Source: Pocillopora damicornis (taxonomy: Eukaryota). Taken from it: a stretch of DNA of 64,000 nucleotides. The translations under genes and the position numbers were made by a program. The notes under the pieces were generated by a model, which saw only the letters and a program-made list of their open reading frames with translations, ran no database searches and was not told where the DNA came from. Shown in pieces: positions 1 to 64,000 of this stretch (the first letter of the stretch is position 1; each line of letters starts with the position of its first letter). The stretch is from assembly GCF_003704095.1 (NCBI RefSeq), contig NW_020843882.1, positions 62,001-126,000 on the forward strand. Reading direction: 5' to 3'.

Positions 1-80
1 TACGGGAATTGAACCCATGACCTCTGCAATACCGGTGCAGTGCTCTACCAACTGAGCTAACAAGCCAACTGGGAGCTGAT
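1..80 (-). mobile_element. tRNA-derived SINE head (truncated by window edge)
   Basis: Reverse complement reads GGCTTGTTAGCTCAGTTGGTAGAGCACTGCACCGGTATTGCAGAGGTCATGGGTTCAATTCCCGTA, with a Pol III A box (TAGCTCAGTTGG) and B box (GGTTCAATTCC). The anticodon arm is imperfect, and the flank (AATAAATGACTGTGAATAT) recurs near 40700, which favours a SINE over a functional tRNA. Confidence 0.65.
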
Positions 81-504
81 TATTATGTTGGTTCCATATA
101 ACTCCGTGAAGTGATAAATAAATGACTGTGAATATGTGAAAACTTATATGAATTTTATCTGTAGTTCACAGTCTGTTTAGACTAACGTGTTTTTAAACAA
201 ATTTTCGCCTCATTTAGTACAGCATTAACTGACACAGTATAAGATTCCGTCACTTTTGAATACAATCGCAGCCTAGATGATGAAGTCGCTTCATCTATCT
301 ACTTGGAAAACTCTAACTTAGCAACGCATAAATTTAAGGGCTCTATTCAAGTGCTAATTAGTGCTTTATAGAATAAACATTACAGATGCGCTGTGATACC
401 GTCCCACTTTATCTGCATTCAACAGAACGAGTGTTTTAACAAATTTTTTTCTCATTTGGTACAGCATTAACTAAATTCGGAATCGTCTTTTTTTTTGCTT
501 CAAG

Positions 505-2942
505 GTTCACTGCACGTCTCTGCCTATGAAGAAGACGAGGGATCCTTGCTAACTAGCCATCTTGGTATATCAACGTCTGAAGCTGGATGGAGAAGTTTGC
601 CTTTCTGTCCAACCAAGGGTAAGGTTAGGGGAAGGCATTTATTGTTTTCAGGCACAGATGGCGTTGGTTTCATGGCGGAAATGCAACAAGAAAGAGGCAT
701 TGAATTAGATGTCCCAGTGCCGGTTAAACTGAGTGCAAAGGATACTTATCCAGCTGTTTATCAGTTCATTCCAGCAGAAGACATTTCAAGCACACAACTT
801 GACATAACTGTCACTTCTGAGTCTGATGACGTACCAGCTTACTTAAAAGTATCACGTAACTGTAAGGATGTCAAAGACAACATTAACGTTGTGGACTATA
901 AAGGAGAGTCAATCCGTCTGTCGTTCGCCAAAAGGGGACGGATTACTTTGTCCAAGTTCTCCACTCCACCTTTGACCGCCTCCTCTTCCAGTTGGTTCAT
1001 TGGGATTGCAATTAAAAACGCCGCTGGCGAAACTTCCCCTAAAGCCACAAAGACAGTTGAATTGACTTTGACGAGATCATTTGATTACTCATACGCTCAT
1101 CCATTGTGGATTTCGCAACTTGTAATCAATGTTTTAGGTGGTGTTGCTATTTCTCTTTTGGCATGGTTTATTTTTAGAGTGAGAGATTGCGAGAAGTGCA
1201 AGAAGTGCATAAAGGGAAAAAGTAATAGTACTCCGGATAATTTTAGTTTAAGTATAACCCCCGGTGAATTTTTCTCAGCTATGCTGGCCGTTCTGTTTAT
1301 TCATTCGTTTAGTCGGGGTCCCAAAACGTACTCTTACATCACAATTATTGTCGGTTCGGTTTTAATGGTGGGTTCATTCCAGTTTGTCTTTGCAGACTGG
1401 TATTTAATGATTCAAGAGGGCGACAGAGATCACTGTTATTATAACGATTTCTGTTATCGAGTGCGCTATGCTGATATTCCCTATAATTTAATTGTTAGTA
1501 ATATTATTTACGTCTCGCAAGGCTTGATATTAGCTATAAATGTTCTTTGCATGGAGTCAGAGGTACTTGCTCGATGTACAAAACTTGCCAAGGAACAAGG
1601 AAAAAAGCTGAAACCAAATGAGGAAGAAGAGCACGCAAAACCACATTTTAAACGCGAAAAGAAAGAAATGAAAAAGAAACTACTAGAAGAGGAAAAGGGG
1701 GAGCAGAAATCAAGAGATACAAATGAAATAAAGGTGCAAGATGGAAGAGAGAATAGAGATAGAACGAGCGAGGATCAGGATCATTCTACAAAAATTGAAT
1801 CCCACGAAAGGTTACCTAATCACGTGTTAAGATGTCCCGATATTTCGCTTCATTTCAGAAAAATGCATGTTCCCAGAGATACCGAATCTCCTGACGAAAT
1901 GTTTCCTGCAGCAATTAAAAAGAAGTATAACTTTTCTTTGGGCTACGCTCAAGCCTGGGCCTTGTTGTTTGTAGGGGCATTTTCAGCACTTTATCATCTC
2001 TGTCCGAGTAGGTTGACTTTTCAGTTCGATACAGCTTTTATGTTCGTGAGTGCAGGTTTAAGTATTGTTTGGTGCTATAATGGCATTGAAATGCAGGAAT
2101 GCTCAGCAAGTGTAAGCGCTAAAAATCGTGTAGGAGCAGCAAATATGTTTCTTTACTTCGTAGTTCCTATGTTAATTTTCAATTATCTTGGAACAATGTA
2201 TCATTCAGAAGCAGGGCTCGCCAAAGTGTTCAGAATCCCGGTCTTTATACTTCTCGTTCTCTGGTTAGTAATCTTGCTATCGTGGGCTGGATATAAGTTG
2301 TTTCCTGAGATATGTAGTATAGCCTGCTGGAACTCTCTTGTTCAGAGGCGCTGTTCCAGTGAATGTTGTGAAAACTGTGAAAGGTTCTTCGAGAAGATCT
2401 GGAAAAACAAAGTGTTGATAATAGTTAGCTTTTTTGGTCTCTTCCTCTTTCCGATTTTGTTTGCGAGCCTCTGGATTGCTAAAGTATTAGAATTTACCGA
2501 CGCCTTTCTCTATCTTTGTTTAATAGAGAACGCTGTTGCAGCTTTCGGAACTTTCATTCTCGGCAGTTTTTTTGGCAGCCAGTCAGACTCCAGTGGATGT
2601 AACAAATGGTGTAAAATTTTATTCCGCTTTTTGCAAATTCCTTTTTTTGTGGCAGCCTTTGTCATTTTGGAAACAAATGAAACAATAGATAAGAGTAAGT
2701 CTCCTGAAAAATCGCGTGATTTAAACAGAGAATGTAACTTTATGGGTTTCTTTGACTGGCATGATATATGGCACATTTTTTCCTCGTTTGGTTTCCTTAT
2801 TTCGGCACTAGCGATGATCCATGATAGTTATGAACCTCCAAAAGAGATTCAAGATGGTGATAGGCCTAATTATGGCTCAACTCAAACTTATCATGGGTTG
2901 GAGTCATTGGTAATGTATGATAGCATTGAAGGCGCGCTCTGA
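505..2942 (+). CDS. SID-1 transmembrane family (SIDT1/2-like) protein, large terminal coding exon; 5' exons lie upstream of the window
   Basis: Splice acceptor tttttttttgcttcaag at 488-504, then an open frame to TGA at 2940-2942. SID-1 family motifs: GDRDHCYYNDFC, YNLIVSN, FSALYHLCPSRLTFQFDTAFM, SPEKSRDLNREC, FFDWHDIWHIFSS. Many hydrophobic helices. Confidence 0.9.
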
Positions 2943-3858
2943 TTGGCCACTGAAATTCCAAATATTATTTGCAAGTCGCCTCTGAGCAAGTCGTGCGGGA
3001 TCTACGCCCAAAAATATTATAACTGCTACAGGAATAAATGAGTTAAAATCACCTTTTTGTGCTATATTATGTAACTGTTTTAGTATATACAAAAACAACT
3101 ATTTACTTCAGCATTGCTGGCTGGCGGTGGATATTTACTTCGCCGCTTCGCAGCTCAGAAAAAAAAATCCACCTTTATGATTCATCAAATATTTTTGCTC
3201 GTGCGCGATTGCCTTCACGCTTTGCGAGAAAGAATATTCCCCGGCTAAAACTGGGGGATATCCGAGGATATCACTCAAGTGATATTTCCCAAGTTTCAAA
3301 CGTTTTACATGTACTACGATAAGCCTTCGTTCAAAATTTAATTCAAGATGAGAGAGCGATTTTAGGTTGTTATAGAAGAAGGGAAATATTTTTTTTGTTC
3401 ATAAAGTCGTACCAGAGAACACTCAAATGAGTGAGCGGCAAATCCGCTGTAATCATAGAGTTAACACAACTGACGTGATGTACTTTAAAAATTGTAAATT
3501 TTATGCCGGTTTTTGTTGTAACCCTATGCCTTAAGAACAATTGCAGTCTAGAAGTTATAGTTTTTCATGCTGGTTTGCTTTTGTATCATTTGTAACATAA
3601 TACTGATATTATTAGATGCAGGTAAATAGTACTTCACATGGCAGGAGATCTAGCAAGCTCTATTGAGCTTTTAGAAAGATCTCCTCGAAAGTATTTCTAT
3701 TTAGCTAATCAATCAAATTAAATGTTGGTAGCCTTCTTCAATTGTGACATGTTTGTATTTTTCATGATTCCTTCGGTAGAATATCACCGCTGGAATCCAT
3801 AATCAAATGCAAAGGTTTTGCAAATGTTATTACTTGTAGAATAAAAAATTTAGAAAGG

Positions 3859-4007
3859 GGGTAAGTTTCTAACGAAACTGTGTTGCTGCATCGGTGGGAG
3901 AGTATAACAGGTAATTTAGTGTTAACAACTGAGTTGAAAACGTAAACTGGCCACCGTAAAGGGTTTGAAGGCTGACGTTTCGAGCGTTAGCCCTTCGTCA
4001 GAGCGAT
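3859..4007 (-). mobile_element. Dispersed repeat carrying a minimal hammerhead motif (Penelope-like-element-associated type)
   Basis: The block GGGGTAAGTTTCTAACGAAACTGTG...GCTGACGTTTCGAGCGTTAGCCCTTCGTCAGAGCG recurs in degenerate form at ~15172-15340, ~27765-28010 and ~57080-57200. Confidence 0.65.
3971..4004 (-). ncRNA. Minimal type I hammerhead ribozyme motif
   Basis: Minus strand GCU-CUGACGA-A-GGGC-UAAC-GCUC-GAAA-CGUC-AGC: CUGANGA and GAAA core, 4-bp helix II, palindromic ACGU helix III, GUC cleavage triplet, GCU/AGC helix I. Confidence 0.65.
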
Positions 4008-4660
4008 AATAATAATAATAATGATAATAATAATAAAAATAATAAAAATTTAGATGTATATACTATTTTATGATTTAAATCATTTAAATGAGGTGTAGGT
4101 TATGATGTTGTATTTGTTACACTTTACACGGTTAATAAAGTTAGTATCGTTGTTATATTCAAACATGTAGCAAGTTAAAAAATGGCGATGACATTGAAAC
4201 CTGATTTTAACTGATTTAAAGATAGATCTAATAAAGTATATCATTGCAATAAATGATCAGCTGTGTGCGTGACATTTGACTGTAGCGCGTCACTTTCATA
4301 AATTTCAACGTTTAGGGACTATTTATCGCCGGAGGATTTGTAGGGGGGGGATCACTTGGTTTTCAGGGGGGGCGGAAGGGGGATCAGTCGTCACTAACAT
4401 AGTATAAAGGGGAGCTGTTGAATTGTAAGTGGGAGAGAGGGTCATAAGAATATTACAGAGCCTTATGGGGGATCAGGTAGATTTTTCCGTGACACAACCA
4501 CAATCTTCCGACCCTCCCCCCTCCCCCCCCTCCCCCAAGAAATTGATAATGATTAATCCCGCAGATTCAGTTCAATCACTTTGACAACAAAGATCGGGAT
4601 GATGTCATCTTTAGAATTACATGACTGTGGGAAAATCGGAGAAACAAGAAAAGTGATAAA

Positions 4661-4860
4661 CCCTTTAACTCCCAAGACGTGATTTTTAATTCTGTCCTTT
4701 GGATGCTACACATTTCCATGAAGAATTAGTAACGAGGGTTTGATCTTAAGTAGATCAAGAAAACAACTTCTGCCAGATAAGTTTTCATAACCTGTTTGCT
4801 AAATAATGCACGGATATTATAGGGAGAAGTTACATGTTAATCTCTTATGAGAGTTAAAGA
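4661..4860. mobile_element. Non-autonomous piggyBac-like MITE (degenerate)
   Basis: Left end CCCTTTAACTCCC and right end GAGAGTTAAAGA; internal similarity to the copies at 26178-26381, 53642-53853 and 55436-55633. Confidence 0.55.
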
Positions 4861-6402
4861 CGTTAGCAGATTAATGATTACTTCAGCTCTCTAAAAGGAA
4901 AGACAACATAATTTAATTATTGTTCCTTATGACCATAATATCTGACAACGTTTCCGCACAGCCTCATACCTCATTATTACAACACGATGTCAAAAAACAA
5001 TAGATCGCCATTGGACTGCGGCTTTGTTTGATATTTAGTCTTTACGATCAATAGTCATCTTCTCCATGCTGCTCCCTATATATTTCCAATGGTACTGACG
5101 TGGAGAATTGTTTAACAATCAAAAGGTTCTAAAGTTGATGATTATTTCCTTTGTTCTCCTGACCCTAGTTTTATCTTATTAATTTTTTTATATTTAGGAT
5201 GATTGGGGTCAAAAGATTAAATCAAGAAAGAAAACTGAGAGTGTAAAAATCTGGCATATTTTGGGCAAAGCTTAATCACAGAAGAATCGACCTTGAACGG
5301 CGGTTAGGAAAATGAGGACTGCGCTTCTCGAGCCCTTTTTTTGGTTAACGGAAGGCAAAGGAGGCTCTTTAAAACGAGATTGTGGGTCAAGAGGACTGTA
5401 GTTCTCTTTTTCCTTTGATTTTTTCTATGATATATATGCTGCTTAACTCCACGAGCGAGTGTTATACTCACGGTCACTACTCTGTATTAAGAGTTATTGA
5501 TCTATATAGGAGTGGGGCCGGGAACCGAACATGCGAGAGGAGCACAAGGCGCGGAAATGCTTGGTTGTTTGTTTTGTAGCAGTTTGTTGAAAGGTTAATC
5601 CTATGGGTCTTTTGTGGTTCAATGACGTCAAGAATGTTTGGACTTTGCAAACAAAGATAACAAACTTTGTTTTCAATTCTTTCAACGAAAACAAAGAAAT
5701 CACGTAAGATGACTAAAGATTCATCATAAGTGCAGACCATATTCTGCTGCTGTTTTTAAAGCGGGAAAGGTAGTTTAGCTGAGTAAATAAACGGAATTTT
5801 CACAGTGGATCGTTTATCACATTTAATTCGTGTTCAGACTGAAAGGATCTTTAGTGAGATTAATATCATATTTTCTTTATTCACCAAAATAAAAAAACAA
5901 ACAGTCAATATTCTGTAAAAGGGTAGCTTTCCGAACTTAATACAACTGTAAGGGGACATAAATCCCAACACAAAACGAAAAAAGTAAATTGTTAAAATCC
6001 CAATCGAGACGACGCGGAAAAAATAAACCGATTGTTGTCTCGTTCGTTAGTTTTTTTTGGAAAGCTTTAGGCACACCCTTGCTTGTGATTATCATTTCGT
6101 GACAGCAGAGAACGACTAATATATAATAAACAGTCATCTGAAAAGAATATTAATCTAGAAGGATGCTATCGTCATATTCTTTTCATGGTTACAAATTGTT
6201 CAAAAGTTCAACTACTTCTGTTACGTTTGTACAAAGTGATCACATAATATCATCAAAATATAACTCAAAACCGAAATGTTGTTTTTAAACTACACTCTGA
6301 CTGAAGAGAATGTCGTATAAAGTTTTTACCTCAACCACCATAGAATATCTTACAGTTTTCATAGTTATTTTAAGCAAGAAGCTTAGTCATGAAGTAGTCA
6401 GA

Positions 6403-7383
6403 TCAAACTGCATTTTGAGTGTCTAACTCACTGGATTTTGTTGTGTCTAGATCGTTCTGATCTCGGTCTCCTACTCCACCGCGACACACTGTGCCTGATT
6501 TCCACTGACATTTTAATAATCTTCTGTAAGCGTCACGAAACTCGGCGATACGAAAACAATATATCCAGGGATTCATTGAAGAGTTGCTCAAAGCCAGTGT
6601 CCTTGCCCAGTTATAAGACACGCCAAAATTTGCTTCTGCAAACACAGAGCGCAGGTAAAGGAGTGGAAACCAACAAATCGTGAAAATAACGACAACTATG
6701 GCTATTGTGACCGTCACGCGACGCTCAACCATGTGCTCAGAAGGTGTACCCCTAAGTGACTGTCCACGCAACCGCTTGAGAGTCGCCGAACCTTGTTTTC
6801 GGACTCTAAAAATGATTAAACTGTAGCACAAAATGATAATCAGATAACAGATGCCAACAGCTGCCACTGTGAAATAAGAAGTACCTTTCTTGCTCACTGT
6901 CAGACGTAAGATCCCATAGATTACCGGCAAAGTCCACGAGAAAACCAGGGCGATTTTGAATCGTTTTTTCGTGCGGTAGCTTCGAAAATCATGCGGCCGC
7001 AGAATCACCAAGCACCGATCAATGCTTATTAGGCAGAGATGAAGAACAGACGCAGAGCATGACATGTTGGCGATAAGACGGAACGCCTGGGAAACAAATT
7101 CGTGGCATTCGTCGCGTAACTGTAGGCCAAGAAAAACTGAAAACAGTGGTTGACTGAGTGCAGTTACCATCAAATCAGCCACAGCCATACTTGCTAACCA
7201 GTAATTGGAAATGATCTGTAAACTGGCATTCGTGAAAACTGTTCCGATCACCAATAAATTACCAATTGTGCCAATAATCATTGATAAGATGTTTACGGAC
7301 AACAATCCACTGATATGGCCTTCAGACAACTGGCAAGGCTGTGTTGTAGATGGGCTGGTTGAAACATTTACGGGGTCTTCCAT
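6403..7383 (-). CDS. Single-exon rhodopsin-class (class A) GPCR, 326 aa, ligand unknown
   Basis: Seven hydrophobic segments with GN (TM1), MAVAD (TM2), SIDRC (DRY position), W in TM4, CWFP (TM6), NPWIY (TM7) and helix-8 EFRDAY; N-terminal NVS sequon. Confidence 0.93.
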   Translation of the reverse strand: MEDPVNVSTSPSTTQPCQLSEGHISGLLSVNILSMIIGTIGNLLVIGTVFTNASLQIISNYWLASMAVADLMVTALSQPLFSVFLGLQLRDECHEFVSQAFRLIANMSCSASVLHLCLISIDRCLVILRPHDFRSYRTKKRFKIALVFSWTLPVIYGILRLTVSKKGTSYFTVAAVGICYLIIILCYSLIIFRVRKQGSATLKRLRGQSLRGTPSEHMVERRVTVTIAIVVVIFTICWFPLLYLRSVFAEANFGVSYNWARTLALSNSSMNPWIYCFRIAEFRDAYRRLLKCQWKSGTVCRGGVGDRDQNDLDTTKSSELDTQNAV

Positions 7384-10300
7384 TGCGACGATTCCTCGAT
7401 AACAATGATTGTGCGGAAACTCTGTCTCTCAAATTCTAGCTCGAACCGTGTACGTTTAACGATGGCTCACCCCCAACTGTCAGTATTCTAATAACGTATA
7501 GGATATTTAACCTAATACTTGTGTAATGAGCATTTCTCTTTCGTCACGTGCGGAGTTAGTTTCCGGTATGGCGCCCACTTGGATAACCGGTATTTTACTA
7601 ATGACAGTTGTGGCCGGGATCTTAAATCCTCGTGTGAACAATAAAATCGTAAAGTAGAACCAAGAACAAAAGCTTGCAACATGTAAGTTTAAATTACAAT
7701 TTCATTTGATGCGTGACTTGCAAATAACAATGAGTAATAATATTAACGTCGTTTCCTGCGGCAATTAATAATTCGAATCTCTTTGATGAGATCACCGGGC
7801 GCGTCCATTTAAAATATCAAAGTCGTCCACTTTGAGCAAGCGTTCAGGAAAAGCCTTTGATAGAATAAATCCAGATGTGGCTTTCTTTCAAGTACTTCAG
7901 CTCTGTATTGCGTGCAGGTAGATCACTGATAAAATTGCATTAGAGCTGGGTACACACACCGCCAGCTCAGTTTCTAGTGATGCGCGCCAAATATTATTAA
8001 CTATCAAAATGTGATCAATTTTCTTTCAGAACACCCCAGTAATATTTTATGTGCCGGCAAAATCTCTGACCCTTTGTGCAAAGGAATTTCCAGAGAAAGA
8101 TCCGAAGTTCCCTTAGGGACTCAAAGCGACTTAAGTCCAAGTAAATCTGTATGAGAGGAGGTTGTTTTTCTTCCGAATACATTTTTTCGCACGCCTTTGA
8201 ATCCTTCAGACGTCTTTTATTTTTTCGATCTACCACCCACCCGTTGCTTTCAGACTTCAGAAGACACTTGTCAAAATTTCGCATGAATAAAATGAATGTT
8301 CCCTAAACCACAATTCGGCATTTTGCCACCCACAACGTGACACAGACATGTACCCACTCTTAAAACGACACGGTAGTTTGAAATTATTTTAATCGAGTTG
8401 TTTTTAAAACTAATTTCTATTCAGAAAATCCAGATTAGCAATAGTTTACTTTTATCAGTCTTTAACTCAAATCTGTTTTAAATTACGTTATCTTTTAATG
8501 GCTAAAAAATTGAAGAGAAAGCCAGACGTCATTTGTGCTATTTTCGTCAGTATACATGGCGCGCATCTGAAAGTTGATACACTTGGAATTTGACCGAGAA
8601 ACACCTTTGAGTCACGCCTGTTAAATTTCTTGTAAGATTTACATTCTATGCTTACGGCGTGGGCATCGACAGGTGGAACTTTATGGCTTTTTCAATCTTA
8701 TAGAAGATTTTTTTAGTTTCTTTGTTACTCTTCCCTCGCCATAATATAATTTATTTAAGTTCCAGTCATTTATTTTCTTAATCGTTTTTTGATCCGGCCA
8801 TTTTGACACAAGTTTCCTTCTGAGCTTCATTATCGATCGATATCATACTGAGTTGTTGGCCTTGGAATAGAAACACTCTTATTTTAATAATTATGTCGGT
8901 AAATAGAGCTCTTAAGGTTTATTTCCTTGTAAAGTGGAAAAAAAATCCTAGGATTATGTTGGCTCATAGCCGGCAGATGAATTAAACTTGGCCCCCAAAA
9001 TAAGTTCAATCATCGTTCAGATTCATCTGGCTCGCTGTTATTTTGTTAGTTTTTCTTGTAACAAGCTGGCGTGTTCCTTACAAGAAGGAAGTTTAAAACG
9101 AACGGCCTCTACACACGAAATACCTGGGCAATGAGTTGTTGATCAAATGATAAATCCTATTGATTTAACTAACCACGCAAATCTACTCTGACAAGTTTTC
9201 AACACTTAATAAGACTGATATATATCGGTGAAGAAGGTAATCACCCAATTATGTTCTCACTATCGGGTTCCGTTCATTGTTAAGTAGCTTCTTTTCTTTT
9301 CGTAAAGACAAAAACGCGTTCTTAGTTTTTTCTTGTACGTGCGCCAGGTCACAGATCCGGTACAATGCACTGCGCTTCGTCTACAGCCGTTGTTACTTCA
9401 AAGCATTTACCGAAGGTTACAAAATATTGTCAAGTGTATTTGTGGGTTTTTCTTTTTCCAGGCTGATAGTTATAGCAGCTATAAATACCTTAAACGATGA
9501 GTTGTATTGATCTGGGGTAAATTGTTGTATTGTTCTTGTTGTTGTTGTTGTTGAGAAAATGCACAAGGGTAAAACGGCATGTATTTTATGTCTTCATAAA
9601 TGGTTTCTGCGGAAAGCTTCTTGAGAATGCTTTATGAGATTTACTTGGTAAAATTTATAATCTTCATTCGCGGTGCGCGAATCTAATAAACGGAATTTTA
9701 AGAAGAAATTCTGAAACCACATACAGAGCATTCTTCATGTGATATTGGCGGTTTGGGTTGAATAATGGCTAGATTGCAGAAAAACATCTGCCCGCATCCA
9801 GTAAGGTAAACGTTAGCCACTTGAGAAATGTCTGGCTCTAATATAAATAGGTTACACGAACAAAGCATAACAAATTAGTCCTTATCAAAGATGATTGTTG
9901 CGTCTTCTGCATTGTACTCAGAGTCGCTTTTTCGAGAAAAAAAAATGTATTGAATGCTCTGGAAAAGAAAACTGGATTCCTCATTTTGATGACGTAAAAG
10001 GAGGGAAAGCAGGAGAGAAACATAAGCTTGTGACAAAATTTGCATGTTTTTGACTGTGATGTGTCGTCATCAGTTCAAAGGCCAAGATTTCTCTCGTCAC
10101 TGTCTCACCCATGGACTGAATAACTATCATACGCTCACGTTACGACCAAACATTAAAGGTGGCACGGCAGGCTTAAAATACTTGAGGAGCTACATTCTGT
10201 CGAGGGGGGAAACCGAGCGGGATGTTGGAGAAGCAGAGCTGTTGAGCACACAAGATCATGTTAGCCTTTCACTGGCGTTTAAAAAAATGGGCCGAGATTG

Positions 10301-12822
10301 AGAAAGTGCGCCAGGGCCCTGGGATGAATCACAAGCTAATCACTTAATACGTTAGGTCAATGAGAGGTAGAAACACTGAACATGCAACTGCAAGGATAAT
10401 GTTGCAATAAATCCGATTAAGAAAATCTTTCGTCGTTTATTTAAAACCATGTAATGAACGAAGAAATCGAATGTTTTGACCTCGTTTCAAGCAATTTTTC
10501 AACTATTGCAAAAGCCGTTTTAAACGGTATATTAAACCGTTTATTTTTTTATATAATTTAAATCCCAAAACTGACTTCATCGCATCGAAGTTCACCTTTC
10601 CTCGCTCTATATCACCTTAGAAAACGGAAGGAAACGAAATCACCTGAAATCGCGCACTGCCTCATAAGCTTAGCATTTCCCGGGCGGATAATTATATCGC
10701 AGAAAACGGCACTCTACGAATGAAGTGATAAGGTGTCAAACAAATTATTTAATGATACAGTAATTTGGGTGGGTCGTGTAATTGTTAACCATGTGCTATT
10801 TATAAGCGCACAAGAACGGTCAGCTATCTTACAACGGTCATTTTGCATGATTCCATTCATTCATAATTTGTGAACAGCCAAAAAGATTGCAACATCACAT
10901 TTTGGCAATGAACTACGCATTTGTTAATTTTATCAGTAATCATTCTTTTCACTGGGCTCACTTTAAAAAATAATGATGGCTTTCAGAGAATCTGCTGTGG
11001 ATGCAGTTCTTATATTTTGATGATTTTTCTCAATTTACAAGACTTCAGCTTGTTCATCGCAGTACTTTCAAACGGCAGCGATCAAACACAGAAATCTGTC
11101 CCTCACAACGACAACTTTAAGCTTCTCTCGCCACCTTTTGATGGAGGCCCTCGACTATAAATACAAATCCCAGACTTCCATAGCGTTGAAATAAATTCGA
11201 GAATTGGACGGGGACCGAAACAAAATGCACTTAAAACAGAACTTCGAATCTCTTCGCAAAGGCTGACGAAATTTTTGAGATTTCGAACAGAAAAATTTGC
11301 GATACCAACAATTTGACAAATTAACATTCATTACCTATAAATATCAATCTTCCGGAGGCAACGCCAGCTAAACCTCTTGAATTGCGTCTTCTTTTCAAGA
11401 ACGGATTCAGTCAGTTCCGGGAACACCTGAACAGGCGTTAAATAATTTGCCAACATTCTTTCACCTGGAAGTTGTAGAGTTGTAATTATGATTACAAGCA
11501 GGTTTTGTTTTTGAGGTCTAGGGCACACAAACTAGCAAAAAATGACAATAAGAGAAATGATAATCTTCGCTAGCCTCCTCTTTCTTCCGATACTTCTTTG
11601 TCAAAACCCAGGACCTAACTATTAAGTAGACAGGACCGGGGACCTAAATGTAATATAGCAGTCTATTTTGTTTTTGTTCTTTATGTGTCCGTGAAAATCG
11701 TCATCAGTTGAAGGTTTGTCATTCAAATATCTCTTTGGAACAAAACGTAGAATTGGCTCAAAACGTAGAATTGGCTCAAAACTTAATGTTGTTCCTTTAC
11801 CTCACAGGGGTAATTATCGGCAAAAATAAAGACATAGGAAATCTGCCAATTTTGTATCCCACTTGAGGCAAAGTGTGACACATAGATCACTCGAGTAAAT
11901 AACCGCCATCGAAATAATCTTCAATCAGTGGGAACCCACTAAGTTACAGCCGGAAATTTAAACTTTGAACAAAACACACGCAATCGACTGGAATGTTCGT
12001 TGCATATGTGAAAAGAAAAACATGGATTTATTTCCATCACCAACTTTTTGTTTATTTTTTGTAAATAACAGAAGCTGAGAAATTTTTTCTACAGCAAGAC
12101 ATCTACTGTATTAATTGTTACTACAAATTCAAACTTTCTGAAATTCTGTATTAATTAATAGCTTAAAGCCTGTCTTTATTACCTATGGGGCTGATACATT
12201 CATAATGTGATTTACACCCCTGGATCCAAATGTCACTTAATCCTAACACCTGTATCACGCTTGTCTGTGAACAGTCACTCTTTATTTCAGCGCTATGCGC
12301 CATTCATGCGTTTCATGGTAGAGTCACGGAGTCTCGGATAATACAACCGTGAGTTCAGTGCAAAACTAGTGCGGGAGGGGGTGGGGGAAGGGAAAACGTT
12401 TCTGAACGAAACACAAGCTGTCGCCTTATTACCTAGAGTAGTTAAGTTCTGTCCTCCCGAGTTCCATCAAGCCCCTCAAGGGTGGAAGTATACCCCGTGT
12501 TCTCGATAACAATGGCCTGTGGGAAGCCGGAAATGGTAGGAAATGGTAGATTATGCCTCGTGAATGTATTTAAAGGGGGACTGTGATGTTTTTCCGTAAC
12601 ACAGTTCATAGCTCCATTCTCTGGGTTTCGAAAAGAAATCAGTGTGGAAGGAATAGAATTTTTCAATGGAAGGTATACGAAAAGGTTATATTCCCTGTTA
12701 AAAATGTCAATGATGTCTTGATGTCCCAAATACTACAAAGAGGAACTGTTCACGGTAAAATATCTCACCTTAATCTAACCCTAAAAATTACAGGATTACA
12801 CCATTTATCTAAGCAAGCAAAA

Positions 12823-15800
12823 TTAAACCAGTGTCTGAAGATCTTCGATCCAATTGTTGACTGGCCGTATAGACTTGCACTTGGTGTACACCTGAGCTCC
12901 CATTTTCTTTAAGATCGGAAGATCAAATGTAAGAAGCTCATCCGCGTCCTTCAGGCTGTTCATGCGCACAATCACCCAAACCTGTAGGATGTTTGATAAC
13001 ATGAATTTAGAGATGATCAAATACGTTGAGGTGACGAGAGAGGAATGAAAGAAAACTGGAGCATAAGAGGTGTTGGGGGGGAGGGGGGGGNNNNNNNNNN
13101 NNNNNNNNNNNNNNNNNNNNNNNNNTTCCGCTTTGGATGTCAACACTTCAGTCATAATCAATGCCAAGATGACGATCGAATTTTCTCCGTGAGTTGAGCC
13201 TGTTGTCCAGACTGGGAGGTATGCTCTGCTTGTTGTTCAAAAACAGAAACTTAATGCAACCGGAAAACTCTCCCGGGGAAAAAAAACCCAAACATGATTT
13301 TGTTTAGTCGCTTTAACTGTGCAAAAATGATCTAAATCAAAAGGAGTGATCTCGGCGGAGTTTCATACCCAGTTGAACTCTTTATCTGAGCACATAAAGA
13401 TTGAACTTTTAAACCGAAAAACTAGACAGAAAGGCGCTCAAACCTTACAAATAATCGACGTAATTTATTAGTATTTAAGGCAACACTGCACCCTTTCAGT
13501 GTCGTTCGCCCGGTAATTCAAATGAAAAATGCGTCCATTGGGTTGTTTCGTTGTCAGAGGATTTTTTTCCTGGTATGTTCTCAATCATTGATACAAGCAA
13601 ACTGATCAAAAAAAAAAGGGACAAAAAAAAAAAGGGGGAAAATCCAAGTTCAGTCAAGCGAACATGAACTTTTGACCCTCCGAGGGATGCTCTACGACTG
13701 AGGCTCTGCAAGACTCAGGGTAGCCGGTTTTATATAAAAAAAAAAAAAAGCTCTGCACACCGATTGGACATGAAATTGAATTTGAAGCTTTTGTGAAACT
13801 GACTGGAAATGAACTGTGTAGTATTCGACGCCTGATTCTTACCTGTCGTTCTGCCACCACTTTCCACAAGTCCACAATGTCTCCTAGTTTCTTTGCTTCT
13901 ATAGCAGATACTGCTTCGTCAGTCCAAGTGTTGCAAAGATCCAGTTGCGTTATGCCTGATTCAGAGACGAAGAGTCAGTCATAGGACTATACAATCGACG
14001 AACAAAGTCTGTCCTGTGACATGCAAAATGTTATGAAAGAAAATGGTAGTAGTCCTGTGGCTCATGAATTGAATTACACGCATGCGTAAGTGTCAGTGAA
14101 AAAAGAAACCGGTTCCTGGTTCAATAAATTTCTCTAGGAAAATTGATTTTTTTGTGGGAGAACATAACATTGATACATTAGGAGCGAGCTTAGGAACACT
14201 GGAAAACGTTCATTGGTCTTCGTTTGACGAGATAATTACAAACCTCCTATAGTGACCATGAAAAACGGCAATGCAATTAATTATGGTGACTGGAAAAACT
14301 TTCCGTATTTAAACAATTTTGCGCAACATTCTCGGTAAATTCGAGTATCTTTTTAACACTTTAGAGCATATTGTGGACAGCCCCGATTTTAGGTCCTTTC
14401 AGTCTGAATAAGAGGACAACAGGTGCAGCGCTGGGTAGATCACAGAGGTACAAGGACGGTTCTTCATAAGAGAAAAAATTTGAGGCAAACCAACCATTAT
14501 GTACATTCTTAAAGCACCTAAAGGGAATTGACAAAACACCATGAGCAGAGAAGCCACTGTACTGGTGTTATATGAATTTTCTTGGAACGTCTGCAAGTGC
14601 GTTTCGTGACGCATGACCGGTCAAATATTGGCTTCAAACAGACTGGTGAAAAGAGTAAAACGTTATCTCTTAATGTGATATAAACATACCCATATACTCG
14701 ACTCGAGACCACAAGAAGTAATACAATCCCTCTTTGGTCACGCTTTCCACATGAGTCGCGTCCAGGCTCCGATTACATCTCTCGGCAACAGTTCCAGCGA
14801 AATCCTCATAGGGTCTAAAAGGTTTCACCTCGGTTGTGATGCGAACGTCCGCTGATTGTTGCTTTAACAGAGTCGCAAAGCAAATGTCCAGTTGTCCTGG
14901 TGACTCTACACTGAGAACTGGAATGATACAAAATAAAAGAGGGAAATTAGATTCGCAAGGATAAAATTTTAATTTTAAGTAACGTCATGGGCTCCTGGCA
15001 ATGTATAAGATGAAAGATGAACCACCCTGAAAGCGAAGGGTGGTGGTGGGGAGGGGGGGGGGGGGNNNNNNNNNNNNNNNNNNNNNNNNNNNNNNNNNNN
15101 NNNNNNNNNNNNNTTTTTACGAAGATATCCTTTCATTTTACTGAGCTATTTAAGGACAAATGAACAGATTTAGGAAGTAAGTTTCCGAAAAAAATTGTGG
15201 TGCTGCGTCGGTGGGGTTTTCTTTTTTGGTTTTTATCAACCGAGTTGATGATTTAAATTCGTCAGACGAAGGGCTAACGCTCGAAAAGTCCGGTTACCAA
15301 TTTACACGATAAACGACTTAGTTGATAAAAACAAATTATCTCATTTAAGGACAAACTCTGACAGGTTGTGGTATATCGATCTCATCCAGCCACTCAAGGC
15401 AATTAGCAATCCCTGAAATTGCCCTCATTTCAGAATCTGACTGTTTATGAATAACAGAACAAATCGAAGCAGAGCCAAATACAATTAAAAAAATACTAGT
15501 TAGGAATCATTTGAAAAAGCTTGTTGGAGAATATAATGTTGCGTGACAGTGACGTTAGGTTGGTTGAGGAGTACAGTAATTTAATGCAACTCGATTTAGC
15601 GTCTGTTTTGTGTGACCTGAGAACTTAATTTCACAGCTTTCTTGCGTAATAACTTTAGTGTAACCTTTGAGCTGAAGCATTACTATTGCACGACACTCTT
15701 TTTTTGTCTACATAGATCTGTTACTGTTGATAAACCTTTTTGTGATATAATGAAGTCCGGCCGCCTAGAGGTATACATGACATGGTTTCCCTTCGCTACA

Positions 15801-16995
15801 AAGTGACAAAGACCACTTCAACGCACTCACCTCCTATCAGTTTATTTTCTCCGCATATCTGAAAATATAAGATTAAATGAAAAAGAAAGTCATCCTTATT
15901 TTGTTAAAGGGGCGTCTCCCGTTTGGGCGCGTGCAATCTTCTGGGACACTGACATTGTTGAGGAATCATGAAGAATAAGAGTGGTGCCCGAGGTTTTAAA
16001 GTTATTTTTAACACGACAGGCTTCATAAGCGAACAATCATATGAAGTGTATGCTTCGTTCTATGACACCACGCTTGGTTAATAACGCGCATATATCATGA
16101 CCGTTACCTAAAGCAGGACGGTGAAGGATTATGTGGCTACGTTGCGCTTAGCAGTCCTTTGTTTTCCAAAATCGAGTATCCTTTAACATACTTACTTTCT
16201 ATTTTGAACTTTTGACGGGGATGGAAAGGAAAAACCTGCAAACCTCAAAACTCGCGGCCAAACTGAACATGAACTTTCGAATCGCGGAGGTAATATTTTT
16301 GCGCGAAGCAGTTGCTTGCTGACGTCACAAGCGTGCACGATAAGGATATTCGAGGCACGTACGCGTGTACGGTATTGATTTTACTAGCTTGACCACCAGC
16401 TAGATCTCTCGCCAACTCGCGTTGCTCGAGACGCCTTCCTTACTTTGCACGGATGAACGGAACGTCGGCTTACCCTTCTTTGGATCGCAAATTCTTAACC
16501 TACGCAAACCGATCGAAAGGGGCGTTAAAATATACTTAATTTGACATTGAAAATATTTCAGTTGCCTTTTGTAAGTCTGGCATTGTAATAAGCTAATTTA
16601 CATGTCACCGCAATGTCAGCTATTGATTAATGCCGATTAAGGCGGTGGCTAAATGCTTGACAGTCTGAAATTTTTACTGAATTTCTACTGAAAGGTTCTT
16701 TAAAACTTGTTAAGAGTATCAGATGTTTGTTGAGAAATGTCAAGCGATTCTAAAAATTATTTTGGTTCTCAGCAATGTACAAATTTTCCGAGCTTCTGCA
16801 TGCTATAAAATTCCTCGGTTGTCGAAACTCTGCGCTTTTGTTAATTACCTTCCAGAACTGCTTGATTTCCACTCCCGTCGTTTTCGATGGATATGCAATA
16901 AACTCCTCGGCTATATTAAGCCATTTTCGAAACACATTATGCGAGTGTTCTCCCTGGAAGTCAATGGTGGTCTCAAAGTAGTAGAGCAGTCCCAT
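12823..16995 (-). CDS. Tandem-domain muconolactone delta-isomerase-like protein, paralog 3 (224 aa, 5 exons)
   Basis: Exons 16995-16849, 15858-15831, 14917-14690, 13955-13843, 12981-12823; all GT-AG; 675 nt in frame. Product MGLLYYFETT...QFWK ICGENKLIG VLSVESPGQLD...FRPYEDFA...GLYYFLWSRVEYMG ITQLDLCNTWTDEAVSAIEAKKLGDIVDLWKVVAERQ VWVIVRM...FDLPILKKMGAQVYTKCKSIR. Gene structure is secure; the CatC-family call is by motif recognition. Confidence 0.8.
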
Positions 16996-18226
16996 GATGC
17001 TGCCTGTAAGCTAACGACTTCTCTACGGGAAACCGAGGTGAAGGGTGTAAGCATTTGCAGTAACTTGACAAGCTGTATAATAGGCCTTGAGTAACCTGGC
17101 AATTTTGCGTGAGAGCGGCATGTCCAATCAACAATTTTCTTTTTGTTTTTCGGGAAGCAAGAGGGGGTGGGAGAGGACAAAATTTATAGCAATTTGAAAA
17201 TACTGAATTACAATGTGGAAAGAAAGTATCGCACGTGAATAATGATAAGGTCAACTCTCTCTCTCTCTCATTACGCAACCACTTTCCTTACCACCTTAAC
17301 AGTGAACGTTTTGTTTCACAATAAACACACGGAAACGTTTCAAAAACTCTCACCGCTCGATCCTCTTTACAGGCCGTTCTTTAGAAGCAAAGAAACATTT
17401 GCCTGGACCATTCAATTATATTTTGTCTTAATGTATTCCGACAACGATCACGGCTGAGCGCTATCCAGATTTGCTCTCTGAACTTGCAAGACGGGCCGTA
17501 CTTTTAACGTTAGGTCGCCACCCGGATCTGTGTTCTCATGGAGTTTGTTTTACTGAGTCTTTATCTGTCAAGTTTCTATTTAAAGGTTATTTCGGTTTCA
17601 GTACAGCTTGTAATCTTCCTTTTAGTGTCCATTGATGTATGCTTAATGCGAAGAGCCCTGATTGAATGCACAACAAGGCGGTTTTGAAAAATCTCACGCG
17701 AGCCTATCATGCCATGATTCTGGCATGTCCAACGGCCGAGCGCTGGCTAATCCCAAAGAGAGCCAAAAGCTGAAATGGGGCAAAAAAAAAAAACCTTAAA
17801 GTGCAGTGCACTGGAAACAACTTATGTAAATTATTACCTTGAATCGAATGGATTTTCATTTCAATTTTAAATGAATAAGAAAATTGATCAGAAATTGCAT
17901 GGTTTGAAGTTTCGTCACCAGAAGTGATCCCATGCTTAACTCGCCAAATGTGAATCAAACCATAAGTCACGGAGTAGTATTTTATACATTCGATTGCAAA
18001 AGCGTTGACATCTGAAAAGCACGACCGGCGAACGATGAGACCAAGTCAATAGTGACCCCAAATACACACTTGTGAAAACTTAAGAAAAAAATTGAATCAT
18101 TCAGTTTAATTTATTCTTTGAATCAAATAAATCATATTTGTTAGAACAGCGGAGTTTTCAAATTAATCAGAGGAAGGAAAGATCATTGTGCCGGAATAAG
18201 CCAAATATGAATGGGGTAAAAAAAAT

Positions 18227-18337
18227 TATCTGGGCAACTGCCCACCTACCCCTGCCCTAACCCAACAATAGTCTATTGATAATAAGTTAGGGTTAATGTT
18301 GGGTTAGGGGAGGGGTAGGTGGGCAGTTGCCCAGATA
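18227..18337. repeat. Foldback element/MITE with 41-bp inverted arms
   Basis: TATCTGGGCAACTGCCCACCTACCCCTGCCCTAACCCAACA (18227-18267) pairs with 18297-18337 with one mismatch; a related copy lies at 34483-34660. Confidence 0.85.
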
Positions 18338-18388
18338 CTGATATTGATCCAAAAAATCTATGTGATGAAACACATATTTTCAGATTAG

Positions 18389-20243
18389 TTATCTGTTTTC
18401 CGCAGTACTTAGCCGCGAGGAAGACATTCGAAATTGTTCTTTCTCTATTTCCCTGACTTCTCTCATCCAGTCGTCAGCCTGGCGAATAGACTTGCATGTG
18501 ATCTGGACTTTGTCACCCATCTTTTTCATGACAGGCAATTCAAATGATATCTTGTCCAAATCTCCTGGTTTTTCAACACACACAATGGCAAAAACCTATA
18601 AATAGCAGATCAGATCTTTTAGCCACCAATCTTGCCAAGTCATTTTTAATCAATACGCATATTCGCATAAAGGTTAATAAAAAATAGATAAATAAACAAA
18701 TAAATGAGCAAAAGTCTTAGGAAAGTTTAGAAGACTTTAGCAATGCTTTAGCGGACTGCAGCTGTATTATGTAGTAAGCAAAACCTGCAATCGAACTGTT
18801 CGGTTGAGTTCATGCATTTAAGGTTGCATCATCTGAAACAACTCTGAAACCCATGCAAAGCCTAACTACAATTATAAGCTATCCTCCTTTTTGGAAAAAA
18901 AAAAGAGGAAAAGGCAAAATTTAGAGCCAATTATGGAAGTCAAATTGATATTACCTTTCGTTGTGCTACCACTTTCCACAAGTCCCTTACAATTCCAGAT
19001 TTCTTCGCTCCTAAAGCAGCTTTCCCTTCTTCAAACCAGACTTTGAAGAGGTCTTCTTGAGTCATGCCTGGAGAAGGAACAAAAACTAAATTTCATAATC
19101 AAATCAAGGCTACAAAATTATCCTTGACACAAGCAAGAGGACCTCTGTCGCTGCGTGGAACCTAGTTTAAAATTAAAGGAAGACCTAACGTCGTTAACCG
19201 CCTGACTGAATGACTGACTTACTGACTGTCCGGTAGCCTTTGTAGTTGGCGATTTCAGTTAGGTGCGCTAAAGCGATGAACAGCGAAGATGGGAAAGGCT
19301 CGTCAAAGGCAGACTTTCAGTACAGAAAGTTTCATCATTACCTTCATATTCCACTGTAAAAGTGAGAAAGTAATGTAGACCATTTTTTGGTACACAATGC
19401 ACAAGACTGATATTGGTATCTTCCTCCAGCCAGTCTCCAACATTGGCGGCAAAATCTTCATAAGGTCTCAATGGGGTGAACACAGTAGAGATTCCGTTTA
19501 CTAAGTGTTCATAAGAAGACGCAACCCAAGAATCCAGCTCTCCTGGCGAATCCACACTGATGACTGCAGAAAAATGACGAGACGCATTGTTCAGAAGAGC
19601 GATCGATCAGCAAGTGAAAAAATTAGATGAAATTCCAAAGAAAGAAACCTATAGGGATACCCATTAGTAAATAAGCCGTGCTTTTCGTGACAGCAGTTGT
19701 TTCTTATGTTCTTCTTTGAAATTTTGCGCGAGAAATTGGCGAGCAACCGGCTAAAATTGATCCCCCCTACGCATGCCGTAGGTTTGACCGGTGTGCATGT
19801 TCATCACTCGCGCCGCAGCGTTAATAAAAAACTTCACGTAGGCAATCGAGTACTCTGGCATCGATTCGCAGTCTTATATTCTCACCTCCTATCAGTTTGT
19901 GTTCGCCAGGAATCTGTAACCACAAAGAAAAACAAGTAAATGAGACGTTACAGGCACAGTGTGCCGCACGTTGCGTGATGCTCGTCACATAAGGCTTAAT
20001 TTTATATGCTGCATATCTTTGATTTAATATCTTAGCCTATATGACTATGGGCTCAGCAGAGACGATATGCAAATAAACAAACACGAAAGAGAGATCAGGT
20101 TAAAAGTATAAACTGACCTTCCAAATCTCTCTGATGGATAGTGAGCGCGAGCCCTTGAGAGCATTATAGAGAGAAAGACACGAATGAACATATCCCTGTT
20201 CATTGAGCTTCGCAGTAGATTCAAAAAAATAGAGCAACCCCAT
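18389..20243 (-). CDS. Tandem-domain muconolactone delta-isomerase-like protein, paralog 2 (231 aa, 5 exons)
   Basis: Exons 20243-20118, 19913-19886, 19563-19342, 19067-18955, 18595-18389; all GT-AG; 696 nt in frame. Product MGLLYFFEST...EIWK IPGEHKLIG VISVDSPGELD...TPLRPYEDFA...LHYFLTFTVEYEG MTQEDLFKVWFEEGKAALGAKKSGIVRDLWKVVAQRK VFAIVCVEKPGDLDKISFELPVMKKMGDKVQITCKSIR. Confidence 0.82.
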
Positions 20244-21174
20244 TACTTCTGTGGTGGAATTTCGGTTACAAAGAATATCACTCCGCACAGGTTCGTATGC
20301 AGGAATTGGAGCAAAAAGTAGTGATCCCAAGTTCGACACTAACACTTAGATAAGCCCGCACCAAAATTAGTATTTTGAATGCTGAATTTTTATCATCACG
20401 TCCAGTTTAACCTGTTAAATATACGTAGTTTTGCTTGCTAATTACTATGTGGGCTAATTATAATTTCTTTATGCCATCGTTTATTGTTAATTACGTATGA
20501 GTCGGTAGGCTTGCTATTCTATTCGGCCAAAAAAGAATAGAGCAATATTTGTGTTCCTTTCTGAAAATATTTTTGCTTTTTTTGTTTCCGTTTCTTCGTG
20601 ATTCGCAGCTCAGATCTTGCCAAAATCTTAACATATCTTTTTCCACGTGTGTTTTTTTCCAGTTTCGTAATCAAAAGTGATCAAAAAGGAAAACATTACT
20701 CTATATTAGCTTTCATGAAAAAGCTAAGCCAATATACTCGCTCCGGTTGGTTGAAAATCCATTATCTATTGTAAAGAGAAACCCATTGCTTTCTTATGAC
20801 GTCAATAGGGAGCCTTTTCTGTCGTTTTACCAGGATATTAGACCACAGAAAAGCTTCTTAATTACGAGCCGAAGGCAAGGTATTTTACAAACTTTTCTCG
20901 TGACCACTGACATGCGAAGTAGTTTATTTTCCCGATAAACCGATAGAAAGTGCGGTGTAACGCTTGAATATGTTTTGATTGCTACAAGCTCCTTTCTTCA
21001 ATTCTTTTTGTTACTCTCCATGACACGTAACCGAAAAAATATAGGAACCTAGGTAGTAGCGAATAAGTTGAAAAATTACATTTAGATGTATAACAATTTT
21101 ACAAGTCTAATTATGAAGGTCCTATAGCAAAACGTCATCAGATATTAAACCACGTGTTAAACATAGAGTTAAAT

Positions 21175-21412
21175 TAATAAAATGGGATTTAGCAGTGGAC
21201 ATTCCACGAAGTAGCTCTTCTCGTCCGCTGTTACCAGGTCAAATTGTAATTTAGAATGTTGGTTTTTGTAGAGAGAAGAAAAACGAGTGACCGGAAAAAA
21301 ACCCTCAGAGCAAGGACTTAGAACTAACAACAAACACAACCACATGTAATGCCGGGTCCATGAATCGAACTCGGGCCACTATGGTGAGAGGCAAGCGCCA
21401 TCCCTGCTCCCC
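21175..21412 (-). mobile_element. tRNA-derived SINE with conserved central domain
   Basis: Minus strand starts GGGAGCAGGGATGGCGC, has a B-box-like GAGTTCGATTC, then ATGTGGTTGTGTTTGTTGTT...GAGGGTTTTTTTCCGGTCACTCG; a related fragment lies at ~56885-56950. Confidence 0.6.
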
Positions 21413-22043
21413 TGCTGGAGTTGATTTACTGGTTCCGGAATGCTATGCCGAATTTTATCCTGCACAATTAGCCTTTGAATCCAGACTGTTCTGGCAACAG
21501 TCAGCGTGGTTCTACCACTGATTCAGTAAGTGACCTTCTCACCACATTAGCCTTTTTCGAACTTTATATTCACCTCAATAGTATTCCTCTCCATTTCCTT
21601 TGCTGTTTGGCGGCAAAACCCGTTTGGGGCTAACACGGGGAGTGCCCTTTCGAGAATGGGCGTGGTACTATTGGTAAATGCTGCTGGCACTACAGGCGAG
21701 GTGTAGCCATCATTCATATGCCTTCAGTACCCTTTCACGGTAATCACTGCCGTTTTTCTTTCATGCGAGTGCCTACCATGAAAACCGCCGTCGCGCAGGA
21801 AGCACATAAAGAGGAAGAAAGTACGTTGAATAAACACAGACTTTGCAAGATTTGCTTTTCTTATTTTACTGTATTTATCATAATACCCCTCATATGACGA
21901 GCCAAAACTTCCTTACATATAACCTTCCCTGAATAACGCAAATCTGTTCTGGCTTCTTTTCTACAATATTGCTTAGATTTTAGTTCACCGACGAGGATCA
22001 TTGCCTTAATTAATTTTGATCCGCAGGTGAAATGAAATGAAAT

Positions 22044-25000
22044 CTATTTACAATGGTCAGGTAGACTTATGGCGTTATATGTTTCACGCCTGACTTCTTT
22101 GATCCAGTCGTCAGCTTGGCGAAGAGACTTGCATGTGATATGGACTTTGTCTCCCATTTTCTTCATGATAGGCAGGTCAAATGATATCGCGTCCAGATCC
22201 CCTGGTTTGGAAACACACACAATGGCAAACACCTGCAAAATAACAGCCTCGTCATTTATTGCATCCCACAATGATAAATTTACTGCGGTGATTATGCGCT
22301 TATAAGCACATGCTGATACGCCAGCGGGAACCAGGCTTAAACGATCGCAAAGGAGCAGTTTATCGCCAATCATTTCACGTTTTACAGAAACAAAAATTTC
22401 CGAATTTTTTGTTTTGTAGAACATCAGTGTTAGGCAGAACAAGTTCGATCTGCCGTTGAAGGCGTTTTATGTGTTTGGATTGCAAGTTAACGGCCGGTGG
22501 GAAGTCTTAATCCGCCCTCTTACACTCCTTCCGCTCGACAAAATTAAAGCGTTGCAACAAAGGAACTCATAACCCTTCTTACTCATGCATCCGTGCGGTC
22601 ATAGAGTGCACTTCTCCAGTTTTTCATAATTCACTCCCAAGCTACCTGTCAGACGAACTGGATGGTTACAGAAGCGCGCCATGTGAATTAACTGCCCGCA
22701 TGTTACCGATTGAGAGGTATTTTAATACAAAATGAAGGCTCGCTTAGAGACATTTTTGGATCGGACTGACAGGCTCAAACGTTTTGAGACGTCAAAAACA
22801 ATCTTGATAAAAAACTATACAGATTTTCACTTGGGCAAATGATGCAGTTTTAATCTGATAGTCGTAGATATCACTTCCCTATCTGCAAAAACGAACAGAC
22901 TGGACTTGAGAACAGTTTCCGTTACAGCAGTTGTATATGGACGATTTTATTTCGTAATTTCATTGGGTAATTTTTTTAATCCTTGTGAAGTTTTATTTAA
23001 TTCAGCTTAGAGCAGTAATTCTGAAACTTCTATAAACTATCCATCTATCAATCTATCTATCTCGGACAGCTAGACAGATTAACACACCTTTCGTTGTGCC
23101 ACCACTTTCCACAAGTCCAACACAGTTCCAGATTTCTTAGCATCCAGAGCAGCCTTTGCTTCTTCGCGCCAGATTCTGAAGAGGTCTTCCTGAGTCATAC
23201 CTGAAGAAGAAACAAAATTTATGAAATTATAGTCCCAGATCAAACTAAAGCTAAACAACAGAGTCCAGTCTCTCTTTAGGAAACAAAAAGCTTTCTAGCA
23301 CATCGAGGAACTGGCCAGGTAAATATTGATTTAAAGAAGAAGTGATTGTTTAACCACAAAACGAACTGACAGTGGCCATAATGAATTACAGTCGAAACTA
23401 GTTTAATGAGCTCCTTGCTTTTAAAGAAAAAAGAGAAGAAAACTGATTTGCCATATATTTGCCTGGACTCATATGAGTCGCTAGCGTGCCAACCGTACAA
23501 ATAGTAGATTCAATGGGAAGGTACGGGGTGCTTCCGGACCTCTTCCCTTCTCCCCTCCCTTCACCATCAGGTCGGCGAAAGACCAAACGACATAGCAGGT
23601 GCCAGTTTATCAAGCTAACAATCAGAGTAACAGGACCAACCTAGCCGACATGTTCTTACCGTATACGAAGAATAGCGTAATCAAAATCTATACCTTGCAT
23701 GCTTGAGTAGCGAAGGTGTTGCTTTGGGAGTGAAATAAAGTTAAAATCGCAAGTAAAAGAGATTTCCCTTTTAAAAAGAGGATTGAGAGAGAAAAAAATC
23801 GATTTGCTCAGATGTTTCGTGACGTCAAAAGACTTCTTTTATATAAATATAATTCTGCCAACACCTTTACCTTCGTATTCCACAGTAAATGTGAGAAAAT
23901 AATGCAGGCCAGTTCTTGGTACACATTCTACTAGACTAATATTGCTTTCTTCCCCAAGCCTGTCCCCAACAGTAGCAGCGAAATCTTCATATGCCCTAAG
24001 AGGGGTAAAAACGGTAGTAACGTGGATGCTGAAACCTTGCAACCATACGGCGGACTTAAAAAATGCATCCAGCTCTCCTGGGGCCTCCACACTGACGACT
24101 GGAAAGGACAAAAGAATTATTCGGAAAATAAATCAGCATGTGGAAGCGTGAAGCAAGTTCCAAAGAGGAAAATAAACTAAATAAACCTAAAAGAATCTCT
24201 TCATAGTGAGCTATAAAAATTCGCAGATATGATCTACAGTTGTACTTCTTTTGTCATCCTGAGTGTTCAGAAAAAAAGGAAGATCAAATTGTTCTTCAAA
24301 TATCTTAAACATAAAAAAAGGAAAAAGTTGTAAATTGGAAAAAGTTTCAAATTCTTAAAATCCACATACGTTATTGCTTACCCCCAATCAGTCTTGGTTC
24401 TCCAGGAATCTGTAATCAAAGATTACGTCATATATAAGACTTAATTTATCCCTTGATGTCGTTATCCGCTGGTATTCTATTGAATCCGTAAATAATTCTT
24501 TGGATCGGAAAATATAACTTTAACACCAATATCCACCTTTCTTCATTGATTTAGAATGGTTCTTACAAACCTCCATTGGGAATTTCCTCAAACTTTTTTA
24601 AAAAAAGTTAAGTAAAGAAGGAAAATAACTTACAAAAATGTCTCAACTAGTGTCAACAGTCTTGTGTCACGCATTCCTTATTACCCATCCCGCCTTACTT
24701 TCACTACAACTTGCAAGCTTATCTCTCGTTTATCGGATTTTATAAAATTTGTTGAAAGTGCAACTCTACTAGTTGTTACACTGGCATACATTCCGCGCTT
24801 GACTCGGAAAAGATCAGTTATTTTCGAGTAATACGCTGATCATGAATCATATAATTATTAATTCTTCATTGTTTTCGCTCGCCACGAATGCATCCCCAAT
24901 GAAGCGGCCAACATGTAATGAAGATAATATCTCACAGTCATTCATTTAGGGAGCTTCTTTCACTGGGTCATAAAAACAAAAAATATGGAAAAAACAACCT

Positions 25001-25179
25001 GAAGAGAATTCAAGGGCTCAAAATTAAATTATCAAGTATCAGACCTTCCAGAAATGTTTGATGGCTCCTTTCTCACTCAATCTTGTTTGAAGGAAAGCAT
25101 TACAGAAAGAGCTACATAATGAATCATAATCCAATCCAGGAAATTTCGCTGTGGAATCGAAGAAGTAAAGCAACGCCAT
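22044..25179 (-). CDS. Tandem-domain muconolactone delta-isomerase-like protein, paralog 1 (230 aa, 5 exons)
   Basis: Exons 25179-25045, 24409-24382, 24098-23871, 23200-23088, 22232-22044; all GT-AG; 693 nt in frame. Product MALLYFFDST...HFWK IPGEPRLIG VVSVEAPGELD...TPLRAYEDFA...LHYFLTFTVEYEG MTQEDLFRIWREEAKAALDAKKSGTVLDLWKVVAQRK VFAIVCVSKPGDLDAISFDLPIMKKMGDKVHITCKSLR. Confidence 0.82.
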
Positions 25180-37000: not shown

Positions 37001-40000
37001 TCTCCAATCAGCTGCGCCAGATGCCGCTTGAAGTTGTGTAGCTGCAGAGAGAACCAAAAAGAAATTATTGAAACCTCTACAGCTATAAAAATGAAAAAAA
37101 ATACACTTGCCTTCTAACCAGGCTGAGCAACAATGACTCACCACTTTTGTGTGAATGGACAGACTCAAGTTAGAAATTCTCAATTAAGGGCGTTCAAAGT
37201 AAACCGTGATCACATTTGTTTTGTTTGAGCGCCCTCTGTGTACAGTTGGTCCAGAGATTGCACTTCATCTTCTAAGTTAACCAATCAGATACTAAAATAG
37301 TACCACTAGTTTACTACACTTTAGGATATTTACAAGAAGTACCCTTGAGTCTTCATTGGTTACTTGCGATATTTCTCCAATTCGATTGATATCTTCAGTT
37401 TCAGTCTACAACACACTTTTGATAAGCTTAGGCTCCAAGTAAGGGTCCAATAATCCATTTCCTGCTAATACACTATACCCAGTACTTCTTCTGCATCCCA
37501 TTTGTTACATCAACCGGTTATGAGATTGTGAGAGAAAAAAAACTCTTCTTTACAAATTACAAACCTTTGATTGAGCTGACTGGCCAGTGTATGCACTGGT
37601 TTGCAGTGTTTGTTCCATCTCCTGCAGCCTGTAATAAGGTAGCAATGTATAATCTGTCAGTTTTTAGCATAAAAAGAAAAATTAGAGAACTTCTTGTAAC
37701 CACACACACTAATGATCTGAGTCTACAAACACTAACTGCAGTCAAAGGGGTGAAATGAGCACAGGCCTGTATACTCATATGTCCCAAATTTAATGTGATG
37801 ATGCTCATAAATGCAATTTGGTTCATACTGACATGCATTGTCAATTTTTGCTGATTCAGTGAATTTCAAATATTTTACAGTAAATAATGAAATAACAAAA
37901 CTGTTTCAAGACTGAAAGTGTTACATTTGGTTCTACCAAGTGCAACCCAGACTAGAGCCTTGAAGAGGAATTACACTGAACATTCTGAACACTAGCCACT
38001 TTCAAACCAGAAGTTGCAATGAAGTTAACTTGAAGTTGACTTACTTATTTTCTTTTTCATCAAGTTCTTTTTTGGTGACCCCCCAGGCATCTTGACTTGC
38101 TGCTAGCTGATGTTTCATTCGATCAATTTCAATTTCCATTTCTCTGATCTTTTGTTGCAAAGTGTCCCTTTCTCTGGTTAAGCTGTTAATGGTTTGTTGA
38201 CTCTGACCAGAACTCTTCTTCTCTTGTCCCACTTCTGAAACCAATCTCATTATGGTTTCCCTGAAAACACCACAAACTTAACATTTCAATAATAATTGGG
38301 CCAACTTCTTGTCTGATGATGTTCTTATAGCAGAAATTATAGCCCTTGTGGAGAACCTCACATAAGTTACATGTGATTGCTTCCAGAATTGTTGAGGTTA
38401 GAAACAGCAAAATTGCAGAGTTGGAAAAGTCTTGAAAGTCAATAATAATTCAAAATAACAAGCCTTGTGACATAAAAGAACCACAAATAAAATAATGTTA
38501 TGTAGTCTTCAACTACAATTGCAATAAATATAAGTTACAAGTCAATCAAGAAGGAACAAACCTGCTGGCTTTAGACTCCAAGTTACTTTCATGTAGATTA
38601 CGAGACAATGCACTTGCTTTTTCTTGCAAACTGTTCCTCTCTCTGGCTATTTCTGCAATCTGAAGATCACAATTTAATCAAATCATAAAGCTCATTAGAC
38701 CAATGTTATGTTGACAATTCATGTTTAGATCTGGCAAAGAAACACGGATTTTCAAATAGTTTCAGTAATACTAACTGTAAACCAAAGCATGTTCACTTGA
38801 CAAGTTCTTATTTAACAAAGACTGAGGTAGGTTGCAACCACGGAAATCTGGTGTGTTGATATTAATGCACAATACTTAAGGTTTTCAGAGGACTTAGAGT
38901 GTAAATGACCAAACCTCTAGCAAGAGGGCATTGGGATTTTTGGTTTTGTGGTTTTGGCTATTTTTTAGATTGGTTTTTCGGCTTTTGTACAAAAAACTTC
39001 AGTTTCTCGGTTTTGGTGTTCATTGCAGTTTGCCAATTTTCTGTTTTTTAACATTTAGTTTTCAGTTTTTGTGAAAAATATTAACAGGTTTTCAGTTTTT
39101 GTGAAAGATATTAACAGGTTTTCAGATTTGATATCCGATGCATTTTTTGGTTTTTCCTATTTGACCTATTTGGGTTCTGGTTTCTCTTTGTCCTGAGCAG
39201 CAATTACATGCCTCCACTGATCTCAAATAGCAGCTAAATGCAAATGTTATCAAGACAAATGCTTGACAAACCAATTTGAATATTGTGGTGATCCCTAGGT
39301 AGCTTACATGTAGCTGTACCCCCCCCCCCCACCAAGGTGGGGGAGGGAAGGGAGGGTGTGGCTATATGTAGGGTACAGCTAAGCACGAAACATTGTCAGG
39401 GTTTCTTTATCAACGACACCACAAAGTTGTGACCAAGTTACAGGCCACACGTGACTGATTGATTCAATCTCCAAACTTTCAGGTCTTAGTTTGCACATGG
39501 AAATGTTAGATTAGGGATTTTTGATTAAACTTTCCATAGCTATAGCTTTTTGCAACTGAAAAATTGCAATCCTATAGAGGACTTCTGCACGAATTTCCTT
39601 AATTAACTAGACTCCACTACTGCAGAGACCATGCTTGAGGTCCACGAGAAAGCGGATGTTAATTTAAGCAGATGCTGGAAGATATGAATGCCAAGTCCAT
39701 GGCATTCATAAATCCTATAATGAAATTAGTGTAGTTTACTCTGTATGTTCCACTTGTCACCAATGTATTGGATCAATCAGGGTTTTAATAACTGGGATGT
39801 GAAAATGTATTGGTTTTGACAGTTTTGCATGTGGTTTTTTGGTTTTTAGATGATTTTTTTTCTATGGTATTGCAGTTTCTAATAAGCCCCAATGCCCCCC
39901 TCCTTAACAACAGACTCACCCTTCCAATAAGAGAGTGCAGAGACACAGACAAAGTTTCAGATGCATCCAGCTGCAGAGCTTGAGTCAACTGGGATTTCAT

Positions 40001-43000
40001 CTCACCATACTGCAGATTAACATAACAATAAATTCAATTCAACAAAGGTCACCAAAATTAATAATGCACTTTGATTACTGGAAACAAGCCGTGATGTATC
40101 AAAATTCCTGAGTTTTGATTGGTTAACAGGTCATGTTGCCCATGGCAATAGACAAATAATTTTACAACTTGCCTCATCAAGAGTATTCCCCATTTCCCAA
40201 GCATATTTTGCCTTCTTAATTTCTCTGAACAGTTTATTGGACTGGTACCCTTTTGTACTCCTGGACTAGTAGATTCCAAGAGATTTCTATTTGTCCATTG
40301 GTCATGCACTGCTGGGTGTACAGCTTCGACACATACCTTACTCTCCCATTTGGCAGCTCTGCCAGAGGCTTCCTCCTCAGCGGCAATGTGGTGCTTGAGT
40401 GATGACTCTACCTGCTGCAGACGATCTTGCTGAGTTTGTATTTCTTTTTTCAAAGATGATATGGTGACATCACTACGGTTTGCAAAATTTTCCTTCTCTG
40501 TTGCTTCATCCTCAGCTTCTCGTATTCTATCACGGAGGGAATGCACCAGTGCTGTCTGTCTAGCTGCATTTTGTTTGTTGCTTTCAATCTCACACTGTAA
40601 AAATGATTTTAAAAAAGTATTTAATGATCATAATACAAGATTCATGAAATCATAATGCATATGTCCTGCAAGTCATCACCATTATCACAGAGCTAATTTA
40701 AATAAATGACTATGAATATAAGAAAATCATATGCATGTATGTCAACTGTGGATTTAAAGAAATGAATGTGAAATGATCTTTGCAGTAACAAACACTACTT
40801 AGGCAGTATTTTCACTTCTGCTTACATAGTGTTCATCACAGTGAAGAGGATTGCTCTCATATTCACAGTTGATTAATCTTAGTCATTGATATGAATTCAA
40901 TGAGGCAGTGAATTTAAATCCTCCCTTACCTTGAACTCAATAATTTGTTGATCCTTTTCTGATATTCTCTGCTGAGATTCTCTTAGCTGTAAAGAAAAAA
41001 AAAGTGTCTGATTAACATTCATCCCTGTATATGCCTGGAAAAACCATGATGTAGCTCCTTTTATCAATAATCTTACATAGATGAAAAAGAGTGACATACC
41101 TCTTGCTGTAAACCAGATGATACCACTTTTTCAGCAGCAAGGTCTGTTTGTGCAGTTTCTGCAGCTTGTCTGTAGTGTGATAACTGTTGTGAAGAATTGA
41201 ATAATAATTTATTTCAGTGGATATTTGTTAAGATAGTGACTGATTTTAACTTCTTTCTTTTAGACCTGAGGCTTGCAAAAGCTTATCTCAGCCTGGGTGA
41301 GGAGCATGCACTCATGGGACAACACCATAACCTGGCTAGAACTCAAAAACAGAATGAGACACAGCATTTCCTGATGTAAAGGTCAATTTTTAATCTAGCA
41401 AGCATATCTTTTAGGGCTGCATAATAAATCACATTGCTGGTAGGGACTGGGGGACCTAAAAACCCTCTGACACTGATGTGCTTTTTTCTTCTGGAACAAC
41501 ACTCAATAAAAACTTAAACAAGCATGTGTTAATGATCGTAGTATTAGTATATTTTATACCTGTGAACTTAAATGTTCTCTTTCTTGTTGAAGTCTTGAAA
41601 TCTTATCTCTGAAAAGCTGACTTTCATCCAGAGATGATCCAAGTTCCAATGAAATGGAGGGACTACGGCAAACAATAGCCCCTGATTCAACCTGTATTTC
41701 AAATACCACAAAATAATGTGAGACATTTTGGGGACTAGAAGGTAGATAGGAGGTAGGAGTCAGGATTCCACCCAAAACAGAAAGCAATATATATAAAAAT
41801 TAAGAAATCTTAGGTGAGAAGTGATGCAAAATAGTCAATGTTGCTGCTTAAAAAGAGGAGCAAGTTTACCGTTCACATTTTACATGATCAGTGAAACACA
41901 GAGAAGCAAAACTAATGAATTCTCTAAGTACTTTAGAAGTAATTCTACAAAAACAAAAAAAACAGCAAAAAAAAACTGAGAAATGAACTATCCTTTTGAT
42001 ACCAAAACAAAATTAGACTTTCATCGATTGACAGGGGCTAATTGAATTTACTTAACTTTCTGCAAGAAATAATATATTTAATATTATTTCCCATAATGCA
42101 TTAACACTTAAAAAAGAAACAAAACAAAACTACAAAGATTGAGAGAAAATTTTTTCCAAAGTCTTATCAATGCAAAGTGAATCTTGATGATTAAGAATTG
42201 AATCATGAAGAGGTCCTTGAGTTTTTTCCTTGAGTAAACAACATCCAAAACCTTAACAAATACCATCTCCTAACAATGTTTGCAGTGTTTGGTTGCTAAA
42301 GAACTTTCTCTGTTCTTTAATTAAGTTTAAATAATTGATTAGTATAGGGGAATCTTTACAACATACTGTGAATTGCATTTATGTGTAGTAGGTTTGTAAA
42401 AAGAAGTAACACTGATGGAATAAAAAGTACATTCCATTCAAACTTGCCCCTAGTTTAGTCTTAATGTATTTATTCTTTAGATGGATAAACCAAGCTTAAT
42501 TGCGATACAAAACTTGCACTTGTAATTTTGAAAAAAAGAAATTCATTGATAATTTCAAAAATACATCATGCACATGTGGTGATTCTTACTGATAACTTAT
42601 CACTTTAAAAGTTTTTATACTGCAGCTGTTGCTCTGAATAATGCTTGGAAATATATAAACCCTTCAGTAATCTTGAAGTTTACCACTAGCAGAAGATACC
42701 GCGGTTTCTACCTTTGTGAAAACTAAAGAAATTCCATCCGACATTTTTCTCGATCTTCCAACTTCATGAAAGCCAATTCACAAATCCGAACCAGAAAGAT
42801 AATGTTGGAGTTCAAATGAAAATAAAAAAGCCAATTATGATCTAAATGACTCGAATGATCATTAGTTACAGACAGTTTGTTCTGATCAGTCGTCAAGACA
42901 GTGATTATTACTCAAGGAGATATTAAAAATACCTCATTTCGTCTGGGAATAGGTGAACTCGTTCGAGAACTGTTCTGACTGCCAGATTTTCTGTGCCCTA

Positions 43001-43181
43001 TGATCATCGGTGGAGAATTTCTATATAACTGTCTCTCATTGCCATGGTCCCTCCATAGCTCGCGCACATCAACACCTGAGTCTTCGAAGTAAGTGAGTTG
43101 TGTGCCGGGTTTTGCCCCTACAAGCCTCTGTTTTGGAATTTTAGGAAAATGCTCTGATCTGTCTGAGTGTAGGGATGCCAT
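34027..43181 (-). CDS. CCDC170: Coiled-coil domain-containing protein 170 homolog, ~14 coding exons
   Basis: Exon peptides match remembered CCDC170 blocks: LSHYRQAAETAQTDLAA (41099-41182), FCEKLARVMKLDEIADDVGLD...LARGEQLVKLE, KTTIYNLQRRLK...MESKDLHLGLLKKK, and the C-terminal DFRQVLARLLGLDINTLSVPDYEIISRLERLVQAHH. First exon ATG 43181 to donor 42933; stop at 34027. Confidence 0.85.
34483..34660. mobile_element. Foldback MITE in the last CCDC170 intron
   Basis: Terminal inverted repeats ATGTCGGTATCTGAGTAACT / AGTTGCTTAGATACCGACAT; same family as 18227-18337. Confidence 0.7.
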
Positions 43182-43298
43182 CACATCCTAATTTTTTATC
43201 GAAAATCGAAAGAGTCTCTCCAACCTTTCACGTACAGTTCAAGTTCATATAATGAAGTTTTTTCAAAATGGCGGGCGTAATATTTAGGTCCTTTCTTA

Positions 43299-43311
43299 GT
43301 TGCATAGCAAC
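43299..43311. promoter_or_regulatory. RFX X-box-like palindrome in the CCDC170/HSBP1 divergent promoter
   Basis: GTTGCATAGCAAC ~120 bp upstream of the CCDC170 ATG. A YY1-like CAAAATGGCGG lies at 43264-43274 and inverted CCAAT boxes (GATTGG) near 43706 and 43748. Confidence 0.55.
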
Positions 43312-43960
43312 AAGAGACGCTCGTTTTAGACCAGCCTCAAGTTTGAGAAAAACTACCCGGGTAGTGAGGGGAGTAAATTGATAGGAGTTTTACTGGAGAA
43401 AAAAAAACCTATCACAACTGTTTACGTCTTTTCTTTCTGAAGTTTCCATTTTTTCTTTGTCTCAATTGCGGGTGGATGACAGGGGAACAGGGCAGATTTC
43501 CTCTGCGTGACATCGAGAGAATTGTTTTTCGTAACATTCCTGCTTCAATCCCCCTCCTATTTTTAAAAATAGCATATGCAGTAAATCAATTCTCGAGTAT
43601 ATAATGGATTTTGGCATGAAAATGGTGGTAAACAAAGCATATAATCAATTTTTGCACGCTAAGAAGTTGCTTCCATTCGAAGCCTATAATTCTCAAGTCC
43701 GCTTTGATTGGCTGACGCTAATGAATAATGATTACTTTCTTATTTCTGATTGGTTGAGGACGGACAAGCTCTTCAAGACGAAGAGGCGACGCGGTTTGGA
43801 TTAGAGTGAGTGATTATATTGCTGAGTTTTAATGCTGATAGTTTAGCATCCTGATTGTTTTCTACGGACGTGAATAGATTGGTACGTTTCTTCAATGTAT
43901 CCTTTTCTAAAATCTGGCTTTTAATTCACTTGCTTTTCCTTTGATTTTGCACAGGACATC

Positions 43961-44203
43961 ATGGAAAACCCCACAAGTGTTCCTGAATTGATGCAATTCG
44001 TCCAAGCGACCTTACAAAACATGCAAGAAAAGTTTCAAAATGTCGAAGACTCAATCGTGAAACGAATGACCGAGACTGGGAAGAAACTGGACGAGATAGA
44101 GAAAGGACTCACGGATCTGATGGATCATTCTGGAATGGGGGAGCCTTATGAAGAAGATCTTGAATCGGACAAAGATTTCTCCGATACAGACAAGGGCAGA
44201 TGA
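43961..44203 (+). CDS. HSBP1: Heat shock factor binding protein 1-like (80 aa)
   Basis: PTSVPELMQFVQATLQNMQEKFQNVEDSIVKRMTETGKKLDEIEKGLTDLM matches the HSBP1 pattern. A 5'UTR intron (gtacgt at ~43882, acceptor gcacag ending 43954) precedes the ATG. Confidence 0.85.
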   Translation: MENPTSVPELMQFVQATLQNMQEKFQNVEDSIVKRMTETGKKLDEIEKGLTDLMDHSGMGEPYEEDLESDKDFSDTDKGR

Positions 44204-45263
44204 TGATGATGAATCGCAGATGACGGTTGCTGGTAACCCCGGTTGCTAGAGGCATAAGTAATGTAAACAGATCGTTCACTTAACGTAGATTATTTTTATT
44301 TGAGTAGATTCCACTATGTGTTTTTTAGTATAGTTGTTAGAAACATTGTGTTCTTTTTCCAATTTTATGTGTAAAGCAGCCCAAATCCTGCAAAACGTTA
44401 CTTTACGGTGGTATGATGTTGAAATTAGTGGCCGTCGCAGTGTGTACACTGACACTACAATTGCTTACTGAGTCAACTGGTGAAGCCGATTAGCGAAGAA
44501 ATAAGCTTTTGACAAACATTTTACTTTTATTTAAATTTAACCTGCAAGAAAAAAAATTGTAACGTAGAGGGTATCAATGAAAGTACTTCCAGTTTTTTAT
44601 ATTGTAAGTATGGTTTTAATGCTAGATATATTTGTGTAGTTTGGGACTAAGAAATAAACTACAAGTTGTCATGACTTCAGTTGAAATCATTATTCTTAGA
44701 TTCCTCTAACTCCTAAGTCTCAAGTGATCAGAAGGTAATTTCTCTTCAGAAGTTTAAGACACTCTCAAAGTGATGGTTGATGGAAACTAGGAAAAATATG
44801 TACTTGCTTTTTTGTGAATTATAAAGAATGGCCACAAAAGGAATAAACGGTGCATATATCATTGAAATAGTAACACATTTATCGTTCGTGATACACATTT
44901 TTTTTTTAAATTGTGTGTGATGTGGGTCAAAATGTCATACAAATGTACAAATTCCTTACATTTTGAAAATATGGAGCTCTGTATATTTGCTGCATTGTGC
45001 AGTGTTTTAATTGACAAGGCAAATCATAGCAATAACCAGTGGATCCAGAAATACTGTTTTTATTCATAATGGTCTGATTTGAATGACTCAAACAACCATC
45101 TCCCTCAAGCTAACACCCTCCTGCTCCACTTTGATGGAGAGAGTGGACTGTATACAGGAAATAATCATATTAATGTCTCTTAATAGTACTCTAACATGTC
45201 TTGTCAAGTGGCTATTTAAAGCTCAGTGCTATTTGCTTCACGTAGTATTCCACGACATCACAT

Positions 45264-45885
45264 TCATTCAAAGCAAAACACAAATCTCATGCAATTCTTA
45301 AATTTTCCAGAACTAGCAGCAGAACGAGGGCCATAGTTGGACTCTGCAAGATACTTTTCCATACATACTTTAGACAGCTTGTCACAATCTACTTTTGGTG
45401 GAAATGTGACCCATACAAAATATCCTCCTTCAGGTCTTTGGTAAGATATCTGACCCTCAGGTATATCTGTGTCTAGGGCATTGCATAATGCATTATACAG
45501 GACTTCTAGGACCCTCCACACCATTGATAAGTGATCCTTAAGTAGCCCTTGTTGCAATGCCACAGCAATAATGCATGATAAGTAGTGGTTAAAGCATCCA
45601 CCACAAATAGCATATTAAAAACTTTTCTGCAACAATAATCACACTCATTCAGGAACCTCCATCCACCCAGGATGCAGCCTTGGAGCAAGGAACTTTAAAA
45701 AAAGAACCATTAGAGATGACATGCCCTTTATAATTGGCATTACACTTGTCATCAAATGTGTAAAGTCTTTCAGGAGGTGTTTGTCACCGGTGTAAGACAG
45801 CAAATTGTACATGTCACCACAAAAGGCAAAAAGTTTCTCGGAGCTTGCTTATTAATGATGTGCATCAACCTTTCTTCAGATAAAT
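45264..45885 (-). pseudogene. Degraded partial duplicate of the neighbouring class I aminotransferase (C-terminal half)
   Basis: Fragments YKGHVISNGSFFK / KFLAPRLHPGWMEVPE* / GGCFNHY...ALQQGL / PEGGYFVWVTFPPKVDCDKL...KNCMR parallel 47371-48606. There is a frameshift at the PLP-lysine motif, in-frame stops, and no visible 5' half. Confidence 0.8.
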
Positions 45886-45914
45886 TTGTAATTTCTTTTT
45901 TATTGGGTTTATCA

Positions 45915-46090
45915 TGGCTGTCTGATCTTAGACACTAGTTTCTGATTTTAGGCACCAGTGTCTGACTTTAGACAATAGTGATTCCAAGTGTCTTCTGATT
46001 GAAGACATTAGTGTTCAATGTTGGACACTACTGTCTAATTTTAAACACTAGTTTCTGATTTTAGACACTAGTGTGCAATTGTTGGACATT
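45915..46090. repeat. Minisatellite with ~20-bp unit (CTAGTGTCTGATTTTAGACA-like)
   Basis: Degenerate tandem units such as CACTAGTTTCTGATTTTAG and CACCAGTGTCTGACTTTAG abut the truncated 5' end of the pseudogene. Confidence 0.7.
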
Positions 46091-47370
46091 GTCCAGGAGT
46101 TTTTCATCTTTATTTCTGCTCCCAGATTGCCATAAGATGGAGGGGGAGGGGTGGGGTGTTAAAGGGATGACACACAAGTGAAAATGATGGGATTTGATTG
46201 AAAATAATTCAGTTAACTCCTGGGAAGACCAAGTAACCTTTATGAACAGGGGTTAACATAGTGCAGAAGTAAGAGCAGTTGCAATTATTTTGATGATAGC
46301 CAAATGGTTCAAATGTGACCAAAATGATTTCCTTGGAAGACAGTGTGTTTAACTTTTCCCAGAGCAAGACTAACACCTGGGATTCCAACCCTCATGACAA
46401 GCTCACTCCGTATCAATAACTTGAAGACCCAGTAAAAAACTTAATGTGTTTTTAATGTGCACAATATGACAATACTAATTATTTCAAAGATTAACATTTG
46501 AAACAACTAATCTGGAAATATCTAATTTTACTGACATAAAATGAAGTTCAAGAATAAAATTTGAGTTGAGCAACTGTGATTTAACCTTCCCACTGTTTAT
46601 GAACTAAATTTAATTAATGCTAAATTTAACAAGCTAATATTTGTTATCAAGTTACTATCTATTGCAATTTTAACAGACAGAGAGAATTAAGACATAAATT
46701 CAAACTCAGTAATACTGATAAAAGCATGTTAGAAATAGCTTATCTTATTTTGCTTGTTACAACTTCCCTAATTTAAATTAAAGAATGTACTGTAAACTGC
46801 TGATTGTACTCACTCTTTCTCACATGTTTACATTAACAAACCCATTCAACCCCAAAATTAATTTTGATCTCCTAAGATTTTTTCCCCAAAAAATTATAGT
46901 ACATGCATTAAAATTTAATTAAGACTACTAAAACTTCCAACCTCTCTAATTGAAGAGTACCCTTAGGCTTCAAAGTAAAACTTTTTTATTCTTCCTTATA
47001 AAATAACATGTATTACAATTTATTTTCTATTTCACCCATAAATACATCTACACAACTTAAACTAAGATAAATTAAAAAATGGAAAAATTGCCATCAAAGT
47101 AAATTTAACAATCATGAACTGAATCTTAAATTATTTACCAGCTCTCATTTGGTGTCAGAAATCATGATTTATTCTTTTTCAGTATTCATTTATTTTGGTA
47201 TACTTTTGCAAATTTATCACTGTCCATTTAAAAGGATTTCATGATGTTTAGTATCAAAAAAGAATTTCTTCCTTACCTCAATGCTACCCTTGATTCAAAT
47301 GACACAGCAATCACTTCAAAAACAAAAGTCCCCCTATTTTTAGATATATTTACTTCGAAGTCCATAATTG

Positions 47371-48606
47371 TTAGTTGCTTGGGAAAATTTCTTCAATTGC
47401 TAAAGCTATTTGCTTCACACAGTGTTCAAGGGTAGGACTGTCAAGAAATGCAAATGAAAGCCTCATACAATTTTTGTATTGTCCTTTACACGAACATCGT
47501 GAGCCCTTGTTAAAATCAACAGCATACTTATTGAAACAGATGTCATATAGTTTATCGCAGTCAATCTCAGGGGGGAGAACAACCCAAACAAAATAACCTC
47601 CCTGGGGTTTTGTGTATTTAATTGCACGTGGAAAGTACTTATCCATAGCACTACATAGTGTATTCAACTGGGACTTATAAAGCTCTCGTGCATATGCTAC
47701 ATGCTCCTTTACCAAACCCATTTGTATTGCCATGGTAACAACACAAGAGGTGTAATGGTTGAAGCAACCCCCACTTGTAACATACCCAGAAGTCCTCAAA
47801 ATCTTTCTTACATGTTCAGGGACCTCCATCCAGCCTAGACGCAAGCCAGGTCCTAACAGTTTGGAAAAAGTTCCATTTGAGATCACATTTCCTTTGTAAT
47901 CAGGATCAGCCTTGTTATCAAATGAAAAAAGCCTAGGGGGAACTTTAAAAGTAGGTTTTTCTCCATCATAAGAGAGCAAGTTGTATACATCATCACAAAA
48001 AGCAAGCACATTGTACTTCCGAAGCAGTTTGATCAACTGCTTACACCTTGTTACAGAAAGTACAGAGCCGGTTGGATTGTTAAAAGTTGGAATGCAATAG
48101 AGCAAACCAGAGAATGGATTTCTCTCAGTTATAACTGGCAATGTCTGCAAATGTTCTGCCATTAATTTCTCCAACTCATCAACAATCAAACCATCTTGAT
48201 CTGTCGGAACCCCCACCAAATTCATCCCAAAGTCATCTGATAAAGCTTTAAGGGCAAGGAAATAAGTTGGTTCTTCGACGAAAGCTACAGTCTTAGGCTG
48301 AAAGAGGAGGCTTCCTATGCAGGCCAGGCCTTGTGAAGCACCAGCAGTGAACCAGATGTCATCACAGTTGACAGTGTCACCATACTCCTCAGTGAGAAAT
48401 TTGGTGAGCTCACTCTTAGCTGCTAAGCTTCCACTGTGTGGTCCATACTGAAACAGCTGAGGATAATTTTCTGGAGTATGAAGAGCTAGAGTTGCTTTAT
48501 GAATAAGCTCACCACATTTCATGCGCAGATGTTCACTTGGTGCCCCGACACGTAGGCTATGCACTTTCCTGCCATCCTTCGTAAGGTAGTCAAACAATGT
48601 TGTCAT
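47371..48606 (-). CDS. PLP-dependent class I/II aminotransferase (AADAT/Aro8/YER152C-like subgroup), intronless CDS, 411 aa
   Basis: Motifs FQYGP, TAGASQGL, VEEPTYF, IPTFNNPTG, DDVY, GTFSKLLGPGLRLGW (PLP lysine), GGYFVW and MRLSFA; ATG at 48606. Confidence 0.92.
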   Translation of the reverse strand: MTTLFDYLTKDGRKVHSLRVGAPSEHLRMKCGELIHKATLALHTPENYPQLFQYGPHSGSLAAKSELTKFLTEEYGDTVNCDDIWFTAGASQGLACIGSLLFQPKTVAFVEEPTYFLALKALSDDFGMNLVGVPTDQDGLIVDELEKLMAEHLQTLPVITERNPFSGLLYCIPTFNNPTGSVLSVTRCKQLIKLLRKYNVLAFCDDVYNLLSYDGEKPTFKVPPRLFSFDNKADPDYKGNVISNGTFSKLLGPGLRLGWMEVPEHVRKILRTSGYVTSGGCFNHYTSCVVTMAIQMGLVKEHVAYARELYKSQLNTLCSAMDKYFPRAIKYTKPQGGYFVWVVLPPEIDCDKLYDICFNKYAVDFNKGSRCSCKGQYKNCMRLSFAFLDSPTLEHCVKQIALAIEEIFPSN

Positions 48607-48899
48607 CTTGAAAATTGGGTGTTTGCTAGCTGAGCTGTCAAGTAACAATAAAATGTAACAATGTTTAATGAAATCAATAATATATGACCTTTATAGGAAA
48701 TTAAATTAAAGTAATGATCCTCGCTGGTGAAATTGCGCAAAAGAATCTCCAGTTGACAAAACAAAATCAGACTTTGATGGGATTCCTTCCAGTTGAAGCC
48801 TGATTTTTTCACCCTTCTTTTCCACAATTGCTTGAATGTAGCTTTAACTAGACATGCTTTCTCCAATTAATTATTACATCTCAAGTCTGGAGTGACCTG

Positions 48900-49172
48900 A
48901 GCGGTGAGGTACGCGAACGCATTCAGGTACACATTTTAAAACAAAATGGCTGACTTCGAGATCAACGGATGAATCATAATGAATATCTCTTTGTTAAGAT
49001 TAAACTAAGTACCTCTGTAACCGCTTGACGATTTGGAAGGGGATTCCTTTAACTATCTGATGATCTGATATTACAGTGTTTTCGCTTTACTTCGAACCAG
49101 CTGTAAAGAGCGTTAGGGGCATCATGGGATATCATATGAAGGCATTGTTTTTGTGATCAAAATGGCGGCGGC
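48900..49172. promoter_or_regulatory. Probable bidirectional promoter between the aminotransferase and TADA2B
   Basis: The ATGs are divergent and ~555 bp apart. YY1-like CAAAATGGC at ~48942 and again overlapping the TADA2B ATG (CAAAATGGCGGC); ZNF143/Staf-like GGCATCATGGGA at ~49118. Confidence 0.5.
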
Positions 49173-52100
49173 CGGGAACGGTAATTTTGTTCCTTTGATT
49201 GCTTAATTTCATCAAAATCCAACATTTTCTATAGTTATTTTGTTAAATTTTTACTTTTCCTTCTCTTTTAAGGCGTAGAAGAGTACCACTGTAACTACTG
49301 CCAAGCAGATTGCACGTCACTTCGAGTGAAATGTGCAGAATGCACCGATTTCGATTTGTGTCTTCAAGTAAGGATTGTAGAGTTGTTACTGACTCGTTGA
49401 TCTATCTTCGTCATTAAGCTCTGTCTTTTTTATTATTCAATCACTGATTTCGTTTTAGTGTTTCGCTTGCGGCGCGGAAATGGGTAAACACAAAAGAGGA
49501 CACGATTATCAACTTATGGTAGGTCACGTGATGATATGCGCTTTCACAAGCCTTGCAAAAANNNNNNNNNNNNNNNNNNNNNNNNNNNNNNNNNNNNNNN
49601 NNNNNNNNNNNNNNNNNNNNNNNNNNNNNNNNNNNNNNNNNNNNNNNNNNNNNNNNNNNNNNNNNNNNNNNNNNNNNNNNNNNNNNNNNNNNNNNNNNNN
49701 NNNNNNNNNNNNNNNNNNNNNNNNNNNNNNNNNNNNNNNNNNNNNNNNNNNNNNNNNNNNNNNNNNNNNNNNNNNNNNNNNNNNNNNCATCTTATTATTC
49801 TGGTCATAAGCCCAACTCCACCCTCCCCTCACCTGTTTATTCCTCATTCTGAGTGTGCGTGTGAAGAGTCCACAATATTGGTCTGAGGTCAGCCTGCAAG
49901 TATGTGCAATGATCATTACACCCACTTTCCCAGTCTCTCTTCCAAGGTTCTGATATTTGTCAAACTTTCCTTCCTCTCCCTTAAACTGAGTTTTCTAGAA
50001 CTGTGATGTTAATTGCTTGAAGAGACTTATTACTTGATATGTCTCTTCATGGTTATTGAGAACCAACAAATGAAGTTATCTTGCTCTGTTCTCATGACCA
50101 CTTTGAATGCTGCATATTTATTTGAAAGTTTGTTTCCCCATGACACTCTGTGATACTTTAATATATCATTACCTTTACTGCAAAAAATGGTATTTTTTCA
50201 GCTTATTTCATTACGCCTCTAACATTAATATTATCATCGTCTTCATTATTATTTTCATTATCTTTATTTACAAGTATATCAATATTCAGTTGATATCTTA
50301 AGATAACAGAGGAGATCCTGGTGACATATCTCAAAAACTTGTATTGTTCAGGATGGAGGGACATTTCCATTGTTTACTGAGGACTGGACATCTGAGGAAG
50401 AAGTGCTGCTTTTAGATGCTATAGAGCAGCATGGCTTTGGAAACTGGTAATTGCAATTTGCAATGTGTATCTTACATTTGGCTCACCAACAGTTTTTGAC
50501 AAGCTCCAGTGGAAAGGCTTGAGACTAAAGCTATGCAGTCTGATTGATATGCTTAGGGAAACAGAGTGATCTAATGTTAGCTAACTGGCCTGCCTGCAGA
50601 TTGAAAGGTGTTAGTGTAAACCCTCCCTGGGTCAGTGGCAAGGCACTTCATTGAATGGGTTCTGGGATAGGTACCTGGAAAAAATGTTTAGGGTGTATCT
50701 CTTTTTCTCAAGAGGAGAAGCAATTTTCTCTCTCAATTCATGCCTGAAAAACTAGGAGAAGATCCAGTACCCATGAAAATCAGTCTCATATACAGGATGA
50801 TTGGGAAGTGCAATACATTTTAGATTTTCCTTGTACCATTGTTATTCATGTTTTTTTTTTTTTTTCAGGGATGATGTCGCTGATCACATTGGTACCAAAA
50901 CAGGGAAAGGTCTGCCAGGCATTCAATGTGTTCATTGATTGATTAATTGGTTACTTATTTAACTAACTTTTCACTAGACCACAATCTGTTCATAGCTGAT
51001 AACAAATAAAAGCGTGTTCTTGCCATCAAGGACTTGTATAAAACCCTTTACAAAGTACTGATTGGTAAAGTCTCATCTCACATTCTCAAATATGTAACTA
51101 CCTGTTAACAATTTTCTGATGAATGATAAGAAGCGAATAACATATCCAAGACATTTGCAAAATTGTTTGATCCATTAAGTTTTTGACAAAATTTGGCAGT
51201 AAAAGCTGTTCAAAGTTAGGAATCATATTGAAATGTTTAATTAGGATCTTTATAATTCTTCTGTCTCTCCTTGTTGGCTCGTTTTTCTCAACAACATGTT
51301 GAAAAAGTTTTTTTTTTATAAATCTATCTTTATCAACAGAGACCAGTGAACATTATGCAGACAATTACATCTCAGGAGTTGTTGGACAAGGTAATAATTT
51401 GTGTTAAATATTTCACAAGTTCTTTGTTACACAGGGCGATGATGATGATAATGATATTAACTTTATTCCTGTGTCAATTTATTCAGCTAAACAGTAAGTT
51501 TGTGTTCTGTAAGATTGTATTCTGTATTCTCCAACTGAATATTTTGCAAGCTGGACCAGTTCTTAGAAAGTTCAATGCTCAAGTTATCATCTGACCTCAT
51601 TATTTGTTGTCCTATTACGCCATGACAAATGAATTAAGTATCTCTTTTTGGAAATTATTTCTCTTTGAAAAAGTAGATACTATAAGTCAGTTTACTTCTC
51701 ATGAAGGATAGCTGCTGGATACAGAAAAAAACTGTATCATTTCAAAGCCACGAAGTATTTTTTCTGAAGACAGGATGTGTTTCAACCTAGTGCCTCTGAT
51801 TTCCAATGACAATTTTATAATTTTCTATCTCATTGTGTTATAGCGACTGTTGAACCTTTTAAGAACAAAATAGTTGATCATACATCTGCTGATCAAGGTA
51901 TGGCAAATAACTATCAATTGAAAGTAAAGTTTGATGAATAAAGATGATACCTCTATGCGCTGAAAATAAAGCAATTAGTTTTAATACAATAGCCACACTT
52001 TGAACTGACAGAAGTTGTGTAGAATCTGAACTTTTTATCATTCAGTGACAATTGTCCTTTTGAAGCAGCGAATTTGAATGTGTTACTTGAAGTGCAGTAT

Positions 52101-55100
52101 TAAGTAATTAATCAAAGAGGCCTTTACTTCTCTCCAACTTACAGAAGTACTGTCGCCAACTCTCTTGCACCCTCCTGAACCTGTGGAGATGAATAATACT
52201 GAACAGCAGGAGCTAGGATATATGCCACTCAGAGATGACTTTGAAAAGGTAATTATAATAGAATTTACAGTGCCATTTTACCAGATCATTCAAAATGCTC
52301 AGCCACCTGAGATAACCTTTTTCACAGCAGCCTCAGATGTGATTTAGTGATAGCTTCCTGGCCATTGTAAAGGAAGTTGTGAAAGTCAGCACTATGTTGC
52401 CATAACCTTGTTTTGGTTATAGCAAAACTGTATTTCAATAGTAATCCACAGTTAAGAACTACGATGAACAGACCAAAACTAGTCAAAGGAACTCATCTTG
52501 CCTTACACAGGGCATCAAAAGTACTCATTTTTTGTGAAAAATGTAGTAGCAAGAGGATAGAGCCATTAAGTAACTGGTAGATATTACCCACAATTATATG
52601 AAACATAGCTTAGGCCATTTCCATTTAGAGAGAGAATTCTGCATCCTTGTTGGTAGAGAAATCTCTGACTTTTGAAGTCTCCTGAGCACTTAAAAATTTA
52701 GTCAATACTGCCCAATACTGCTCAAAGGATGTGGCTTGTGTATCACTATTGTGTAACATCATCCATCTAGACTTGATAGGTGAGAAATTGGGAAGTAAAT
52801 CAGAATTTTTTTTTTTTCTGTAGGAATACGATAATGAGGCTGAAACTCTTGTCAGTGGTTTACAGTTCAATTATGATGACGAGGATGTGGAAGTAGGTAA
52901 GGATGAAAAAATTCAAACTTGGCGAAGTGTTTTCAAGACATCCTAAAGGGTTTCACATACATCTCTGCTCAATTTAGCAAATTGGAATCATGTAATTATT
53001 TGCTTACAGCACAATGTATACAGTTAGCTCCAGTAATCTAGTTTCTGTTTTGTTTTGTAGATTTAAAGCTAGGAATAATAGATATGTATTTAAGAAGACT
53101 CAAGGAAAGACAACACAGAAAGAAGTAAGTACAAATAACTTTTTGTAAGAAACATTTTCAACTGACTGATGGATGTATCCCTTACAGCTTTGCAAGCTGT
53201 TTTCCAAGTAGGGTTCATATTAAAAGATTGTAATTTCAAAGCCAGTAAAAGCCTCTGTTATGCAGTTCCATTATTTTTTGGCATGTTTTAGTGTTTATTT
53301 GTTTGTTCTTGTTTGTGAGCAGCTCATTTCAAATCTTATCCTCACTTCATCCTGGTCAAGATGTCTGTGGTAAGAAAGTGCCAGGTTGTTTTTTTAAGGG
53401 GGTGGGGCTGGGGGGTTTGGGTTCAAATGACCCCACCTCCTTTTTTTCAAAGGAGTTATTGATTTATAGTTTTAACAAAAAAGTGACTTAACACTCTCAC
53501 CTCTTATTGCTGGTATGACATTAAGGTAAACACCAAGCTAGAAAGATCTTCTGATACAACCCCCTGAGTAAGCTCAGATAAAAAGTCTTGTAATCTAGTT
53601 AGTTGAAAAATTTGACATAGTTCTCCTCTCTTTTGTAATGTTTAACCCCTTACACCCCAAGAGAGATAAGCATCTAATTTCTCCTCACTGTATCATCCCT
53701 GAATCACACATTAAGGTGACAAGAATAAAGAAAATGATCACCAACTAAAGAAGCTCTTGATTTTTAAACAAATTCTCCTTGTCAGAACCTTAGGAAATGT
53801 ATTGAGAACAGTATGGAGAATATGCATACTGATGTTGGGGTGTAAAGGAGTAAGGTGAAGGTTTACAGGTAGTTCATGTACAGTAGCATTGATGACAATG
53901 TTTTATTTCATTTCTTTCCAGCATTGCAAGACAACATGGACTCATTGCCAGCAAACATAGAATAATAGGTACCAAAATCCAGCTAATTATCTCATATTTA
54001 TTACACAGCATGTAATAACTGTTGCCCTTACATGTATCTTCACAACTCAACTCACAGTGGCCTTTACAGCCACTTTGCCAATCATAATTAAAAATAAAAA
54101 AGATTTTGTCTGTGCACCCTTGTGCGTAACCAGTTTCAGTTATTAAAAGCTGTACCAACTTATCACATTTATGACATTTGATGAAACTTTTAGTTTATTT
54201 TACTATTTTCCTTCTAGCACCAGTTATTTTTGAGCAGATTTTTAGGAAGGGGAGGGTTCTTTTCAAAGGTTGTCAATTTTAAGTCATGTCCTCACAGAAG
54301 TCTATGAACATATTTCATGTAGAGACTTTGTTTTTGTTCCAGCTCTTCGAAGAAAGTACAGCAAAGAGGACAGGTTAGTGATCTGTGTACATCAACAGAG
54401 AACAAAAAGATGATGAGATTATGATTTTTCTTTCCCAGACATTAGTTAATTGTTCCTATGACCTTTAAACAGGGCTTGACAGTTTTATTGTACTGTTTTC
54501 TTAGTGCAAGTTGTTACTTCCAGCATTGGAAACTGTACATGATGATGTTTTAAAATCACCTTCATCTTTTATTTGTAGGGAGTTCAGGGATGCCACCAGA
54601 GTTTTTGCGAGATTTAAAAGCCACAGGGAATGGGAGGAGTTTCTAAATGGTCATTTACGTAAGAAGAAACAGTGCCCAAAGTTATTAAACTTGTAACTTA
54701 AATCTTTGTGACAAATGGATCTCAAGTTTTCACTGTCTGTACTCAATCAATGACAATAGACGTTAAGTCAGAAACTGAAACAACGAGAATTATTAAGTTT
54801 TGAACAATTTTTTATGGGTGTGAAAGTTTACCATTTTGTCCGTGTGTTTTGAAATTGTCAAATTTTTTTTGATGCACTTTCAGGCGAAAGGGAATTGAGA
54901 GCAAGAATCAAAGATCTCACGAGATACAGAAAGAATGGAATCACAAAATTAGCAGGTAATCTTTTGCTAAAGTAAGATCTAAAACGAGCGGGACTTTATA
55001 TGTAGTAACGGCAATACGGCGCTCAAAAGAGATTTAAATTTCTTTTTTATTGCAAGACAGAGGATTAGTATAATGAAATCGGTACAATGTAACTTTGTTT

Positions 55101-57599
55101 TTCGTGGAAAACATTAATTTTACAGGAAGCCTTATCAAACACGAGTTTGTCTAGGAAAGCGAATTGATTCTTAAAAAAAGTGTTATCTCAGTGAATCTTA
55201 CATTTAGAATTTTAAGGCGTTTTCCGTTAAAGCTAAACTGGGTAAACCGTTTGACGCGTTTTCAGAGTGTCAAGAATATGATGAACAAAGGTTGCGACGA
55301 GAGAGAAGAAAGGAAAACAAAAGGAAAATGGTGGTAAGTCTTTGTACGCTTTCTGGCCGAAGTTAGAATTGTCACGACATGGTTGTGATGGAGCTTTTTG
55401 GATTTTAGCTTCCAATTTCAACATGGTGGAGCAAGTTAAACTCTCAGAAGTGATTAACATGTAACTTCTTCTTATAATATCCATACATTCCTTAGCAAAC
55501 AGGCAATGAGAATACTCATTAGGTAGAAGTTGTATGTTGATCTAACACCAAATTCTCGTAACTAATTTATTAGGAAATGTGTAGCGGCAAGAGGGGAGAA
55601 TTAACAATCAGATCTTTTGAGTCTAAGGGTTTATTTGTGATCAACAGCAAGATCTTCAGTGACCACAGTAAATAAAGCAATTGACATAATTATATTTTTC
55701 TGGTCCTTCCTAGGGTGGAACCCAACCGAGAAGAACGAACGTGTCGATGGGAAAAAAGAACGAGTAAGTGAATTGAATATTGTGGATTGTTCTTGAATAT
55801 CTTCTCTTCGTAGATTCTAGAATATGTCACCATATTTATTCGGTGAATTTTTTTCCTCCGTAGGGCCTCATCAGAAGACAAGGACGAAAAAGGTACTAAA
55901 CTTATACGATTCATTATGACAAAAAGTTGTACCCTCTTGTGTGGACATAACTCGAGTCTGCAGACTAAAATTGCAAAGTTGCGCACAATTCAACTGTTTG
56001 TTCTTCCTTTGCAGATCGATCGCTATCGTCACCAAGTTTTGAAGATCAGATGAAAAACTGTCCGACCTACAATTTACTGTCATTAATGGAGAGACAGGTG
56101 GGAAAGATGGCTGTGGTTTATCTAAACGTTTCTTTAAAAAAATTTTAGGACGTAAAACAATGTGCTGTGATGTACCTGTAAGCGAACATGTCGAAATGTA
56201 AGCATTGATGATTCTCCATGGAGTTTTGACGCACCTCCCACGTTGGACAAGTTAGAGTCCATATGAGAGCGCTTTTCGAGCGACTGTCGTAAATCCAAAT
56301 CTGAAGTTATCACAGCAGCCAATCAGATGTTGGAAAATATTGTAAGGAGCCAATGAGAACTGAAAATAAAACAAGCAAATTGCTTCAAGCGCCGAAAAAC
56401 ACCAGTGAACAAGACGCGATTAGCTTAAGTTTTGTATCTGATTGGTCGAGAGGATGGCGCTAGCTCTTTAGACCAATCACTGAGCAAAATGAAGCAAAGC
56501 CATCACAATCCCGGATTTCGGTAAACGCCCATTTGAAAAGTGTTCTATAGGAAGGAAAGTATTTGTACGAACCTTATCTTTAGTAGCCCTCTGAAAATTT
56601 GTTTTTCTCTTCCACGACAGCTCTGCGCTTCTATGCACATGAAACCTGGATTTTATCTTACAATCAAAACAATTGTTTTAAAGGTGAGTTAGTTTAATAT
56701 TAGGTTTTTTTCGTTTCGCTGATTTTTTTTACTCGTGCGACGGACTTCGCTAAAAAGGGGAGATTGCTCGTGGTCTTTGTTCGACGCAACTCAGCCGTAA
56801 CTCATTGGAGAATGTTAACTCGGTGTATTTGTTCAATATCCTGGCACAGTCAAGGTACACTGTTCAATGAACGAGGACGGTGTAGTCATGTGTGGGTTGA
56901 ATTTGTTGTTGGTTATCGTTCGTTCACTGAGTACACTCCGGGTTTCTTGTTAGTCCTTCTTCAAGAAAAGCTAACATACAACAAGTCTATTCTTCTGTTT
57001 TTCGCGTCAATATGTTCCCGCCAACAGCGTAGCTCCATCTTTCTGTTTATAAATCACACAGAACTCCTAGTTCCTCTGATTCGCTCTGACGAAGGGCTAG
57101 CGCTAGGACATCAGCTTTAGAAACTCTTTACGGAGGCCACTTATTTTGTAATATCCCCCACCCCTCCCCCGCCCCTTACCGACGTAGGACCACAGTTTCT
57201 TCAGGTCTTTAACCTCTTAAACCAAATCAGGTTAGGTCACCAGCCGCTGGTCGCTAAATGAGCCTGCGCTCCTTCCCAGATAACAGCGGATATCTAGCTT
57301 TAAACCGAGCCGACCTGGGTGCAGACAGCTGATAGGGAGGTTTATATACACCTCCGCTTTGATTTACACCTTATTACAAAATACCTTAACGCCTAGGGGA
57401 AAGGTGTAGGATGTACTGTACATAATCTTGCGTTTTTACCATCTAAGAGGGCTGATAAGTTGCTTTCCTTCTACAGGACAATCTACTGAGAAGGCAAGGT
57501 GTTCAGGTTAAAACTCGATATCCACCGAATCTGGACAAAACACATAGAAAACACATCATGAATTTCCTCAAAGAGAGCGGCTGGGTCGCCACTTCGTGA
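49162..57599 (+). CDS. TADA2B: Transcriptional adapter 2-beta (SAGA subunit), ~20 small exons
   Basis: ZZ finger (HCNYCQADCTSLRVKCAECTDFDLCLQCFACGAEMGKHKRGHDY), SANT (WTSEEEVLLLDAIEQHGFGNWDDVADHIG), LGYMPLRDDFEKEYDNEAETLVSGL, RYRKNGIT, and a TADA2B-type C-terminus RQGVQVKTRYPPNLDKTHRKHIMNFLKESGW; stop TGA at 57597-57599. Confidence 0.92.
53642..53853. mobile_element. piggyBac-like MITE in a TADA2B intron
   Basis: TTAA|CCCCTTACACCCCAA ... TTGGGGTGTAAAGGAG|TAA inverted ends; same family as 26178-26381. Confidence 0.65.
55436..55633. mobile_element. piggyBac-like MITE (degenerate) in a TADA2B intron
   Basis: Ends TTAAACTCTCAGAAG... and ...GAGTCTAAGGGTTTA; the body resembles the reverse complement of 4661-4860. 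Confidence 0.5.
56263..56549. mobile_element. CCAAT-rich MITE-like repeat in a TADA2B intron
   Basis: Imperfect inverted ends ATGAGAGCGCTTTTC / GAAAAGTGTTCTAT and several internal CCAATC/GATTGG motifs. Confidence 0.45.
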
Positions 57600-57953
57600 T
57601 GCTGACACAACAGAGTCATTCGATGTGAATACATAATACAATATAAAGTGACTTCTAATGTACTGTACGATGACAGAATGTACAAAGGAAATGTAAATAT
57701 TTAGGCCTATAGTCCACTGAATGATAAGTAATATTTAAGAAAGATTGAGGTGTACAGTTTTAGTCCATATGTAAGCGGCGAGTTCAGCCATAAAAATGAA
57801 GACGAGTGGAGGGTGTTTTACAAAATGTCAGTATCAAAAATTAAAGTGAATTATGACACTAACAGATGGTAGAGTGATAGTTGAAGTGAATTTTGTGATT
57901 GTATGTGCGTGTTTTTGTGCGCGCACCCCTCAGATACTGATTTTAAACAATCC

Positions 57954-58218
57954 CTATGACGCGTTCCGAGCTGCCCTCTCTCCCTTCAACTATGTGACGT
58001 GTTCCGAACTGTCCTTTCTCCCTTCAACTGTGTGACGTGTTCCGAGCTGTTCTTTCTCCCTTCTACTGTGTGACGTGTTCCGAGCTGTTCTTTCTCCCTT
58101 CTACTGTGTGACGTGTTCCGAGCTGTCCTTTCTCCCTTCTACTGTGTGACGTGTTCCGAGCTGTCCTTTCTCCCTTCAACTGTGTGACGTGTTCCGAGCT
58201 GTCCTTTCTCCCTTCAAC
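57954..58218. repeat. Minisatellite, ~7 copies of a 38-bp unit
   Basis: TGTGACGTGTTCCGAGCTGTCCTTTCTCCCTTCAACTG repeated head-to-tail with no spacers. Confidence 0.93.
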
Positions 58219-58528
58219 GATCACATCCCTCGATCGTCTTAAACTCGAGTTTAAGCCATTTACCGTGTTTTTGTTTTGTGTTGTTGAAACAAATGTTGTC
58301 TTATTAAGACTCTTTGAAGCTGCACATTAAAGGAGGATACTTTTATTTATTTTGACCAATCAGACATTTAATTTAGGCTGTTATCGACTTCCGGTAGGAA
58401 AGATAATCAGAGTTTTGAGTGAAATAGTGGATGAGACAATCACGAATGATGTTTATGAGGCGCGTCATCTTAAACCAAGTGACTTAAAAACTTCACGGTG
58501 AAGAAGTAAAGGCAAAGTAGTTGGAGGA

Positions 58529-61500
58529 TTATTTGAGATTAAGGCAGGGAGCTTGAGGTTGTAAAGAAATCCGTTCTCGTACTTCTTGAGCTGTCATTAA
58601 CTTTGAAAAGAGATGTGGATCGAGGGTTTTGGGTGTGCACAACAAGACTTGCTCTCCATCCTGGTTACCGCAAATCTGAAATGACAAAATCAAAGGAACA
58701 ATTATCAGCTTGTGACTTAATTGAAACCTAGGGTTTTTAGTAAACTACAATCGATAACAAAAGTCGTTTACACATTTATACCCGACCACAATCAGTTTAT
58801 AATATTCAATATTAGGATTGTGAGGAGGCAACGCGACGTAATAGAGCGTATTGATTGGGTTTCAACGTGAAGTAACGACCAATAACATCTCAAGGAGTCA
58901 ATGACAGCGACGGTAATTTGATGTTAATGGCCTCAGATTCAACTTCGTTTCCAGGGTCTCTCGTAAAAGAGAGAGCCCAGACACAAAGTTGCCTCAAACA
59001 GGAGCAAACGCGCGTGAGCCCAGGAGGTCCGTGTTTTCTTGACAAGTTTCAGAATTTAATGAGGTGAAATCAATTGCGTCCTGAATTACTTTCGAGTCTC
59101 AATTGGGAATTTCTCTTTCTGTATGCAATAGCAAGCAAAAAAAACTTGAAACAAAGCCATGAATCTCTCCTGTTGTGCACAAAGATAACAGAATGCTGGA
59201 CAAGCAGCGCAACAGTGTTTCGAATTTTGCCAATTTTTTTTTTAAGCCAATCAAGTAATGGTGTGAATCCGTATTTTCTCACCTGCAATGCCATCAACAA
59301 ATCAAATCTGTACTTGATGCTTGTGGGACGAGGTATGCAGGTTATTTTACCAGCTAGGCAAAACTGCTCACCGTGATCCTGAAGACACATTAAAATCAAA
59401 CATTAAATAGGAGCTGGCCATGGGCGGCTGGTTCGGAAAATTCTTTTGACCTGAAACGCTTAATGCTCATTTAATTTTCCCGACCACCCTACCGGTTTGA
59501 GATGACGAAGGTCAATCGTTCATGTAACTCTGATCAGTGACGGTAATGATTGTGAGTAACTGGAGAAGAAGAACCTGCTGAGTGTGGAGATTAATTCCAT
59601 AATTCTAAAACAGAGACAAGAAAAATTGAAGGGAGAAATCCGAGTCCCCTTAGATATTCGAACCATAACAAGTTCCGAGGTCGTAATTGCTCTACTAACT
59701 GAGAGACAGGGAGGCCATCGGTAAGCTAGACCATATTAATATCTGGCAGAAGTTTTAGAAATTGTTTAAACCAGCAATGTTTGAGGCATTCGTCGTAGAG
59801 AGGGTAAACCGGCAAGAATAAAAGAATAAAAACGCTTACAGGCTAATTGAAAAACCAGAAATAAGAACAAGCTCAAACAAACAAAAAAAGGAAATACATT
59901 TATCTGTAAAACAGGAGGTACGTCTCTATGGTCTTGTCGAAGAGTCAGTGGTGAATGAGACAAGTCTTACCTCAAGTTCATCAGCAACAGCGTCTGTATC
60001 AAGGTAATTGTGATAAATTAACGGATTGGCCTCTGTAAACTGTCTGATATCTTCTGGAACCTGAATGAAGCAAGGGGGCGTGAATTTAAATTAACTTTAT
60101 GATAATTTCCTTGACACCAGTCTCTAACGATCACTGTCATTAGAAAACAAATATTTTCGCGAAACTAAAGAAAAATGCATAAATTCTCTTTGTAATAGCA
60201 ACACGAAGTAACGACATTCAATTTAGTGAAGAGAATATCGAGATTGTCTATATATTCCAATTTGTATTCAAGACATTTCTAACGACCGAAGAATGGAGAA
60301 TAAGGTTTTATTTCAATTAATTAATCTTAACAAATTTTAAGGTTCAGTTTCAAACACACAAACATACAAATCCCTTACCTGTGGCTCTGAGGGTTCAGTT
60401 TTATTCACAGTCACTTCATCGGAGGTTTGTGAAGTTCCCGTTTGTTGCTCCTCTCCTTTGCTGGTAGGTTTGTCTTTTGATGGTTCAGTCACGTGCTCCT
60501 TAACCCCTCTCCTACTCCCTTGGGCGCTAATCTTTCGCTTAATTCCTTGGGAACCTCCGCCAGTTGCAATGTCATTTCCTCTGTCTTGCTCACCTTTTTT
60601 GATCACCAAATTATTTATACGGCTTCGCTCAGTAGTTACGTTTTCTTTGCTTCCTCCCGAAACCTCCGCTTTTTCAGTGAAAAGTTTCACGCTTTGATCA
60701 CTCTCCGCGCGCGGACTTCCATTTTTCATTATGTCTCCTTCTTTAAAGATGTCCACAGCTGATCCTTTCGCTTTTCCATCTCCCTCATTGTCGTCTTGTT
60801 TTTCTTTTTCTTTTTCTTGCTTTGTATTAGAATCCTTTTTACAACATTTTATGATCTTTCTACCGAGTTTAAAAAGCAGTAGGAACGGAAGGATGAGGAA
60901 GAAAATGAGGTTGAACAGAAATTCTTTGGTTTTGTTTCGCGGCTTGGTGACCTCTTTTCTGCAAAATATAAAAGTTACTAACTTTAGAAAATAGCTTTCC
61001 TTTTTAAACAACACTTCTTTCCATGCTAGTGTGGTTATCCTTTTGGAAGCAGGTGATGTATAAGTCACTTGTAGTCTGCAACAAGGCTTTTTTGACAACT
61101 TATCGAGTGACAACAGCTTGATTTGAGCTTCACTTACAAAGATAAGCTTAACAGTATAAGACATTGTATATGATTACATCATATTCTATTCATAAGTTCG
61201 TATTAGTTCGACTTAAAATAACAAGGCACAGGCTTTAAGAACTAGTTGAAAAGCATGTGAAAGCACAATATGGAAGAGATAACAATTTTCATAACATTTT
61301 CGCAAGTTTTTCGCAAGCATCTCACATGTTAAATTTCACTTGCGTATAAAATTGTCAAGCGAATTAAGTGTATAACCCGTATGAAGGCTGTGCGTAGATT
61401 TTGCCATTAAGAGCGCCTGAGTTCACGCAAGTATGCGTCTTGTTTTCATTAGGGTAGAAGCAGCATGCATCCTTCCCTCTTAAACAACAATGGATCGTTA

Positions 61501-63569
61501 TACTAACGTGACTGGGTCGACTTCCTCTCCTTCTTCATTGTACTCGACTACCACAATCTGGCCCATATTGTTTGCCTTTTCTTGTCGGCCCTTTTTCACG
61601 CCGCCCATTCCGAAGCGTGCCACGGCAGCCCCCTTTTTTCTGAGGCCCATGAAGGCCTTCAAAGCACCAAGACCCACAAGTAACCCCAAAATGCTGGCAA
61701 TGCCACCTGGTGATGTTAGAAATTTAAAAACCTTGCCCAGTTTCTTGAAGAAGTTTTTGACTTTAGTCCATATGTTAACTGCGCCACCAAAGTCCAAGCC
61801 ACTTTCGGTCGGTTTTTCCTCGTTCCAGTCTTTCTCATCTCTTTCCACGCATTTGAAACCAGTGTCATAACACTAGGAGGGAATAATTAAAGATTTTTCG
61901 GCATTAATCAAAATTTATTGACACCTTTCTTTTCACAGCTGCTATGAAACGGTAAATAGTTCCACCATGTTTATCAGGGTGGAAGAAAGACGACAGAATC
62001 TGATTTATGTAGCGTTAAATGATGAAATGAGACTTCCCAAAACCTACGTGGCTTTAAAGGAAATGCCATCTTTAACTCCCACGATGATGCTCTACTTAGA
62101 TATATCATTCATACATGTTAACAAAACAATACATACACTACAGCCACATCCGGTCGCGCAAACGCACGGTGCTGTGGTAGTGAAGGTGACATTGGCGCTG
62201 TCGACCATTTTTTGTCGGGAATCAAACAGCTTTACTGTAAATCAAACCGTAAATTTAACATGTATCATTCAGTATATATAAAAGCTGCTCTGAAACTCAA
62301 GAAAGATAATTTCATGCTATAAAGAAATAGCAACAATCGTTGGTAAAACGTTTACTACGTTGAGCGCTTTATGTGATGTCTTTACTCTAGCCAGGCTTCA
62401 ATGAAAACAATCATCCCACACGAATCAATAATTCACATTTAATCCGTCGTATTTCCTTTCTTTCCGCGCTGATGAGTTAAGGTACCAACATGATTTCGAG
62501 CGCAATTTGGTGTTAATAAGCACGAGTGCATGGGCACATGCAATTGTGTAGTCTTTAAAAAATTGACTAATGCGTATTTACACCAGTTGTGCGAGAAATC
62601 ATGTAATTTTTTTCTAAAAATTTACATGAAAAGAGCATCACAGATGGTCAAGACAGACGAAGTTTTGACAGCGCGCGCTATTTGTATTTTGCGCTCGTGT
62701 TACAACTTTGCGCTCGAGTTAAATGAAAAATGCAATCAATTTCAGCCCATTAGAAGCGCTTAATTTTTTCATGTATATTATTACACAGGTAACCCATTAT
62801 TCAGAGTCACTGCTCCTTCTTACCGACACAGTAGTTATTTCCCCCTTTCATGTTATAAGCGTGGACATCAAAGGAGAACAAGTGTGTTTTCTGAGGGTTT
62901 ATAGATAAAGATTTCTCCCTGAACTTTCCTACTGCGCCAGAACATTCTGATATCACGACCTACATAAAGGAGAATATAGTTATCAAGTCGATGGTCCAGA
63001 CTTTAAAATAGACGTAAATCGAAGCTAGAAAGCAATTTGAGTTTTAAATTAGACATTCAAAAGTATTTTGTTTCCCGACTTACAAAATTCTTCGATATTA
63101 TAACAATGATAGGTACGTACGAGTTATTTCTAAATTTTGGTATGAAGTGTATAGAATGAAAAAACAAATCTTTTCACTTGTATATAACAACCAACGAAGC
63201 TTAAAAAATTAAATAGAGCATGAACATTTACAAATTGATTTAAAATCTTCATAATTCTTGCAGAGAAATAGTGTATAAAAAAAAAAACAGAAAAAAATTT
63301 TCCTTTGTGATTCAGTTTATGAACATTTCAATTTACATTATCGAGCTCTCATAACTGAGAAAACTACCAGCCAGGCGCATTAAAAATCTACTGAGCTGAT
63401 TTAAACAGTTCGAAAGGACTGTTGATCACAATAGCAAACAGTATTGATCCTACTAACAGCGAAATCAGCCGTAACATAACCAGTGTTTTGAACCACAACA
63501 AACAAACGACCATCTTTTGACACCGCTTCAAAGTCCTGAGCGTACGCCTTCAGTATCTTACCAGACGCC
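58529..63569 (-). CDS. HAP2: HAP2/GCS1 gamete fusogen, 3' portion (domain III, membrane anchor, extended tail); 5' exons lie beyond the window end
   Basis: Phase-consistent GT-AG exons 63569-63458, 62959-62824, 62234-62137, 61872-61508, 60958-60379, 60060-59971, 59378-59283, 58675-58529. Spliced sequence ASGKILKAYAQDFEAVSKDGRLFVVVQNTGYVTADFAVVISECSGAVGKFREKSLSINPQKTHLFSFDVHAYNMKGGNNYCVVKLFDSRQKMVDSANVTFTTTA follows the HAP2 domain III pattern (S.GKI...FEA..G....NTG...A.Y...CS.G...C...L.DS...VD.A..F.TTA), then a TM segment and basic residues. Confidence 0.88.
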
Positions 63570-64000
63570 CTGAAAAAGTGGAATCAGTTGTTTTACGTGT
63601 ATTAAATTTCACTTTCCAAGACCCCTTATTGAATGAGTGCAGCAAAAGAAAACTATGAATTGAAAAGGCCTAGTCTACAAAGGCGTAGCTAGAGGGAGGG
63701 GGAGGGGGNNNNNNNNNNNNNNNNNNNNNNNNNNNNNNNNNNNNNNNNNNNNNNNNNNNNNNNNNNNNNNNNNNNNNNNNNNNNNNNNNNNNNNNNNNNN
63801 NNNNNNNNNNNNNNNNNNNNNNNNNNNNNNNNNNNNNNNNNNNNNNNNNNNNNNNNNNNNNNNNNNNNNNNNNNNNNNNNNNNNNNNNNNNNNNNNTGGC
63901 TCGGCGAGAAGAGGAAAACTTGGCAATGGGTTTCTCAGTCTCAGTTGCTTAGCACCATGACGTAACTTCGAGCGCATTTCTCTGATGCGTCCATCTGCTT

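What the first reader, a model, noticed from the sequence alone, without database searches (positions are those of the whole stretch)
12823..25179. Tandem cluster of three intron-containing muconolactone isomerase (CatC)-like genes in an animal genome
Seen: three co-oriented genes, fragmented in the ORF track, share one five-exon layout (invariant 28-nt exon 2, 113-nt exon 4, phases 0/1/1/0) and splice into intact 230, 231 and 224 aa proteins. Their C-terminal half (YFLTFTVEY..MTQ..LF..W.EE..AA..AKK.G...DLWKVVA.RKV.AI..V..P.DLD....LP.M......V..T...LR) follows the MIase/CatC (Pfam PF02426) pattern F.V.M.V...E......Q..G.W..LWR..G......F.V.S..ELH.IL..LPL......V..L. Established: CatC acts in the catechol branch of the beta-ketoadipate pathway of bacteria, which animals are not known to run. 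Inference: an old horizontally acquired (or otherwise patchily retained) enzyme that gained introns and expanded locally, perhaps for aromatic or haloaromatic turnover, lactone chemistry or host-symbiont metabolite handling. Spliceosomal introns and flanking animal genes argue against contamination.
Basis: partly seen in the sequence, partly recalled or inferred. Interest (0 to 1): 0.9.

Follow-up and report, generated by a model that had tools for sequence, protein, structure and literature searches.

The report
Ancient animal tandem MIase-like gene cluster
Three neighbouring, spliced and expressed coral genes each encode a protein made of two fused domains of a fold best known from a bacterial enzyme. 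They belong to an old animal gene family, shared with amphioxus down to a 28-base micro-exon. They are not the bacterial catechol-pathway enzyme itself, and their chemistry is unknown.

Summary
Three minus-strand five-exon genes encode 224, 231 and 230 aa, with a 28-nt exon 2, a 113-nt exon 4 and intron phases 0/1/1/0. All borders are AG/GT, and both assembly gaps lie in introns.

The genome is Pocillopora damicornis. Genes A and B equal RefSeq LOC113686894 and LOC113686892. RNA contigs from three studies carry the predicted junctions.

All three products pass Pfam MIase (35.5, 50.5 and 65.6 bits against a cut-off of 26.7). An AlphaFold model shows two ferredoxin-like domains.

They are not CatC. 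They score 28-51 bits against the CatC equivalog cut-off of 130.6, and the genome shows no intradiol dioxygenase.

The family also occurs in other corals, a jellyfish and amphioxus. Amphioxus shares all four intron positions and the micro-exon, so the gene predates the cnidarian-bilaterian split.

The closest prokaryotic relatives found are single-domain cyanobacterial proteins (49% identity). The best structural match is snail ovorubin (Z 17.7-18.7).

The cluster has five genes; two lie upstream of the window. Other first-reader notes of this scan (s1-780513, s1-786044) describe those upstream copies and the pseudo-dimer reading.

Function remains inferred. Most likely it is an isomerase-type enzyme with one active C-terminal domain.

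The parts
25045..25179 (-). Gene C exon 1 (ATG at 25179; first strand and helix of the degenerate N-terminal domain)
   Evidence: Junction 24409|25045 is seen in RNA contigs of X1, X9 and X2.
24382..24409 (-). Gene C exon 2, 28-nt micro-exon
   Evidence: Junctions on both sides appear in RNA contigs.
23871..24098 (-). Gene C exon 3 (second half of the N-domain, linker, first strand of the C-domain)
23088..23200 (-). Gene C exon 4, 113 nt (C-domain helix 1 with the Glu aligned to ClcF/MIase E27, and the LWK strand)
   Evidence: (18 bits on PF02426 on its own)
22044..22232 (-). Gene C exon 5 with stop codon (rest of the C-domain and the tail)
20118..20243 (-). Gene B (RefSeq LOC113686892) exon 1
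   Evidence: P0108 reads the same as the exon translations. Junction in RNA.
19886..19913 (-). Gene B exon 2, 28 nt
19342..19563 (-). Gene B exon 3
18955..19067 (-). Gene B exon 4, 113 nt (holds E139, the residue aligned to E27)
18389..18595 (-). Gene B exon 5 with stop codon
16849..16995 (-). Gene A (RefSeq LOC113686894) exon 1
   Evidence: 100% identical to P0158
15831..15858 (-). Gene A exon 2, 28 nt
14690..14917 (-). Gene A exon 3
13843..13955 (-). Gene A exon 4, 113 nt
12823..12981 (-). Gene A exon 5 with stop codon
15066..15113 (.). Assembly gap inside intron 2 of gene A (not filled, not looked up)
13091..13125 (.). Assembly gap inside intron 4 of gene A (not filled, not looked up)

Best explanation
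These are three of five clustered Pocillopora damicornis genes. Each encodes a protein of about 225 aa with no evident signal peptide.

Each protein is two fused MIase-family (PF02426) ferredoxin-like domains that pack into one intramolecular alpha+beta barrel. This mimics, in a single chain, a pairing of two single-domain subunits (a pseudo-dimer).

The family is an old animal one. The fused, intron-bearing gene already existed before cnidarians and bilaterians split, and it has been kept in only some lineages. Its ultimate source was probably a bacterial single-domain MIase-family gene, of the kind now seen in cyanobacteria. That gene was duplicated and fused, and it gained introns.

Inferred mechanism: the C-terminal domain keeps the glutamate that aligns with the catalytic E27 of ClcF/MIase. 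It acts as a proton-shuttling isomerase or tautomerase on an unknown unsaturated lactone or enol-type acid. In the three window genes the N-terminal domain has lost that residue and serves as the structural partner.

It is not the CatC step of a beta-ketoadipate pathway.
For: Shown:
- The splice models are exact and transcribed.
- Pfam MIase is passed above its cut-off by the products of A and B and by a C-like product.
- The AF2 model has pLDDT 89.3 and pTM 0.84, with two beta-alpha-beta-beta-alpha-beta domains; strand 1 starts at residue 3.
- The C-domain superposes on ClcF with Z 10.8-11.8 and rmsd 2.4-2.8 A over 89-92 residues.
- The profile aligns to 1mli and ClcF with E27 opposite the second E of the W-x-E-E-A motif. 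That Glu is present in the C-domains of A, B and C and in 13 of 16 family members, and absent from the N-domains of A, B and C. The title of PDB entry 3zo7, 'ClcF E27A with substrate', supports the residue's role.
- Family members occur in Stylophora, Desmophyllum, Oculina, Acropora, Montipora, the jellyfish Sanderia and Branchiostoma.
- The amphioxus gene has the same four intron positions and phases and a 28-nt exon 2.
- In the domain tree all eukaryotic C-domains form one clade (95/86), so the fusion predates their divergence.
- A cyanobacterial single-domain protein is 49% identical to the coral C-domain (E 4e-31). It is 50% and 42% identical to the C- and N-domains of a marine eukaryotic member.
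- 15 of 301 cyanobacterial genomes hold such a gene scoring 131-147 bits. The best score in 301 Actinomycetota genomes was 78 bits.
- It is not CatC: TIGR03221 gives 28-51 bits against 130.6, and the genome has no PF00775 match and no PcaD equivalog.
Against: - No activity, substrate or oligomeric state is known for any member.
- The best whole-protein structural match is a carotenoid-binding storage protein, not an enzyme.
- The aligned Glu is D or N in 3 of 16 members.
- The bacterial donor cannot be named. Only two phyla and the plasmid collection were sampled.
- The tree places a cyanobacterial protein as sister to the C-domains only (90/79, unstarred). This could reflect faster N-domain evolution or a more complex history.
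- Absence of the family from other animals was not tested genome by genome.
Confidence: 0.55

Rival explanations
1. The proteins are non-catalytic ligand-binding or storage proteins. They would be relatives of apple-snail ovorubin (PV1) and hold a carotenoid or other hydrophobic small molecule in the two-domain barrel.
For: Ovorubin 9uaj is by far the best structural match. The coral model gives Z 17.6-17.7, rmsd 2.4-2.5 A, with 179-180 of 184 residues aligned. The amphioxus model gives Z 18.7 and 17% identity. The next hits score 11-12.6. Amphioxus also has a Kazal plus MIase-like fusion, which looks like an extracellular protein.
Against: No sequence-level link to 9uaj was found. The coral proteins start directly with strand 1, whereas ovorubin-type subunits carry an 18-21 aa signal peptide (PMC5696525). 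The E27-equivalent Glu and 49% identity to cyanobacterial proteins point to a conserved chemical role. In one cyanobacteria-like contig the homologue is preceded by an overlapping Cupin_2 gene and followed by a GFO/IDH/MocA oxidoreductase gene.
Confidence: 0.25
2. The proteins are true muconolactone isomerases (CatC). They would work in a catechol or chlorocatechol (beta-ketoadipate-type) degradation route in the coral or its holobiont.
For: They match Pfam MIase, have the MIase/ClcF fold and conserve the Glu.
Against: TIGR03221 equivalog scores are 28-51 bits against a cut-off of 130.6. No intradiol dioxygenase domain was found, and only generic hydrolase-level hits to PcaD. The nearest bacterial relatives are 'MIase family proteins' outside cat operons.
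Confidence: 0.05
3. The genes come from recent or lineage-specific horizontal transfer into corals (or separately into corals and amphioxus), or from bacterial or symbiont contamination of the assembly.
For: The family is patchy among animals, and the nearest non-eukaryotic relatives are bacterial.
Against: Four GT-AG introns per gene are confirmed by spliced RNA. Animal-type genes flank the cluster on the same contig. Counterparts occur in both major coral clades, a scyphozoan and amphioxus. Intron positions and phases, and the 28-nt exon, are identical in amphioxus. The paralogues are only 43-66% identical.
Confidence: 0.03

Closest known systems
Single-domain 'muconolactone Delta-isomerase family proteins' of cyanobacteria (e.g. 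the Cylindrospermopsis plasmid gene at L016:6004-6306, and L024:1489-1809:-)
   Same: They belong to the same Pfam family (73.7 and 55.4 bits). One is 49-50% identical to the eukaryotic C-domain and 42% to an N-domain. They share the motifs, including the Glu aligned to E27. They also fall below the CatC equivalog cut-off (31.5-47.5 bits).
   Different: They are about 101-107 aa with one domain and no introns. They occur in about 5% of the cyanobacterial genomes sampled. Their function is also unknown. Their neighbours vary: AAA_21 with DUF4435, Cupin_2, and a GFO/IDH/MocA oxidoreductase.
CatC muconolactone isomerase (1mli) and ClcF 5-chloromuconolactone dehalogenase (3znj, 3zo7, 4fpi)
   Same: The ferredoxin-like fold matches (Z 10.8-11.8 on the C-domain). 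The profile aligns over about 80 residues with E27 conserved.
   Different: The PDB profile hits are only about 18-21 bits, and TIGR03221 scores are far below the cut-off. CatC and ClcF are single-domain chains of 94-96 aa; MIase-family proteins are reported to be homodecamers (PMC4835899). These proteins are fused two-domain chains, there is no cat pathway context, and their oligomeric state is unknown.
Ovorubin / PV1 egg carotenoproteins of Pomacea snails (PDB 9uaj)
   Same: The two-domain architecture superposes almost residue for residue: Z 17.6-18.7, rmsd 2.4-2.5 A, 179-180 of 184 residues. It is an animal protein of similar length.
   Different: Identity is only 13-17% and there is no HMM-level hit. 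Ovorubin subunits are secreted, glycosylated, carotenoid-binding members of a large oligomer, and were reported to have no similarity to any known sequence (PMC5696525). Homology is therefore a structural inference.
Other fused ferredoxin-like alpha+beta barrels (chlorite dismutase, HemQ, DyP, and tandem ABM-type 'putative monooxygenases' 3mcs and 3f44)
   Same: They share the tandem duplication and fusion of two ferredoxin-like domains into one barrel (PMC4835899).
   Different: The fits are much weaker (Z 9-12.6, rmsd 3.9-4.5 A) and there is no sequence relation. Several of them (chlorite dismutase, HemQ, DyP) bind heme; nothing here was tested for heme binding.

Membership tests
Pfam MIase domain family (PF02426) | Whole-protein score at or above the gathering cut-off of 26.7 bits | tested here: met
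   P0108 (gene B) 50.5 bits; P0158 (gene A) 35.5; P0110 (gene C-like transcript product, 91-100% identical on exons 1, 3 and 4; the exon 5 tail differs) 65.6. Exon 4 alone gives 18 and 13.7 bits.
Pfam MIase domain family (PF02426) | Ferredoxin-like fold that superposes on solved MIase/ClcF structures | tested here: met
   AF2 model with pLDDT 89.3. ClcF chains give Z 10.8-11.8, rmsd 2.4-2.8 A, with 89-92 residues aligned on model residues 114-209.
Pfam MIase domain family (PF02426) | Glutamate at the position of E27, the residue mutated in the ClcF substrate complex 3zo7 | tested here: met
   It is met in the C-domains of A, B and C and in 13 of 16 aligned family members. It is not met in the N-domains of A, B and C. 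The catalytic role of E27 rests on the PDB entry title and my recollection of Roth et al. 2013, which I could not read here.
Pfam MIase domain family (PF02426) | Homodecameric (pentamer of dimers) assembly | not tested
   No oligomer prediction was run. The fused chain would replace one dimer.
CatC, muconolactone Delta-isomerase proper (NCBIfam equivalog TIGR03221, EC 5.3.3.4) | Score at or above the equivalog cut-off of 130.6 bits | tested here: not met
   P0108 27.8, P0112 41.4, P0001 36.7, P0028 50.6 bits; P0056 has no hit.
CatC, muconolactone Delta-isomerase proper (NCBIfam equivalog TIGR03221, EC 5.3.3.4) | Pathway partners present in the genome (catechol 1,2-dioxygenase, enol-lactonase) | tested here: not met
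   PF00775 gave no candidate in the 234-Mb genome. For TIGR02427 the best hit was 43.6 bits against a cut-off of 255.85. Caveat: the search works exon by exon, on a draft assembly.
CatC, muconolactone Delta-isomerase proper (NCBIfam equivalog TIGR03221, EC 5.3.3.4) | Isomerisation of (+)-muconolactone to 3-oxoadipate enol-lactone | not testable with these tools
   This needs an enzyme assay.
Ovorubin / PV1 carotenoprotein family | Two-domain subunit fold | tested here: met
   9uaj gives Z 17.6-18.7 and rmsd 2.4-2.5 A over 179-180 of 184 residues, for both the coral and the amphioxus models.
Ovorubin / PV1 carotenoprotein family | Detectable sequence relationship | tested here: not met
   Family profiles A2 and A5 searched against PDB sequences at E up to 10 gave no 9uaj chain. 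Structure-based identity is 13-17%.
Ovorubin / PV1 carotenoprotein family | Signal peptide and secretion; carotenoid binding | tested here: inconclusive
   The coral proteins begin with strand 1 at residue 3, so no signal peptide is apparent, but no predictor was run. Ligand binding is not testable here.
Bacterium-to-animal horizontal gene transfer | Nearest relatives outside the recipient clade are bacterial, and distribution among animals is patchy | tested here: met
   Cyanobacterial proteins are 49-50% identical and score 131-147 bits on the family profile. Named animal hits are only corals, a jellyfish and amphioxus.
Bacterium-to-animal horizontal gene transfer | The transfer is recent or lineage-specific | tested here: not met
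   Amphioxus and coral share four intron positions and phases and a 28-nt exon. All eukaryotic C-domains form one clade.

The most novel reading that the evidence does not exclude
The 'orphan' apple-snail egg carotenoprotein ovorubin (PV1) may be a secreted, fast-evolving descendant of this ancient animal tandem-MIase family. If so, the intracellular coral and amphioxus members would also work by holding a hydrophobic ligand such as a carotenoid in the two-domain barrel, not by catalysis. A bacterial enzyme fold would then have been turned into an animal pigment or ligand carrier before bilaterians arose.
Probability: 0.2. Interest if true: 0.8.

Novelty: new variant of a known kind. Interest (0 to 1): 0.62.

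Why it matters
MIase-family proteins are treated as bacterial catabolic enzymes. This work shows a fused, intron-bearing version that animals have carried since before the cnidarian-bilaterian split. Its 28-nt micro-exon is conserved between a coral and amphioxus.

The finding offers a concrete case of a probably bacterial-derived fold domesticated very early in animals. It points to cyanobacterial-type proteins as the closest living prokaryotic relatives found so far.

It also gives a testable origin for the ovorubin/PV1 family, which the literature describes as lacking any known relatives.

Databases list these genes only as 'uncharacterized' or 'MIase domain-containing'. I found no paper on them, so the chemistry they perform in corals is open and can be tested directly with recombinant protein.

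Tried and rejected
- **Exon-by-exon Pfam and PDB searches.** These gave only weak hits: exon 4 scored 18 and 13.7 bits, and the other exons gave none. Frame continuity was checked in a script from exon lengths and split codons. Database proteins identical to the exon translations (P0108, P0158) or near-identical (P0110) were used for full-length tests.
- **Bacterial genome scans.** A related-loci scan with alignment A2 failed because no column block was conserved enough. With P0112 it found no bacterial relative. With the cyanobacterial protein it found one locus.
- **Word-based protein searches.** These reached only corals and unnamed marine contigs.
- **Spurious hits.** Long multi-stretch hits of the representative search (P0024, P0070, P0072, P0074, P0085) are repeat or low-complexity proteins and were rejected.
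- **Literature.** Searches for animal MIase, for the locus names and for an ovorubin structure paper found nothing relevant. The ClcF mechanism paper is not in the library.
- **PHROGs.** No hit.
- **Work lost.** The script machine was lost. A larger tree with the 25 new bacterial loci, dN/dS among the paralogues and pocket inspection of the model could not be done.
- **Gap letters.** P0004, returned and printed, reads through an assembly gap from another copy of this genome. I did not use those letters.
Full report
**Observation**

On the minus strand I located start codons, splice donors, splice acceptors and stops for three co-oriented genes.
- Gene C spans 25179-22044.
- Gene B spans 20243-18389.
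- Gene A spans 16995-12823.

Each gene has five coding exons. Exon 2 is 28 nt and exon 4 is 113 nt in all three. Intron phases are 0/1/1/0, and every intron is GT...AG. The coding lengths are 693, 696 and 675 nt, giving 230, 231 and 224 aa.

I found the 28-nt exon by asking for AG-28 nt-GT candidates shared by all three first introns.

**Assembly gaps**

The gaps at 15066-15113 and 13091-13125 fall inside introns 2 and 4 of gene A, and no exon contains an N. RefSeq protein P0158 (LOC113686894, 224 aa) is 100% identical to the translations of the four gene A exons aligned and carries the exon 2 residues between them. The exons on both sides of both gaps are therefore joined in frame in the annotated product. 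One database fragment (P0004) reads across a gap and was ignored.

**Handling of the spliced models**

Exons were searched by reference. For full-length tests I used database proteins that match the exon translations.
- P0108 (LOC113686892, 231 aa, on a contig of the same length as the window's contig C517) stands for gene B.
- P0158 stands for gene A.
- P0110, a 230-aa transcript-derived product, stands for gene C. It is 91-100% identical on exons 1, 3 and 4 and differs in the exon 5 tail, so it is an allele or a sister-species form.

**Organism and context**

The genome is Pocillopora damicornis. Other ORFs in the window hit SID-1, a rhodopsin-type GPCR and an aminotransferase. Other first-reader notes report HAP2.

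**Transcription**

Contigs of oligo-dT or polyA RNA libraries from three studies were laid on 19300-25200 (5,901 letters). They carry joints at 22232|23088, 23200|23871, 24098|24382 and 24409|25045 (gene C), and at 19563|19886 and 19913|20118 (gene B). All have CT..AC ends on the plus strand, which is GT..AG on the minus strand. Spliced forms cannot come from contaminating DNA.

**What the proteins are**

- *Pfam.* Pfam MIase (PF02426, cut-off 26.7 bits) is passed by the B product (50.5), the A product (35.5) and the C-like product (65.6). Two stretches match in the B and C-like products and one in the A product.
- *Model.* An AlphaFold2 model of P0108, built on a 16-sequence family alignment, is confident (pLDDT 89.3, pTM 0.84). 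It shows two beta-alpha-beta-beta-alpha-beta domains joined by a linker, with strand 1 starting at residue 3. No signal peptide is apparent.
- *Fold match.* The C-domain (residues 114-209) superposes on ClcF chains with Z 10.8-11.8 and rmsd 2.4-2.8 A over 89-92 residues.
- *Sequence match to solved structures.* The family profile aligns to P. putida MIase (1mli, E 0.002-0.004) and to ClcF over about 80 residues.
- *The conserved glutamate.* In that alignment E27 lies opposite the second Glu of the family motif W-x-E-E-A. E27 is the residue replaced in PDB entry 3zo7, 'ClcF E27A with substrate'. The C-domains of A, B and C keep it (E139 in B), as do 13 of 16 aligned members. The N-domains of A, B and C have lost it, whereas many relatives keep it in both halves.

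So each protein is a fused pseudo-dimer with one conserved and one degenerate half. This agrees with first-reader note s1-786044.

**Cluster size**

A six-frame search of the whole assembly with the exon 3 profile finds five genes. All lie on contig C517 within about 47 kb. Two are 18-23 kb upstream of the window, and one of them has a well-preserved N-terminal MIase domain encoded in a single exon. This agrees with note s1-780513.

**Not CatC**

- The NCBIfam equivalog model for muconolactone Delta-isomerase (TIGR03221, cut-off 130.6 bits) gives only 27.8-50.6 bits for four family members tested, and none for amphioxus.
- The coral genome gives no candidate for the intradiol dioxygenase domain PF00775. 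Against the PcaD equivalog it gives only generic hydrolase-level matches (43.6 bits against 255.85).
- The closest bacterial homologues are annotated 'MIase family protein' and sit next to NTF2-like, ankyrin, SDR, EthD, CoA-enzyme, Cupin_2 or GFO/IDH/MocA genes, or next to an AAA_21/DUF4435 pair. None is in a cat operon.

**Distribution and age**

A profile search of 1.84 billion representative proteins with the exon 3 alignment gave 85 hits. Full-length two-domain members of 215-230 aa carry names from these organisms:
- the corals Stylophora, Desmophyllum, Oculina, Acropora and Montipora, and other Pocillopora species;
- the scyphozoan Sanderia malayensis;
- Branchiostoma belcheri and B. floridae.

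Further members come from unnamed eukaryote-like sources. These include polyA-type marine transcripts and an intronless copy on a gene-poor 377-kb contig. A member whose cluster holds Montipora proteins lies next to Med17 on a run contig.

The paralogues are old. B against C is 64-66% identical and A against B is 43%. Stylophora has a B-type protein (78% identical to B) and Desmophyllum has an A-type protein.

The decisive result is gene structure. In B. belcheri LOC109467940 (locus L048):
- exon 1 ends after ...FK followed by gtaag (phase 0);
- exon 2 is a 28-nt exon flanked by cag and gtgag;
- exon 3 begins and ends in phase 1 (…atg g|gtaagg);
- exon 4 is 110 nt and ends …agg aag|gtaat (phase 0);
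- exon 5 follows tag.

All four intron positions and phases, and the micro-exon, match the coral genes. Independent transfers into corals and amphioxus, and any recent transfer, are thereby excluded. The intron-bearing fused gene predates the cnidarian-bilaterian ancestor.

**Relation to bacteria**

A tblastn search of the plasmid collection found a Cylindrospermopsis gene at 37.5% identity that matches both halves of the query.

Through a Dolichospermum locus I obtained a genome handle and scanned 301 cyanobacterial genomes with the family profile. Fifteen hold a single-domain gene scoring 131-147 bits on the C-domain part of the profile. The best of 301 Actinomycetota genomes scores 78 bits.

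One such cyanobacterial protein (L024:1489-1809:-) is 49% identical to the coral C-domain (E 4e-31). It is 50% and 42% identical to the C- and N-domains of a marine eukaryotic member. It passes Pfam MIase (73.7 bits) but not the CatC equivalog (47.5 bits).

I built a 37-row domain tree: 16 eukaryotic N-domains, 16 C-domains and 5 plasmid-borne bacterial proteins. CatC proper was left out for want of a referable sequence, and the root is at the midpoint only.
- All eukaryotic C-domains form one clade (95/86).
- The Cylindrospermopsis protein is their sister (90/79, unstarred).
- The N-domains fall outside, in several groups.
- The long amphioxus N-domain branch is placed unreliably.

This shows that the duplication and fusion predates the divergence of all sampled eukaryotic members. 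It does not settle the donor or whether the N-domains simply evolve faster. A larger tree was prevented by the loss of the script machine.

**Ovorubin**

The best whole-protein structural match is ovorubin of Pomacea canaliculata (PDB 9uaj, released 2025-12-31).
- The coral model gives Z 17.6-17.7, rmsd 2.4-2.5 A, 179-180 of 184 residues aligned and 13-14% identity. The next hits score about 11.
- A second, independent model of the amphioxus protein (pLDDT 85.4) gives Z 18.7 and 17% identity. The next hit scores 12.6.
- No sequence-level link is detectable.

[quoted passage not shown] I found no paper on 9uaj.

I read this as probable distant homology, which is a structural inference. It is also the main reason to keep a ligand-binding function as a serious rival.

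**Mechanism**

This part is inferred.
- Most likely (about 0.5): an enzyme with no evident signal peptide, so probably intracellular. The C-domain Glu shuttles a proton to move a double bond or tautomerise an unsaturated lactone or enol acid, with the N-domain as scaffold.
- Second (about 0.25): a ligand carrier in the manner of ovorubin.
- A true CatC role (about 0.05) and recent HGT or contamination (about 0.03) are poorly supported.

**Novelty**

Databases already flag the Pfam domain; UniRef names one member 'Muconolactone isomerase domain-containing protein'. I found no publication on the family.

The new points are:
- the fused animal architecture;
- its age, shown by shared introns;
- the closeness of the cyanobacterial-type relatives;
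- the structural tie to ovorubin.

I class it as a new variant of a known kind, with interest 0.62.

Noticed in passing
G000:C517:38900-44700 (17-23 kb before the window; loci L001, L002, L004): Two more paralogues sit on the same strand. One (about 41649-39020) has a well-preserved N-terminal MIase domain encoded in a single first exon. The other (about 44650-43417) lacks an identified first exon.
   Followed up: partly
P0075 (Branchiostoma belcheri LOC109487477, 780 aa): This amphioxus protein combines Kazal-type protease-inhibitor domains with a Pfam MIase hit (31.6 bits). Its sequence also appears to hold several further MIase-like segments. It looks like an extracellular fusion. That is of interest because ovorubin is described as a proteinase inhibitor (PMC4063725).
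   Followed up: partly
window 19913-22025: Low-depth RNA contigs (run X1, depth 3.5) join 22025 to 21847 and 21574 to exon 2 of gene B at 19913. This suggests a rare read-through or alternative first exon that links the 3' region of gene C to gene B.
   Followed up: no
window 24382-25200: One polyA metatranscriptome contig (X4) runs unspliced through intron 1 of gene C with 22 differences and several small indels. It may be an intron-retaining transcript or DNA from a related Pocillopora.
   Followed up: no
L024, L026, L027, L028 (cyanobacterial genomes): The single-domain MIase-like gene lies directly downstream of a gene of about 300 aa. That gene is DUF4435 in the three loci scanned (L024, L026, L028), and in L024 an AAA_21 ATPase gene precedes it. 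Elsewhere (L049, L050) a Cupin_2 gene overlaps the start of the MIase-like gene, and a GFO/IDH/MocA oxidoreductase gene follows in L049. Some of this synteny may only reflect close kinship of the genomes.
   Followed up: partly
L018 and L019 (Nostoc and Streptomyces plasmids): A more distant MIase-family gene is preceded by an ankyrin-repeat gene in both phyla. NTF2-like, SDR, EthD or VOC genes lie nearby, which looks like a small secondary-metabolism-type cluster.
   Followed up: no
window 47371-48648 (-): A 425-aa uninterrupted ORF matches class I/II aminotransferases (105.9 bits). It is intronless in an otherwise intron-rich region.
   Followed up: no
window 495-2942 (+) and 6403-7383 (-): Long single-ORF SID-1-like (815 aa) and rhodopsin-type GPCR (326 aa) genes flank the cluster.
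   Followed up: partly
L048 1408-2017 and 3884-4496 (amphioxus): Exons 1 and 2 of the amphioxus gene occur twice, about 2.5 kb apart, with N runs between them. This is either a local duplication or an assembly artefact, and it may explain the two annotated isoforms.
   Followed up: no
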